Assembly (NCBI GenBank): GCA_963703955.1
Contig: CAVPGK010000012.1
Coordinates: 147,039 to 211,038, forward strand
Direction: 5' to 3'
Length of the DNA stretch: 64,000 bases
DNA from: Nitrospirota bacterium
GTDB taxonomy: Bacteria; Nitrospirota; Nitrospiria; Nitrospirales; Nitrospiraceae
Positions 1 through 64,000 of the stretch are shown in pieces. The translations under genes and the position numbers were made by a program. Each line of letters opens with the position of its first letter. The first letter of the stretch is position 1. The notes below the pieces were generated by a model that made no database searches, was not told the origin of the DNA, and saw only the letters and a program-made list of their open reading frames with translations.

Positions 1-2
1 AC

Positions 3-1739
3 GGGTACAGCGTCGCTGCCACGATCGCCCCACAATGGTTCACGGCCGGAGGGGTGACTCCCGCGGTGTACTTCGACACTTCCGCGGCCATCATTACCCT
101 GATCTTGTTCGGGCGCGTGATGGAAACGCGCGCAAAAGGACGCGCGTCCGAAGCGATCCGCAAGCTGGCCGGCCTTCAGCCGAAAGAAGCGCGGGTCATC
201 CGGAACGGGCGGGAGATGGATATTCCCATTGCGGACGTCGTGGCGGGGGACCTGGTCGTGGTGCGGCCCGGTGAGAAGATCCCGGTGGACGGGATCGTGC
301 GCCACGGCGCCTCGGCCGTGGATGAGTCGATGGTGACCGGTGAAAGCGTGCCGATCGACAAGAAACCAGGCGATGCCGTCATCGGCGCCACACTCAACCG
401 CACCGGCAGCGTCAGAGTCGAAGCCACAGGGGTTGGTCGCGACAGCGCGCTGGCCCGCATCATGAAGATCGTGGAAGAGGCGCAGGCCGCGAAGCCGCCG
501 CTGGCTCGATTGGCGGATCGAATCGCGTCGTATTTTGTTCCGGCCGTCATCGCCGTCGCGGGTCTGACCTTCCTCCTCTGGCTTCTGTTTGGGCCGGAGC
601 CGGCCCTGACCCATGCCGTGATCAATTTTGTCGCGGTGCTGATCATCGCCTGTCCCTGCGCCTTGGGCCTGGCCACCCCGACGTCCATCATGGTCGGCAT
701 CGGAAAAGGAGCCGAGCATGGCATCCTCATTCGAAACGGGATCGCTTTGGAGCGCGCACACCAACTGACCACGGTTGTCCTGGATAAAACCGGGACGCTG
801 ACCCGCGGCCGGATCTCCGTGCGCTCGGTGGTCCCACTCGCGCCGGGCTGGACGTCGGAACGAGTTGTGGCGGTTGCGGCGGCAGTCGAGCGTGGATCGG
901 AACATCCGGTCGGGGCAGCGATCGTTCGGCACGCGCAAGAAGAGTTGCGACTCGCACTCGACGACGCAACCGACTTTCGCGCCGTGCCGGGCCACGGCGT
1001 TCGCGCCACGGTCGGCAGGCTTTCGGTGTCCCTCGGTAATCTGCGCTTGATGGAGACCGATGGGGTCCCGGTCGGTCCCGACGCCGGGGCGACCGCCGAG
1101 AAGCTGGCAGGAGAGGGGCTGACTCCGATGTATATGGCCGTTCGAGAGGCCGGTGAGGAGATCCCTCGACTCGTCGGCGTGGTTGCCGTAGCTGATACGG
1201 TCAAGGATCATTCTCGCGAAGCGGTCGAGTCCTTACACCGGCTCGGCCTCGAGGTGGTGATGCTGACCGGTGATAATCCTCGCACGGCCAAGGCGATTGC
1301 AGATGAGGTCCATATCGACCGCGTCCTGGCCGAGGTTCTTCCCGAACAGAAGGCGCGTGAGATCGCACGGCTGCAGGAGCAGGGTAAGGTCGTGGCTATG
1401 GTCGGCGACGGCATCAATGACGCCCCGGCTCTGGCGCAGGCCGATATCGGGATCGCCATCGGAACGGGCGCCGATGTCGCGATGGAGGCCGCCGATGTGA
1501 CGTTGATCAGCGGAGACCTCCGTGGCGTCGCCACCGCGATCGCGCTCTCGCGCGAGACGACGAAGAATATCAAACAGAACTTGTTTGCCGCCTTCATCTA
1601 TAATATTCTTCTGATCCCAGCGGCCGCTCTCGGATTCCTCAATCCGATTTGGGCCGCGGCGGCGATGGCTCTCTCTTCGGTATCCGTGGTCGGGAACGCG
1701 CTCCGCTTGCGCAGATTCAAACCACCGGCCCATGCCTAG
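3..1739 (+). CDS. copA: Cu(I)-type heavy-metal P1B ATPase, 5' end outside the window
   Basis: Frame open from the window edge; motifs TGES, CPC, DKTGT, SEHP, TGDN, GDGIND, YN and MxxSS. Confidence 0.9.
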
Positions 1740-1824
1740 GATTTCTGCAACGACACAACACGCTTCATCCCCATTCGCTCCGCATTCCAGCAGTGACCGG
1801 ACTGAACCACTGTAGAGGGAGGTC

Positions 1825-3932
1825 ATGAAAAAAATCCTGCTCGGCATGGGCGCGCTGCTGGTTCTTCTTGTCGTCCTGGCCATTCTCCTCCCCTTTATCA
1901 TTGACCTGAACAAGTACCAAGACCGCTATCGCCCGCTGATCGAGGACGCCCTCAACCGGAAAGTCTCCCTCACCGATATGCGGCTCACGATCCTCCCCCG
2001 CCTCGGGGTTCGGATCGCGGGGTTTACGGTCATGGACGATTCCGCCTTCAGCGCCGGCGCCTTCGCCTCCCTGACCGCCTTGGATGTCGGCGTGAAGTTG
2101 TTGCCGTTGTTGACCGGACGCGTCGAGGTCGAAGAAATTACCCTTCAGGACCCGGTGATCACGGTCATCAAGAATCGCCAGGGCGTGCTGAACGTGTCGA
2201 CCTTGGGCGCGACTAGGGCGAGCCGGAGATTCGCGAGCCACAAGTCCCGCCTCCCCCTGCCGAGGAAGGGCCCTTGCGAGCGTTAGCCCTGCTCGCCGTG
2301 GATGAGGTCTCTCTGACTGGCGGCCGCCTGGCGTACGAGGATCACTCTTCCAAGACGCCGACGGAATATCGCATCCACGATCTCAGGGTTCATGTGCATT
2401 CGGTACGACTCGGGGAGACGCCTCGCCTGCACATGGCGGCAACCGTACAACCCTATAACCTTCCGGTCACAATCGACGGCGAGTTCGGGCCGCTTGCTGA
2501 AACGCTGGACCTCAAGGTGATCGATATCGCCATCGCCCTCGGCAAGACCATCCTGGCCATGAAGGGAAGCGTGGTCGGAGGCCATGTGCAACTGGTCCTG
2601 ACCTCTCCGACGATCAACACGGCCGATCTACCCATCACACTCCCGCTGACAAAACCCGTTCAGGTCAAGGATCTTCGGATTGCGACAGAAGGTAGTTATC
2701 CGCCGAAAGAAGGAATCCCGATTGAAAGAGCCGTCGATGTCAAGTCTTTGAATCTTGCCGTCGTGCTCGGCGCATCAGTTGTAGCACTGGAGGGAAGCGC
2801 CGTTGGCGGAGAGGCCAAAATCAAGGCCAGTTCGCCCAGCATCAACTCCGCCGATCTGCCGATCGACCTCCCGCTCACAAAACCGGTTCTCGTGAAGGAT
2901 CTTCTTCTGCAGGCAAAGGCCAAATATCCATTGAGAGAAGGCATCCCGCCGCAAGAGGTGGCGGATGTCACTGCGCTTGATTTCCGAGTTGTGTTGGGAA
3001 ACTCCTCACTCGTGGTCAAAGGCAGCGCGATCGACGGCGATGTCAAATTGACCGCCTCGTCGCCGGCTATCAATACGGCAGACCTGCCTGTCACGCTTCC
3101 CCTTCGGAAGCCGATCGAGGCGAAGAACGTCCGCATGGCGGCCGGCATGAAAGGCTCGGAGGCCCGGCTTCAGAGCTTGGCATTGGACCTGTTCAATGGC
3201 CGGCTCTTCGCGCAGGGAGGTCTCACGATCGGGACCACCAGCCCTCCGTTTGATGGGAACGTCATTCTTGAGAAAGCGCAACTCGGCCCGATCCTCGACG
3301 CCGTGACAGATATGGTGTCGGCCAGCGGCACGGTTGGGCTACAAGCCGTTGTGCGAGGACGCGGCTTTACCATGGCGGAATTGACCAGGTCACTCGCAGG
3401 GACCAGTCACTTCGCCGTCAAAGATGGCAAGCTTGAGGGCGTCAATCTGGTTCAAGATCTGTTGGACACGCTGAAAGCCGCCGGTGTCCGGCGGGAGAAC
3501 GTCAAGGCGACCATCTTTTCCACGGTCGAAGGAGATCTGACGATCAAAGGCGGCCTGGTCAACGTCGACCGCTTGCTGGTGGACAGCCATGACTTTCAGG
3601 CCACAGCCAAGGGGACGGTCGGCTTCGATCAGACCCTAAACCTCAGAGCCAACGTGAATCTGTCCGAGAGCCTCAGCAAACAGATCGCCGGGACATCGCC
3701 GGTCACCAAACTAGCGCTTAGCAAAGGCCGGATGACCGTTCCTCTGATCGTTGCCGGCACTGCTCAGTCACCATCGTACGCGATCGACGGCAAGGCGATC
3801 GGCGCCAAAGTGACGGAACAGGTGAAGGAGCAGGTGAAAGAGGCGGTGGGAGAACTGTTAAAGGGCAAGGATGGTAAAGGTCTGGACCTCGAAAAGGGCG
3901 CGGAGACGCTGAAGAAATTTTTCGGGCAGTAG
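1825..3932 (+). CDS. AsmA-family protein split by a frameshift near 2210-2215 (ORFs 1825..2286 and 2274..3932)
   Basis: N-terminal TM anchor plus AsmA-like start (DLNKYQDRYRPLIEDALNRKV); AsmA C-terminal motifs (GKLEGVNL, GTVGFDQTLNL); second frame reads back to a stop near 2213. Confidence 0.8.
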
Positions 3933-3997
3933 CAGGCCAGGCAGGGCCTGCTCTTGCCCGTTCGACCGGACACGCAGACACGACAGGAGGGAATGGC

Positions 3998-4798
3998 ATG
4001 TCGACGAAAGATCTCACCGTCGATCTTATGGTCCGTTACGGCTTTCAGGTGCTCGGGGCGATTGTCATCGTCGCGGCCGGCGTTTTCTTTGCCAAGTGGA
4101 TCGGCAATGTCGTCCGGCGACGGCTCGAACGCCAGGAGATGGAACCGCCGGTCCGCATGTTGCTCGTGCGCATCGTCCGAGTCGTCGTCCTGCTCCTCAC
4201 CCTCATGGTCGCGCTCGACAAGCTCGGATTTCAGATCGCCCCCCTCATCGCGGGGATCGGCGTGGCCGGGATCGGGATCGGAATCGCGCTTCAAGGCGTG
4301 CTGAGTAACGTCATCGCCGGACTCTCGATCATCTTCACCAAACCGTATCGTGTCGGGGAGCACATTTCGCTCCTCGACGTCCATGGTGACGTCACCGCCA
4401 TCGATATTTTCTCGACCACCCTGATGCATCCAGACAAATCCCGCATCGTCATTCCCAACCGCAAGGTCGTGGGTGAGATCCTTCATAACTTCGGCACCAT
4501 TCGTCAGCTCGACCTACGCGTCGGCGTCTCGTACGGGACCGATTTGGCCAAGGCGTTGGCGATCGTCCGCGACCTGCTTGCTCAAAACCCCCGCGTGCTC
4601 AAGGACCCGTCGCCGCTCGTGGGCGTCTCCGCGTTGGGCGATTCCGCGATCACCATCGCGATCCAACCGTGGGTGGCCGCCCTAGACTATGGCCCCGCGC
4701 AAGCCGAACTCAATCAGTCGGTCATCGAACGATTCCGCACCACCCAGATTGAGATCCCCTTCCCACAGCGCGAGGTCCGCTTGCTGAGGGAAGCCTAG
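3998..4798 (+). CDS. mscS: Small-conductance mechanosensitive channel (MscS family)
   Basis: GIGIGIALQGVLSNVIAG, PYRVGEHI, IPN and IEIPFPQRE motifs; AGGAGG RBS. Confidence 0.88.
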   Translation: MSTKDLTVDLMVRYGFQVLGAIVIVAAGVFFAKWIGNVVRRRLERQEMEPPVRMLLVRIVRVVVLLLTLMVALDKLGFQIAPLIAGIGVAGIGIGIALQGVLSNVIAGLSIIFTKPYRVGEHISLLDVHGDVTAIDIFSTTLMHPDKSRIVIPNRKVVGEILHNFGTIRQLDLRVGVSYGTDLAKALAIVRDLLAQNPRVLKDPSPLVGVSALGDSAITIAIQPWVAALDYGPAQAELNQSVIERFRTTQIEIPFPQREVRLLREA

Positions 4799-4817
4799 TT
4801 GCGACTGATGAGGAGTA

Positions 4818-5174
4818 TTAGCCCGATTGACGGGCCAAGACGCGAAGCGCCTGCTTGGCGGCTTCGGCGACCTGAGGATCGGGGTCGTCACGAAAGCGCC
4901 GGATTGCTCCCTCGAGAGCCTTGTCACCAAGGTCGGCTAAGATTGTCAGAACGATGGTCAGATGACGCCGTTCCGCCATCGCGCTTTCCAAGAGCGGTCT
5001 TGCTTGTCGGCCGGCTCGCGCCAGCAGAATCCCCGCGACACTACGCACGGTCTCGCGACTGTCACCGAGAGCGTCGACCAGAATGCTCCCTCCGGCTCCC
5101 GTTAGGCGCCACAGGAAGTAGACGATAGCCAGACGAACCGTTCCGAGTAGGATCGAGAGCCGATTCCAGCCCAT
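4818..5174 (-). CDS. Small HEAT-repeat-like protein
   Basis: LVDALGD..ETVRSVA and DPDPQVAEAAKQAL HEAT-like motifs; ATG 5 nt after the upstream stop. Confidence 0.6.
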   Translation of the reverse strand: MGWNRLSILLGTVRLAIVYFLWRLTGAGGSILVDALGDSRETVRSVAGILLARAGRQARPLLESAMAERRHLTIVLTILADLGDKALEGAIRRFRDDPDPQVAEAAKQALRVLARQSG

Positions 5175-5179
5175 AGGAG

Positions 5180-6316
5180 TTACAGCATCGACGGCACGTC
5201 GTACTTCTTCCACACTTCTGGGTCATGAGGGGCGCTGTGGTCGAACCAGATGGGAAGGACATGCTCGGTGATCTTCGGGTGCGAAAAACGCTGGCCGCCA
5301 CGATCAGCGAGGATGACCAGATCGGCTCTCACCCGAATCGAGACGACCTTGGATACCTGTGAGAAGTTCGGCAGATACTTCGGAACATGGACCGGGCACG
5401 CGAGCAGAACCAATTCCTTCATCGTGACTCGAGCATCGTGGGACGCGAGCATAGCCACGCTGCCTCCGTGACTATGCGCGAATAGATCAGCCCCTTTCGC
5501 GGATTTTTCCACTAGCCAATCGGCCAGATCCGCTCCTCCCACGCTTCTCGCGGCATCGCTATACCCGCCGGACCATTCGAACCGATCGGGTTCGGAATAG
5601 AGATCCGGTCGAACGGTTGTGAGCAGGTACGTATGAAAATCCCCACCGGGCTGCCACCAACTCTCTGTCCGGGCCCACGTGCCATGAACGAGCAAGCTGG
5701 TTTGCGGCAGGCTGTTCTCCGCCTGAGAAAGGCCCTGTCGGACCAGCTCGAGCAGGCGAGGATGTTCAGGAGCCACCTGCGCGAGCGCTGTGAGCGCGAC
5801 CTCGGCCGTCAGCCGATTCCCGCTGTAGGTGCCTTGCGCGAGAATGGCCAGCAGTTCCCGCGGCTCCGTCGTGAGATCGAAATACGACGCCGCAGCCGCC
5901 ACGCGGGTGAGTTCGTCCGGATCCGAGAGGCAGGCTTCGAGGAGCTGCGCACCGGTTGATTGGCTCGGTGTCTTATGAAAAGCTCGGGCTATTTTCCCGA
6001 CTCGGCGCCGGCGTTCGGACGGCTCCTGAGAGGGCAGTTCGCGCAGGTCACGGCGGGCGCCTTGGATCTCTCTTCGGCTGTAGCGTTCGCCTGACGGCCT
6101 GATCTCCGGAGACCCCAGAACATCCCGATCTTCCTGGGGCATTGCTCGACTCTTTTTCGTACGCTGGGGCGGGAGTGCTTGAAGCGCCGAGCTATCCCCT
6201 CGTATATCCATACCCAAGAGAAGCAATTGTGCGGCTCGCGACAGCACCGCACGCCGAGAAGTCTCTCTAAACGCCCGAGCGCCGGAGGCTGGTTTCTTGA
6301 TCAATTCACTCGGCAT
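5180..6316 (-). CDS. Alpha/beta hydrolase with N-terminal HEAT-like region
   Basis: VHGTW motif, nucleophile elbow AHSHGG, C-terminal Asp/His candidates; LSDPDELTRVAAA HEAT-like segment; start uncertain. Confidence 0.65.
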   Translation of the reverse strand: MPSELIKKPASGARAFRETSRRAVLSRAAQLLLLGMDIRGDSSALQALPPQRTKKSRAMPQEDRDVLGSPEIRPSGERYSRREIQGARRDLRELPSQEPSERRRRVGKIARAFHKTPSQSTGAQLLEACLSDPDELTRVAAAASYFDLTTEPRELLAILAQGTYSGNRLTAEVALTALAQVAPEHPRLLELVRQGLSQAENSLPQTSLLVHGTWARTESWWQPGGDFHTYLLTTVRPDLYSEPDRFEWSGGYSDAARSVGGADLADWLVEKSAKGADLFAHSHGGSVAMLASHDARVTMKELVLLACPVHVPKYLPNFSQVSKVVSIRVRADLVILADRGGQRFSHPKITEHVLPIWFDHSAPHDPEVWKKYDVPSML

Positions 6317-6333
6317 GGCGGCGCCATTATAGC

Positions 6334-7125
6334 TCAAGCCGTTCCAGACTCTTCAAGCAATTCCTTCAAAAGCCGCGCGTTCTTGACTGCGTACCCACGC
6401 GCATCGTTGTTGAAGTAGACGAAGACTTCGATGCGCTCCCGCAGATAGCGCGTCAACTTCTGGGCTTCCTTCGCCAGCTCGTTCTTTGTGTAACTGGACG
6501 CGAATAATTCATTGCGGCCATGGAACCGAACGTACGTCCAGTCGGTCGTCAGCACGTCCTTGCGTGGATAGCGAGGCGAGTCGGCAATGCATAGGGCCGC
6601 GCCATGCCGCTTCAACAGGCGATAGATTTCGTCCGTAAACCACGACTCGTGGCGGAACTCGAAGACGAGCCGAAGGCGGCAATGCTCGGAGGTCCCAACT
6701 TCTATCTCAAGGAATTCGGACAGACGGTCTCTGTCCTTTCGAAAGCTCGGTGGAAACTGCAGCAGAATCGGACCGAGACGGTTCCCCAATGTGAGGGCGT
6801 TGCCGACAAAGGTGCGCCATGCCTCTTCCACGTCAAGCAGCCGCTTCGTGTGGGTCATGAGCCGGCTGGCTTTCACCGAAAAGAGAAACTCATCGGGCAC
6901 TAGCCTGGCCCACTTTGCATAGGTCTGTGGACGAGGAAGATGGTAGAAGGAATAGTTCACCTCCGTGGTGGAAAACTCGCGCGCATAGAACTCGAGATAG
7001 CGCCGACTTGGCAAATCGTCTGGATAGAACGGGCCCTTCCAGCTTGAATAGGTCCACCCGGACGTGCCGATCCAGATGCGCGCTGCTGTCTCACTCTTCC
7101 TTGCTTGATTCGGAGCCGCAGCCAT
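6334..7125 (-). CDS. DUF72 (YecE-like) protein
   Basis: IGTSGW, EVNYSFY, LLQFPPSF, EFRHESW, YVRFHG and YFNN motifs. Confidence 0.9.
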   Translation of the reverse strand: MAAAPNQARKSETAARIWIGTSGWTYSSWKGPFYPDDLPSRRYLEFYAREFSTTEVNYSFYHLPRPQTYAKWARLVPDEFLFSVKASRLMTHTKRLLDVEEAWRTFVGNALTLGNRLGPILLQFPPSFRKDRDRLSEFLEIEVGTSEHCRLRLVFEFRHESWFTDEIYRLLKRHGAALCIADSPRYPRKDVLTTDWTYVRFHGRNELFASSYTKNELAKEAQKLTRYLRERIEVFVYFNNDARGYAVKNARLLKELLEESGTA

Positions 7126-7296
7126 GGTCGGGTGACGCCATCCCTAGGAACTCATGCAACCGACTGAGGAAGACACTCCGGAGAGTGACATCATGAAGTC
7201 GCCGAGATCATGGGGACCTTACCATGAGCAGCACAAACCTCGATACGTTGCAAGGCCGCGCGGTCTCACCCAACCTCCATTTCGCCGCTGCACAAC

Positions 7297-7455
7297 TCAG
7301 ACGAGGTTCTGGTATTCGGGCCGATAGGCCTGCGCCTCAATGAAGGCTCGTACAACCCGCGGTTTCTCCACGCGCGCCAGACCACGCGCGAAGATGACTG
7401 CGGGGGGATACAGCAGCCCGGACTCCAGTTCTTCCGGAGTGACCTGTTCCACCAC
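7297..7455 (-). pseudogene. C-terminal remnant of an NAD-dependent malic enzyme with an internal deletion
   Basis: Manual translation VVEQVTPEELESGLLYPP/AVIFARGLARVEKPRVVRAFIEAQAYRPEYQNLV* resembles malic enzyme C-termini; in-frame stop at 7462-7464 just upstream. Confidence 0.55.
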
Positions 7456-7681
7456 GCAAGATCAACTTGCCCAAGTCAGACAAGAATTCTTGTCGCGACT
7501 GAGCTGACCAGCACGGATCAAACTGGCTGTCAGAGGAAGCTGGATCGGTTCAGAGAAGAATCGTTCTTCTTGGTCGCAGCGGCAGGCCCAAGCGCTGTGT
7601 TCGATCGCTGAAGGTTATCACGATCGGCAGGCGTTCGGTCAATCAGCGGGGTCTCACGGAGGGGAATCTTGGCTTGCCATT

Positions 7682-8074
7682 CTACCTTTGCATCACGGCC
7701 ATGCTTGAGCAGGTGCCTGCTGCCGTGTCCACTGCGCGATCTACAATCTTCACGTCGCGCAGCAGTTCGTGCACGTCCTCCTCTCGCACGATCTCAATAT
7801 CCTGTTGGGCATTCTGCCCCGTTCGTTCCCGCAGCCGATCGCTCATATGCTCCTTGACCAGAACACGAATCTGCTTCGCGAGGTCCGCCCTGGCTACCAG
7901 CTCGGCTACACGCTGGCAGACCACCCGTCCCTTGGACAGATCCCCTTGCCCCACGCCGATGATGTACTTCCCCTCAGAGTAATGGCTCTCGGCTTCAGCC
8001 GCGGAAGCGCTCTCGTCCGAATACCACAGCATGAGCATCGTGAGGAACAGCATTCCGATCCCAAGATTTTTCAT
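7682..8074 (-). CDS. Exported hypothetical protein, LPP20-like
   Basis: MKNLGIGMLFLTML signal peptide; IIGVGQG..AELVARADLAKQIRV; ATG overlaps the upstream TGA (ATGA, 8074-8071). Confidence 0.6.
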   Translation of the reverse strand: MKNLGIGMLFLTMLMLWYSDESASAAEAESHYSEGKYIIGVGQGDLSKGRVVCQRVAELVARADLAKQIRVLVKEHMSDRLRERTGQNAQQDIEIVREEDVHELLRDVKIVDRAVDTAAGTCSSMAVMQR

Positions 8075-9085
8075 CGTCTGCCTCGGGCACGCCCACCGTA
8101 CGATCGAGGCGGCGCGGCGTGTGGGGCGCGAAAAGGTCGATAATACGTCATGGGCGGAGCAGCCGAGGGAACCTGGTGCAAGGTCGGCGGAAGCCGTACT
8201 GGTGGGCGGAAGCGCGGGAAGGGCACGGAAGCAGCAGCGTGCCGAGACACCGGTGCCTGCATGGGTAACACGGGCCGAATCTGCGGTGCAGGACCTGCGG
8301 CTGTAACCGCGGGCACCGGGCGAGCGACGGGGAGCTTGGACCGGGAGCACGCGCTGCAGCACGACCAAGTGTGGATTGGTCGGATAGAGCACCCATGCGC
8401 GACCCCATAGCAGTTGCGCTTGATTGATCCCGATCCACGGTATCGCATAACCGGTCGGTGATCCCACCAGCGCCCAGTCCGTCCATGCCTGCCCGAGCAC
8501 GTCATTCGATTGCACCCGCCTCAGCATGTCCTGGCGCTGTTGCGTCACCAACTGCACCTGCTCGGGCGATGTCGCGGCGGCCAGCTTGGCATTCGTTTCC
8601 TCGAGCTGCTGGTGCAACTCATCCACTTCGGTACGCAGGAGCTGGACCTGCTGTCGCGCGTCTTCGTTTTGGCGCAGGGCGATGACCGCCTGGGTCACTT
8701 CATCGGGATCCACTTGCGCCGTCAGACCGACATGGATCACGACTGTCTCTCCCTCGAGCCACGTGCTGACTCGATGGTCGGTCACCCGCACCACGCCGGC
8801 CGTGTACGTGCGAATCTCATCTCTTGTGATATCAAGGGCATTCGCCACGGTCACACTCTCGACGTAGGTGGCTACCTGTTCGAGGACATTTCGTTTCGCG
8901 GCTTCGGTGGCCAAACGAATCGCGTCTTCTCGGGTGTCCCGGTCGCCCATGCGGTATTCGCCTTCGCCGATCACCGCCTGTAGCGTGGCAGAGACCGAAG
9001 AGGGGATGGAACACGTCATGAGGGGGATGACGACAAGAAGGATGAGAACGAGAGGGGCGCGGGTGCGAAGCGTGAACAGACCCAT
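8071..9085 (-). CDS. Exported hypothetical protein (LPP20/FlgT-N-like domain, coiled coil, Pro-rich tail), frameshifted near 8330
   Basis: Signal peptide; GEGEYRMGDRDTREDAIRLATEAAKRNVLEQ; Pro-rich tail lies in the 8071..8505 frame and ends at the ATGA overlap. Confidence 0.6.
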
Positions 9086-9163
9086 GGTCAGCCTCTCCCG
9101 TGGGTTAGCGGACGCTTATATTTTACTCTAGTCTCATCAGCAATTGACAGTAGGTGTATTCCA

Positions 9164-10840
9164 TCAGCTCGACTCCAATCGGACGAGGATGCCTTCTTCC
9201 GGTCCCAGTCTGACCGCCAGCGGATCGAAGCGGCTGCCGGAAGACGCCGGGTCTGTCGAGAGAAGAATAACGCCGGTTCGCTTCACGGTACTCAGGCCAA
9301 ACCGTTGGGTTTCTCCGCTGAAGTTGACCGCGATGAGCATGCACTCGCCCATCCCATCCGGCGTGGACTCCTCGCGGAGGTAGATCACGCAATCGAGTGG
9401 CCCGCCCTCTATTTCCTGGTAACGACCGACTGTCAAGGCGGGGGACGCCTTCCTGAAGTGAATGAGCCGGCGATAGAGAGACAGAAGCGAATGCGGATCT
9501 TGGCTTTCGCGCCCCCAATTGACGGACCGGTAATCAGGCGAGACCGGCAACCACGGCGCGCCGCTCGTGAATCCTGCCTGTGGCGTCTCATCCCACTGCA
9601 TCGGAGTCCGGGCGGGATCGCGCCCTGTGAAAAACGGCCAATAGCGGCGCGTATAGGGATCGTGAAGCTGGCCGTAGCGCAAGCGGACGTCGCGCATGCC
9701 TATTTCTTCGCCGTAATAAAGAAACGGTGTGCCGCGCAGTGTGAGCAGCAAGAGCGCCGCCGCGCGCGCCCGCCGCGCCGTCGTGTTCGGATTTCGGGGC
9801 CTGCCGTACCGCGTGTAATGACGCGACTGGTCGTGGTTGCTCAGCACCTGCGTTGGCCACCCGCCCGGTGGGACCGCCCGATCCCAGTCACGAATGAGTC
9901 GCCGGAACCCATTAGCGCCCCAGCGGGATTTCAGCAGCTTGAAGTTGAAGACCAGGTGCAACTCATCCGAGCCAGTGCCGTAGAAGGCCGCCGGTCCGCC
10001 CGGGGTGTCCGAGGACGCCTCGCCGACCAGCACGGCGTCGGGATACTCTTTCAGCAGGGCACGCAGCGCGCGCAACGCTTCATGGGTCATCGGCAAGTCG
10101 CGGTCATAGAGGTGAATCTGCCGCTGATACGACCGCAACCCTACCCGCCTAGGATTATTCGGCCAGGTGACGTCTTTTCCGATCCAATTGATGGCGTCCA
10201 GGCGAAACCCGTCTACGCCGCGATCGAGCCAAAACCGGACGGCCTCGAAGATCGCCTGGCGGACCTCCGGATTCCGCCAATTCAAATCCGGCTGCTCTGT
10301 GAGAAACGAGTGCAGATAATACTGCCCTGTCGCCCTGTCCCACTCCCAGGCCGATCCCCCGAACACCGCGCTCCAGTTGCTCGGGCGACCGCCGTCCGGT
10401 CCCGGGTCGGCCCAGAGGTACCAATCCCGCTTCGCCGATCGGCGAGAGGATCGGGATTCCAGAAACCACGGATGCTGATCCGATGTGTGGTTGAGGACCA
10501 AGTCCATGAGAAGGCGAATGCCGCGCCGGTGCGCCGCATGAAGCAAGCGATCGAAATCGGCCAGAGTCCCGAAGCGCGGATCGACGTTACAATAATCGGC
10601 GACGTCATAACCGAAGTCTCTCATCGGGGAAGGATAAATGGGCGAGAGCCAGATGGCATCGATGCCCAGGGATGTCGGCGAGCCGTCGTTGAGCGAATCC
10701 AGCCGGCTGATGATTCCCGGAAGATCGCCGATGCCATCCCCGTTGGAGTCCTGAAAACTCCACGGATAGATTTGATAGATAACCGCGCGCTGCCACCAGA
10801 GCGGATCGCGCGCCAGTCCGTTCCTCGTTTCTTCCTTCAT
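9164..10840 (-). CDS. GH13 alpha-glucosidase / oligo-1,6-glucosidase family
   Basis: YQIYPWSFQDSNGDGIGDL, DLVLNHTS, GFRLDAI, VGE, SNHD and YYGEEIGM motifs. Confidence 0.92.
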   Translation of the reverse strand: MKEETRNGLARDPLWWQRAVIYQIYPWSFQDSNGDGIGDLPGIISRLDSLNDGSPTSLGIDAIWLSPIYPSPMRDFGYDVADYCNVDPRFGTLADFDRLLHAAHRRGIRLLMDLVLNHTSDQHPWFLESRSSRRSAKRDWYLWADPGPDGGRPSNWSAVFGGSAWEWDRATGQYYLHSFLTEQPDLNWRNPEVRQAIFEAVRFWLDRGVDGFRLDAINWIGKDVTWPNNPRRVGLRSYQRQIHLYDRDLPMTHEALRALRALLKEYPDAVLVGEASSDTPGGPAAFYGTGSDELHLVFNFKLLKSRWGANGFRRLIRDWDRAVPPGGWPTQVLSNHDQSRHYTRYGRPRNPNTTARRARAAALLLLTLRGTPFLYYGEEIGMRDVRLRYGQLHDPYTRRYWPFFTGRDPARTPMQWDETPQAGFTSGAPWLPVSPDYRSVNWGRESQDPHSLLSLYRRLIHFRKASPALTVGRYQEIEGGPLDCVIYLREESTPDGMGECMLIAVNFSGETQRFGLSTVKRTGVILLSTDPASSGSRFDPLAVRLGPEEGILVRLESS

Positions 10841-11044
10841 CTATTTACCCTTCGCGTGACCTTCACCCATAACTATACCAAGGTTCCGAGAGAGCGCGCC
10901 TTAGGTGGTCCCCGCCCGGCAGTCCGGGGACAGCTCGGCATCGAAACCTGTTCGGTGCTGTTCATGAAAAGTCGGGAGAAAAGGGCGATGGCGAGATCAA
11001 GCCATTGGGGAAAGTGGTTACGCTAGGAGGACTCGGACACTCGA

Positions 11045-11782
11045 TCACAGTCGTTCCGCCAGCGTGATCAGACCGGCTTCGGCGTCGCGGTCAGCTTCCG
11101 CATAGCGGTCGGGCGTGCCGATATCGGACCAATAGCCGTGCATGGTGAATCCGCTCACCCGCTCACCCCGTTGAATCTCGCGAACATAGGCATCAATGAT
11201 CGACGACTCCCGACCCACCGGAACATCTCGGAGCAGCTTCGGGTGCAGAATGTGAATGCCGGCAAACATTTTCTTGCCGCGAGGGGGAAAAGTCTCCGGC
11301 GAAAGTCCACGACCGCCAATTCTCACGAGCCGTTGGTCCTGATCCACCTCGACGGCGCCCCAACGGTCTGCATCCACATCGTCTCTCACGACCATCGTGG
11401 CCAGCGGACTCCGTTCGCGGTGAAAGGCCAACACAATGCTCAGATTGAGGTCCACCAACGTATCTCCGTTCAGCACAAAAAAGGGTTCACCGTGAAAGAA
11501 TGACTCGGCTTGTTTCAGGCCCCCGCCGGTACCCAGAATGACGGGTTCTTGTGAGTACTGCAGACGCATGCCGAACTGTGAGCCGTCACCGAGTTCTTTT
11601 TCGATCAGATGGCCGAGGTGGTGTAAATTGATGATCACCTCCATCACCCCGTGCTTCCGGAGCAAGAGGAGATTCCATACGATCAACGGCGTGCCCGCAA
11701 TCGGCAGGAGTGGCTTGGGAGTCGTATTGGTGAGCGGACGGAGGCGGGTACCGAAACCCGCTGCCAGGATCATGGCTTTCAT
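11045..11782 (-). CDS. murU: Sugar-phosphate nucleotidyltransferase, probable MurNAc-1-phosphate uridylyltransferase
   Basis: KAMILAAGFGTRLRPLT..PKPL and WSDIGT; directly downstream of an AmgK-like kinase. Confidence 0.75.
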   Translation of the reverse strand: MKAMILAAGFGTRLRPLTNTTPKPLLPIAGTPLIVWNLLLLRKHGVMEVIINLHHLGHLIEKELGDGSQFGMRLQYSQEPVILGTGGGLKQAESFFHGEPFFVLNGDTLVDLNLSIVLAFHRERSPLATMVVRDDVDADRWGAVEVDQDQRLVRIGGRGLSPETFPPRGKKMFAGIHILHPKLLRDVPVGRESSIIDAYVREIQRGERVSGFTMHGYWSDIGTPDRYAEADRDAEAGLITLAERL

Positions 11783-11809
11783 AACACTCTCATTCAGCCT
11801 TCCTGATGG

Positions 11810-12892
11810 CTACTGCAACTCCGATACATAGGGCGCGAGGTGCTTTTGGAGTGTCGCCAGTTCAGGGTATTTCGCCAGATTGCGGCGGACATACCCGAGA
11901 ACGCGCGGGATATCGGCCAGAAACTTGGGATTCCCCTTCACGCGATCGATGTACACAAAGCGCCCCGCCGCCTTCAGGTTCCGCTGGATGCTCATGAGGT
12001 CGAAGTGCCGCAGAAACGCCGCGCGGTCGGAAAATTCCCGCTCGTGGCCGGCCATGCGATCCAGATAATACACGATCAGCTCATCAATGAGTGCCTCATC
12101 CAGCGCGATATAGGCATCGCGTAGCAATGAGGCCAGATCATACACGGCCGGCCCCATCAGCGCATCCTGAAAATCAATCACGCCTAACCGCCCACCATCG
12201 ACCATGAGGTTGCGGGAATGGTAATCCCGGTGGGTGAACACCCGCGGCTGCGCCGCCAGCAGTTCGGCGATCTTTTGAAACTCGCAGCGCACCGGCTGCT
12301 CGTCCCCCGCACGCATCGGTTTCCCCTGTCGAGCCACGACCCCATACTCCAGAAAATGATCGAACTCCCACATCAGCAGCGGCACATCAAACCCTCGACC
12401 GAAGGCGATGCAGGCAGGATTCGCCGGGGCCGTCGCGCGGGTGTGGATCAGAACAAGCGTGTCGATGGCCTGTCGATACAAGGTGGCGATCATCTCACTC
12501 GCTGCCGTCTGGCACGCCTCGGTCAACGTGAGGTCACCGAAATCTTCCAGGTACAGCAATCCCGCCGTCTGGTCGAAATGATGGAGAACCGGCACCGCGA
12601 CATCGGCCTTGGCGAGATGATTTAACACGTTGACGAACGGCAGCTCCGTGATGTTCGAAGTAGCTCTGCTGACCGCCTCCTCCGACTGCTTAAACGCCTC
12701 CGGTGAGGCAAGTTGCATCAGAACTAACGATCGAGGCGGACCACCGACCAACTCGAGGCGAAAGTACCGTCGGTTGGAGGCGTCGCCGGCGAGGGGAGCT
12801 AGGGTAATGAGTTCCGCCAAGAAGGGAAGTTTCGTTCGAACCGTCTGGGCGACATGAGTCTGATCGGGTGGAGGAGGAACAGCAGGAGTCAT
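11810..12892 (-). CDS. amgK: Anomeric MurNAc/GlcNAc kinase (APH fold)
   Basis: GDASNRRYFR, LEDFGD, HRDYHSRNLM, IDFQDA and QRNLKAAG motifs. Confidence 0.8.
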   Translation of the reverse strand: MTPAVPPPPDQTHVAQTVRTKLPFLAELITLAPLAGDASNRRYFRLELVGGPPRSLVLMQLASPEAFKQSEEAVSRATSNITELPFVNVLNHLAKADVAVPVLHHFDQTAGLLYLEDFGDLTLTEACQTAASEMIATLYRQAIDTLVLIHTRATAPANPACIAFGRGFDVPLLMWEFDHFLEYGVVARQGKPMRAGDEQPVRCEFQKIAELLAAQPRVFTHRDYHSRNLMVDGGRLGVIDFQDALMGPAVYDLASLLRDAYIALDEALIDELIVYYLDRMAGHEREFSDRAAFLRHFDLMSIQRNLKAAGRFVYIDRVKGNPKFLADIPRVLGYVRRNLAKYPELATLQKHLAPYVSELQ

Positions 12893-12956
12893 CGAAGGGA
12901 AATTATACCGATCAGTCTTGATATTGTCACGTTATGGCTTGTCCCTGTGCCCCTTG

Positions 12957-13991
12957 TCATGAAGCTGGAACCGCTTCGATGATGCTGAACAGGCGCGGGG
13001 TTAGAATGATCCTCTTTAGAGAAAATCCGGCGCCGACGAGAAGGGCGCGGAACTCCTCCTCGGTGCGCTCGCGCCCGCCTAGCAAGACGAGCATGTTCAG
13101 ATCGCTCAGAAACTTCAGCGTGTCGCCTGTCGTCGCCGCTGGCAGCACGCGCTCGACCAGGAGCAGGGTGCCCCTTCTTCCTATCGCGCGAGCACAATTC
13201 TTAAGAATCACCGATGCTCGATCGTCGTCCCAGTCATGGATGACGGCCGCAAGAATATAGGTATCCCCTCCCTCTGGTACCGAAGCAAAGAAATCCCCGG
13301 CCACAATTCGACAGCGATCTGCCACACCGACCTCGGACAGGATGAGGTCCGCTCCGGCGACCACGTGCGGCTGGTCATACAGGATACTCTTGAGCCTCGG
13401 GTTCGCCTTGAGGATGGCGGCCAGCAGGCCACCGTTCCCTCCCCCGACATCCACCACCGTACGTACTTGGGAGAAGTCGTAAGCCGCGGCCACATCCGCG
13501 TGCCGCTGTGGGGCGGCGCCCGTCATGGCTCGGTCGAAGAGAGCGCTCGCCTCAGGGTGCTGGGCCAAGTACTGGAAAAACTCCTGGCCGTGCGCATGCG
13601 CAAAGCCTGCCTTGCCCGTGGTCACACTGTACGGTAGATCCCATCCTCGCCAGAACCACGGCGATCCGTGCATGAGGGCATAGTCTCGGACTGAATGAGA
13701 CCCGCCTGCTAACAAGTAACGCGCAAGCGGGGCCATGATGAAGCGGCCCGCCTGATCCTTGGTAAACACCCCGGCGCTGCACAGTACCCGCATGACCCGA
13801 TCAAGTGAGGGGCCGTGGACTCCGGTTGCTCGCCCAAGGTCCTCACCGCTCTGTGGACCGGCACTCAGCAGATCGGCGATCCCCAACTTCGCCGCCACGT
13901 ACACAGCTTGGGACAGTTGATAGCCGAAGACCATCTGGAGCAGGGCTTCCGGTGAAGCAACGAATTCCTGACTCGGGTGACTCTGGTCCAT
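12957..13991 (-). CDS. SAM-dependent O-methyltransferase with dimerisation domain
   Basis: AAKLGIAD, VDVGGGNG, GDFF, HDW and GGRERT motifs. Confidence 0.9.
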   Translation of the reverse strand: MDQSHPSQEFVASPEALLQMVFGYQLSQAVYVAAKLGIADLLSAGPQSGEDLGRATGVHGPSLDRVMRVLCSAGVFTKDQAGRFIMAPLARYLLAGGSHSVRDYALMHGSPWFWRGWDLPYSVTTGKAGFAHAHGQEFFQYLAQHPEASALFDRAMTGAAPQRHADVAAAYDFSQVRTVVDVGGGNGGLLAAILKANPRLKSILYDQPHVVAGADLILSEVGVADRCRIVAGDFFASVPEGGDTYILAAVIHDWDDDRASVILKNCARAIGRRGTLLLVERVLPAATTGDTLKFLSDLNMLVLLGGRERTEEEFRALLVGAGFSLKRIILTPRLFSIIEAVPAS

Positions 13992-14122
13992 GTTCTACCT
14001 CCGCTGGCACGATGATCGGCTCTGTGCCGACCTCATCGACTTCCTGGATGTATACGGGTATAGCAGCTGTGTTGCAACCCGCAGGACTCTTCTGCTAGGA
14101 GAGCATCGGGGGTACCGTCACC

Positions 14123-15094
14123 ATGAATTACGTTCATCTCGGACGATCGGGGTTGAAGGTTAGTCGTCTCTGTCTGGGTTGTATGAATTTTGGGCCGGAG
14201 ACGGAGGAGAACGACAGCTTCCGGATCATGGATCGAGCGTTGGAGCTGGGCATTAACTTCTTCGATACAGCGAATGTCTATGGTGGAAAATTGGGGGAAG
14301 GCGTCACGGAGCAGATCATCGGCCGATGGTTTGCTCAAGGCGGCGGCCGGCGGGAGCAGGTGGTGCTGGCCACCAAGGTTTATGGCCGGATGGGCGACCG
14401 GCCGAACCAGTCGCGGCTGTCGGCCCTGCACATTCGCCGGGCTTGCGAAGACAGTCTGAGGCGGCTGCGGACGGATTACCTCGATCTCTACCAAATGCAC
14501 CACATCGATCGAGAGACACCGTGGGAAGAAGTGTGGCAGGCGATGGAACAGCTCTGCCGGGAGGGGAAGGTCATCTATGTCGGCAGCAGCAATTTTGCCG
14601 GCTGGCATATTGCACAGGCGCAGGAGATTGCGAAGAGCCGTCACTTTATGGGGTTGGTGGCGGAGCAGAGCCTCTACAATCTGCACGCACGCATGATTGA
14701 GCTGGAGGTCATCCCGGCGTGTGAGGCCTACGGCGTGGGGTTGATTCCCTGGAGCCCACTGGCGCGCGGCCTGCTGGCCGGCGCCTTACAACCGGTCACG
14801 GTCGGAAGGCGCGCGGCTAAGGATCTTCGCAAGGAGGTTGAGATGCACCGAGCTACGTTGGAATCGCATGAGACGGTCTGTCGCGATCTTGGTGAGCAAC
14901 CCGCCGATGTGGCCGTGGCTTGGCTTCTTCATCAGAAGGCCGTCACCTCTCCGATCATCGGACCCAGGACGCTTGACCAATTGAATGGCGCGATGCGGGC
15001 GTTGGAGATCACGCTTTCGCCTGAGACCCTGACTCGACTCGATCAGATCTTCCCGGGACCCGGTGGACCGGCTCCTGAAGCCTACGCATGGTGA
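14123..15094 (+). CDS. Aldo/keto reductase
   Basis: LGRSGLKVSRLCLG, FDTANVY, LATK, DLYQMH and PWSPLARG motifs. Confidence 0.92.
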   Translation: MNYVHLGRSGLKVSRLCLGCMNFGPETEENDSFRIMDRALELGINFFDTANVYGGKLGEGVTEQIIGRWFAQGGGRREQVVLATKVYGRMGDRPNQSRLSALHIRRACEDSLRRLRTDYLDLYQMHHIDRETPWEEVWQAMEQLCREGKVIYVGSSNFAGWHIAQAQEIAKSRHFMGLVAEQSLYNLHARMIELEVIPACEAYGVGLIPWSPLARGLLAGALQPVTVGRRAAKDLRKEVEMHRATLESHETVCRDLGEQPADVAVAWLLHQKAVTSPIIGPRTLDQLNGAMRALEITLSPETLTRLDQIFPGPGGPAPEAYAW

Positions 15095-15133
15095 ACACAC
15101 CAGCCGCCATGATTGAAGTTCCCTGGAGCCGCC

Positions 15134-15901
15134 TTATTTCATGTGGACATTGAGATGGCTCCGTCGGTTTTGATCGTAACACGACTCACCTTGCTCCGTG
15201 CAGAACGGCCGCTCCTTGCCGTACGACATGTTCGTCAGCCGATTCGCATTCACGCCAAGATCGATCAGATACTTCCGAACCGCCTTCGCCCTCTTCTCGC
15301 CCAGAACCAAGTTATAGGCCGAGGTACCGCGCTCATCGCAGTGTCCTTCGATCGTGGCGACATGACTTGTATTGGCTTTGAGCCACTCGGCGTCCACGCT
15401 TAAGGAGTCTTTGCCCTCTTCGGTGATAGCCCAGCTGTCGAAGGGGAAAAACACATCCTTGAACGTGTGCCCCGCGACGGTGACCTGGAATCGCTGAGAC
15501 TCCTCGGCTTGGCGACGCGCCACATCAGACGGCTTTGCTCTCGCGACCACAAGGTCGTCAACCGTGAGCTCTTGCTGGCCATTGACGAGTGAATCCCTTT
15601 GTGCAACGCCCGACAAGGAGGGAAACGCCGAACGAGAACTCTGGTTCGCTTGATTCGATGCTGTACCCTCGGCCATTGAGAGCTGGTGTTCATTAGGCAT
15701 CTGGGACCCTCCCTCAGAGTGAGCCGCCGGATTACCGTTGAACTGCCTGCCAGAGCCGGCAGACGCTTCAAGGGAAGCCTTGGCAGCGGCATTCGCGTGA
15801 TCCAGACTTGAATCCGTTTGAATCGATTTGGTACAGCCTCCCCCAAGCATGAGAATGAACACGCCCACAACGCCCAGGAAGGTTTTTGATCTTGTATCCA
15901 T
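15134..15901 (-). CDS. Pal/OmpA-family peptidoglycan-binding lipoprotein with a long linker
   Basis: Lipobox-like LGGGC; IEGHCDERGTSAYNLVLGEKRA, SYGKERP and NRR. Confidence 0.85.
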   Translation of the reverse strand: MDTRSKTFLGVVGVFILMLGGGCTKSIQTDSSLDHANAAAKASLEASAGSGRQFNGNPAAHSEGGSQMPNEHQLSMAEGTASNQANQSSRSAFPSLSGVAQRDSLVNGQQELTVDDLVVARAKPSDVARRQAEESQRFQVTVAGHTFKDVFFPFDSWAITEEGKDSLSVDAEWLKANTSHVATIEGHCDERGTSAYNLVLGEKRAKAVRKYLIDLGVNANRLTNMSYGKERPFCTEQGESCYDQNRRSHLNVHMK

Positions 15902-16251
15902 AACTCCTCCTTTATTCACGGCCTGATGAGGCTCGGACTTAGGGGCAATCTCTCATGTCCACTCTGCGCCCTGCCGACGGCACGTCATTGTTTTAGCGTG
16001 AAATACTGAATCGTCAAATCCATTGGTGGGACGTCGAGAACGTGCGCCGACTTTGGCCATAAAGACCAAAAAATGGGCTGCACCCCCGGCAGAGCGAGCC
16101 CCTCCCATCCTTGGTCCGTGCGAAAATGAACCGGAGAGCCAAAACGCGGGCGGTTGATGCGCCGCCTTCTTTCTTGTAAAACCTTTGTCCTCGCGTGTGG
16201 CGGTCGGATTCGGACTGGTTTCCAATACTCCAACAGTGAAGGAGACGTGTC

Positions 16252-16981
16252 ATGAGAAAGATCATATCGCTGTTCAGACTTGCCGACCGGTCGCGGCCCT
16301 TGATCATTCTCAGCCTTTTCTCCTTCGGGCTGCTTTGCCTTCCCGAAGCGGTTCCGCAGAGGGCGAACGAGTGGAATTGTTGGGAGAGTATCAATACACC
16401 TACGGCGATCAACAGACACCCGATCAGGCTCGCCAGATCGCCTGCACGATGGCTGTCCGGAAAGCGATTGAGTCCTATCCCGTCTTCGTGGAGGACACCT
16501 CCCCCGTCAAGGACCCTGCCGTCATCAAAGCCGTGATCCAAACCCTTGCCTCCGGCTACTTGCAAGATCTGCAGATCGTCGATCAAACGGAAGAAGGGCG
16601 TCGCGTCTCGTGCAAGGTGCGGGCTTTTGTCGAACCCGGCGTGTTCAAGACCGTCCTGAACCGGGAGTTGAGCCGATTGCTCGATCGCAAGGATCCGGAG
16701 GTTGTGGACGAAAAGTATCGCCAGATCAAGATCCTTAGCGTGTCGGATTACCTGGTGGAAGACACGAGGAAAAAAAGGACCGTCCGTGAGATTAAGGTCG
16801 TCTACCAGCAGGTAGGCAGCGATTCAACCCAGGTCCTGATCGATTTTATGACACAAAAGGCAAACCGCTGACCGGAAAGCGAAGCTCAACCCAGGAATTT
16901 CTACTTCCTGGCGAAATCAGACAGGTCCTCTTTACGATGCCAGATGACGCGCGTTCCTACCGGGTGTGGCTGAGGAAGTAA
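16252..16981 (+). CDS. Exported hypothetical protein with two frameshifts (about 16353 and 16845)
   Basis: GGAG RBS and signal peptide in the 16252 frame; core in the 16185..16871 frame; restoring one T in TTTT gives FYDTKGKPL..LLPGEIRQV..VWLRK* ending at 16981. Confidence 0.55.
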
Positions 16982-17029
16982 AGGGCGATGGGGTTATTGA
17001 GCACCGGCCGCGGTAATTGCTGGTGACTA

Positions 17030-17471
17030 TTATGGAACGCCGGCATCGTCCGACCGTTCGATCATCCGATGCCAGCCCCAGGCTCCGACGGTCGCGCTCG
17101 CCAAGTCCGTCAGCAGATCCAGGGCATCTGCCTGGCGACGCGGCACGAACGCCTGATGGAGCTCATCGGTCAGACCGTATATCGTCGCGGCGACAATGGC
17201 CAGAAGAATCGCGTAGCAAGCGCCCCAGGCTCCGGGCTGCATACCGAAACGCCCGATAGCAGAGGCCGCCGAGGATCCCATACTCCACCGCATGGAGGAC
17301 TGTATCGCTGAGCAGTTCGAACAGCGGCGGGGCAAGATCCTCGGGATGCGAGAGGGACGAGAGATAGAAAACTAGAGCCGCATAGACCACGACCGGCGCC
17401 CAATAGAGGCTGAGTCGAGCCGTGCTCGGCGCGCCTGCGATCTCAAGCTGCTCGTCCCGCATGCCCCGCAT
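17030..17471 (-). CDS. VanZ-family membrane protein, one extra base near 17235
   Basis: YWAPVVVYAALVFYLSS..LHAVEYGILG in one frame; YGLTDELHQAFVPRRQADALDLLTD in the other. Confidence 0.75.
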
Positions 17472-17743
17472 CCATGAGGCTCGGGTTCGCTTATCACGAC
17501 CATGGGCGCAACGTGGGTGATGTCTTTGCTACTAAATGATCGGACCATCGACGACAATGCTTATATCATAGTCGAGCCTCAACGGTCAGAAGGAATCCTT
17601 GAAAAGTGGCGCACGATGGCATTCACACCCCATTCCAATGGGCAACACACCGTGAGACTCTATCTCATGTACGCGGCGACGGACAAGCCATCGACTGTAC
17701 AGAAAAGCATCCCAATGGAGTATAGGAGGTGAGACGGATCGCG

Positions 17744-17772
17744 TTGAAACCCATGTCACCCTGTGACATACT
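17744..17772 (+). promoter_or_regulatory. Putative sigma70 promoter with an embedded palindrome upstream of GH57
   Basis: TTGAAA-N17-CATACT; perfect ATGTCAC-ccT-GTGACAT inverted repeat at 17753-17769. Confidence 0.45.
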
Positions 17773-17796
17773 GCGCCGGGCTTTGGATTGCCGCGT

Positions 17797-19986
17797 ATGA
17801 AAAGCGTCCACATCTGCTTTCTCTGGCACATGCATCAGCCGTACTACACCGACCCGGTGGCCGGGACGGCGAGCATGCCATGGGTACGGTTTCACGCGAT
17901 CAAGGCCTACTTCGATATGGCGTTCATGATCGAACGCTTTCCCTCCGTGCGCGCCACCTTCAATTTTACGCCGTCACTGCTGCTTCAATTAAGGGAGTTG
18001 TCGTCGGGAAGGGTCACGGACCTCTTTTACGAGCACGCGCGAAAGCCGGCGGCCGATCTGACCGAGGCGGAACGCGCGTTCGTCGTCCGGCATTTCTTCG
18101 CCATCAACTGGCTTACGATGGTCCGGCCACATCCCCGCTATCATGAGTTGCTGGTAAAACGCGGCACGGAGGTTCGGGGACAGGACCTCAATCGTCTGGC
18201 CCGGCAATTCACCACGCAGGAACTACTGGACCTTCAGGTGTGGCACAATCTGGCATGGTTCGGGTTCGGTGCTGTCGCCCGCTATCCCCGATTAGGCGCG
18301 CTACGGCAGAAGGACCGAGGCTTTACAGAAGAAGAGAAAGATGAGGTGTTGGCGATCCAGCGCCGGATTATCGACGAGATCATCCCGTTCTACCGACGGC
18401 TGGCGGGAACCGGCGAGATCGAGCTGACCACCACTCCCTTCTACCACCCGATTCTGCCTCTGATCATCGATACGGAATTTGCCCGGCGGGCGCGCCCTGA
18501 GACCCCGCTCCCCTCACATTTTCACGCGCCGGAGGACGCTGAGCAACATCTTCGATCGGCGGTGGCGCTACACACCGAGCTGTTCGGCCGGCCTCCCCAA
18601 GGGCTGTGGCCGTCCGAGGGGTCAGTGTGTCCCGAGATGATTCCGATGGTGAAACGGGCCGGGCTGACCTGGATGGCGACGGACGAAGGCGTGCTCGCCC
18701 GTTCGCTCGGCGGTTGGGAACGCCAGACCGCGCTCTATCAGCCCTACTCGGCCGGTCACGCCGGGGAAGATATTCACATCATCTTTCGCGACCGGGAGAT
18801 CTCGGATGCGTTCGGCTTCGTCTATTCGAAATCGACGCCGGAATCGGCCGTCGAGGATGTGCTGCGTCGTCTTGGCGGTATTGCGCACCATACCCCGGGA
18901 GACCATCTTCTGATCCCGATCATCCTAGATGGAGAGAATCCTTGGGAACACTATCACGACGGCGGAGAGCGATTCCTAAACGGTCTGTACGCCCACTTCA
19001 CAAGGGGGAGCCTCAATGTGGGAAATCAGATCCTGGTCTCAACCGAGACGGTCAGCCGGTCCCTCAAGACCCATCCGCCGACCGGAAGATTGGGGCACCT
19101 TCATACGGGGTCGTGGATCAATACCGACTTCAAAATCTGGATCGGACATCAAGAAGACAATCGCGCGTGGGACCTGCTTCGAGAAACCAGAGCGCGGCTG
19201 GTCGAGTTGACCAAGAATCTCCCACCGGATCAGGCACAGGGCGCGTGGCAAGAGCTGTACGCTGCGGAGGGCAGTGATTGGTTTTGGTGGTACGGCGATG
19301 ATTTCGAAACAGACTTCAAGTCGGAATTCGACCGGCTGTTTCGTACCCATCTCCGCAACGTGTTCATCCGAGCGGGCGCACCGGTGCCGGACTTTCTCAA
19401 TGAACCGGTCATGGGCGTCTTGGAGTTCGAAGCCCAACAGGTGCGTCTTCCCGTTCGTTTGCTTGCGCCGACCATCGACGGCCTTGTTTCTTCCTTTTTC
19501 GAATGGCGCGGGGCCGGCAGCATCGATCCGTCGCCTCCGCTGGGCGCCATGTGGACATCGAACCGCCTCTTCACCTGGATCGGATTCGGCTACGATTTGG
19601 AGGTCCTATTCCTCCGGCTCGACACTGCTGTCGATCCATCAGGCGCCACAACGGCAAGCAACCTGGAGCTGCATATTGTCACACCCGATACACGCTATAG
19701 GGTGGTCTTTTCCTTGACTACCCCCGCACTCGACGAGTTGACCCTCTTCTCGGCGTCTCATGATGCCGCCTACGCGGAAGTCGGTCGTTCGCGGATGGTC
19801 GCGCGGCAAAAGGTGATCGAACTGGGGATCCCGTTCAAAGATCTCAACCTGCACTCAGGTCAGACCTTCAAAATGACCCTTGTGGTCACCGAACATGGTC
19901 TGGAGGTCGAGCGCTATCCACGGCAACGGCCGATCGCGCTGACGGTCCCGGATCATAATTTTGATGCGATCATGTGGAGAGTGTGA
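17797..19986 (+). CDS. GH57 glycoside hydrolase (amylopullulanase/alpha-amylase-like)
   Basis: WHMHQPYY, PFYHPILP, WPSEG, LDGEN and AEGSDWFWW motifs. Confidence 0.92.
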   Translation: MKSVHICFLWHMHQPYYTDPVAGTASMPWVRFHAIKAYFDMAFMIERFPSVRATFNFTPSLLLQLRELSSGRVTDLFYEHARKPAADLTEAERAFVVRHFFAINWLTMVRPHPRYHELLVKRGTEVRGQDLNRLARQFTTQELLDLQVWHNLAWFGFGAVARYPRLGALRQKDRGFTEEEKDEVLAIQRRIIDEIIPFYRRLAGTGEIELTTTPFYHPILPLIIDTEFARRARPETPLPSHFHAPEDAEQHLRSAVALHTELFGRPPQGLWPSEGSVCPEMIPMVKRAGLTWMATDEGVLARSLGGWERQTALYQPYSAGHAGEDIHIIFRDREISDAFGFVYSKSTPESAVEDVLRRLGGIAHHTPGDHLLIPIILDGENPWEHYHDGGERFLNGLYAHFTRGSLNVGNQILVSTETVSRSLKTHPPTGRLGHLHTGSWINTDFKIWIGHQEDNRAWDLLRETRARLVELTKNLPPDQAQGAWQELYAAEGSDWFWWYGDDFETDFKSEFDRLFRTHLRNVFIRAGAPVPDFLNEPVMGVLEFEAQQVRLPVRLLAPTIDGLVSSFFEWRGAGSIDPSPPLGAMWTSNRLFTWIGFGYDLEVLFLRLDTAVDPSGATTASNLELHIVTPDTRYRVVFSLTTPALDELTLFSASHDAAYAEVGRSRMVARQKVIELGIPFKDLNLHSGQTFKMTLVVTEHGLEVERYPRQRPIALTVPDHNFDAIMWRV

Positions 19987-20056
19987 GTAGGATCCTTATG
20001 GAAGACGGGGTGGTTGGGCTGGGCTCCGTGCCCGCGCAGTGGATTGAGTAAAAGGT

Positions 20057-21064
20057 ATGTCTGAATTACGTCGCGATCCTGTCGTTGGCCGGTGGGTAAT
20101 TATCTCCACTGAGCGAGCCGGACGGCCGCGTGATTTCCTGGAGACCCACCCGGCGCGTCACCCTTCTGCCGACATCTGTCCGTTCTGCCCCGGTCAGGAG
20201 CGTCTCACGCCCAGTGAGGTTTTGGCGTATCGTTCGCCCCCGGGCGAACCAAACTCCTCCAATTGGACTGTGCGGGTCGTCCCGAATAAGTTTCCGGCGC
20301 TTCAGGTTGAAGGAGACTTGGGGCGTGAGGGCGTCGGCATTTATGACCGAATGAACGGCATCGGTGCACATGAAGTGGTCATTGAGACGAACGACCACAA
20401 GCAATCTCTCTCCGACCTGCCCCCCACACGCATCGAGGATGTTCTGTGGGCATATCGCGATAGGATCGTCGACCTCAAGGGAGACTTGCGGTTTCGGTAC
20501 ATCCTGGTCTTCAAGAACCATGGAGCGGCCGCCGGCGCCACCTTGGAGCACGCCCACTCCCAACTGATCGCCTTGCCCGTGGTCCCCACGAGTGTCCTCA
20601 GCGAGGTCGAAAGCTGCCGCGCGCACTTCCAACAGAAGGAACGCTGTATCTACTGCGACATCATTCGACATGAACTCAGCTCGGGGGATCGCATCGTCGC
20701 GGATAACCCTGAGTTCTTGTCTATCACACCCTTTGCCCCACGGTTCCCCTTTGAGATGTGGATCCTGCCCAAGCGCCATGCAGCGTATTTCGAGGAAAGC
20801 CAGCGAACGCAATTCGAATGGCTGGCCCGTATCCTCTCCGAATCGTTACAACGCATGGATCGAGCGTTGACGCGACCTGCATTTAACTTCATCCTGCACA
20901 CGTCCCCGTTGCACGAGAAGACCGGCGATTTTTATCACTGGCATCTCGAACTGATTCCCAAGCTCACCCAAATAGCCGGATTTGAATGGGGCACCGGCTT
21001 CTATATCAATCCGGTGATGCCGGAGGAATCGGCTAAATTTCTTCGGGAAGCAGAACTGTCATAG
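20057..21064 (+). CDS. galT: GalT-family nucleotidyltransferase
   Basis: CPFCPG, NKFPAL, HEVVIE, EHAHSQ (HxHxQ) and GFEWGTG motifs. Confidence 0.85.
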   Translation: MSELRRDPVVGRWVIISTERAGRPRDFLETHPARHPSADICPFCPGQERLTPSEVLAYRSPPGEPNSSNWTVRVVPNKFPALQVEGDLGREGVGIYDRMNGIGAHEVVIETNDHKQSLSDLPPTRIEDVLWAYRDRIVDLKGDLRFRYILVFKNHGAAAGATLEHAHSQLIALPVVPTSVLSEVESCRAHFQQKERCIYCDIIRHELSSGDRIVADNPEFLSITPFAPRFPFEMWILPKRHAAYFEESQRTQFEWLARILSESLQRMDRALTRPAFNFILHTSPLHEKTGDFYHWHLELIPKLTQIAGFEWGTGFYINPVMPEESAKFLREAELS

Positions 21065-21171
21065 AGCTCACCCGTCAGCCATCCGCAGCCGGTGTGTTAC
21101 TAAGGCAGGAACTGATCGCTACACCGCCATCGTGATTGCATTCGCAATGGCGGCGAGCTTATCATCTTCTT

Positions 21172-21438
21172 ATGAAGGTGCAACTCAGTCATCCTGCGCG
21201 GGAGGTCGAGGTCAAGGGCCCGAAGCGTGTGAGGGAACTCTTGCGCGATCTCAACCTAGTCCAGGAAGCTCACCTGGTCATTCGCGGCGATGATCTGATC
21301 ACCGAAGATGAAATGTTGAAAGACACGGATCACGTCGAGATTCGGCCGGTGATTTCAGGGGGCTCTGCTTCAGGCACGGGCGCGAGTTCAGTGGAAGACC
21401 GTCTAACTCGTTACCCCGTCCCCCTCGCTCCTGCCTGA
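21172..21438 (+). CDS. ThiS/MoaD-family sulfur carrier (TtuB-like) with 24 aa after the GG motif
   Basis: Beta-grasp-like sequence ending EIRPVISGG, then SASGTG..PLAPA*; adjacent to TtuA. Confidence 0.75.
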   Translation: MKVQLSHPAREVEVKGPKRVRELLRDLNLVQEAHLVIRGDDLITEDEMLKDTDHVEIRPVISGGSASGTGASSVEDRLTRYPVPLAPA

Positions 21439-21445
21439 GGACGTC

Positions 21446-22384
21446 ATGAATTGCGTCAAGTGTAAGATTAAAGCCGTCATCGGACTTCCCCGCCACAATG
21501 CCGCCTTTTGTAAAGACTGCTTTAACGGATTCGTGCACGATCAGGTTGCCCGCGCGATCAAGTCGGACCGGATGTTCGGCCCGAAGGATCGCATCTTGGT
21601 AGCGGTGTCCGGCGGGAAAGATAGCCTCGCGCTGTGGAATATTCTTCTGAAGCTCGGGTACCGAGCCGATGCCCTATACGTGGATCTCGGTATTCCCGGC
21701 TATTCGGAGAAGTCTCATGAGAAAGTCCGGGGGTTCGCCGAGACTATCGCGTGCGCTCACGGGGCCACGCTGCTCGTCCATACGGTGAAGGAGGAAGAAG
21801 GCGCCGGCATCAAGGAACTCGCCAACCTCCTTCACCGTCCCACCTGCTCGGCCTGCGGCACGATCAAACGCTATCAGTTCAATCGTGCAGCAGTCGAGCA
21901 GGCGTACGATGCGATGGCTACCGGCCACAACCTGGACGATGAGGCAGCTCGGCTCTTAGGCAATGTGCTGCGCTGGCAAACCGAGTATCTGGAAAAGCAG
22001 GGACCAAGCCTCCCCGCCTCCGTTGAAGGCTTCGCCAAGAAGGTCAAGCCGCTCTATCGGTTGTCGGAGCGCGAGATCGCGGCTTATGCCGTCCTCAACC
22101 GCATCGACTACATTGTCGAGGAGTGCCCCATGGCCAAAGGGTCAAAAATGTTGCTGTATAAGGAGGTGCTCAATCGCCTGGAAACGGAATCCCCGGGAAC
22201 GAAGCAGTCGTTCTATTGGGGTTTTCTGGACCAGCAAGCGAAGGGCCAGGCTGTTCACGGTTCGGTCACCGAGAAGGACCAGGCCGCGCTCCATCCCTGC
22301 GCCACCTGCGGCCAACCCACCACCGCCGATGTCTGCTCCTATTGTAGAATGATGGCGCGCGCCAGGGCGAGCGCTCACTCATGA
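21446..22384 (+). CDS. ttuA: tRNA 2-thiolation enzyme, TtuA/Ncs6 type
   Basis: N- and C-terminal Cys zinc fingers, PP-loop SGGKDS, CSAC, TGHNLDD and ECP. Confidence 0.8.
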   Translation: MNCVKCKIKAVIGLPRHNAAFCKDCFNGFVHDQVARAIKSDRMFGPKDRILVAVSGGKDSLALWNILLKLGYRADALYVDLGIPGYSEKSHEKVRGFAETIACAHGATLLVHTVKEEEGAGIKELANLLHRPTCSACGTIKRYQFNRAAVEQAYDAMATGHNLDDEAARLLGNVLRWQTEYLEKQGPSLPASVEGFAKKVKPLYRLSEREIAAYAVLNRIDYIVEECPMAKGSKMLLYKEVLNRLETESPGTKQSFYWGFLDQQAKGQAVHGSVTEKDQAALHPCATCGQPTTADVCSYCRMMARARASAHS

Positions 22385-22494
22385 TCGTGTGGGGAATCGT
22401 CCGCTGCAGGCCGCTCACCTGTGGGCGCGTACCAGTTGAAATACACCTCGCGGACTCCGTAAGCTCTCAATACGATTACTCAGGTTGAGGTACC

Positions 22495-23541
22495 ATGGCC
22501 ACGACTGAACGCGATTATTATGCCGTCTTGGGGGTTTCCCGGACGGCGACACAGGATGAGATCAAGAAAGCCTTCCGCCGACTGGCCCGCCAGTACCATC
22601 CGGACCTCAATACCGGCCCACGCAAAGCCGAAATGGAGAAGAAGTTCAAAGAGCTGAATGCAGCCCATGAGGTCCTCGCCGACCCTGAGACGCGGAAAAA
22701 ATACGATCAGTACGGTCATCGGTGGCAAGACGCGGAGGCGTATGAAAAGGCCCGCCGGCAAGCCGGAGCCGGCGGGGGAATGGGCGGCGGATTTGCCACC
22801 GAGGAGGCCCAGGATTTCACCGATGTGTTCGAATCGCTGTTCGGCCGGCGCGGGCGCCCTGGCGGCGGCACCGGCTTTCAGGGATTTTCACAGGGATTCG
22901 CCGTTCCGGGGGAAGATCTCGAAACAACCGTCCGGCTAACCCTACGTGAGGTCCTGACCGGCGTCACGCGCCGCATTCAACTGTCTGAACCCGTGACCTG
23001 TAGGACCTGCGGGGGCACGGGCAGACAAAAAGGCCGGTTCTGCCCGACCTGCGCAGGTACCGGGAGCACATCCGAGACTCGCACCATCGATGTGAAGATC
23101 CCAGCCGGTGTCCAAGATGGGACTCGCGTCCGCGTCCCCGGCAAGGGCGGCTCAGGACAGAACGGCGGCAAACGCGGCGATGTGTATCTCCATGTGCAGG
23201 TGGAGTCGGATGCCGTGTTCCGCCGCCAGGGGAGCGACGTACTTGTGACCCTCCCCGTCTGGCCCTGGGAAGCAGCTCTGGGTGCCGAGGTTCTAGCCCC
23301 GACCCTGACCGATCCGGTACGGGTCAAGGTGCCTCCCGGCAGCCGAGCCGACGGGAAACTTCGGTTGAAAGGGAAAGGCCTGCCGACCGCCTCCGGTGCG
23401 CCTGGAGACCTGTTCTTCACCCTGCAGATCGTGATGCCGGCTTCCCTTTCCGACGAGGACCGCAAGTTGTATGGCCAGCTTGCACAGGCGCCTCATCCGG
23501 ATCCTCGGGCGGAACTGCTACGTCAAGCCAGCCGCGTATGA
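22495..23541 (+). CDS. DnaJ/CbpA-like chaperone with a short zinc finger
   Basis: J-domain with HPD, G/F region, only two CxxCxGxG repeats, DnaJ C-terminal domain. Confidence 0.88.
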   Translation: MATTERDYYAVLGVSRTATQDEIKKAFRRLARQYHPDLNTGPRKAEMEKKFKELNAAHEVLADPETRKKYDQYGHRWQDAEAYEKARRQAGAGGGMGGGFATEEAQDFTDVFESLFGRRGRPGGGTGFQGFSQGFAVPGEDLETTVRLTLREVLTGVTRRIQLSEPVTCRTCGGTGRQKGRFCPTCAGTGSTSETRTIDVKIPAGVQDGTRVRVPGKGGSGQNGGKRGDVYLHVQVESDAVFRRQGSDVLVTLPVWPWEAALGAEVLAPTLTDPVRVKVPPGSRADGKLRLKGKGLPTASGAPGDLFFTLQIVMPASLSDEDRKLYGQLAQAPHPDPRAELLRQASRV

Positions 23542-23736
23542 ATGAGGCGTCGGCTGAGAAGAGATGCAGGGGCGAGGAGGTTTGATAGGCTCGCTGTCGA
23601 TGGAGGTGACCGTCCAGTTCACCTTGAATAATAGAAACCGAATGAGAGTTGTTGGTCCCCTGAAGGTCATCTTCTCGTCTCGCTGTGGGTCATGATAGAG
23701 TAATAGTCGATCACTCACTACCCGAAGAAGGAGGAC

Positions 23737-24339
23737 ATGATGAGCACTAGATGTGGACGCATCTTGGCCCTGGCCATCGGAGCCTTGTTCCTGTTCGCGC
23801 TCAGCCTGCAGCCCGCATGGGCCGATCCCGATTCGAAAGGAAAAGAATCCGGTCACGACCGGGGCTACGGGAAAGAAGGGTACGGCGGCCATGGGATGGG
23901 CATGGGTATGGGCATGATGATGCATGGCAGCACGAGCCATCTTCTCCGTCACATGCTCAAGCATGAGAAGGAAATCGGCCTCAAAGAAGATCAGGTCGCC
24001 AAGCTGAAAGAAATGCAACTGAACCTGGATAAGACCCGCATCAGGGCTGAAGCCGACATCATGATCGCCCAACGCGAAATCAAGGCCATGGTTGAGGATG
24101 AAAAGTCCGACCTCTCGGCGATCGAAGCCAAGCTGAAGCAGAGCGGGGACATGGAAGTCGCGCTGCGCATGGCCGCGATCAAGACCCGCCGGGATGCCAT
24201 GGCGCTTCTGACCCCGGAACAACGCGAAAGGCAGAAGGCCGAGCATGAGAAGATGATGGAGCAGCACAGGAGTATGGGCGTGCAAGGCGACGGCTATAAA
24301 GAACGGCATAAGAAGGACGATGCAAAAGAGAAGAGCTAG
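23737..24339 (+). CDS. Periplasmic Spy/CpxP-like His/Met-rich protein
   Basis: Signal peptide, GMGMGMGMMMH, IGLKEDQ and LLTPEQR; AGGAGG RBS. Confidence 0.75.
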   Translation: MMSTRCGRILALAIGALFLFALSLQPAWADPDSKGKESGHDRGYGKEGYGGHGMGMGMGMMMHGSTSHLLRHMLKHEKEIGLKEDQVAKLKEMQLNLDKTRIRAEADIMIAQREIKAMVEDEKSDLSAIEAKLKQSGDMEVALRMAAIKTRRDAMALLTPEQRERQKAEHEKMMEQHRSMGVQGDGYKERHKKDDAKEKS

Positions 24340-24355
24340 GAAAGGGAGGGCTCAC

Positions 24356-24718
24356 ATGAAATTCGTCGGAATCGCAACCGCGCTGGTCACAGGATCAATC
24401 TTGGCCTTCAGCGTCCCCGCATGGAGTGACGACAAAGGCAAGAAGCACGAGGAGGAAGAAGGCCATGTTGCCGACATGGTCAAGGACGCCAAGATTACGA
24501 TCGACCAGGCGATCAAAACCGCCTCGGACAAGGTCCAAGGGACCGTCGTCGAAGCCGAATTGGAGAAGAAGCACGGCAAGACCGTCTGGGAAGTCGAGGT
24601 AGTCGGCAGTGATGGGAAGGTCACGGAAGTGCACATCGACGCCGGATCGGGTGATGTGATCGACACGGAGGCCAAGACGGACGAAAAGAAGAAGGAGCAC
24701 AAGAAGGGCAAGAAGTAA
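24356..24718 (+). CDS. PepSY-domain exported protein
   Basis: Signal peptide; AKITIDQAIKTA..GTVVEAELE..WEVEV..VHIDAGSG. Confidence 0.8.
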   Translation: MKFVGIATALVTGSILAFSVPAWSDDKGKKHEEEEGHVADMVKDAKITIDQAIKTASDKVQGTVVEAELEKKHGKTVWEVEVVGSDGKVTEVHIDAGSGDVIDTEAKTDEKKKEHKKGKK

Positions 24719-24888
24719 GCGGCCGGTCCTGCTACTGAGTCTGCGTGCGGAGCGCGTATTCCAACCTCGCACGCAGACTCCTCTCTCCTGACATCCCTCT
24801 CCTCTCCGGCAGTTGCGCTCTCACCGAGGAAGATGATAAGACACCACAGGCTGCTGATTGCCCCCGAACTGTCAGCAAGAAGACGGCG

Positions 24889-26567
24889 ATGCACATCGAT
24901 CCGAAGCACAAGAGTCATGACCTGACCGACGGCCCCGGCCGCGCGCCGGCCCGCGCCATGCTCAAAGCCGTGGGGTTCACCGATGACGATCTCGCGCGCC
25001 CGTTGGTCGGCGTGGCCAACACCTGGATCGAGGTCATGCCGTGCAACTATCACCTCCGCCGGCTTGCTGAGAAGGTGAAGGCCGGCATCCGCGCCGCCGG
25101 CGGCACGCCGATCGAGTACAACACCATCGCGGTGTCGGACGGCATCTCAATGGGCACGGAAGGAATGAAGGCCTCGCTCATCAGCCGTGAGGTGATCGCG
25201 GATTCGATTGAGTTGGTCGCGCGCGGACATTTGTTCGACGCGGTTGTAGCCTTGTCCGGCTGCGACAAGACGATCCCGGGCACCGTCATGGCGCTGGCAC
25301 GCTTGAACGTCCCGTCCCTGATGCTGTACGGCGGCTCGATCATGCCGGGCCGGTTCCAAGGTCACGACGTCACGATCCAGGACGTATTCGAAGCGGTCGG
25401 CAAGCACGCCGCCGGCAAGATGAGCCGATTCGGAACTGCAAAGATCTGGAAGACCACGCCTGCCCGGGACCCGGGCGCCTGCGGCGGGCAGTTCACCGCC
25501 AACACGATGGCGATTGCATTCGAATTTCTGGGCATCTCGCCGATGGGGAGGAACGGCGTGCCGGCCATGGACAAGCATAAGGATGAGGTGGCGTTCCAAT
25601 GCGGCCAGATGGTGATGGACCTGTTGAAGAAGGATCTTCGTCCGTCGCCAGATCATCACCCGGAAGTCGCTGGAGAACGCGATCGCCGCCGTGGCGACCA
25701 CCGGCGGCTCGACGAATGCCGTGCTGCATTTGTTGGCCATCGCGCGGGAAGCCGGCATGAAGTTGACGCATCGACGACTTCGACAAGATCAATCGGAAAG
25801 TCCCGTTGCTCGCCGACCTCAAGCCCGGCGGGCGATTCATGGCCGCCGATCTCTTTACGGCCGGTGGCACGACGCTGGTTGCGAAACGACTATTGGATGC
25901 CGGAATCCTGCATCCCGGCCAGCCGACGGTTACCGGGCGGACGATTGGCGAAGAAGCGAAACAGGCCATCGAGACGCCAGGACAACACGTGTTGCGGCCT
26001 CTTTCCAATCCCATCAAGACGACCGGCGGCCTGGTCATCCTCAAAGGCAACCTCTCGCCGGAAGGCTGCGTGGTAAAAGTGGCAGGTCATTCCATGATCA
26101 CGTTCCGTGGTCCGGCCAAGGTCTATGACCGGGAGGAAGACGCGTTTGCCGCCGTCAAATCTGGACAGATCAAGGCCGGCGACGTCGTCGTGATTCGTTA
26201 CGAGGGTCCCGCGGGTGGACCGGGCATGCGCGAGATGCTGGGGGTGACCGCCGCCATTGTCGGAGCAGGACTCGGAGACTCCGTCGCCCTGCTTACGGAC
26301 GGCCGCTTCTCCGGCGCCACGCACGGATTGATGGCCGGCCACGTCGCGCCCGAAGCCGTGAAGGGTGGTCCCATCGCTGCGGTCAAAGACGGCGACATGA
26401 TCTCATTCGACATCCCCGACCGTAAGCTGGACGTTGAATTGACCCAGAAGGAAATCAAGTCCCGACTCAAGAAGGTGAAACTGCCCGTTCCGCGCTACAC
26501 TTCCGGCGTCATGGCGAAATACGCCCGCCACGTGTCGTCGGCGTCGGAAGGAGCTGTGACAAGCTAA
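24889..26567 (+). CDS. ilvD: Dihydroxy-acid dehydratase with five apparent single-base insertions
   Basis: [37 protein letters not shown] and TDGRFSG spread over three frames. Confidence 0.9.
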
Positions 26568-26739
26568 AAGCTATTTCGAAGTGCGGGGCTCAATCCCTCC
26601 AACCGCTCGAAGAGATTTCGGGTTCTGGTGGGCGTGCACAAACTTGGCGCTTCGAGCCGTCGCGTCGTGGACCATTCGGAATTCCTTCGCGGGCTCAGTC
26701 TGGTGAGGTTTCGAACCAAGAAAAGAACGAGGAAGTGAT

Positions 26740-26778
26740 AAAAAAGCGGGCGGCTTCTTCCGGAAGAAACCGCCCGCT
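26740..26778 (-). terminator. Rho-independent terminator
   Basis: Minus strand AGCGGGCGG-TTTCTTC-CG-GAAGAAG-CCGCCCGCT followed by a T run (A6 at 26740-26745 on +). Confidence 0.8.
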
Positions 26779-27173
26779 CTCGGCACTTGCGATGCCTGAA
26801 ACCTTTACGCTCTTTTAAAAGACCCACCGTTCAGCGGAAGGTTAACCTCTGATCCTTTTCGGACTGAGTGTCTCAAAGCCTCTTCAGGGTTCTCGTTATG
26901 TGAGGCTCCTGCCGCCTCATAAACCCTCATGAACCAGGTCTACATGTGACCGTTTGTGCCTATCGGCACTCTGGAGGTTCTTGAGGCCAGCGCATTGACT
27001 CTGAACAAAGAGCCGAGTTGCAGACGAGAGGCTCCTCTACGCCGTCAGTGGGCCATGCAGGTCAGGTGGAGTCAGGTCTTCCATACAAGACCTCCTCTTG
27101 TTAAACCCCCGGGGCTTCCTGATGGGCGCGCTCCATCGATCTCCCCCTGCACCTCCTCCAATTGATTCGGCGC
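26740..27173 (-). ncRNA. Candidate large structured non-coding RNA (about 435 nt), family not recognised
   Basis: Bounded by a TTGACA-N18-TAGGAT promoter and a strong terminator; the ATG ORFs found by eye are only 11, 15 and 41 codons; many nested helices. Confidence 0.55.
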
Positions 27174-27179
27174 AAACCC

Positions 27180-27209
27180 ATCCTAGTCTTCTCCGTTTGG
27201 ATCTGTCAA
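27180..27209 (-). promoter_or_regulatory. Sigma70-type promoter
   Basis: TTGACA (27209-27204), 18-nt spacer, TAGGAT (27185-27180); the same TTGACA-N18-TAnnnT layout occurs at 53243-53272 and 55750-55779. Confidence 0.6.
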
Positions 27210-27283
27210 TACGCATAAACGGTCCTATGGAACGCCCTCATGATCAAGCCCGGCTCAGCAAACTTCTCGCCACCGGTGGGTCC

Positions 27284-27706
27284 TTACGAGGTGATGTATT
27301 TCTCCAGGTGCCCGATCAACTCTTCCTTCTCATCCAACATCAACGCAACCATGTCCCGCAGGGAGACGATTCCAAGGAACTCATCGCCGTTGAAGACCAA
27401 CAGGTGTCGGCATCTGTGCTCCTTCATCAGATTGAGACAGTGACCGGCGGTATCCTTAGGACCGACCGTTATCAAGTTTTCTGTCATCACGTCTTTGATC
27501 TTGACCTTTTCCGGATCTTTCCGCCTTCCGACGACTTTCATCATCAGATCCCGCTCCGTGAAAATCCCGATGATTTTGGAAGAGCGCGTGACTACCACCG
27601 ATCCGATGAATTCCTCCGTCATCACCATCGCCGCCTCTATCGCCGATCTATTTTCGTCGATCGTTGCAACCTTCCGTATCACCTTTAGTGAAATGTCTCT
27701 GCTCAT
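27284..27706 (-). CDS. Stand-alone tandem CBS-domain protein
   Basis: IGSVVV..GIFTERDL and RHLLV..GIVSLRD; GGAGGAGG RBS. Confidence 0.88.
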   Translation of the reverse strand: MSRDISLKVIRKVATIDENRSAIEAAMVMTEEFIGSVVVTRSSKIIGIFTERDLMMKVVGRRKDPEKVKIKDVMTENLITVGPKDTAGHCLNLMKEHRCRHLLVFNGDEFLGIVSLRDMVALMLDEKEELIGHLEKYITS

Positions 27707-27831
27707 GGCTTCCTCCTCCTTATGTGATCTAAAAATGAGTAAGGAGCCCCCCTGAACCAAATACTCAGAAAGAAACTGATACCTCGGACCGACATCCTAT
27801 CCTACGCGGGTCGATGCGGGCATGGTTCGGG

Positions 27832-28692
27832 CTATGATGCGCTCAAGGCATGGATGTCGTTGATCAGATCTTGCAACTTCGTCAGCGTACGAGCGCGCTG
27901 CTGTGGGGTCAGCATGTGATCGACGGCAATCACCATCTCTTTCACCGCGCTTCTCATGTCCTCCAAGGCGTGCTGGTATTGTGACGGATGACTCCTCTCG
28001 GGAAAGACCAGCCAATCTTGCAGCCGCTGCGAAACGATGTGAGGATCCCGAGTCGACCGGAGCAATTGCAAGATTTCCTGCTGTCGGAATTTCTGATAGT
28101 CCAGCCACGTCCTTTCGGTGTCGGGCAAGGCCCGGCTCAACTGTGTGATGCGCTGCTTCTGTTCCGCCGTCAGCGACCCGAACCAATCTTTGAGCCAATC
28201 TATCGTGGCTACCGCGCGCTTGGCCAACCGTTTCTGGGTCTCTTCCTTTGCGAGACGGTCTGCCTTTTCATTGTCGTCTCGAAACGCTTCTTCTAAATTC
28301 CGCACCTGCTGTTCATTCACCGAGGTTAAAAACACTGCAGAGTCACCTACGATTCGCTCAAAGAAATCCGCGCGCAACTGCTGATAGGTCTCGAAGATCC
28401 AGTCAACCTCGTCGCGATTCAAGCCGTCAGAACTCCTTGATTTAACTTCGTTCAAAAACCGTTCATAGACGGGAAGCGCCTCGAAGCGATGCCGAGCAAG
28501 GAGTCCTTTTAAGCGCCCGCGCAGAAAGGTTTTCTGATCCTTCGTCAGGTCAAAATAGTGGTCCGCCTTCCAGAGCACGAGCCAGTCCGCGTTTCGGTAG
28601 GCCAAGGTCGGCGTGCAGCTGATAAGCAGCCCTACCAGTAGCCATGCCAGCGTCAGCCGAGCTATTCTTGCGTCACGCCCCAATGGTTTCAT
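27832..28692 (-). CDS. Lipoprotein, DUF6279-like
   Basis: Lipobox LLISC; LAYRNADWL..YFDLT..Q, WFGSLTAEQ and LTPQQR. Confidence 0.7.
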   Translation of the reverse strand: MKPLGRDARIARLTLAWLLVGLLISCTPTLAYRNADWLVLWKADHYFDLTKDQKTFLRGRLKGLLARHRFEALPVYERFLNEVKSRSSDGLNRDEVDWIFETYQQLRADFFERIVGDSAVFLTSVNEQQVRNLEEAFRDDNEKADRLAKEETQKRLAKRAVATIDWLKDWFGSLTAEQKQRITQLSRALPDTERTWLDYQKFRQQEILQLLRSTRDPHIVSQRLQDWLVFPERSHPSQYQHALEDMRSAVKEMVIAVDHMLTPQQRARTLTKLQDLINDIHALSAS

Positions 28693-29269
28693 GGGAATCA
28701 CTCAGACGGCCCGGTGCCAGCAGGCTCATTGAACGCTCAAGGTCATCGGTGATGCATTGGGTTCCCACCTGACCATGATCAGTATGATGTCCCATAGCGT
28801 CTGGTTCCTTGCATGGAGTTGATCATCAGCATACCTCTTGAAGGAGCCGAAATAAAGTCATTAGGCGGCGATCGACCTGACAGGTTGGGGAAAAATACAT
28901 CTCCAGGGTAATGGCCCTTGCTGTCGTCTTGGGTCTATAATTAACATTTTGCCGCCGGTATTCCGTGGGATTGATTCAGCAGACCGAATGGGATGTTCCG
29001 AGGAAATCGGAACGATTCCGCACCGGGAGATCAAATTAGTCAACAGGACCTCTGGTCACGCGACTCATAGGTTCACACCTGAAACGGGGTGCGTTCGAGA
29101 ACCACTTTGATCCTTCCACATTTACACTCAACGGACGGGGACTGGTTCTGTGTTCCTATTGAGCTGGATAGGATCGGCAAGTAGCAAGATTGATCACGGG
29201 TCGACCGGAAAACTTCGGAGTCTCACCGCTCAATGCTAAGACTAGGAGAAGCGGAGGGAGGTGATTCCA

Positions 29270-29434
29270 ATGCCCATGTATGAATACAAATGCTTGGATT
29301 GCGGCAAAGAATCTCTGCTGAGCCTGAGTCTCAAAGAGCATGAAACCGGAGCGCCGGTCTGCCCCTCCTGCAAGAGCAAGCGGATGGAGCAATTGCTCAC
29401 AAGCGTGATGGCCAAGACGAGCCGCAAGAGCTGA
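29270..29434 (+). CDS. FmdB-family zinc-ribbon protein (54 aa, below the ORF-track cut-off)
   Basis: MPMYEYKCLDCG..CPSCKSK..TSRKS*; GGAGGTG RBS. Confidence 0.85.
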   Translation: MPMYEYKCLDCGKESLLSLSLKEHETGAPVCPSCKSKRMEQLLTSVMAKTSRKS

Positions 29435-29475
29435 TGTACTTGGTACTAACCTGGAGCGCGCCCCCAGGGGATCGG

Positions 29476-30246
29476 CTACACCACACCGGAATAATATCGC
29501 AAGACATTCGAAACGGAAAGGACGCCCACGATTGCCCCGTTCTCGGTAACCGCGAGATGACGGGTCGCTTTGTCCTTCATCAAGCGCACCGCTTCAATGA
29601 TCGGCTGACTGCTTTCTATGGTAACCGGCGGTGTTCGCATGCAAGACTTGACGCGTGTGGTTGATGGGTCAAGCCCGCGCGCCACCACTTCTCTGGCGAG
29701 TTCGGTATCCGTGATGATTCCCACGTACTCATCACCGTCCGCAACCAACACCGACCCGATCTTCCACTCCTGCATCATACGACTGACCTGCTTCAGAGTT
29801 GCATCCGAAGGGACACTTCGAATTTCCGGCGACATGTGATCAGCGATCTGAGGACCGATCACGAGACTCGGCCCCTTGTGTGGCTTCGTCGCAACTGACG
29901 CCCGGCGCGCTTCCAGTTCCGCGACACAGCTCTCCAGGACGCGTCTTCGGAGATGGAGACTCCCATGATTCATCTCCTGCGTCATTTCTTCCTGTGCTTC
30001 CTCCGGTAAGTTGATCAGGCTCGATGATTCTCCAAGCTCGGCATTTTGATAGGCATCCAGCAATTCAGAGCTCTCGCCGAAGACCTCAGTGATCAGTCGT
30101 TCCGTCTCCAGGTCAAATGCTTCGAGTGCCAAAGCCATATCACCCTTCATGAGTAAGGGAGCCAAGCGTCCATGCTGCCGTCGCAGCCGGTCGATGTTCC
30201 GGTCCAGAGACCATCCACGCGTCCGTGGGGCTGTCGTCTCTTGCAT
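29476..30246 (-). CDS. CBS-domain protein with an N-terminal helical extension
   Basis: IGSVLV..GIITDTEL and RHLAV..GVLSVSN; GGAGGTG RBS. Confidence 0.8.
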   Translation of the reverse strand: MQETTAPRTRGWSLDRNIDRLRRQHGRLAPLLMKGDMALALEAFDLETERLITEVFGESSELLDAYQNAELGESSSLINLPEEAQEEMTQEMNHGSLHLRRRVLESCVAELEARRASVATKPHKGPSLVIGPQIADHMSPEIRSVPSDATLKQVSRMMQEWKIGSVLVADGDEYVGIITDTELAREVVARGLDPSTTRVKSCMRTPPVTIESSQPIIEAVRLMKDKATRHLAVTENGAIVGVLSVSNVLRYYSGVV

Positions 30247-30484
30247 ACATCACCTCCGCGGTTTTGCCACGAGGATACTCTTTTCGGAGGACGATGGGCA
30301 AGGGGGAAAAGTAGCAGGGGAATGCCTGGTTTTACCTGGGGAGATGGTTCACGAACGTACGGACATGAGCATGAAGACGGTTCGATTTTCCTCGATAGCC
30401 TCAAGGGAAGTGGGGAGTATCACGCTGGAAGTCCTTGAAGCCGGACCGAATTCATGCAATCGAGTAGATTGGTCCCTGGTTGGT

Positions 30485-31687
30485 TTAGACCTGGGCGGCG
30501 GTCGCATGCTTGCGCTTTTGCCTCACAACGTGTCCCTGCCATTGCGTCACCAGTCGCTCGTATTCCCGTTCCTGTTGGCGGACCATTTCATGGATATCAA
30601 ACTCCGGGGCAACCGACTCCGCGTTTCGTCCCATTCGTTTGGCATGATCCGGATGGGTGAGGAGAAACACCACTCGCTCGGCGAGACCATTAACGTCACC
30701 CGGCTCAAGCAGATAGCCATTGATTCCGTCCCGGATCACTTCCGGAGCCCCATCCACTCGCGTCCCCACCACCGGCACACCGCTGGCCAATGACTCCAGG
30801 TATACTCGTGGCAGGCCTTCCCAGCGGGACGTGAGGACAAACACGTTCAGGCATCGCAAGATCTCGGGAATGTCGCGCCGCCAACCGAGGAGGTGACACG
30901 CAGAAGATAGACCACATCGGCGAATTTCCTCTTCGACTGCTTGCCGCAATTCTCCATCCCCGACCATCACGAATTGCGTGCGCGGCTGCTGCCGGTGAAC
31001 CAGTGCAGCCACACGGACAAAGTCCACGGGAGCCTTTTGAGGTTTGAACGGCGCGATCATTCCGATGGTCGGCCTCTCTGGATCGAGCCCGAGCTCTTGT
31101 TTCTTGGCCGCAGCGTCCACCATGGTTCGCCGAATCGACTGCACGTCCACCCCGCTTCTGACGACGACGCATCGCTCTGCGGAAAAAATTCCCAAGGTCA
31201 TTCCCAATCTTCGATTGGCCTCGGAGACCGCAAAGAATCGATTCGTGAACCGGCCTGTGTATCGTTCCAAAGCGACGAGCATGCGCTGGACGAAAGAAGG
31301 CTGGTCGGGTGTAAATCCAAACCCATGGACGGAATGGATGATGATCGGGACGTGGGCGAAGCGGGCAGCAAATCGACCAATGATACCGGCCTTCGAGCTA
31401 TGTGTGTGGACAATCACTGGTTTGATCTGTGCCAGCAGCCTGGTCAGACTTACTAGGGATTGAAGGTCGGCCAGCGGCCGGATCGGACGACGGAGAGAAT
31501 GAATTTGATGAAATTCGATGCCCGATATGGCATTGGCTTCATGATCCAGAAGGGCCGGTTCGCCCGTGATCAGCACCGGACGAAACCGCGCCGGATCCAG
31601 ATGCGACACGGTAAAGAGCGTGTTTTGCTGGGCGCCTCCCAATTCCAGTTTGGTGATGATATGAGCGACGGAGACCGGAGCGACCAC
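30485..31687 (-). CDS. Glycosyltransferase family 4
   Basis: GGAQ, HTHSSKAG, QK and SRWEGLPRVYLE motifs. Confidence 0.9.
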   Translation of the reverse strand: MVAPVSVAHIITKLELGGAQQNTLFTVSHLDPARFRPVLITGEPALLDHEANAISGIEFHQIHSLRRPIRPLADLQSLVSLTRLLAQIKPVIVHTHSSKAGIIGRFAARFAHVPIIIHSVHGFGFTPDQPSFVQRMLVALERYTGRFTNRFFAVSEANRRLGMTLGIFSAERCVVVRSGVDVQSIRRTMVDAAAKKQELGLDPERPTIGMIAPFKPQKAPVDFVRVAALVHRQQPRTQFVMVGDGELRQAVEEEIRRCGLSSACHLLGWRRDIPEILRCLNVFVLTSRWEGLPRVYLESLASGVPVVGTRVDGAPEVIRDGINGYLLEPGDVNGLAERVVFLLTHPDHAKRMGRNAESVAPEFDIHEMVRQQEREYERLVTQWQGHVVRQKRKHATAAQV

Positions 31688-31688
31688 C

Positions 31689-33002
31689 TTAACACATCCC
31701 TACGGTTTGAGCTCCTCGCAGTCGTTCAGCCAGTGTTTTGCCCTGACTGATCGCATCTTCCATCGATGTATGCTCCCAGCGTCCGTATCGCCCGATCGAA
31801 TGGATTCCCCGACGTTCGAGCTCTGAGAGTAAACTGGGAAGCACACGTGCGCGATGCTTGTCAAAGAGCACGTAGGCATATTGGATGTCACGGACATCGG
31901 CCACAACGATCTCATCATCACGTCTGAAGATACCGGCTCTCTCCATTCCCTCACGAACCTGACGGAGAAGGGCGGCCGGTGGAATGATCTCGGTCGGCTG
32001 ATGGGAAATCTCGACGTAGAGGGAGCTGCACCCCGGACGACCCAATGAAGGAGAGAAATTCATCGGAAAGCCGGCCCGATAGAATGGATAGTCCGGCTCG
32101 GGGAAATAGACCCAATGCTGGTCGGAGACCCCCTCGCGGGAAACCCCGAGATTCACGTTGTACACCGAAACACACCTGAGACCTGCCGCCGCGTCTTTGA
32201 GCGCTGGGGTAAAATCCGTACATCGATGAATCAGTTCGGGAATCGGAATCGTCGACACGAGCGTCTCGTACTCCTCGACCCTCCCATCTTGAAAGCTGGC
32301 TCGACGCCGCCGCGTATCGACCTCGACGAGCTCGCACCCGCACACGATCTTCGAGACCCCAGAACCGAGCGCCTTCGGTAACGCGTCAATCCCACCGTGA
32401 GCCGGGTACAAGAAGGTCGGATTGTAGCCGAACGCTTTATCCTTGATCCCTAAGGCGCCATTGATGACATCTTTCAAGTCCGGTTTTGGAACCAGCCAGG
32501 ACACCCAATCCGAGGTCAGCTCATCCAAGGACACTCGCCATAACTTTTCGTTGAACGGCACCATGAAATGCTTGGCCATCCCTTCGCCGAGATTCTCCAA
32601 AATCCAGGCCTTGAAGGAGCGGTCCTCTGGCTTGACCGATGGAGAAGGTGGCTGGGTGAGCGTGGCAATAAATCCCAGCAAACATTCCCGGATCACTACC
32701 GGCGGAAGGCCGAAGGTATTCACCTGGAAGGGATACTCGGTGTACCTTCCATAAGAATAGATACTCGAACGCCGGCTGTGTTGGGCCAGTCGGCCGGTCA
32801 AGAGACCTTCAATCAGAGCCTTGATTTCGGCCTGTCTGAAATGAAGCAGGTGGCCAGTAAAGTCAAAGGTGAACCCGTCCTTCTGGTAAGATCGGCACAA
32901 CCCGCCTACCTCTTTTTCCTTTTCAAAGATCTTGTATGGCAGGCCATTCAAATGGAAGGCGGTGCTCAGACCCGCCAGGCCGGCGCCCACGATCACGATC
33001 AT
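31689..33002 (-). CDS. FAD-dependent oxidoreductase (HemY/UDP-galactopyranose-mutase-like) within the glycan cluster
   Basis: GAGLAG, GGLCRS, FDFTGH and GRYGRW motifs. Confidence 0.75.
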   Translation of the reverse strand: MIVIVGAGLAGLSTAFHLNGLPYKIFEKEKEVGGLCRSYQKDGFTFDFTGHLLHFRQAEIKALIEGLLTGRLAQHSRRSSIYSYGRYTEYPFQVNTFGLPPVVIRECLLGFIATLTQPPSPSVKPEDRSFKAWILENLGEGMAKHFMVPFNEKLWRVSLDELTSDWVSWLVPKPDLKDVINGALGIKDKAFGYNPTFLYPAHGGIDALPKALGSGVSKIVCGCELVEVDTRRRRASFQDGRVEEYETLVSTIPIPELIHRCTDFTPALKDAAAGLRCVSVYNVNLGVSREGVSDQHWVYFPEPDYPFYRAGFPMNFSPSLGRPGCSSLYVEISHQPTEIIPPAALLRQVREGMERAGIFRRDDEIVVADVRDIQYAYVLFDKHRARVLPSLLSELERRGIHSIGRYGRWEHTSMEDAISQGKTLAERLRGAQTVGMC

Positions 33003-34066
33003 CGCCTCGTGTCTCCCCGACCTTGCGGATTTGCGATTGGCACCGCCGGTTGACCCGCATGAGCCATCGCGGGAGCCGTCATGTCCACCCGTTTCAATAT
33101 CAACGTCGCCACACCCAGCGCGACCATGGTTGCACCCACAAGCATGATGGCGGTTTCTTCTCGCACCAGAATGACCAGAATCCCCAGCGTGCCAAGGACA
33201 ATCGTCGCCATGTAACTCAGCATAACCACCTGCGGAACGGTCAACCCCCAGTGCCGCAGCCGGATAGCCATATGGTCCGGACTCCCTATAAAAATGGGGA
33301 GACCGCGGAGATATCGAATGTACATGACAAACAGGGTGTCAAAAATGGGAATGCCCAGGATCAGGATAGGGCTGAGCAAGGAAATATGATGCCCCTCGGT
33401 ATATTCTCCCGTCATGGCCAGCGCACCCAGCATCAGACCTAAAAACAACGCGCCCGAATCGCCCATATAGATGATCGCGGGGTGAAAATTGTACCGTAGG
33501 AACCCCAACAACCCTCCGGCTAGCGCGGCCAGCATGAACGCGATGGTCGCATCGCCATTGAGGAGAGCGACGATCATCAGAAACACCGCGCTGATTAAGC
33601 CGACCCCAGCGGCAAGCCCATCCATGATGTCGAGGAGATTAAAAGCGTTGATGATCCCGATCATCCAAAACACGGTGAGGGCCAGATCCAGCCAATCCGG
33701 CAGGGCTGCGATTTCGATCCTGATCCCACTTTTGATCAATACGAAGACGGCGAGGAGTTGACCAGCCAGTTTCTTTCCTGGCGTCAGCACCCCAAAGTCA
33801 TCGATCAGCCCGAGCATGACCACCAGCGTGCCCGCTAGGACCATTCCCAGCACATCTTGCCGAAACTCAAACGTAAACGCGAGACTGATCAGGAACGCGA
33901 AGTAGATGGCCATACCGCCGAGGTAAGGGACCGGCTCCCGTTGGTGTTTGAGCCGGCCATCCGGAACATCGACGATATGGTATTTGAGCGCTGCCCGGCG
34001 CGCCACGGGCACGCCGTACAAGGCGAGAAGAAAGGCAAGGGCAAAGGCTAAGATAAGGAGAAGCAT
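32999..34066 (-). CDS. Undecaprenyl-phosphate HexNAc-1-phosphate transferase (WecA/TagO family)
   Basis: PYLGG, GLIDD, NAFNLLDIMDGLA, YMGDSGA and PIFDT; multi-pass membrane protein. Confidence 0.88.
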   Translation of the reverse strand: MLLLILAFALAFLLALYGVPVARRAALKYHIVDVPDGRLKHQREPVPYLGGMAIYFAFLISLAFTFEFRQDVLGMVLAGTLVVMLGLIDDFGVLTPGKKLAGQLLAVFVLIKSGIRIEIAALPDWLDLALTVFWMIGIINAFNLLDIMDGLAAGVGLISAVFLMIVALLNGDATIAFMLAALAGGLLGFLRYNFHPAIIYMGDSGALFLGLMLGALAMTGEYTEGHHISLLSPILILGIPIFDTLFVMYIRYLRGLPIFIGSPDHMAIRLRHWGLTVPQVVMLSYMATIVLGTLGILVILVREETAIMLVGATMVALGVATLILKRVDMTAPAMAHAGQPAVPIANPQGRGDTRR

Positions 34067-34122
34067 CGTGCTCAGATTACACTCCGATCACCATGAACCT
34101 GACGTCCTCTTTACTGAATCAT

Positions 34123-36045
34123 CTAGCATGCAACTCGCGTACGATTGACCACCACGAGCTGGTACCACAGCTTGATGAGCAGGACGCTCCAGATCTGTCG
34201 ACTTCGGTCCTGCTCCCCGCGAAAATGTTGCGCGACCAACCTCTCGATACCGCCCTGATCAAACAAACCAGGAGGCCCCTCTGTGAACAGAATGTCCTGC
34301 GCGAACTCCCGAAGAGGGCCTCTGATCCATGACCCAAGCGGCATCTCGAACCCCATTTTCTTCCGTGACAGGATGGCCGCGGGCACGAGACCGGCAACTG
34401 CACGCTTCAAGATGGTCTTGCGGCCGTTCTTGAGTTGGGTGGCCGACGGAATCTTTGCCACGAGCTCAACCAGCGGATGGTCCAAGTACGGCACCCTGGC
34501 CTCGAGTGAGGCCGCCATCGACATGCGATCAACTTTCGTCAGGAGATCATCCGGCAGCCAGGTCGCAAAGTCCGCTCGGAGCATCCCTCTCAGAACATTC
34601 TCCGCATTGTTTCCGTCAAAATAGACGTGGAAGAGTAAGTCGATCTCCTGCTGCTCACCGGCGACCTCACTCGGACTGGAAACGATTTCCGCCAGCTCAT
34701 CGTGGGTAAATGTCCCGGCCCAATCCGCATGTCGCCTTGATGGCGACGCATGAGAAAGCGCCTGGAGCGCTTGGACGACTCGTCTATTGACGGAGTTGCG
34801 CCTCAACCATTTTGGCAAGGCAGCCCTCAACCGGAGGGGAAGCCAGTGATACCAGGACACAAGGCGATCGAGGCTGTATCGCTGATACCCACCGAAGAGT
34901 TCATCAGCTCCTTCACCCGTCAGAACCACTTTGACGTATTGTGCAGCCACGTTCGATAACAGATAGGTTGGGACGATGGCTGGATCGGTCAGTGGTTCAT
35001 CCAGATAACCGACGATTTTGGGCAAGCTATTCACGACGTCCTGAGGAGTCACCACCCGCTCATGATGGAGGGTCCCGCATAGGGTCGCAGCCATCCGTGC
35101 ATAGTCCAGTTCGCTGGACCGAGGCGAACCATCGAACCCGACCGAAAATGTGTGAGTCCTAAAGCCGGCTTCCTCGCGACACATCAGCGACACGAGCGCG
35201 GTCGAATCCAGGCCTCCACTAAGAAACGCGCCCACGGGGACATCGCTCATCAGATGGCAGCGAACCGCCTCGCTCAATTGCGCCAATACGAGCTGGGACA
35301 GTTCTTCATCCGATCGATGAAAGTCATGAACGATCCCGGTCGGGTGTGTCCAGTACCGACGGGTTTCAATCCCTCGCTTACTTGCGAATAACACCGTGCC
35401 GGGTGGAAGCTTGTGGACGCCTGCGAATGCCGTCTCAGGAGCCGGCACATATTGGAGGAGCAATAACTGTATTAAGGCCTTGCGCCTGAGCTCAGGTACC
35501 TGTTCGAGCGCGGGCAGAAGTCCGCGCAGCTCCGACGCAAACGAGAGCTGCCCGTCGCCATCATGGTGGTAAAAGACGGGTTTGATCCCCACTCGGTCAC
35601 GAGCCAGGAGGAGTTGCTGTCCTCGCACATCCCAGACCGCGAAAGCGAACATCCCGCGCAAGTAAGATACACACTCCCAACCATGTTCCTCGTATAAGTG
35701 GAGGATCACTTCGCTATCCGACCTCGTCCGAAACCGATGTCCTTTCGAGACAAGCGCCTGGCGAAGTTCCCGATGGTTGTAAATTTCACCGTTGCAAACG
35801 ACAACACATGAGCCATCTTCATTCTCAATGGGTTGATGTCCCCCCACCACATCGATAATGCTCAACCGTCGCATGCCCAGGCCGACCGAGACACCGTCTT
35901 GTTTGTATCCAACACGTCCGTGATCATCCGGTCCTCGATGGATCAACGCTTCACCCATCCCATCCAGCAAGTCTCCCAGAGATCCTTCCCGGGTGTGACT
36001 AGACGTGTGGCTGTGGAAATCGGCGATGCCAAAGATGCCGCACAT
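34123..36045 (-). CDS. asnB: AsnB-like glutamine amidotransferase, probably sugar amidation
   Basis: MCGI, HRGPD, NGEIYN, LSGGLDS, GEGADE and EARVPYLD motifs. Confidence 0.88.
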   Translation of the reverse strand: MCGIFGIADFHSHTSSHTREGSLGDLLDGMGEALIHRGPDDHGRVGYKQDGVSVGLGMRRLSIIDVVGGHQPIENEDGSCVVVCNGEIYNHRELRQALVSKGHRFRTRSDSEVILHLYEEHGWECVSYLRGMFAFAVWDVRGQQLLLARDRVGIKPVFYHHDGDGQLSFASELRGLLPALEQVPELRRKALIQLLLLQYVPAPETAFAGVHKLPPGTVLFASKRGIETRRYWTHPTGIVHDFHRSDEELSQLVLAQLSEAVRCHLMSDVPVGAFLSGGLDSTALVSLMCREEAGFRTHTFSVGFDGSPRSSELDYARMAATLCGTLHHERVVTPQDVVNSLPKIVGYLDEPLTDPAIVPTYLLSNVAAQYVKVVLTGEGADELFGGYQRYSLDRLVSWYHWLPLRLRAALPKWLRRNSVNRRVVQALQALSHASPSRRHADWAGTFTHDELAEIVSSPSEVAGEQQEIDLLFHVYFDGNNAENVLRGMLRADFATWLPDDLLTKVDRMSMAASLEARVPYLDHPLVELVAKIPSATQLKNGRKTILKRAVAGLVPAAILSRKKMGFEMPLGSWIRGPLREFAQDILFTEGPPGLFDQGGIERLVAQHFRGEQDRSRQIWSVLLIKLWYQLVVVNRTRVAC

Positions 36046-37274
36046 CACGCCTTCTCCCTGCTCGCAAAAGAGAGATCCTGATACAGGCGCTCGAGGTAAT
36101 CCACATACGCATCGGTTGAATGTTGCTCCATGATCCGCTGTCTACCGGATTTTCCCTTCACAGCAGCCTGCTCCGGACGTTCGAGAAGATGGACCACGGC
36201 TTCGGCAATGGCTTCCGGCTTGGCGTCCACGAGCATGCCTACAGTCTCATCAACCAACTCCCGAGTCTGCCCTACGTCCGTGGCAACCACCGCAGCTCCG
36301 CAGGACATCGCTTCCAACAAGGCCTGCGATGGGTAATTATCCATCGTCTGCATGGACACAAAGACGAGCGTGTGAGTCAGGACAGACTCCATGTGATCAC
36401 ACCATGTCATCTCCAGAGAGGCTTCCAAGCCGTGCTGCCTGACCAGCGCCCGCACGTGCTTACGTAACGGGCCGTCCCCAAGGATAAAGAATCTGGCATT
36501 CGGGCAATGTTTATGGACAAGCGCGCAGACCGCGACGAATTGATCCGGATTCTTCTCCGGCACTAGCCGTCCTGCAAACACCACCCACGGGTGCTTCACT
36601 GGTGAAGGGGCAAACCGATCGGTGTTGACGAAACTGCCTGGTGCGACTCGGATATTGTCAGGAGAGACCCCTTCTTCTTCGAGCGATCGGCGGATTGTGT
36701 CAGTTAACGCGTCTACGACATCAGCCCGGTGCAAAGCCATACGATAGAGGCGATAGCCCAAACCGGATCTCACCATTGCGGACAGACTCGGACATACGAC
36801 CGATACCGCTGCCGCAGGAGCGCAACGTAGCCATTGGAGAGGTAGCACCACGTAGGCCCCACCTAGGATCAGGTGCAACACCAGGGGGCGGTGGCGTAGA
36901 ATCCACCAGGATACGGTTATGCAACCGACGGCATAGTCCAGCTTGCGAAGTCCGAATGCAACCCCATCAAGAATTCTTTGGATGACCCCGTCGAATGCCC
37001 CCATGGCTGCGTCTGAGCTGGGCATCATCCTGATCAGACATCGTGTAGATGATCCGAACCATTCCTTCAGGACCACACTAGGAGCCTCTTCGTTCAGTAC
37101 ACCAGCCCGGAGAAGTTCCGCAAGAAGCGATTCATTCATTACAAGAGAGACGTCCATTTTCCTTCGCCTGAGGTGTTCATAGACCTGCGCATACCGACGT
37201 TCCGCCCCCCCCGAACCACTGTTATTGAGGAGAACCATAGCAATCCGTGGGGAGCAACGGGCGTCGTTCATCAT
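36045..37274 (-). CDS. Glycosyltransferase family 4
   Basis: GGAERR, GRLVPEK and LLEAMSCG..VATDVG. Confidence 0.8.
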   Translation of the reverse strand: MMNDARCSPRIAMVLLNNSGSGGAERRYAQVYEHLRRRKMDVSLVMNESLLAELLRAGVLNEEAPSVVLKEWFGSSTRCLIRMMPSSDAAMGAFDGVIQRILDGVAFGLRKLDYAVGCITVSWWILRHRPLVLHLILGGAYVVLPLQWLRCAPAAAVSVVCPSLSAMVRSGLGYRLYRMALHRADVVDALTDTIRRSLEEEGVSPDNIRVAPGSFVNTDRFAPSPVKHPWVVFAGRLVPEKNPDQFVAVCALVHKHCPNARFFILGDGPLRKHVRALVRQHGLEASLEMTWCDHMESVLTHTLVFVSMQTMDNYPSQALLEAMSCGAAVVATDVGQTRELVDETVGMLVDAKPEAIAEAVVHLLERPEQAAVKGKSGRQRIMEQHSTDAYVDYLERLYQDLSFASREKA

Positions 37275-37317
37275 TCAATTCGGGGTTGTGAGGTATCTTC
37301 GATGACCGTGTGTTCTC

Positions 37318-38544
37318 TCATGAATGAGTCACGGTCTCATAGGCCATAAGCAGAGTCTTCCCCTCTACCTCCCAGTTGTACCGCTCCCGGGCAGCTCGAA
37401 GGGCGTTGCGCTTCATCATCTCCAGCCGGGGCATGTCCAGAAGGAGCTCGTTCATAGCGCGCGCGATATCTCGAGGATTTTCTGGGGTGAAGACTCCGCC
37501 GATCTGATGGCCCAGAATAATGTTTCTCAGTTCAGGAAGATCGCTGCCCACAACGGCCAGGCCGGCCATCATGTACTCGAAGAGCTTATTCGGTAGGCAA
37601 AAGCGATTATTGAGGCAGAATGGAATGTAGGGAATCACGCCGATATCGGCTTCAGAGGCAGTTCTCACCAGGTCCGCCATGGGGACCGGGGGCGCAAAGA
37701 CCACCTTGTCTTCCACTCCGAACTCTCTGACCAAAGTGCGAAGGTGATCCTCAAGGTTTCCGTATCCTCTGAGCATGAGCGTCCCGGTCACTACGTATTT
37801 CGCACTTTCAATCAGTTGTTCGAGGCCTCGATCACGGTAATAACCCCCGTGGTAGAGAATGACCCGCTCATGATTTCCACCTGCGTGGTTCGGCACCCAC
37901 AACTGCAACGGAGGCACGTTGCGAACGGTCATGATTCCATTGACCCCATAACGTTGCGTGACCCATTCCCCTAAGGATCGACAGACCGTCACCCGAAGGT
38001 CCGCATACCTCACCAGCAATCTCTCCAAAAGAGAATAGAAGAGGATCCACAGTGTCGTCTTGATTCCGTGTCTGAATTGTTCGGTGAAAAGTTCATGGAA
38101 ATCGTAAACGAGCTTCTTCCCGGTCCACCATTTCGCCAAGAAGCCGGCCAATAAGGTATCCAAATCATGAGCATGGTACACATCAGCTCCCTGCTTCACG
38201 GCCCTTCTGGCCAACGCCATATTGAGCCATACGACGCTGACAATGTTCAGCGCGTCGCCTCGAAGTCTGGTCAGAAAGCTTACGGCCCCGTGCTCTTTGG
38301 ACGCTCGACACTTCTTACTCCGAGACGAGATGAGAGCCTCATACAAATGTCTAAGAGTCAACACACGTATGATGTGACACCCATCCAATTCTTCCGTGAA
38401 AGAAGAGTTCTCGTCTTTCGCTCCAATGATGGTGACGTCATACCCAGCGTACACCAGGGACGCAGCCTCTCTTCTGACACGAGGGTCGCTGGTCACCGGA
38501 TTGGTGAGCAGCATGCAGACTTTTCCTCTGTGCGTCTTGTCCAC
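37318..38544 (-). CDS. Glycosyltransferase family 4
   Basis: DPRV, HAHD, YDFHE and PNKLFEYM motifs. Confidence 0.88.
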   Translation of the reverse strand: MDKTHRGKVCMLLTNPVTSDPRVRREAASLVYAGYDVTIIGAKDENSSFTEELDGCHIIRVLTLRHLYEALISSRSKKCRASKEHGAVSFLTRLRGDALNIVSVVWLNMALARRAVKQGADVYHAHDLDTLLAGFLAKWWTGKKLVYDFHELFTEQFRHGIKTTLWILFYSLLERLLVRYADLRVTVCRSLGEWVTQRYGVNGIMTVRNVPPLQLWVPNHAGGNHERVILYHGGYYRDRGLEQLIESAKYVVTGTLMLRGYGNLEDHLRTLVREFGVEDKVVFAPPVPMADLVRTASEADIGVIPYIPFCLNNRFCLPNKLFEYMMAGLAVVGSDLPELRNIILGHQIGGVFTPENPRDIARAMNELLLDMPRLEMMKRNALRAARERYNWEVEGKTLLMAYETVTHS

Positions 38545-38649
38545 CAGACCACTATCCCTGGTATGAAGCGATAAAGACGGTGTGCTTCAATCGCGCTATC
38601 CGGCTTTCAGAGCAAATGCATGTGGTCATTCTGCTCCAGGTTGAGTTGT

Positions 38650-39951
38650 CTACAGCAACACGACATTCTCTTTGCGAGATTTAGCATTTCGAGTCCCGTT
38701 TCTGGTGTCAAAAACCAACGGGGCGTGTTTGACGATCAACTCATAATCGAAGGACGAATGAGCGGTCAGAATCAGTGCGCAATCGCTTTTTCCCAAGAGC
38801 GCCGGTGTCAGGTTGACGGATTGATAGCCGTGCCCTTCGAGCTCAACTGATGGAGCAAAGGGATCGGAATAGGTGATAACGGCGCCCTCTCTCAGAAGAA
38901 GCTCCATGACTTTGATTGCCGGAGTCTCACGTGGATCGCCGACATCAGCCTTATAGGTCACTCCTAACACCAGGATAGCGGAGCCATTGAGACAGCGACC
39001 TCGCCGATTCAACAACCTCTGCAGTTTCGCCACGACGTAATAGGGCATCCCCTCGTTGATTTCTCCTGCAAGTTCAATAAAACGGGTGTGGAGATCATAT
39101 TCCTTCGATTTCCAGGCCAAATAGTACGGATCGAGAGGGATACAATGCCCCCCCACCCCTGGGCCTGGATAGAACGGCATGAAGCCGAAATTTTTCGTCG
39201 CCGCGGCGTCGATGACCTCATACGCATTGAGGTTCATTCGGTCACAGAGGATGGCCAGTTCATTGACAAGCGCAATGTTGACGGAACGAAAGACGTTCTC
39301 GAACACCTTCGTCATTTCCGCAACTCGAGGCGATGACAGTGGAAAAATTTTCACGATCGATTGCTCATAGAACGTCCGCGCATGGGTGAGGCAACCAGGC
39401 GTGACTCCCCCGACGAGTTTGTAGGTATTGTGAGTCTTGAACGAACGATTGCCTGGATCAACACGTTCCGGGGAAAATGCGACGTAGAGATTCTCGCCGA
39501 TCTTCAATCCTCCTTCAGTCAAGATCGGCAGCATTACATCTTCAGTCGTACCCGGATAGGTCGTGCTCTCCAAAACGATCAACATACCCGGACGAGAATA
39601 CTTGGCTAATTCGCGCGTGACTTTGACAATCGCACTGATATCCGGTTCCTTGTTACGGGTCAACGGAGTGGGCACGCAGATCAGGACCACATCGCATTTG
39701 CGGATTGCACTGAAGTCCGTGGTCGCCGACAGTCGTTCAGTTTCTACAGTTTGACGGAGCTCCGTGTCGTCAACATCCAGAATATAGTTCTCTCCTCGGT
39801 TCACCTTCTCCACTTTCTCTGCCACTTCGTCGATGCCATGGACACGAAAACCCGTCTTCGCTTGCAACACCGCAAGAGGCAGCCCGACGTACCCTAAACC
39901 CACTACTCCGACCACGGCTGAATGATTCTTTATCTTTTCTAGTAACGACAT
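38650..39951 (-). CDS. UDP-HexNAc 6-dehydrogenase (WbpA/WecC family)
   Basis: GLGYVGLP, CVPTP, ESTTYPG, SPERVDPG and GVGGHCIPLDP motifs. Confidence 0.9.
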   Translation of the reverse strand: MSLLEKIKNHSAVVGVVGLGYVGLPLAVLQAKTGFRVHGIDEVAEKVEKVNRGENYILDVDDTELRQTVETERLSATTDFSAIRKCDVVLICVPTPLTRNKEPDISAIVKVTRELAKYSRPGMLIVLESTTYPGTTEDVMLPILTEGGLKIGENLYVAFSPERVDPGNRSFKTHNTYKLVGGVTPGCLTHARTFYEQSIVKIFPLSSPRVAEMTKVFENVFRSVNIALVNELAILCDRMNLNAYEVIDAAATKNFGFMPFYPGPGVGGHCIPLDPYYLAWKSKEYDLHTRFIELAGEINEGMPYYVVAKLQRLLNRRGRCLNGSAILVLGVTYKADVGDPRETPAIKVMELLLREGAVITYSDPFAPSVELEGHGYQSVNLTPALLGKSDCALILTAHSSFDYELIVKHAPLVFDTRNGTRNAKSRKENVVLL

Positions 39952-39966
39952 GCTGGCTCCTCTCGC

Positions 39967-40731
39967 CTAGAAATCCCGACGGTGGAAAATGATACATGCG
40001 GTTGTCAGTAATAGAGCCGCATACAAGAGTCCGTAAGCGGTCGCGGCTGCCTGATACGACAATGTGATGGTCGTCCCGGAGGCTGCCTGCCCTTTCATAT
40101 TAAGGACTTCGAGGTTCGGGCAGATGTAGTATAAACTCGAGACGATTGCCTTCATTGTCTCGCTATGGCTCTTTTCCGCAATACCCTTGAGGTCTGTAGT
40201 GAGGTGTCCGATGAGGTACAACCCAAGTGTCATGATGGCGCTCAGGGTCGATGAACTGAAAGTTGAGAAGAGCAACGCGAGCGCGGTAACCAGGAGCAAC
40301 TCCACAAAGATCAGTCCGACAGCCTGAAATAGTGCTATATGAATAGGAGCGCCACTCATCCAAAGGGTCACGAGGAATACCGTGAGCATGATCAAGATAT
40401 TGATTAAGAGGGTCAGGACGAGTCCCAGGTACTTGCCCAGCACAAATTGGGTTCTACTGATAGGGCGAGCCATAATCGTGTAGATCGTACGCCTTTCAAT
40501 CTCCTTACTCACAAGTCCAATCCCGACGAAGATGGCAATGATCACTCCAATCAGATTGGTCGCCGCCAAACCCATATCTGTGACGATTTTCTTTTGCTCG
40601 GCGATCGTGAGACCCCCCAGCACCACTGACGCGCCGATCAGCAGTAACGCGAAGAACAAGAGGTTGTAGAGAATCTTATCCCGCAGGTTCTCCCGGAACG
40701 TATTGAATGCGATGACGACGATACTGTTCAC
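39967..40731 (-). CDS. ABC permease, PilI-like
   Basis: NTFRE, EIERRTIY..PISR..LGKYLG; multi-TM; next to an ABC ATPase and pilA. Confidence 0.8.
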   Translation of the reverse strand: MNSIVVIAFNTFRENLRDKILYNLLFFALLLIGASVVLGGLTIAEQKKIVTDMGLAATNLIGVIIAIFVGIGLVSKEIERRTIYTIMARPISRTQFVLGKYLGLVLTLLINILIMLTVFLVTLWMSGAPIHIALFQAVGLIFVELLLVTALALLFSTFSSSTLSAIMTLGLYLIGHLTTDLKGIAEKSHSETMKAIVSSLYYICPNLEVLNMKGQAASGTTITLSYQAAATAYGLLYAALLLTTACIIFHRRDF

Positions 40732-40732
40732 A

Positions 40733-41665
40733 CTATCCCTGTCTGTCTGTCTGTTGAAGGAACAGATCTTCAAGCGACCCTTTTTGCGGAACAACCGATA
40801 CTAAATGCCCACCATTGGCCCGGATGGCGCCTAGGATCTCTTCAAGACGTGTTGAGTCTTGCAGGACCACCAGACAACGTTGGCCCTGTTGCAAGACTCG
40901 GGATGCAGCCTTCTTGATGACCGAGATCTGATTACCTTGGACACCTTCGCACACAACATCGACAGATTGTGTATGCCCATTATTGACAAGCTCATCCACA
41001 CGGCCGGTCGCGAGTAGCCTCCCCTTAACGACGATCCCCACTCGATCGCAGATCATTTCGACATCCGGAATAATATGTGTGCTGAAAAAAACGGTTTTCC
41101 CCTTATCTCGCAGACTCAGAATCAGATCGCGGACTTGCTTCCGCCCAATCGGATCCAACCCGGACATGGGCTCATCAAGAATAACCACCTCAGGATCATG
41201 AATGAGCGCTTGCGCTAAACCTATCCGCTGTAACATGCCCTTGGAAAATTTTCTCAGCTGACGCGTCCTTGCATCGATCAATCCCACCATTTCAAGGAGA
41301 GAGGTGACCCGTTGGTTCACGTCCCCACGGCTCAATCCGGCAAGATGTCCATAAAACTCGAGAAATTCTTCGGCGGTCAAATAATCGTAAAAATAAGGGG
41401 ACTCCGGGAGAAAACCAATCTGTCGATGCACATCAACATTGCCGGATGGTACACCCAGCAACTCAGCTTTTCCGCTTGTAGCTCGCATAAGGCCAAGCAG
41501 AATTTTCAAAGTGGTGGTCTTACCGGCCCCATTCGGCCCAAGAAATCCATAAATCTCTCCACGACGGACCGATAGGGACAATCCGGACAGCGCCTGCACC
41601 GAAGGCCTGCCCGGCCAGCCTGATTTGAACGTTTTCGTCAACCCTTCAATGGAAATCGCGTCCAC
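40733..41665 (-). CDS. ABC ATPase, PilH-like
   Basis: GPNGAGKTT, FSKGMLQR and LDEPMSGLDP motifs. Confidence 0.88.
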   Translation of the reverse strand: MDAISIEGLTKTFKSGWPGRPSVQALSGLSLSVRRGEIYGFLGPNGAGKTTTLKILLGLMRATSGKAELLGVPSGNVDVHRQIGFLPESPYFYDYLTAEEFLEFYGHLAGLSRGDVNQRVTSLLEMVGLIDARTRQLRKFSKGMLQRIGLAQALIHDPEVVILDEPMSGLDPIGRKQVRDLILSLRDKGKTVFFSTHIIPDVEMICDRVGIVVKGRLLATGRVDELVNNGHTQSVDVVCEGVQGNQISVIKKAASRVLQQGQRCLVVLQDSTRLEEILGAIRANGGHLVSVVPQKGSLEDLFLQQTDRQG

Positions 41666-41719
41666 AAATCCCCCTGATACGATACCGCAGGAATGATCGA
41701 ACCGTGCATTCTCGTGGGT

Positions 41720-42601
41720 CTAGTGTTTATAGAGGCGCACGCGTTCACGCAATCCGGTGCTCATCACCGTGCCATCAGAAACATTTAGCCTGTACACTCC
41801 GCCAAGCGGCTCGTTAGGAATCTGAATAATTATCCCTCCTTTAACGAGATCTTCCAGTCTGCCCGGAAGTTTTCCAAAGATCGCGTGATAGCGGCGAACC
41901 CCTTCTTCCAAAAATCGGATATCCCGCTCTGCAACGATCTCTTTCATCCGCCGTGCAAGCCCCTCACGGACACGCTCATCCCACACTTGCTGGTAGACTC
42001 GTTGAAGGAACTCCAATGACGCTTCAGGATCACCGGCCTCAAGAGTCATCTTTGCAGCGAGATGTGGAAGATACTTGGGTGAGCCAGGCAACATCGACGC
42101 CATCTGAAAGTACTTCCCGGCTGTCTTCGGATCATGAAGTTCAAAGTAGTGGTCATACCCCAGTAGAAAAGGAATGATCCAAGCATCAGGATTATGCTGC
42201 ATGCCTTTTTCTAGGAGCGCGATGCTTTCGCGGGTCTGTTTGGCGGAGACAGCCAATACAGTCCCTGTCGCCTGGTATGCATAGAGAAACTTCGGATCCA
42301 AATCGGTGAGGACATCGGCAGCCCTATAGGCCCACAGGTATCCCTCGCTCGTCTGTTCCCGAATTCCAAAGTGCTGAACCACTTTCAACCAGATAAGGTC
42401 TGCTGCCATCTGTCGGTAACCTAACACCGCTACCTTGAGGTACTCCCCTCTTGGGAGATACGAAAGTTCGATCGCTCTTGATGAAGCCGTGCGCTCACGT
42501 TCGATGACTGTCAGCATCCCAATGATAGATCCGACCAAAGCGACGATCATGCTTCCAATTGACACGAACCTCGTGAAACCAGTCAAGGCATGCAAGTTCA
42601 T
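41720..42601 (-). CDS. Membrane-anchored TPR-like pilus accessory protein, PilG-like (Myxococcus/Geobacter type)
   Basis: N-terminal TM, ADLIW, LDPKF, C-terminal EPLGG; lies between pilA and the ABC genes. Confidence 0.65.
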   Translation of the reverse strand: MNLHALTGFTRFVSIGSMIVALVGSIIGMLTVIERERTASSRAIELSYLPRGEYLKVAVLGYRQMAADLIWLKVVQHFGIREQTSEGYLWAYRAADVLTDLDPKFLYAYQATGTVLAVSAKQTRESIALLEKGMQHNPDAWIIPFLLGYDHYFELHDPKTAGKYFQMASMLPGSPKYLPHLAAKMTLEAGDPEASLEFLQRVYQQVWDERVREGLARRMKEIVAERDIRFLEEGVRRYHAIFGKLPGRLEDLVKGGIIIQIPNEPLGGVYRLNVSDGTVMSTGLRERVRLYKH

Positions 42602-44709
42602 TGCTTGCGCCTTTCCCGTTCCAGCGCGACTGCCAGCGATGAGACATCGGCCGTGAGGAATCGCGACTCCACGGCATCTTTGCTCCAGCCGTCATATCGA
42701 CGCTGCCGTTCGAGAATTTCTCGATATTCGTCGTTGGCCTGAGCCAGCCTTCCCGTCTTCAAGTAGATTGTGGCAAGCCATTCTCGACCTGGCAAGTAAT
42801 TCGGTTCTAGTTCGATCCCGCGCTTCACATAGGCTTCGGCTGTCTCGCGCTCCCCAAGTTCCTGATAAATCTTGCCCAATTCGAGAAGGTAAAACGGCGT
42901 AAATGGCTCCAATTCAACCGCTCGTTGATAAGCCTTGCTTGCAGCACGTAGCCAAGATAGTCGTTGCTCGGATATGGCACTTGCTGTCGAATATAGCGGC
43001 GACAGTGACGAAGAGAAATTCACATAGACATACCCTAAGAGGGCAAACAGACGTCCATCCAAAGGATTGAGCTGAATAGCCAACTGGACTTCATCCACCG
43101 AGGCCCGCCAACTCTGGAGAGTATGGGTCTGCTGAAAGACTTGGAAATGCGCTGCTGCGAGAGAGCTGTGGTACAACGCCTTTGCCGAGTCCAATGCGAC
43201 TGCCGTCTGATAGCTTTTGATGGCTGCTGGAACATTTTGGCTTTCCAGAGCATGAGAGCCAGCTTCATATGCCGCCCAGGCGACTCCCAACTTGACGACG
43301 GTTATTCCCGCAATTCCAACGACACCAATGCCAATCATCAAGACGATGCGTCGGAGTTTCACTGGAATCCTAAGTCCCGGTTTCACAACACCTTCAACCA
43401 ACTGACGCGTCGACAAGACAATACCCACACTGAATATCAATACGATCGCCAGGGCTGGTTCATGCAGATTCGAATCCACACCGGCATGAATCAGTACTGC
43501 GGCGATGGCACCGCTGACGCCTACCATGAGACCGCGCTGCCACCTCCGTAACCGCTGCCTCAATATCCACATCGCATCCCTAGCGACCAAGATCACCCCC
43601 AAACAGAATATTGCGAGGCTGGCAACGCCGAGCTCTAGACCCATTTGGAGATATTCGTTATGCGCCGTCTGGGCAACTTTTCCGTAACGGGTGATCTGGC
43701 CCTCAATTGGTAAAGCATGGCGCGGATAGACATATTGAGATAACCCTATTCCGATTCCGAATGGATGATGGATTATTTCGTGAACTGAGCTTTGCCAGAT
43801 CTGCCAACGAGAATAGCTCGCACGGTTTTGTTCGTGCTCAGCCTGGAGCCGTTCCCGAAAGGGACTCGGTGCCAGAAGGACGAGTGCAATCAGCAAGACA
43901 CAAACAACAACTCCACCAAATCCATGCCGCACGAGGACGATTAAGGCTGTCGCAGCAAAAAGAGCCAGGATCGCGCCTCGTGATCCTGTCCAGAGAATGG
44001 CTACCATGAAGAATGCCATCATGAGGATAAGTGCTACGAAGCCAACGAAGGAGCGCGAAGTTTTCTGCCTTTTTTTCCAAGAGTTCTTCCTTATCCCATA
44101 GGAAAGATAGCCTAGCAGGATACTCCATGCAGCCACGAGATACCCGGCTAGGAAATTGGGATTAAAAAATGTCCCGCTGGGTCGCAAAGTCTTGAGCCAT
44201 GTTCCTTGAACAATTGCCAGACATGCTTCTAAGAGTCCCATTCCAATGAGAACCGTCATCAACGTGGCGATATCATCCCACGCTAATGAAAGAGAGACAA
44301 GCACGTAGAGCAATAATGCATAGCTGAAGAGAACGATTAACCACTGAAGGCTCTGATGAAGATATGGAGAGCATAGTGTGGACATCAAAACAAGTCCTAG
44401 GTAGGCCAATATGGTTAGGCCAATATCAGTCCGAAACCCTCTTGCTAATCCTGTTTGAGTCTGTATCCACAGAGAGACAACGAAAAGGAAAAGGGTCAAG
44501 AGGCGGGTAATCATGACTGCGAGATGAGTTGTTCCGCCTTCGAGGAGTGGTGAGAACACGAGTAGGGTAATCAGTGAAAGTATGCCTACAAGGTGAGGCT
44601 TTGCTTGACAAAAAAGGGAAGAAGACACACCAAGAGCGGATCGGTCTGTGGGAACTACAGCATGCCGTAATAAGATTCGATTGATCACATCATCTGATCG
44701 CAAACACAA
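42598..44709 (-). CDS. O-antigen-ligase-like (Wzy_C) membrane protein with C-terminal TPRs; candidate pilin oligosaccharyltransferase
   Basis: GTFFNPN, TGSRGA, GIGIG and AHNEYLQ motifs; multi-TM; TPR tail; start uncertain. Confidence 0.8.
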   Translation of the reverse strand: MCLRSDDVINRILLRHAVVPTDRSALGVSSSLFCQAKPHLVGILSLITLLVFSPLLEGGTTHLAVMITRLLTLFLFVVSLWIQTQTGLARGFRTDIGLTILAYLGLVLMSTLCSPYLHQSLQWLIVLFSYALLLYVLVSLSLAWDDIATLMTVLIGMGLLEACLAIVQGTWLKTLRPSGTFFNPNFLAGYLVAAWSILLGYLSYGIRKNSWKKRQKTSRSFVGFVALILMMAFFMVAILWTGSRGAILALFAATALIVLVRHGFGGVVVCVLLIALVLLAPSPFRERLQAEHEQNRASYSRWQIWQSSVHEIIHHPFGIGIGLSQYVYPRHALPIEGQITRYGKVAQTAHNEYLQMGLELGVASLAIFCLGVILVARDAMWILRQRLRRWQRGLMVGVSGAIAAVLIHAGVDSNLHEPALAIVLIFSVGIVLSTRQLVEGVVKPGLRIPVKLRRIVLMIGIGVVGIAGITVVKLGVAWAAYEAGSHALESQNVPAAIKSYQTAVALDSAKALYHSSLAAAHFQVFQQTHTLQSWRASVDEVQLAIQLNPLDGRLFALLGYVYVNFSSSLSPLYSTASAISEQRLSWLRAASKAYQRAVELEPFTPFYLLELGKIYQELGERETAEAYVKRGIELEPNYLPGREWLATIYLKTGRLAQANDEYREILERQRRYDGWSKDAVESRFLTADVSSLAVALERERRKQ

Positions 44710-44787
44710 TCTGGAGTAGCGAGATGACCAGTGGGATAGGCTTAACCGGAGTCAAGCATCAGAACTTAGCCGCGTGGTTGACAGCCC

Positions 44788-44827
44788 AAGAGGGGAGCAG
44801 GGATCAAATCCCTACTCCCCTCTTTTT
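44788..44827. terminator. Strong stem-loop just downstream of pilA
   Basis: AAGAGGGGAG-c-AGGGAT-caa-ATCCCT-a-CTCCCCTCTT; long T run only on +, short on the pilA strand. Confidence 0.65.
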
Positions 44828-44840
44828 GACAGCACCGGGT

Positions 44841-45332
44841 CTAGCCGGTTACGTCATTGCAACCATTCCCTTGAGCCTGAAGACCTGCTTTGATGTCATT
44901 GACAGTCCAATGATCGAAGGTCGCATCGCTGTCGAGATTGGCCACAGCGCTTGCCGTAAAGGCTGTCGCGTTCCCGCCTGGAGGAATGGCCGGCCCCATC
45001 GCCGAAGCTAGGCAGGCGCCATTCTCGGCTGTCGCACCAAGCGTCCCATTAATTTGGTCTCCGGCTCCAGACCGATAGGTGTAACGGTTGCTTCCTCCAG
45101 ACAACACGAACCCGACATTCGCCAATACGTCGTAAGTTCCCGTGTTACTGAACGAAGCGGTCTCTGCCACATAGATTCCGCCGAGATTGGTCCTTGCTTC
45201 GGCCTGTCGGGACGTGGCCTGATACCGCAGAAAGTTGGGGATCGCGATGGCCGCCAAAATGCCGATAATGGCCACCACAATCATCAACTCAATGAGTGTA
45301 AAGCCCTTGTCACTACGCAATGATCTCAACAT
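44841..45332 (-). CDS. pilA: Type IVa major pilin
   Basis: G|FTLIELMIVVAIIGILAAIAIP prepilin motif with E5; AGGAGGAGG RBS; two Cys. Confidence 0.92.
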   Translation of the reverse strand: MLRSLRSDKGFTLIELMIVVAIIGILAAIAIPNFLRYQATSRQAEARTNLGGIYVAETASFSNTGTYDVLANVGFVLSGGSNRYTYRSGAGDQINGTLGATAENGACLASAMGPAIPPGGNATAFTASAVANLDSDATFDHWTVNDIKAGLQAQGNGCNDVTG

Positions 45333-45424
45333 GTTACCTCCTCCTTTGCTTGAGTTTACTACCGACACTGCCCTCCCCCCTGACCATCTACAAGCTGTAT
45401 TCATCGAGTGCTGGTGGTAAGGTC

Positions 45425-45440
45425 AGCAGATTCCGTGCCG
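45425..45440 (-). promoter_or_regulatory. Sigma54 (-24/-12) promoter of pilA
   Basis: CGGCACGGAATCTGCT versus consensus TGGCACG-N4-TTGCW. Confidence 0.75.
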
Positions 45441-45715
45441 GATTGTTAACGTATAGTTCTGTTAATGAAAATAACTGCTTATGAAAAACGATGAGGGATG
45501 GGCGTGACTTGGAATAGTCGAGTTCCTTCCAGTTTACGTTGATAAATGCCAAGATTTGGCATGTCCCAATATAGGTCCTCGTGTTCCCAAGTTAGAATCC
45601 TATGTCACAAAAAGGAGGGTTGAATTCGACACCGACCATCTCTTGGCATAACGCGCAACTCGAATTATTGGCGCGCTGTCCAATAGCGGCTCATGGACGC
45701 AATTCTGACGGCGAG

Positions 45716-47560
45716 TTACGGATTAGCCTGGGTTCTGGAAGAGCTTTGCGACACACGTCGCTTGGCCTGTTGAACTCGTTCCTCTAAGGTAGGATCGCCA
45801 AACCCTCTCTCACGGTACCGCTCGATCAGCTTCAAATTGGAGGGATCCAGCTCAAGCGAACGAAGCCACGCTTCTCTGGCTTCCTGTATAAGGTTCTGCT
45901 TCAGATAGATTTCGCCAAGGTGCTCATAAATAACCGGATCATCCTTTACCAGGGCAGTCGCCTTGATAGTTTCAGCCCTCGCTTCATCTAATAGCCCCAT
46001 CTTAAACAAAGCCCACCCAAGGCTGTCGACGTAGTAGCCGTTATTCGGTTTCAGAGAGATAGCTCGTCTAATGAGTGAGATGGCTTCCGGAATCTTGATG
46101 CCACGTTCAGCGTAGCTGTACCCTAGGTAGTTCAATGCATCCGCATGTTTTGGGTCGAGCCGAAGTGTGGATTCCATTGCTCGGACAACATCATCAAAAC
46201 GGTTCAGCTTATCGTAGACAGTCCCCAAATTGAAGTGGAGATCAGGGTTTTCGGGATTATGGACAATTCCGTTTTCGAAGGCCTGAGACGCCAAGGCGTA
46301 CTGTTCATTCTGAAGATAGGTGAGGCCCAATAATAGGTGGGCATCCCCCTGTTTAGGATTTAGTTTAACGGTTTCATTCAGATGCAGAATAGCATCCCCT
46401 GAACGCTTCAACCGGTAGAATAAGAAGCCCATGTGCAAGTGGCCATCCACATAAGTCGGTTGGATCTTCAGGTTCGTCTCATACGCTTGAATGGCTTTAT
46501 CGTACTCCTTGACCTCTTCATACATGAGACCAAGATAATCACGTATGCGCAACTCCGTAGGGCGCTCCATCAGAATCTTGTTCAATCGTTCGATCGCCTT
46601 CGGATAATCTTTCAATTCTCCATAGATGAGACCGGATCGGAGCTGCGCGTCCAAGTCGTCTGGATTGTCCATGAGGACCTTTTCCAGCTCCGAAAGCGCC
46701 TCTTTGTAGGACTTGTCATAAAGGTAAAGCCGCACCAGATGCTGTCGGCCTTCCTTGCTATGAGGGTTCACGACCTGCAAGTACTTTCTGTAGACCGCAA
46801 TGGCTTTGGCTCTATCCTGTTGAGACTCATAAATAGAAGCCAAGGCCATGTACGCAGGCTCAAAGGTGGCGTTGGTGGAAATCGCCTGTTCAAAATGGAG
46901 GATAGCGCGGTCGAATTGCTTGGCTTCGACCTCAATCCTTCCTAAGTAGTAGTAACCAACTGGAGAGTCTTTGGCTTTTTCTATCCCCTGCTCGAACGCT
47001 CGCTCCGCTTCCTCAAGGCGCTTGAGATTGACCAAGAGGACTCCCTTGGAAAAATAGGAATCGCTTTCGTCTGGATACTTCAGAATCGCTTGATCGTACA
47101 AATCAAGCGCTTTCTCCGTCTGTCCCGACCCGGCGTAGATTCCGGCCAACTGAACCAACGTCGCAGCATCGGAGACATCGGTAATGGGAATCCGGTCAGC
47201 AAACTCGACCGCAGCAGCCAACTGCCCCGCTGAGAACAGCAGCGCAGCAATGCGCGACTTGAGGAAGATTGATGTCGGGTCGCCGCGGAGCGCCAGCTGA
47301 TATTCTAGGATCGCCTTTTCTTGGTCCTGGCTCAATTCCGCCCGGTAGCCGTTCAAGAAATGATAGTACGCACGCGCATCAGCAGGAGTGGTGGCACGAG
47401 CTTGCGGCGCTTCCGTGTACCCTGAGGATTGAGGGGGGCCAGCACCCGCGGGAGGAACCGTCGAGCAGGACACCGTCATCGACACACTTGAGCCTATAGC
47501 GATGAGGACTCTCACCCATTTGGATTGCGCGGAGTCCCATCCGCGGATGCGTCTCTTCAC
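45716..47560 (-). CDS. TPR-repeat probable lipoprotein
   Basis: Cys after a hydrophobic leader, many TPRs, ALNYLGYSYA, DSLGW and EHLGE; start uncertain. Confidence 0.85.
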   Translation of the reverse strand: MKRRIRGWDSAQSKWVRVLIAIGSSVSMTVSCSTVPPAGAGPPQSSGYTEAPQARATTPADARAYYHFLNGYRAELSQDQEKAILEYQLALRGDPTSIFLKSRIAALLFSAGQLAAAVEFADRIPITDVSDAATLVQLAGIYAGSGQTEKALDLYDQAILKYPDESDSYFSKGVLLVNLKRLEEAERAFEQGIEKAKDSPVGYYYLGRIEVEAKQFDRAILHFEQAISTNATFEPAYMALASIYESQQDRAKAIAVYRKYLQVVNPHSKEGRQHLVRLYLYDKSYKEALSELEKVLMDNPDDLDAQLRSGLIYGELKDYPKAIERLNKILMERPTELRIRDYLGLMYEEVKEYDKAIQAYETNLKIQPTYVDGHLHMGFLFYRLKRSGDAILHLNETVKLNPKQGDAHLLLGLTYLQNEQYALASQAFENGIVHNPENPDLHFNLGTVYDKLNRFDDVVRAMESTLRLDPKHADALNYLGYSYAERGIKIPEAISLIRRAISLKPNNGYYVDSLGWALFKMGLLDEARAETIKATALVKDDPVIYEHLGEIYLKQNLIQEAREAWLRSLELDPSNLKLIERYRERGFGDPTLEERVQQAKRRVSQSSSRTQANP

Positions 47561-47644
47561 GATCGTCCTCGTGAGTGTTGGTGGGTGAGAACTTCAGAGG
47601 GTAGCACGATTGTGATCAGATTATACGGGCTTCGGAAAGGGGTG

Positions 47645-49009
47645 TCAAACAGTGTGATCCTCTTCAAGGTCTGCAAACTTCGCGAACTTATCGAGGAACA
47701 CCAACTGCCGATCTCCAGTCGGACCGTTACGATGCTTCTTGACGAGGATATCGGCGATGCCCTTCTTTTCCGAATCCGCGTCGTAGAGCTCGTCACGATA
47801 AATGAAGATCACCACGTCGGCATCCTGCTCGATCGCTCCACTTTCCCGAAGGTCGGCAAGCATGGGGATCGGCGGTTTGCGGCTTTCAACCGCCCGACTC
47901 AATTGAGACAAGGCGACCACAGGAACATCTAACTCCTTCGCTAACGCTTTCAGCGATCGTGAGATATCAGAAATCTCTTGTTGACGCGATTCCGCGTCGC
48001 TGCGACCCTGCATAAGCTGGAGATAGTCCACGATCAGCAGATCGAGCCTCTTTTGCTCCGCCTTTAATCGCCGGGCTTTGCCCCGCATCTGTTGGACCGT
48101 GAGAGTCCCAGAGTCATCGATAAAAATCGGGGCCTGCTCTAGTTTTCCAGCAGCATCCGCAAGCCTCCACCAATCTTCCTTCTGTAATCTGCCAATGCGC
48201 AGGGCATGAGAGTCTACACGCGCCTCGGAACTCAGCATCCGCAGGACTAGTTGTGCTTTGGCCATCTCTAGGCTGAAGATTCCGACGACATGGCCGTGTT
48301 TGATGGCTGCATGTTGAGCAATGCCAAGGGCCAGACTGGTCTTTCCCATACTGGGACGCGCGGCAATGACGACAAGATCCGATGGCTGTAGCCCAGCCGT
48401 GAGTTCATCCAATTCGATGAATCCTGTGGGAACTCCGGTGACTGTCTTGTGGTCTCGCTTTGAAAGCACATCGACAAAATCCAAACTGTCCTTGATGATT
48501 TCCTTGAGCCGAATGAATGATCGTCCCAATTTTCCTTGCGCGAGACTGAAGACCGATCGTTCAGCGAAATCCAGTAGGTCATCAATCGGAGCTGTCCCCT
48601 CATAACCTCGCGAAATCACCTCTGTTGATGTGCTGATGAGACCTCTGAGGAGCGCTTTGTCTCGGACGATTCGACAATGATACTTAGCGTTTGCAGCGGT
48701 TGGCACTGCTTGGACTAGCTCTGCCAAATAGGCGGAGCCTCCAACAGTTTCAAGCTCGCCTTTCATTCTGAGATGCTCTGATAGCGTAATCTGGTCAACC
48801 ACTTCTCCATGTTCCGACAGCTCCAGCATGGCCATGTAGATCTTGCGGTGAGCGGTCCTATAGAAATCGTCCTCGGTGAGAACTTCCATGGCCTTGGCCA
48901 TGGAAGCATTATCGAGAAGGATCGCCCCAAGAACCGATTGTTCGGCTTCCAGATTTTGAGGCGGCAGTCTGGGCGTCGACTGATCGGGAGGAGTTATCCG
49001 TTCTTGCAT
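47645..49009 (-). CDS. dnaB: Replicative DNA helicase
   Basis: PPQNLEAEQSVLG, AARPSMGKT, SLEM, DYLQL, LRESGAIEQDAD and RNGPTG; no intein. Confidence 0.97.
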   Translation of the reverse strand: MQERITPPDQSTPRLPPQNLEAEQSVLGAILLDNASMAKAMEVLTEDDFYRTAHRKIYMAMLELSEHGEVVDQITLSEHLRMKGELETVGGSAYLAELVQAVPTAANAKYHCRIVRDKALLRGLISTSTEVISRGYEGTAPIDDLLDFAERSVFSLAQGKLGRSFIRLKEIIKDSLDFVDVLSKRDHKTVTGVPTGFIELDELTAGLQPSDLVVIAARPSMGKTSLALGIAQHAAIKHGHVVGIFSLEMAKAQLVLRMLSSEARVDSHALRIGRLQKEDWWRLADAAGKLEQAPIFIDDSGTLTVQQMRGKARRLKAEQKRLDLLIVDYLQLMQGRSDAESRQQEISDISRSLKALAKELDVPVVALSQLSRAVESRKPPIPMLADLRESGAIEQDADVVIFIYRDELYDADSEKKGIADILVKKHRNGPTGDRQLVFLDKFAKFADLEEDHTV

Positions 49010-50427
49010 GGAGCCGGCACCAATTTCGCCAGTGTGATGAGATCCTTGATCTTGACTCTCTTTCGCTCGACCACACGCGGACTTCCATCGAGCAGACGCC
49101 CCGAAGAATCCCGGAGAAGCAGGACCTCATCCGATGCCAGGCTCCTATGTCCAACGATCGCAATGGCGGTGACCGCTAAAAGCCGTCCATCATTCACCGC
49201 GGAGCGAAGCGCATCTTCTCCGGAGCCAGACAACGTCCGTTGGACGACCCGTGCTCCAGACTCGCGTAACACACGGGCGACTTCAAACGCTCGGGCATTG
49301 TCGCGCGGCAAGGCTGAAAGAAGGATATCCGCTCGAGACAAGGCCGGTCCATCTCCCACATGCTCCATTGCCCGAAAGAGTCGATCAACATCGAACGCAA
49401 ACCCCGTCGAGGGGAGGTCCCGACCAAAGCGCCCGATTAGATGGTTATAACGTCCTCCTCCTCCCAATTCACATCCCAGGCCATCCGCAAAGACATCGAA
49501 GACCACTCCATCATAGTAGTCAAATCCCCTAAACTCCCCTAAATCCAGTAAGAGGTGGTTCTTCAGACCCGACGACTCTAAGAGACGATACACCTCACTC
49601 AATCGCTTGAGAATCCGACGCAATTCCACGTCGCGGCCGGCGAGGGTCCATCCCCGTTCTAGCACTCCGGACTGCCCATACAGGCCAGGCGCCTCCAGAA
49701 TTGTGCGTGCTTGTCCTGCCGAGACCCGCTCTTTCCTCAGAATCTCTTCGAGCTTTGGAATATCCTTTTTCGAAGCAGCCCTCTCCGCCCGCTTTCGACC
49801 TTCCGAAGACATCCCTGTTCTTCTGAGGAGAGCCTTGAAAAAACCCACATGTCCCAATGAAATCTTGAAGCCGGGAAGACCCAGGCGCTTCAACGACTCA
49901 ATTATCAATGCAATGATCTCGCCGTCCGTCGCTACATCGTCGGCCCCAATCAACTCGGCTCCCACCTGAAAAATCTCTCGCTCCCGACCCGCATGTTCAG
50001 GCTCGTACCGGAACACAGTTGTTCGATAGCACAACCTCAACGGAAGACTCGATTCGACCATCCCCATCGCCACGATGCGGGCAATTTGCGCCGTCACGTC
50101 CGGCCTCAGGAGAAGGATCCGTCCGGTTGTGCGGTCCGAAAATTTGTAACACTTCTCGATAAGATCTGGTTCCAACCCCGCGGACAGAACATCGAGATAT
50201 TCGAAGGTGGGAGGAATAATTTCCTGGTATCCCCAGCGGCTGAGAGTCGTCAGCAACACATCTTCAAGATGACGGACCCTCTGAGCCGTCTGCGGAAGGA
50301 TCGCAGCCATCCCGACAGGAATCAGGGAGCGCTCGTGTTTCTGCCTAGGCTCCGTGTGAGCCTGGAACAGCTTCCGTGATCGACTAACTCGTGAGGGGCG
50401 GGACATAAGCGAGGAAGGACCGATCAC
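48994..50427 (-). CDS. hisZ: ATP phosphoribosyltransferase regulatory subunit
   Basis: LRPDVTAQIAR, REIFQVGAELIG, YYDG and GGGRY; start uncertain. Confidence 0.85.
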   Translation of the reverse strand: MIGPSSLMSRPSRVSRSRKLFQAHTEPRQKHERSLIPVGMAAILPQTAQRVRHLEDVLLTTLSRWGYQEIIPPTFEYLDVLSAGLEPDLIEKCYKFSDRTTGRILLLRPDVTAQIARIVAMGMVESSLPLRLCYRTTVFRYEPEHAGREREIFQVGAELIGADDVATDGEIIALIIESLKRLGLPGFKISLGHVGFFKALLRRTGMSSEGRKRAERAASKKDIPKLEEILRKERVSAGQARTILEAPGLYGQSGVLERGWTLAGRDVELRRILKRLSEVYRLLESSGLKNHLLLDLGEFRGFDYYDGVVFDVFADGLGCELGGGGRYNHLIGRFGRDLPSTGFAFDVDRLFRAMEHVGDGPALSRADILLSALPRDNARAFEVARVLRESGARVVQRTLSGSGEDALRSAVNDGRLLAVTAIAIVGHRSLASDEVLLLRDSSGRLLDGSPRVVERKRVKIKDLITLAKLVPAPCKNG

Positions 50428-52016
50428 CGTCCTTTGGACAGATCCGTCAGCTTTACGGAGAGAATATTGGTTCCGCCCTTGATGGTCTGGAGTACATCAT
50501 CCGGGAGCGGAGCATCCAATCCGATGATGAGGAGTGCATTTCCGCCACGCTCTTCCCGGGAACATTGCATCCGTGCAATGTTGATGTTGTGCTCACCCAA
50601 TACTTGGCCCACCGCCCCGATGACCCCGGGCCGATCGACGTTGAGGATCAGCAGCATATGGCCTTCGGGCGACACCTCAACCTGGAAGTTATCGATTTCG
50701 ATGATGCGCGGGTCTTTCCGGTTATACAGCGTTCCGGCCACCCGATGAGCCTTTTTGCCCGCCTCAATTCGAACTCGAATCACGCTGGTGAAATCGCCAG
50801 CGTCACCGCTTTTGACCTCTTTGACCTCGATCCCCCGCTCTCTTGCGATCACGGGAGCGTTCACGAAATTGACGGCATCTTCCAAGATTGGGGTGAGCAA
50901 CCCCTTTAGCGCCGCAATGGTCAACGGTGCGACTGACAGAGAAGCCACTTCCCCGTTGTATTCGACCGTGACCCGCTCCAAACCACCTTCGTAGAGTTGG
51001 GCTTGGAAAAGGCCAATCTTCTCGGCCAATGTAAGATAGGGCTGCAATCGAGGAAGGAGTTCGGGGGAAACGGAAGGGATATTAACCGCCCCACGCGCGA
51101 TCCCTTTCGTGAAGTAATCCACGATTTGCTCGGCGATCCCGACGGCCACGTTCTCCTGGGCTTCATTCGTCGATGCGCCGATATGGGGCGTAGAGATGAA
51201 ATTTTCCAGGGTCAGCAAGGGGTGCCCTGGCTTGATCGGTTCCTCTTCAAATACATCAAAGGCTGCAGCGGCCACCTTCTTGGTCTTGAGCGCTTCAACC
51301 AAATCCGCCTCATTGACGATTCCACCACGCGCGCAGTTCACAATCATGACGCCCGCTTTCATCTGAGCCATGCTAGCGGCGTTAATCAACGACTTGGTCT
51401 CAGAGGTCAGGGGCGTGTGCAGGGAGATGATATCCGCGCGCCGAAACAGTTCGGCGAGCTCAACGACTTCAACGCCCATCTTGCGGGCCCGCTCCTCCGC
51501 CAAATAGGGGTCATAGGCAATGACATTCATAGACAGCCCTTGTGCCAGCTTCGTGAGATAGCCACCGATTTGTCCGATTCCGACCACACCCAGGGTCTTA
51601 TTGTACAACTCCACTCCCATGAATCGGTCTTTTTCCCATTTACCGGCTTTCATCGAAGCGGTCGCTTGAGGAATGCGGCGGGTCATCGCAAAAATCATCG
51701 CCATGGTGTGTTCGGCGGTGGTCACGGTATTGCCGCCGGGAGTATTCATCACCACGATTCCGCGGCGCGTTGCAGCCTGTGTATCGATATTGTCCAAGCC
51801 CGATCCCGCTCGCCCGACAACTTTTAACTTCTCTGCAGCAGTAATCACGTCAGCGGTCACCTTCGTACCCGACCGCACAACCAGACCATCATACTGTCCA
51901 ATTTCCTTGAGTAGGTCCTCTTTGGGCAGCTTCGTCTTCACATCAACTGTGAAACCAGCTTTCTGGAGGATATCGACGCCTTGCTTGGACAAACTATCGC
52001 TGACCAGGATTTTCAT
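50424..52016 (-). CDS. serA: D-3-phosphoglycerate dehydrogenase
   Basis: [22 protein letters not shown] and TPHIGAS; ASB and ACT domains. Confidence 0.95.
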
Positions 52017-52055
52017 CACGCTTCGTTCTTTACTGCCGGAATCAAGCCTCGATCA

Positions 52056-53195
52056 CTAGGCCATCAACAATTCTTGAGCCTTGGCGACACCGCTGCCGAG
52101 TTTGACCGGATGCCCCAACCCTTTAAGCACCATCTCAATGGCAGCCAACGTCATAATGACATCAAACGTATCCATGTAGCCCATGTGGGAGACCCTGAAA
52201 ATCTTGCCTTTCAGATGGTCCTGCCCACCGGCGGCCGTGATGCCGTACTGCACCCTTAAATTCTTGTAGATGGCCTGCCCATCTATGGTCGCTGGAGCGG
52301 AGACTGCGGTCAACGCATCGCTGGGAGATTCTCTTGGAAAAAGCGAAAGCCCGGCCGCCTTCACCCCTTCGCGCATCGCATGGGCAAGGCGACCTTGTCG
52401 CGCAAAGACCGCTTCCAATCCCTCAGCTTTCAGCATGCGTAAGACTTCCTGAAGCCCAAGAATCATCGACACGGCCGGTGTGTACGCGGTCTGATTCTTA
52501 ATCTGAGCCTCGCGTTCCCTTTTGAAGTTGAAGTAGAAGGCTGAATTTTTAGCTTTGTCCGCCATTTGCCAGGCTTTCTCGCTCACACTCACAAACGCCA
52601 AACCCGGCGGCAACATCATGGCCTTCTGCGAACCGGTCACAACGACGTCGATGCCCCACGCATCCGTCTGAATATCGAACACACCTAGCGCAGTGATTGC
52701 ATCAACCACGAGAATAGTCGCCTCATGCGCTTTGACCACTTGTGCCAACGCTTTGGTATCGTGAGCGACACCAGTTGATGTCTCGCTGGCCTGAACATAG
52801 ACAGCTTTAATGGAAGGATCTTTCTTAAGGGCATCGGCCACGGCCTGAGGATCCACAGCGTGCCCCCACTCCACCTTGATTTCTGTGACCTGCACGCCGA
52901 AGGTCTTACAGAGTTTGCCCCAGCGCTCACCAAACTTGCCGCCATTAACAACCAGAGCTTTATCTCCGGGCGACAAGAAGTTCGCGACCGACCCTTCCAT
53001 GCCGCCGGTCCCGGAAGAAGCCAGCATGAGCACATCGTTTCTGGTCTGAAATAACCACTTCAGATCTTCACGCACTTCCCCGAACAATTGGGCAAACTCC
53101 GGCGCCCGATGATGGATAATCGGCCTGGCCATCGCTAGCAAGACTTCTGGCGGCACGGGAGTTGGCCCTGGAGCTAAGAGGTACCTCTTCAACAT
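52056..53195 (-). CDS. Class V PLP aminotransferase (AGT/SgaA family)
   Basis: LLAPGPT, SGTGGME, ETSTG, VDA and GSQKAMMLPPG motifs. Confidence 0.9.
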   Translation of the reverse strand: MLKRYLLAPGPTPVPPEVLLAMARPIIHHRAPEFAQLFGEVREDLKWLFQTRNDVLMLASSGTGGMEGSVANFLSPGDKALVVNGGKFGERWGKLCKTFGVQVTEIKVEWGHAVDPQAVADALKKDPSIKAVYVQASETSTGVAHDTKALAQVVKAHEATILVVDAITALGVFDIQTDAWGIDVVVTGSQKAMMLPPGLAFVSVSEKAWQMADKAKNSAFYFNFKREREAQIKNQTAYTPAVSMILGLQEVLRMLKAEGLEAVFARQGRLAHAMREGVKAAGLSLFPRESPSDALTAVSAPATIDGQAIYKNLRVQYGITAAGGQDHLKGKIFRVSHMGYMDTFDVIMTLAAIEMVLKGLGHPVKLGSGVAKAQELLMA

Positions 53196-53242
53196 TCGTC
53201 TCTTCCCCTTCTTTCTATGAATTTGTCTAGCGAAAGATGTCA

Positions 53243-53272
53243 ACGCTACCACCACGGACCCTAGGCTGTCAA
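53243..53272 (-). promoter_or_regulatory. Sigma70 promoter of the aminotransferase-serA-hisZ-dnaB run
   Basis: TTGACA-N18-TAGCGT. Confidence 0.55.
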
Positions 53273-53414
53273 GGAAAAGCCACCCTAGAATCATATGGTT
53301 GCGTAACCTCGCCGACTGCAACCATGCGAGGTTTGGTTGAACATCGGGCGATAAACGTTTCGCCGAACGAAAACGGGACGAGTGCATAGAAGACTCAGCT
53401 AACGGATGATAATA

Positions 53415-53443
53415 TTGACAACATCCGTGCAGCCCGCTACCCT
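53415..53443 (+). promoter_or_regulatory. Sigma70 promoter of the mltD-like gene
   Basis: TTGACA-N17-TACCCT. Confidence 0.55.
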
Positions 53444-53490
53444 GGTGAAAGCGGCCTCCCTCGTTTCATAGCAAAACTCTTACACGCACG

Positions 53491-54843
53491 ATGAAACAAC
53501 TTCCCCGGAGATCATTTCATGTCTTTCGGATACTTGGAATCGTTCTGAGCGGCCTTATCCTAGTCACAGGGAACTGGGGTGGAGGCGAGAGTGCTATTGC
53601 AGAACGTCTGGCTTTTGGAGTCGTGTCGATTGAGGCGAGTGAATTCCTCGCCATATCGGATCCAACCGAGGCTGAGGACGCAAGCCAAGACAATGAGAAT
53701 GACGATGAGCTTCTCACGGCAAGCTCAGCAATTCTGGAAGTCCCTCAAGACAGTCTCATTCTCTTGCAGACAGGGGCTCGCATTCCCTGGCGGTATGGTG
53801 ATGTGTTTAAAGAAGCCGGTCGGTCGGTCGCTGAGGTGCCGGAAACTCCTGGGGTCATGGAATCCTTCGATAATTTGCCGATTATCCATAATGACAAAGT
53901 GGAAGGTCACATCAGATTTTTTCACGTCGCAATCCGAGATCGTTTCGAGCAGTGGCTTATTAGACTAGCCCATTACAGACCACTTGTTGAGGACATTTTC
54001 TCCGAATTCAATCTACCAAACGACCTTGTATTCCTCTCTTTGGTTGAGAGCGGTTTTAATCCCCATGCTTATTCCCGTGCACAGGCGACTGGTCCCTGGC
54101 AGTTTATGAAAGGGACGGCACGGCTTTACGGCCTGCGCGTGGATCGTTACGTGGATGAGCGGCGGGACCCCATCAAATCCACGGTAGCGGCAGCACGGTA
54201 TCTCCGAGACCTCTACGATCTTTTCGGCACCTGGCCCCTAGCCATGGCGGCCTACAATGCCGGTGAGGGAAAAGTCATGCGCGCTCTTCAAAAAGCGAGC
54301 GCGGAGGATTTCTGGGAAATTTCTCGAACGAAACACATACGGCGCGAAACCAAAGAATACATCCCACGGTTTATGGCAGCCACGATCATTGCAAAGAACC
54401 CAGACCAATACGGCTTCGCACAGGACCAGCCGGATGTGCATCAGTTCGACGAGGTGGTCATCGACCGACCGGTACAATTGCAGGCGCTCTCCGCGGCGTC
54501 GGGAATCTCTCTCACGGAATTGCGTCGCTTAAATCCTGAGCTGCGTCTGGATGTCACACCTCCGGATGTCCATGAGTATCATTTGAAAGTTCCGGTGGGT
54601 ATGAAAGCGGGCATCCTACAACAGTTGGACAAGGTTCCGACCTGGAAGCCCTCTACTGCGTTTCTCAAGATGATCAAGAACCGAGCCGAATCGGGCGGAC
54701 AGTACAAAGTACGGGTAGGGGACAGCCTCTGGACGATTGCCAAACGTCTGAATGTAACGGTGCGTCAACTCAAAGCCCGAAACAGCTTCGTGACCCGTGG
54801 CATTAGACCGGGTGATCTGCTTACTGTCGGCCCGCCACGCTGA
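53491..54843 (+). CDS. mltD: Lytic murein transglycosylase with LysM (MltD-like)
   Basis: VESGF, GPWQFM, AAYNAGEG and ETKEY; C-terminal LysM. Confidence 0.85.
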   Translation: MKQLPRRSFHVFRILGIVLSGLILVTGNWGGGESAIAERLAFGVVSIEASEFLAISDPTEAEDASQDNENDDELLTASSAILEVPQDSLILLQTGARIPWRYGDVFKEAGRSVAEVPETPGVMESFDNLPIIHNDKVEGHIRFFHVAIRDRFEQWLIRLAHYRPLVEDIFSEFNLPNDLVFLSLVESGFNPHAYSRAQATGPWQFMKGTARLYGLRVDRYVDERRDPIKSTVAAARYLRDLYDLFGTWPLAMAAYNAGEGKVMRALQKASAEDFWEISRTKHIRRETKEYIPRFMAATIIAKNPDQYGFAQDQPDVHQFDEVVIDRPVQLQALSAASGISLTELRRLNPELRLDVTPPDVHEYHLKVPVGMKAGILQQLDKVPTWKPSTAFLKMIKNRAESGGQYKVRVGDSLWTIAKRLNVTVRQLKARNSFVTRGIRPGDLLTVGPPR

Positions 54844-54857
54844 CCGTGGCCTCCTTC

Positions 54858-55637
54858 TCAGTTCACCTTTTCTGTCGCACCTTGCGTGGGAACACCTTCG
54901 GGAGGTCCCACCGCAGGCCCATCGGGACCCTTCTTCACCTCAAGCGCTTTGGTCCGCACGGCCGCCTCACTCGTAAATGGAGAATTCGGGTACGCTTTCA
55001 TCAGCTCTTGGTAGCGTGCCAGCGCACCCTCCGGCCGAGACTGACTTTCTTCAAGTTTTCCCAGTTCAAAAAGCACTTGATCCTTGTTCAAAGCCTCCGG
55101 CATTCCCAACACAGCTGATAAAGCTTTCCCGGCATGCTCCGCATTGCCTTTCAGCAGATAGGCGTATCCGAGTCGCTGGTAGACCAGCGACAACAAGGTC
55201 CGATTTCCTTCATACATCCCGATAAACTTTTGATAGGCGCTAATGGCACCATCGAGGTCATTAGCTTGAACTAACGCGTTGCCCAGACGGTATAGCGTCA
55301 ACGGTGCGATCGGGCTGTGAGGATACGTATCGAGTGACTCATGATAGAGCGCAACAGCCTGCTTAAGATTCTCATCGGCCTTGGTCGGCTGATCCACCGG
55401 TCGATCGAGATATAGGCGCGTTGCCCGTTCCTCGAGCGCGACTGCCTGCTCGGTCTTGCGATGATCTAGCCACACAACAACTCCGATCACAGCCACGGCT
55501 ATCAGCAGCACAAGGAACCCGATAAGTATCGATCGCTGATACTGATGAAGACCCATGGCCAACCGTTCCATCCCGCTGAGAAGATGAGCTTCATCGGCCA
55601 ACATCTGTTTCGAATCGATCTTTATGCGATAAGACAT
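54858..55637 (-). CDS. Membrane-anchored TPR protein (YfgM-like)
   Basis: Single TM followed by TPRs with YPxS motifs. Confidence 0.7.
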   Translation of the reverse strand: MSYRIKIDSKQMLADEAHLLSGMERLAMGLHQYQRSILIGFLVLLIAVAVIGVVVWLDHRKTEQAVALEERATRLYLDRPVDQPTKADENLKQAVALYHESLDTYPHSPIAPLTLYRLGNALVQANDLDGAISAYQKFIGMYEGNRTLLSLVYQRLGYAYLLKGNAEHAGKALSAVLGMPEALNKDQVLFELGKLEESQSRPEGALARYQELMKAYPNSPFTSEAAVRTKALEVKKGPDGPAVGPPEGVPTQGATEKVN

Positions 55638-55749
55638 GGTCACCAGCTAGACACGACAAGAATCCCCTTTTTTTGCCAAGCGCCCTTATACAAGGTCGTC
55701 TTACCCTTGTCAATCGAAGCCCGAGCAGAGCGCGCAATCAGAACGGTCG

Positions 55750-55779
55750 TTGACAGCCTTCAACAGCCCGGTATAGCGT
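55750..55779 (+). promoter_or_regulatory. Sigma70 promoter of bioF
   Basis: TTGACA-N18-TAGCGT. Confidence 0.5.
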
Positions 55780-55838
55780 ACGGGACGTTGCAGACTGTCA
55801 GCATCCCTCGACACACCTTCATCCCTGATCTTTAGAAC

Positions 55839-57005
55839 ATGGCGTTCGAAAAACGACTTAGCCAGCTTGCCGAACAACATATGCTCCGGCAACTAAGGCT
55901 CATTCAGTCTGGAACTGGCCCTGTCGTCACCATTGAGGGTCGGGCAACTATCCTCATGGCTTCGAACAATTATCTGGGACTTGCCACCCACCCAGCGCTT
56001 AAGAAAGCGGCGATTCAGGCGACGGAACAGTATGGAGTTGGTACCGGTGCGTCGAGACTGGTATCTGGAACCCAACCACCTCACGAGGAATTGGAAACAG
56101 CTCTTGCACGGTTCAAACGCACTGAATCCGCGCTCGTGTTCGGCTCGGGCTACCTGGCCAATATTGGACTCATTTCAGCTTTCATCGGGACAGACGGGCT
56201 GATTCTTGCCGACCGACTGTGCCATGCGAGTCTCATCGATGGATGTCGCTTGAGTAAAGCCAATTTTCGCGTGTTTCGCCACCGAGATGTTAGCCATCTG
56301 GAATCGCAGCTCGCAAAACGCACACGCAACCGCAACACCTTGATCGTAACCGACGGAATCTTCAGCATGGACGGCGACGCGGCACCACTGCCGGAACTCG
56401 TCACACTGGCAGAACGGTATGGCGCGCGGCTGCTTGTGGATGACGCGCATGGAACCGGCGTCATGGGTCGCGAAGGAAGAGGCACTCTCGAACATTTTGA
56501 GGTCGAGTCTCGCCTTCCGTTTCATATGGGCACACTCAGCAAGGCGCTAGGCACCAGCGGCGCCTATGTCGCTGGCCCTGCCAGCTTGATACGCTTTCTG
56601 GTAAACACCGCCCGCTCCTTCATCTACACGACGGCCCCGCCTCCCGCCACCGCCGCGGCGTCCCTTGCCGCCTTGCACCTATGTCAGGCTGAACCGGAGC
56701 GACGTGCGAGGCTTTGGGACAATCGCAACTATTTTTTCGATGGGCTGAAGATCCTGGGATTCCGAACGACCGATAGCCTCAGTCCAATTGTCCCGGTGTT
56801 GATCGGAGATGCTCAGAAGACCCTGACGATGGCCGACCGTCTCCTGCAACTCGGCGTCTACGCGCCGGCCATTCGCCCTCCCACGGTTCCCCGGGAAACG
56901 AGTCGGATCCGTACGACCGTCACCTCTGAACACACCCGCGAACAGCTTGATATCGTCCTCGCCGCATTCCACCGAGCGGGACGAGAGTCGGGCCTCATAA
57001 GATAG
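55839..57005 (+). CDS. bioF: 8-amino-7-oxononanoate synthase
   Basis: SNNYLGL, SGYLAN, HASLIDG, DDAH, TLSKA and IRPPTVP motifs. Confidence 0.92.
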   Translation: MAFEKRLSQLAEQHMLRQLRLIQSGTGPVVTIEGRATILMASNNYLGLATHPALKKAAIQATEQYGVGTGASRLVSGTQPPHEELETALARFKRTESALVFGSGYLANIGLISAFIGTDGLILADRLCHASLIDGCRLSKANFRVFRHRDVSHLESQLAKRTRNRNTLIVTDGIFSMDGDAAPLPELVTLAERYGARLLVDDAHGTGVMGREGRGTLEHFEVESRLPFHMGTLSKALGTSGAYVAGPASLIRFLVNTARSFIYTTAPPPATAAASLAALHLCQAEPERRARLWDNRNYFFDGLKILGFRTTDSLSPIVPVLIGDAQKTLTMADRLLQLGVYAPAIRPPTVPRETSRIRTTVTSEHTREQLDIVLAAFHRAGRESGLIR

Positions 57006-57112
57006 ACAGAACCGAATCTTCAGTTATACTTAGCCTCGAGGCACTCATGTCGTGCGCCTCCTGCTGGTCGATCTGCCATCCGTTCAGACACCGGGTTTTC
57101 ATAGGAGGGATG

Positions 57113-58186
57113 ATGGACATCACGCAACTCTTGTCGTTTTGCGTTAAAGAAGGCGCTTCCGACTGTCATTTGAGCGCAGGCGAACCGCCGATGCTGCGTC
57201 TTCACGGGGAAATCAAAAAGCTGGATCATCCCATCCTAACCAAGCAGGAAGTTCATGCCATGGTGTACGACATGATGAGTGACGCGCAGCGCCGCGTCTT
57301 CGAGGAACACCACGAGTGCGACTTTTCCTTCGAAATGGGAGAGATCGCCAGGTTCCGGGTGAATATTTTTATGCAGCGCCGGGGGGAAGGGGCGGTCTTC
57401 CGGACTATTCCCACAAAGATTCTCCCTCTCGAACAACTCGGCATGCCGCCGGTGATCAAACAACTCTGTGATAAAGAAAAAGGGCTCATTCTCGTGACCG
57501 GCCCGACAGGGTCAGGCAAATCGACCACCCTGGCCGCGATGATCGATTATCTGAATGAAACGTTCGAGGGACATGTTCTCACGATCGAGGACCCGATTGA
57601 ATTTGTACACAAGTCGAAAAAGTGTCTGATCAATCAGCGCGAGCTGGCATCACACACACATTCCTTTGCGAATGCGCTGAAGTCGGCCTTGCGCGAAGAT
57701 CCGGATATCATTTTGGTCGGCGAGATGCGCGATTTGGACACCATTCAGCTTGCGCTGACGGCCGCCGAAACCGGTCACCTGGTCTTTGGCACGCTCCACA
57801 CCTCCAGCGCCTATAAGACAGTCGACCGCGTCATAGACGTCTTTCCTCCCAACCAGCAGGCGCAGATTCGAGCCCAGTTCGCAGAGTCATTGGAGGGCGT
57901 GATCACCCAAACCCTCCTCAAACGTAAGACAGGCGGACGGGTGGCAGCACTGGAGATTATGACCGCAACGACGGCGGTGCGAAACCTCATTCGCGAGGCG
58001 AAGCTCCACCAAATACCTGGCATTATGCAGGCCAGTAAGAAAGACGGTATGCAGACGATGGATATGGCACTTGTGGATCTGGCAACGAGAGGACTCGTTA
58101 CGAAGGCCGAAGCGCAGTCTCGCAGTATGACGCCGAATCTCTTCGGCGCCGTAGGCGGAACCCAACCTGCGGTCGGCGCCGCGTAA
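57113..58186 (+). CDS. pilT: Type IV pilus retraction ATPase
   Basis: GPTGSGKST, EDPIEF, LREDPD, GTLHT and AVRNLIRE motifs. Confidence 0.95.
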   Translation: MDITQLLSFCVKEGASDCHLSAGEPPMLRLHGEIKKLDHPILTKQEVHAMVYDMMSDAQRRVFEEHHECDFSFEMGEIARFRVNIFMQRRGEGAVFRTIPTKILPLEQLGMPPVIKQLCDKEKGLILVTGPTGSGKSTTLAAMIDYLNETFEGHVLTIEDPIEFVHKSKKCLINQRELASHTHSFANALKSALREDPDIILVGEMRDLDTIQLALTAAETGHLVFGTLHTSSAYKTVDRVIDVFPPNQQAQIRAQFAESLEGVITQTLLKRKTGGRVAALEIMTATTAVRNLIREAKLHQIPGIMQASKKDGMQTMDMALVDLATRGLVTKAEAQSRSMTPNLFGAVGGTQPAVGAA

Positions 58187-58241
58187 TATCGGCACGAAGC
58201 CAAAGCACGACACCAGGGATAAGCGGGGCGTAGAGGACCAA

Positions 58242-59411
58242 ATGGAAATTCGGAGTCTTCTCAAGGTGATGGTGGAGCGGGACGCTTCAGACGTGTACCT
58301 GACGGCGGATATTCCCCCGTCATACCGCATCCAAGGTATCACCCAGCCCATCGGGGACTCTGTTATGACCAATGATCATCTCGAGGCCATGGCTCAAGAG
58401 ATCATGCGTGAAAAGCAACGCAAAGAGTTCGAGCAGAGCATGGAAATGAACCTTGCGCTGTACTTCTCGGATCTCGGGCGGTTTCGCGTCAATATCTTCC
58501 GGCAGCGAGGCAATATCGGCATCGTCATCCGGCAGATCAAAGTTGCCATCGTCCCGATCGACAAACTTGGGCTTCCGGCCATCGTCAAAGACATCGCGAT
58601 GACCAAGCGTGGCCTCGTCCTCTTTGTGGGAGCCACCGGATCAGGGAAATCCACGTCCCTAGCGGCGATGATCGACTACAGGAACGACACCGCACCCGGG
58701 CACATTATCTCCGTGGAAGACCCCATCGAATTTGTTCATCGACACAAGAAATCCATCATTACCCAGAGGGAAGTCGGGTTTGATACCCATTCCTATCAGG
58801 CCGCCCTCAAGAATACCCTTCGCCAAGCGCCGGATGTGATCATGATCGGAGAAATCCGCGACACCGAAACGATGGAAGCGGCGTTGACCTTCGCTGAAAC
58901 CGGCCACCTGTGTTTGTCTACCCTCCATGCCAATAACGCGAACCAGGCCATTGAGCGAATCATGAACTTCTTTCCCGCCGAGCGCCACCAACAGATTTAC
59001 CTGCAACTTTCCTTGAATCTTCGCGCCATCGTTTCTCAACGTTTGATCCCCTCTTTGGACGGCAAGCGGGCGGCCGCTCTGGAGATTCTCATGGACACAC
59101 CGCGCGCCAAAGATCTGATTCAGAAAGGTCAGGTCGATCTGCTCAAGGAGGCGATGGAACAGGGCATTCAGGAAGGCTCTCAGACCTTCGATCACGTTTT
59201 ATTCCAGCTCTATCAGGCCAAGAAAATAAGCATCGAGCAAGCGCTGATCAATGCCGACAGCGCCAATAACCTTCGGCTGAAGATCAAACTGGCCGGGGGA
59301 AAACTTGACGAAGCTACCGACAAGCCTTCGGACAAGACCGGAGGGGATAAGACAAAGCCCTTCCACATCAAAGGCGCAGATTCCCCTGCGAATTCCCTCC
59401 GCAAATTCTGA
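58242..59411 (+). CDS. pilU: Type IV pilus ATPase
   Basis: GATGSGKST, LRQAPD, STLHANNANQA and ADSANNLRL motifs. Confidence 0.9.
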   Translation: MEIRSLLKVMVERDASDVYLTADIPPSYRIQGITQPIGDSVMTNDHLEAMAQEIMREKQRKEFEQSMEMNLALYFSDLGRFRVNIFRQRGNIGIVIRQIKVAIVPIDKLGLPAIVKDIAMTKRGLVLFVGATGSGKSTSLAAMIDYRNDTAPGHIISVEDPIEFVHRHKKSIITQREVGFDTHSYQAALKNTLRQAPDVIMIGEIRDTETMEAALTFAETGHLCLSTLHANNANQAIERIMNFFPAERHQQIYLQLSLNLRAIVSQRLIPSLDGKRAAALEILMDTPRAKDLIQKGQVDLLKEAMEQGIQEGSQTFDHVLFQLYQAKKISIEQALINADSANNLRLKIKLAGGKLDEATDKPSDKTGGDKTKPFHIKGADSPANSLRKF

Positions 59412-59435
59412 CGTCCGTCCTGCTGATTTCCACCC

Positions 59436-60002
59436 TCATTCCGAAACCGACGACTTGGGCACGGCGGTGTTTTCGGTGAGGCGCTCCAGGTAGTCCACCA
59501 TCTTGTCCACTGCGCCGGCACTGAGTTTCTGACCATACCATTGTGGCATGACCCCGTCCGGATAGCCGGACACCACATATACGCCAGGGCTTAGAATCGA
59601 TTCAACGACGTATTCCCGGACCGTCCTCGCCTGTCCTCGATAACCCGGATCGGCCAGACGAGCAGGCCCGGTGCTGCCAAGCAAGAGCTCCGGCCCTACC
59701 CGACCTTGTGCACCCGGTATCCCGGGAATCGTATGGCAGACCCCGCAGCCCGCTTGACTGAAGAGATCCCCAATCGGTTCCTCACCGGTCGCCAGCGGGG
59801 CCAGGGCTTGAGATAATTGAGTTGCTTGGGATGAAGCAGTCAGTGATCGAGAGGGTTGTCGCAAAGTATAAGAAAGGCCCGCTGCAAGAAGAACGACGCC
59901 AATAATCACATACGTCCAGGCCCGTTCCCCAAGTCGTGAGGAGGACCTCCTCTCTTTGGCCGAATCACCCTGCCGATTTTCCTCCAGCTCTTTTGCTGCC
60001 AC
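59436..60002 (-). CDS. Membrane-anchored monoheme cytochrome c
   Basis: TM segment, CGVCH, GPEL and ESILSP..MP (distal Met). Confidence 0.8.
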   Translation of the reverse strand: MAAKELEENRQGDSAKERRSSSRLGERAWTYVIIGVVLLAAGLSYTLRQPSRSLTASSQATQLSQALAPLATGEEPIGDLFSQAGCGVCHTIPGIPGAQGRVGPELLLGSTGPARLADPGYRGQARTVREYVVESILSPGVYVVSGYPDGVMPQWYGQKLSAGAVDKMVDYLERLTENTAVPKSSVSE

Positions 60003-60110
60003 CGCTCATCCCTGGTGCGACACAATCCACGGCCGTCGTGTGAGCCGAGAACACTTGCGCTGGTTGTGACCTCGATCAGTGGGTTAGGGTTGAGAGAAGA
60101 ACTCGCGAAA

Positions 60111-60656
60111 TCACGTGTGTCCCCATTTGATGGTGCACCCAATGGCCTGGGTTACCGCTTCTTGCGGGTCCACATCCTTCAGAAGCGCATCCAATGTGTC
60201 ACGCAAATAGTGCCGCCTCACGGCCTGTGGCCTTTGCCAATTGTCGTCAATCTTGCCGGTGTAACGAAGCCGTCGGTCCCGCCCAAAAGCGAACAGTTGC
60301 GGAGTATGCGTCGCACCATACCGTCGCGCCACATCCTGCGATGCATCCCGTAGATACGGAAAAGGGAACTCCTTAGCCTTTGCGCGCCTCACCATGTTGT
60401 CGTAGCTGTCCTCGGGATAGTTTGTGTCGTCGTTCGAATTAATCGCGATGAGCTGCACACCGCGATCAGCATAGTCACGCTGAATCGCTACAAGCCGATC
60501 TTCGTACGCCTGGACATAGGGACAATGATTGCAGGAGAACACGATCACAAGAATCGATCGATCGGCAAAGCTATCTAAGGAATGGGTCTGGCTGTCGGTG
60601 CCTAGCAAGGAGAAATCCGGCGCCGGGTCACCGATTCGAAGGCTGGTGGGGGTCAT
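60111..60656 (-). CDS. Thioredoxin/AhpC-TSA family protein
   Basis: APDFSL, CNHCPYV, YTGKIDD and GCTIKW motifs. Confidence 0.88.
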   Translation of the reverse strand: MTPTSLRIGDPAPDFSLLGTDSQTHSLDSFADRSILVIVFSCNHCPYVQAYEDRLVAIQRDYADRGVQLIAINSNDDTNYPEDSYDNMVRRAKAKEFPFPYLRDASQDVARRYGATHTPQLFAFGRDRRLRYTGKIDDNWQRPQAVRRHYLRDTLDALLKDVDPQEAVTQAIGCTIKWGHT

Positions 60657-60696
60657 GAGACCTCGTCCGTCTTAATCGTCCGATGATGCGGGCCCA

Positions 60697-61551
60697 TCAC
60701 TTTGGGCTATCGAGGGCACATCGAAATCCCAACGTCAGGTCGCGGAACGTCGGTTCTGCCGCCACTCGGGCCGTTGAGCGAACGCCTGCCGGAACATCAT
60801 TCCAGGATCCTCCTCGAATCACGCGTTTTTCCCCGGACTCAGGGCCAGGTGGATTTTTTTCAGGACTTTTCTGATAGTATTCTCGGTCATACCAGTCCGC
60901 CACCCACTCTGCCGCGTTCCCGGCCATGTGAAAGGCACCATACGGGCTCTTGCCGCCTTCCTTCGTTCCATGCCGGACGCTCATCCCACCAACCATATCG
61001 ACCGGGGCCAGGGTGATCCCATAGCTCACCCACTGTCCGCGATTATAATTGGCAATATCCACGAACGGCTGCATATCCCCCCAGGGAAACCTTCGCCCAT
61101 CGGTCCCGCGGGCGGCTTTTTCCCACTCGGCCTCGGTCGGAAGGCGTTTGTCCGCCCACTTGCAGTAGGCTTGGGCATCTTCCCACGTCACCCCGACGGT
61201 CGGCCGATTCCCGGCTGACGCCACGGAATCTTCATCCCACAAGGGCGGAGCCTTGTGTTTCGTGGCCTGAAGAAATTTTTCATAGAGGCTGAGTGTCACT
61301 TCGAACTGATCAATGGCATAACGCGACAGAACAACCGTGTGTTCGGGTCGTTCATTTCCGCCCCCATCATTGCTCCCCATGGTAAAAGGGCCTTCAGGAA
61401 TGACCACCATCGGCGCCCCATCTTTCCCACCCGGGACCCTATCTTTTCCAGCCGCCCCATCGGACCCGGTGGGTGGCTCACCGGCGCCCATCAGTAGCAT
61501 CGCCAGCAAGAGACCTGTCCCTGCTTGGCTTATGGCACGCCCACGACGCAT
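60697..61551 (-). CDS. Exported FGE-sulfatase (SUMF1/EgtB/PvdO) domain protein
   Basis: FTMGS, RLPTEAEWEKAARG, MAGNAAEW, RGGSW and GFRC motifs. Confidence 0.88.
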   Translation of the reverse strand: MRRGRAISQAGTGLLLAMLLMGAGEPPTGSDGAAGKDRVPGGKDGAPMVVIPEGPFTMGSNDGGGNERPEHTVVLSRYAIDQFEVTLSLYEKFLQATKHKAPPLWDEDSVASAGNRPTVGVTWEDAQAYCKWADKRLPTEAEWEKAARGTDGRRFPWGDMQPFVDIANYNRGQWVSYGITLAPVDMVGGMSVRHGTKEGGKSPYGAFHMAGNAAEWVADWYDREYYQKSPEKNPPGPESGEKRVIRGGSWNDVPAGVRSTARVAAEPTFRDLTLGFRCALDSPK

Positions 61552-61673
61552 CACCGCCTCCTTCAGTGGTTCACTGCTGTCTGATTCTACTCTGGATCAG
61601 GAATCGGAACCAAGAGGAGACAACAAGACTGAGCAAAAAGGGCCAGGGTGAGGGTGGCTTACAGTCGGTGGGA

Positions 61674-62042
61674 CTACTTCAGGCCAAACCACGCCCTGAC
61701 TGCCGTGCCGGCAGCCCTGCACACCGTCGCAAGGGCCGCAGGGAGGCTCGTGCCACATTGCACCAAGTCATCACGCCGGTCCGCAGGGATGGTGCTGTCC
61801 TTGGTAGACTGGTCTACGGGTGAGTTGTTCGGAAGCGTGACAAGTGTTCGGCATTTCATGCAGAGATACGCGCCGGTAAAATACCCAAGAAAATCTTCTT
61901 GTGGCTTCAGGGCCAGGTGCGCACACGAGGGAGTGCCCTTAGCCTGCTGTAAAGGAACCATCGGATAATCACGGTTGAGATACGCCATTCCCCATCCTCC
62001 GTACACGGCGAATGATGCTGCGCTCACTATGGCAACAACCAT
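61674..62042 (-). CDS. Hypothetical protein with Cys/His residues (CAH, CMKC)
   Basis: ORF only; no family recognised. Confidence 0.3.
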   Translation of the reverse strand: MVVAIVSAASFAVYGGWGMAYLNRDYPMVPLQQAKGTPSCAHLALKPQEDFLGYFTGAYLCMKCRTLVTLPNNSPVDQSTKDSTIPADRRDDLVQCGTSLPAALATVCRAAGTAVRAWFGLK

Positions 62043-62207
62043 GAGTCTCTAGTGATCGCTGTGCTATGGTCCTGGTTTGCGCCTGAAGTTACCACCGCCG
62101 TGTAGCCTTTTAGTGGAAATTCCCCTAGGTGACAATCTGTCAAAAAAGGAGGTGTCCTCCCCCGTTATAGGTTTTCTTCTTCTCATCACTCATGTTGAGA
62201 AAGGCGT

Positions 62208-62714
62208 TTCAACGCTTACCCCATTGATCTTGTGCGCTGGTATCTCACGAAAGGCATGCTGTGGAAGGGCCCATTCTTTCAAGAATGGCTTCGCACCCAA
62301 AAACTCTGGTCTGGATGGACGTCGCTAAGCAATCGTACACACAATTTGATCCCGAACTTCTGAAGCGAATCGAACGTTGTCACCTGCGATATCGGCTCGG
62401 AGGCGGCTCGATGAGCCAGGACTGCTTTATCCATTTCGTTGTCAACATGGCCGACGAGCCGAGTTGCCGCACGCACCTGAACGATTCCAGTTACTCGTGC
62501 CGGGGCTGTGCCAGGCTCTCAAACGCGCCTGCCCTCCCCCCTCCTGACGCAGGAGCGAAACCGCTATCCTGGAGCGCCGCGCCGCGGGTGAACTAAACAA
62601 ACCTAAACAAACAGATTGCGAAGACGGAGGGGATTTCGGATCGCATGGTGCGCATCAACCTTCAGCGCATCAAACGAAAACTATATGCCGATGACCGGGT
62701 GAATGCTGTGCTAA
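62208..62714 (+). pseudogene. Degenerate LuxR-family regulator (ligand-binding-like domain plus HTH)
   Basis: Across frames: YPIDLVRWYL..PFFQEW..W and ETAILERRAAGELNKQIAKTEGISDRMVRINLQRIKRKL; several frameshifts including a CTAAACAAAC tandem duplication. Confidence 0.7.
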
Positions 62715-62781
62715 TGCCTGCAGAGCAACAGAGCCTGCGCAAACGCATGGATGGCCGAGCTCGGCATGATCTTTCCCCGAT

Positions 62782-63657
62782 TTAGTGGACAGCCCGTATG
62801 ACTTGCCCTGCCTGCCGTTCAAACTCCGCCGGGCTGAGATAGCCCAAGGTGGAATGCCGCCGCCGCCGATTATAGAACCCTTCCAGATACTCGAAAATCT
62901 CGGTCTTGGCCTCCTGCCGTGTCTGAAACCGTCGGTGATGGACCAGTTCGGTCTTCAGCGTGGCAAAGAAGCTTTCCACCACCGCATTGTCCCAACAATT
63001 GCCGGGGCGACTCATCGAGCCGTGAATCCCCAGGGCAGTCAGCCGTTGCTGGTAGGTGACGGCGGCATACTGACAGCCTCGGTCCGAATGATGGAGCAAC
63101 CCTGACACGGCCGGACGCTGGTGCAGGGCCATCTCCAATGCCTGCATGGTCAGGGCCGTGGTCATCTGCGTCCCCATGGCCCATCCCACAATGCGCCGAG
63201 AATAAAGATCCAACAACACGGCGAGATACAGCCAGCCCTCGCGGGTCGCAATGTACGTGATGTCGCCCACCCATTTGTGATTCGGGCGGGTGGCCGTGAA
63301 GTTCCGCTGCAAGTCGTTGGCGGCCATCATCTCTGGAGGGCACGGCCGTGGCCGCCGATAGTGGCGACGGCAGATACTCCGCAGACCGTGCAGCCGCATC
63401 AGCCGGGCCACGCGATGACGGCCGACGCGAATCCCTCGGGCCTGGAGTTCCCGATGCAGACGCGGACTCCCATACCGTCCTCGAAATTCCTGATAACATG
63501 CCCGCAGGTGTGCCCCCAGCCAGTGATTCGCTCGATCGCGCGCCCTCTCGGGGTGCCGACGCCAAGCATAGAACCCACTACGAGCGACGGCCATGACCCG
63601 ACACAACATCTCGACGGGATACTGCGCCTTCTCCGCCTGAATGAAGCCATACCTCAT
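62782..63657 (-). CDS. IS3 transposase OrfB (DDE/rve)
   Basis: WVGDITY, DLYSR, HSDRGCQY and DNAVVESFF motifs. Confidence 0.95.
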   Translation of the reverse strand: MRYGFIQAEKAQYPVEMLCRVMAVARSGFYAWRRHPERARDRANHWLGAHLRACYQEFRGRYGSPRLHRELQARGIRVGRHRVARLMRLHGLRSICRRHYRRPRPCPPEMMAANDLQRNFTATRPNHKWVGDITYIATREGWLYLAVLLDLYSRRIVGWAMGTQMTTALTMQALEMALHQRPAVSGLLHHSDRGCQYAAVTYQQRLTALGIHGSMSRPGNCWDNAVVESFFATLKTELVHHRRFQTRQEAKTEIFEYLEGFYNRRRRHSTLGYLSPAEFERQAGQVIRAVH

Positions 63658-63935
63658 GCCGACTCCTTGGCGAAGAAGGCTGCCGCCTTTTTTAGGATGT
63701 CCCGCTCCATGCGAAGCCGTTCAACTTCACGGCGTAACTGTTTGAGTTCCTCCGCCGCCTGAAATCCATTCGTCCCCGGCAGCGTGGTATTGGCCTCACG
63801 CTGCCATCGGCTCAACGTGGTTTGATTGATCCCCAGTTCCTTGGCCACCTGATTGGCACTCTGGCCACTGCGGCGCACCAGCGCGATGGCCTCCTGCTTG
63901 AACTCCGAACTAAATATTCCTCGGTCTCTCTTCAT
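63654..63935 (-). CDS. IS3 transposase OrfA (HTH) with an A6G -1 frameshift site
   Basis: FSSEFK..VAKELGI..W and ILKKAAAFFA; AAAAAAG at 63693-63687 puts the -1 frame into OrfB; ATGA overlap. Confidence 0.92.
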   Translation of the reverse strand: MKRDRGIFSSEFKQEAIALVRRSGQSANQVAKELGINQTTLSRWQREANTTLPGTNGFQAAEELKQLRREVERLRMERDILKKAAAFFAKESA

Positions 63936-64000
63936 CGGATACACCTCCTTCTTGGCATTATGCCTAAGAGGTGTCCACAAAATCAGGGGAGGTTCAGCAG

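Follow-up and report, generated by a model that had tools for sequence, protein, structure and literature searches.

OLE, GOLLD, HEARO, ROOL and the raiA motif are large structured bacterial non-coding RNAs, and SgrS/SgrT, SR1 and rnTrpL are dual-function and attenuator-derived small RNAs. Closer to the locus described here are the MgtL/MgtP leaders (Salmonella, E. coli mgtA, mgtCBR), in which, according to the portions of two papers available to us (PMC6460261, PMC11282234), a short open reading frame (ORF) with early acidic residues and prolines is joined to a long structured 5′ region, and the behavior of the ribosome can refold the RNA. On mgtL, early acidic residues together with proline lead to ribosome drop-off and the leader refolds (accessible text of PMC11282234, PMC6460261 and PMC12856214). 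Pro-Pro followed by an acidic A-site residue pauses E. coli ribosomes without EF-P whatever the preceding residue, and Pro-Pro followed by a basic residue pauses them weakly, with an acidic residue at −2; 2.8% of PPX motifs were paused overall in the accessible part of that study (PMC4140641). The sequence SPP stalls ribosomes in B. subtilis without EF-P, as stated in the available part of PMC12407103.

Here we describe an RNA of ~350–430 bases, common to most Nitrospira-type nitrifying bacteria, that we identified in a 64-kb window (the whole 64,000-nucleotide stretch of Nitrospirota contig CAVPGK010000012.1 that was analyzed). We conclude that this is a genuine RNA family not described before, a variant on the ribosome-pause leaders. 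Our best reading is that it works like an MgtL/MgtP-type leader but is mostly stand-alone. As in those leaders (judged from the same partial texts), a short ORF with a Shine-Dalgarno (SD) sequence, a start codon, early acidic residues and conserved Pro codons adjoins a long structured region, and EF-P and Rho are present. Unlike in those leaders, most copies examined end in a terminator hairpin of their own, several lack a co-oriented downstream gene, no Mg2+ transporter lies among the identified neighbors, Pro-Pro stands a fixed 12 nt before a long-range helix, and no terminator or ribosome-binding site (RBS) switch is predicted; a co-oriented regulated gene of consistent function is found only in a subset of copies, those preceding amoC. 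In the literature searched, where an entry confined to a supplement could be missed, we found no prior description of this RNA and no RNA regulator described in Nitrospira. A term search of the main texts of two recent motif surveys, as far as these were available (PMC11109978, PMC8632094), returned no mention of Nitrospira.

Results

Organization of the locus

The window copy lies on the minus strand. A TTGACA −35 hexamer (27204–27209; promoter scan and sequence check) and a TAGGAT −10 hexamer (27180–27185; promoter scan) are separated by an 18-nt spacer and would place the transcription start near 27173. The variable 5′ leader that follows (27098–27173) is ~15–100 nt long in homologues and does not align across clades; in the window it contains a hairpin (27137–27121) whose loop carries a self-complementary GC hexamer. 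Next come the SD sequence (27090–27097), partly paired in a local hairpin (27093–27074) in the window clade, and a micro-ORF of 15 codons plus stop (MEDLTPPDLHGPLTA; 27037–27084), in which the Pro-Pro codons 6–7 (27064–27069) form our proposed ribosome pause site. A long-range helix, P1, joins 27054–27046 to 26829–26821, its 5′ strand starting 30 nt after the AUG and its 3′ strand placed by alignment and covariation. P1 closes a ~200-nt inner domain (26830–27045), a branched rod of clade-dependent sequence that includes an extension of P1 (27044–27040 with 26836–26832) and a conserved GUGCC/GGCAC hairpin (26969–26956). An A-rich linker (26797–26820; alignment A2) leads to a conserved 3′ hairpin with 5 bp and a 5-nt CGCAA loop (26782–26796), immediately 5′ of an intrinsic terminator consisting of a hairpin and U run (26740–26779; fold of the window strand). 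Upstream, a CBS-domain gene on the same strand (27284–27760) ends 75 nt before the −35 hexamer. Downstream, ilvD (24745–26567, plus strand) is convergent and leaves no downstream gene on the strand of the RNA. A tblastn comparison with the L004 protein shows this ilvD split over three frames, with shifts near 25645 and 25769 that are probably assembly indels; the gene in the window is possibly a pseudogene.

The original prediction had read this tract as a densely structured, stand-alone, multi-domain non-coding RNA with its own promoter and terminator and no substantial ORF. Its quoted motifs (TTGACA, TAGGAT, the terminator, GTGCC/GGCAC and the CGCAA-looped hairpin) are all present where it placed them. 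Taken alone, the sequence gives weaker evidence for the transcription signals than claimed, with 1 promoter-like site found against 0.8 expected and the terminator absent from the output of the same scan of the tract; among homologues, TTGAY-N17–20-TA occurs upstream of 176/200 copies versus 0/200 in a control stretch inside the RNA. Likewise, the 436-nt minus strand folds better than shuffled sequences when the terminator is included (z-score −4.29; matched by 0/100 shuffles), but the excess is mild after its removal (−1.79; 4/100). Two of the predicted helices did not hold: TGGAGG/CCTCCA, proposed to close a ~190-nt domain, appears neither in the minimum-energy fold nor in the consensus of the five closest copies, and GTGCAGG/CCTGCAT appears in the single-sequence fold only, missing from that consensus. 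The best-supported helix, P1, had been missed. That the tract holds no substantial ORF is literally true, yet the SD sequence and the 15-codon ORF had been overlooked.

The self-complementary GC hexamer recurs in 51/169 leaders, often in a hairpin loop (including L205, L209, L215 and L220), and could allow loop-loop dimerization. The −10 region often lacks its final T, and a purine-rich block before its TA is conserved (e.g., L194, L205, L209 and L215); this pattern may mark a lineage-specific or stress promoter type.

Homologues across the Nitrospirales

The locus is a genuine conserved RNA gene, though not purely non-coding. By BLAST, the tract matched in 10/40 relatives, and all ten homologues carry an SD sequence, an AUG and codons reading M-x-D-L-(T/S)-P-P-(D/G). 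A strict pattern for this 5′ block matched 56/201 genomes of the order (reversed control, 2), and an independent 3′ pattern matched 105/301 genomes of the class (reversed control, 0), distributed over family f1 (102/156), f3 (2/5), f2 (0/66), f4 (0/2) and other orders (0/71). A profile of the 5′ block, R1, found the RNA in 19/22 genomes of f1 and 9/10 of f2 and, among 39 relatives, in f1 (18/24), f2 (4/5), f3 (4/5) and f4 (3/5); its one match among 117 genomes outside the order proved spurious on inspection. Homologues occur in 23 of the 30 Nitrospirales genera tested, the window's own genome included, so the search for relatives that the original prediction had called for came out positive. 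A broader profile, R2, recovered further divergent members within the order. Its weak matches in 4/49 genomes outside the order were rejected on inspection; L212, L334, L336, L337, L352 and L357 outside the order and L214, L254 and L351 inside it lack the SD sequence and start, the Pro-Pro or the downstream architecture.

A scan of GTDB contigs, which alone covered phyla beyond Nitrospirota, returned at least 119 stretches, and among the 80 listed, 78 come from the Nitrospira group and 2 from an uncultured bacterium. No credible homologue was found in the other orders searched, and no match in the viral contigs, phages and plasmids searched. From these profile, pattern and contig scans we take the range of the RNA to be the Nitrospirales, with no credible match in the other groups searched. 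Genomes carry 1–3 copies, many of them 2–3, and because the copies are kin these counts overstate independence. Some copies stand in tandem, each full copy with a separate promoter. Neighboring genes are conserved within clades and differ between them. The conserved order is promoter, variable leader, SD sequence and AUG, conserved codons, P1 domain, 3′ hairpin and terminator; the terminator-position hairpins of homologues share their place and have unrelated sequences, and such a hairpin ends most copies examined. A metagenome pattern tuned to the window clade gave 1 locus, so the window-clade consensus rests on 5 sequences. One of the loci used in the analyses of covariation, window-like consensus and ilvD context, L002, comes from an unpublished genome (G006); with L004 and L009 alone the outcome is unchanged.

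The window's own genome holds a second copy, the shorter paralogue L213 (G000:C16:54352, minus strand), with close copies L253 and L255 in G019 and G006; on one side it has what we take to be a small ORF resembling an antibiotic-biosynthesis monooxygenase, and on the other a convergent ORF that we take to be RtcB-like. In G130, two near-identical copies of the RNA with its downstream CBS gene (L173 and L174) lie 587 kb apart, marking a recent duplication.

The homologue set largely refutes the reading of the tract as chance complementarity in a GC-rich spacer or as a mobile repeat (MITE, REP or IS end), which we regard as extremely improbable. The folding score without the terminator and the change of context between clades would fit it; order-wide conservation with covariation (see below), the small number of copies per genome, their conserved neighbors within clades and the lack of matches in viral contigs, phages and plasmids all speak against it.

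Nor did the RNA match a known Rfam family. At the gathering threshold, Rfam 15 gave no match in the 64-kb window, which bears out the claim of novelty; at E ≤ 10 there were 8 sub-threshold matches, at chance level, and in 8 homologous loci 2 sub-threshold miRNA matches, both outside the RNA. We considered tmRNA, which resembles this RNA in size and in having a short ribosome-engaging ORF; it differs in possessing a tRNA-like domain and resume codon where the RNA here has an SD sequence and AUG. As the original prediction had held, no tmRNA hallmark is present: the locus has no match to RF00023, and a separate full-length tmRNA gene exists in 4/4 relatives (G001, G043, G011 and G028). In the window's own assembly, which is 82% complete, no tmRNA scored over the cut-off, and the single ARAGORN call was discounted for its tRNA-like tag. 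6S RNA was rejected, since RF00013 matches elsewhere, on C10 of the own genome (49.1 bits) and also in three relatives, and since the locus consensus is branched and not a rod. A type I toxin mRNA was rejected also: the micro-ORF is acidic and Pro-rich, and a hydrophobic ORF of 26–27 aa follows the terminator in one clade only.

A micro-ORF with Pro-Pro in fixed register to P1

The most conserved part of the RNA is a translated-looking micro-ORF that reads M-x-(D/E)-x-(T/S)-P-P-(D/G/K) after a strong SD sequence and AUG. Since the first sets of homologues had been selected on this 5′ block, we retested the micro-ORF on copies selected by the 3′ pattern alone (40 regions with 43 matches at loci new to the analysis, one match dropped at a contig end); these copies are mostly of family f1, and the 5′ strand of P1 was located in them by complementarity only. 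In 40/42 copies a start codon (39 ATG, 1 GTG) lies exactly 30 nt before P1, with Pro-Pro at codons 6–7 and D or G at codon 8. The remaining two are alike on inspection, giving a start and Pro-Pro in 42/42, and an SD sequence is present in all 41 copies matched by script. As a crude background, Pro-Pro occupies codons 6–7 in 13 of the 2342 long ORFs in the own genome.

A larger set of 202 copies, selected on the 5′ block and with the spurious L254 dropped, has D (111), G (72), K (16), R (2) or V (1) at codon 8, and in some clades K, R, V, N or I occupies this position (PPN and PPI occur). In 187 of the 202 the offset from AUG to P1 is 30 nt, and at least two acidic residues fall within codons 2–8 in 164, versus 340 of 2342 background ORFs. 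The spacing between P1 and the second Pro codon, counted from its first base, is fixed at 12 nt; a ribosome holding this codon in its P site (+1) would meet P1 at +13, at the mRNA entry channel. Exceptions exist: in L335 an in-frame start at −30 is missing, in L349 the start lies one codon earlier and no acidic residues precede the prolines, and L223 lacks both the SD sequence and AUG. The entry-channel stem-loops of dnaX and HIV, as described in the accessible part of PMC8861025, likewise have a helix 12 nt downstream of the presumed P-site codon. Unlike them, the RNA here has no conserved slippery sequence or alternative-frame ORF, and its helix is the long-range closure of a ~200-nt domain. 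Programmed frameshifting was rejected, an A-rich tract after Pro-Pro being found in family f2 only.

The pattern of substitution is that of a coding sequence. Codons 3–8 show synonymous changes; the spacing from SD to start varies, whereas the spacing from start to Pro-Pro changes only by whole codons; and the alternative starts GTG and TTG keep the frame, family f4 using a TTG one whole codon upstream. These observations bear on a second reading, that the RNA is a purely non-coding ornate RNA whose AUG and CCN-CCN are kept for RNA-level pairing with the G-rich tract. In its favor, much of the length is structured and non-coding, and the SD sequence is paired with codons 3–5 in the window clade, in the AGGTCTT/AAGACCT hairpin (27093–27074) of the original prediction. 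That hairpin is invariant in the 5 close copies, yet divergent copies with AUG and Pro-Pro intact have lost it, and codon 6 ends in U, which would perfect the pairing to the SD sequence, in only 2/178 copies. With the hairpin lost in divergent copies and this U avoided, SD pairing fails to explain the conservation of the codons; together with the third-position variation and the whole-codon spacing, this makes the purely non-coding reading very unlikely. The RNA does resemble OLE, GOLLD, HEARO, ROOL and raiA in its size, its own promoter and terminator, its many covarying helices, its restriction to one lineage and its apparent abundance as an independent transcript. It differs from them in that a conserved coding frame is present and is its most conserved part, and in that its inner domain is clade-specific. 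The description of the locus as a stand-alone multi-domain RNA therefore stands as regards conservation, covariation and transcription signals, and falls short in the coding-type micro-ORF and in the copies that serve as mRNA leaders.

Constraint at the protein level covers codons 1–8 and ends there. Peptides are 8–61 aa long (178 copies), the earliest stops being at codon 9; several copies carry single-base indels that change the frame past codon 8, and a later, apparently conserved G-P-P is P1 sequence retained out of frame. One 23-aa version is annotated as a gene, without a name, in a public protein collection, from which 4/5 micro-ORF peptides are absent; NCBIfam gave no match for 6 micro-ORF peptides. 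The clear coding-type conservation with an SD sequence and the annotated 23-aa version could suggest that the RNA is a messenger for a bioactive micropeptide, its structure merely stabilizing the mRNA. The variable lengths, early stops and frameshifts, the out-of-frame G-P-P and the empty NCBIfam search weigh against this, and we consider it highly improbable. SgrS/SgrT, SR1 and rnTrpL share with this RNA a stand-alone transcript, a small 5′ ORF and a terminator; here, by contrast, the peptide is unconserved beyond codon 8, the ORF runs into the main helix in a constant register, no seed or target was identified, and Hfq was not found.

P1 and the fold of the RNA

We measured covariation in an alignment of 46 sequences, on a structure that was named after the sequences had been seen. 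P1 and the 3′ hairpin together show double changes in 10/14 pairs, compared with a mean of 5.3 in shuffled alignments (0/500 as high), so the covariation called for by the original prediction is found, on a helix it did not name. The named structure pairs in 86% of cells and slid controls in at most 51%. The last two pairs of P1 fail in 30 and 32 rows, and we therefore define its core as 7 bp. The 3′ hairpin, the looped element at 26796–26782 that had been predicted, is paired in 91–96% of cells with double changes in 3/5 pairs. On a tree built without the P1 columns, P1 shows 12 coincident changes against a null mean of 6.4 (4/200 as high). Given no structure, RNAalifold recovered P1 in 29 f1 sequences, with a double change in 25/45 predicted pairs and a branched consensus fold, and in 5 window-like copies it found P1, the SD hairpin, the terminator and the predicted GTGCC-GATA-GGCAC hairpin. 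The distance between the P1 strands, ~190–200 nt, is conserved in the 3′-selected set. The inner domain is conserved within clades only and differs widely between them.

The 5′ strand of P1 has both local and long-range partners. In single-sequence ensembles it prefers a local hairpin to long-range P1 in 7/13 copies, which may point to switching or simply to what the energy model can capture. When the window copy was masked in silico to +30, P1 was retained; with masking to +42 the domain refolded. Across three modeled ribosome states, the terminator hairpin folds wherever the folded stretch held it whole, and the predicted opening energy of the amoC RBS changes in no consistent way with ribosome position in 9 copies, so that the models lend no consistent support to a thermodynamic switch of either element. 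A pseudoknot between the 3′ hairpin loop and an inner UGGGA was rejected, loop changes being unmatched by partner changes (by eye, alignments A2 and A3). The sequence of this loop differs between families. In two copies, L335 and L349 (genera g22 and g17), a U run directly follows the P1 3′ strand, the 3′ hairpin and a separate terminator are both missing, and the long-range helix may itself serve as terminator.

Genomic context and amoC leaders

L002 and L004 share the window arrangement with a convergent ilvD. Elsewhere the next co-oriented gene, after the terminator, encodes FtsK, a CBS protein, a 26–27-aa membrane peptide or others; a ClpX-like gene lies downstream of shortened copies. Among the copies of genus g18, some have neither 3′ hairpin nor terminator and continue into the amoC RBS (Pfam PF04896). 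We surveyed 30 amoC loci, one per genome, from 38 amoC-bearing genomes, and found the RNA as a leader in 6/12 loci of g18, 0/17 of g10 and 0/1 of g11. Where amoC was seen to be followed by amoA, the leader was present in 0/8 loci, a count for which 25/30 loci could be parsed and 2/6 leader loci had less than 1 kb of downstream sequence. The window's own genome gave no amoC match. According to a review, every comammox genome carries lone amoC genes, and such genes have been tied to stress and starvation in ammonia-oxidizing bacteria (PMC6311188, in the portion available to us).

In a g10 clade (L032, L033, L036, L041 and others), a conserved hydrophobic ORF of 26–27 aa with its own SD sequence follows the RNA ~400 nt after the AUG and ends in basic residues. 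Four copies (L198, L200, L248 and L026) are truncated to the SD sequence and micro-ORF, directly before a gene that presumably resembles a universal stress protein. A different conserved leader, comprising an SD sequence, a short ORF and a shared ~60-nt block, lies upstream of lone amoC in g10 (L276 and L280); it gave no match to profile R1.

These contexts bear on whether the RNA is an ordinary cis-acting attenuator leader of the MgtL/MgtP type, its stand-alone copies being leaders that end by termination, or remnants left after loss of the gene they once preceded. The leader before amoC in half of the g18 loci, the position of other copies before clpX-like, CBS, FtsK and membrane-peptide genes, the micro-ORF-only versions before other genes and the presence of Rho all agree with such a leader. 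Against it, the next gene is convergent in the window, L002 and L004, the downstream genes share no function, tandem full copies each have their own promoter, no antiterminator or RBS switch is predicted, and the leader is missing from amoC genes followed by amoA. On balance, we find an ordinary attenuator quite unlikely.

Evidence for transcription

A 2.1-kb query containing the homologue L205 matched in 20 sequencing runs from 7 studies, and we examined four of these, one per study, chosen for partial cover of the query. In all four, taken as RNA libraries, contigs start at query positions 1435–1439, 6–11 nt after the inferred start of the RNA. Contigs of runs X10 and X12 extend to 1803 and 1784, stopping a little before the terminator stem, with no other part of the query covered, and X12 also contains the leader of a second homologue. 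In run X8, contig depth is 231 on the RNA versus 4–6.5 on the next gene. Assembled contigs give no strand, ends or level, that X10 derives from RNA is a guess, and uncovered stretches (L205:600–1434 and the terminator region) were not counted as silence; the data are support, not proof, for a discrete and probably abundant L205 transcript.

Discussion

Overall, we consider it quite probable that the locus encodes an RNA that is transcribed and structured and that carries, coupled to P1, an ORF of the pause type that is translated. For the full reading, in which a Nitrospirales-wide RNA couples its fold to a pausing ribosome and so acts as a sensor, we see about an even chance. A ribosome would start at the strong SD sequence, make a 7-residue acidic peptide and pause or drop off at codons 7–8 with Pro7 in the P site, where P1 would abut the entry channel. 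A paused ribosome would leave P1 shut; read-through, if EF-P, charged tRNA-Pro and Mg2+ permit, would unwind P1 even where the stop lies at codon 9 or 10. Translation status would in this way set the conformation or lifetime of the ~200-nt domain. We infer a pause or drop-off with P1 intact from the published PPX stalling and mgtL drop-off together with the acidic codons 2–8; pausing, switching and output are all proposals, and what the RNA does after pause or read-through is the weak step of the mechanism. Where copies stand alone, as in the window, the RNA itself would be the product, most likely serving in protein binding or in regulation under stress or starvation. Where derived copies have lost the 3′ hairpin and terminator, the module would control or stabilize the mRNA of lone amoC or of another downstream gene.

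The cellular machinery narrows the possible outputs. EF-P, RNase E/G and Rho are present in 5/5 genomes (G000, G001, G047, G065 and G028) and RNase Y in 4/5; RNase J and Hfq were not found in any of the five, which removes two simple readouts. On this basis we rejected 5′ protection against RNase J, as well as an Hfq-dependent base-pairing small RNA, for which the variable 3′ hairpin loop also counts as a strike.

Alternatively, the RNA could hold ribosomes as a decoy or store, parking a 70S at Pro-Pro against P1 to store ribosomes or titrate EF-P in nitrifiers that grow slowly, with the domain beyond P1 docking on the ribosome or recruiting a release factor. The very strong SD sequence and fixed entry-channel geometry, the conserved distance between the P1 strands, the several copies per genome and, as a hint from one run, the high contig depth on the RNA would suit such a role. 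The poor conservation of the inner domain between clades would not, and the amoC-leader use argues for information passed downstream. Moreover, ribosomes carrying chains of 7 residues are more prone to drop-off than to staying bound. The mgtL case is one example, in the accessible part of PMC11282234. We therefore rate a ribosome-holding RNA as unlikely. A broader version, in which a stand-alone RNA class loads or parks a ribosome at Pro-Pro against its own helix and either stores ribosomes or reports elongation capacity, and in which comammox clade g18 grafted the module onto lone amoC so as to tie the supply of a spare AMO subunit to translation status, seems to us doubtful.

Nitrospira are the main nitrite oxidizers and, to our knowledge, the only known complete ammonia oxidizers. 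This RNA is spread across their order and is apparently well expressed. It combines a fixed geometry for ribosome pausing with the usual lack of anything downstream to regulate, a combination not seen in known leader-peptide systems. That the RNA has been reused before lone amoC bears on the role and control of singleton AMO subunits.
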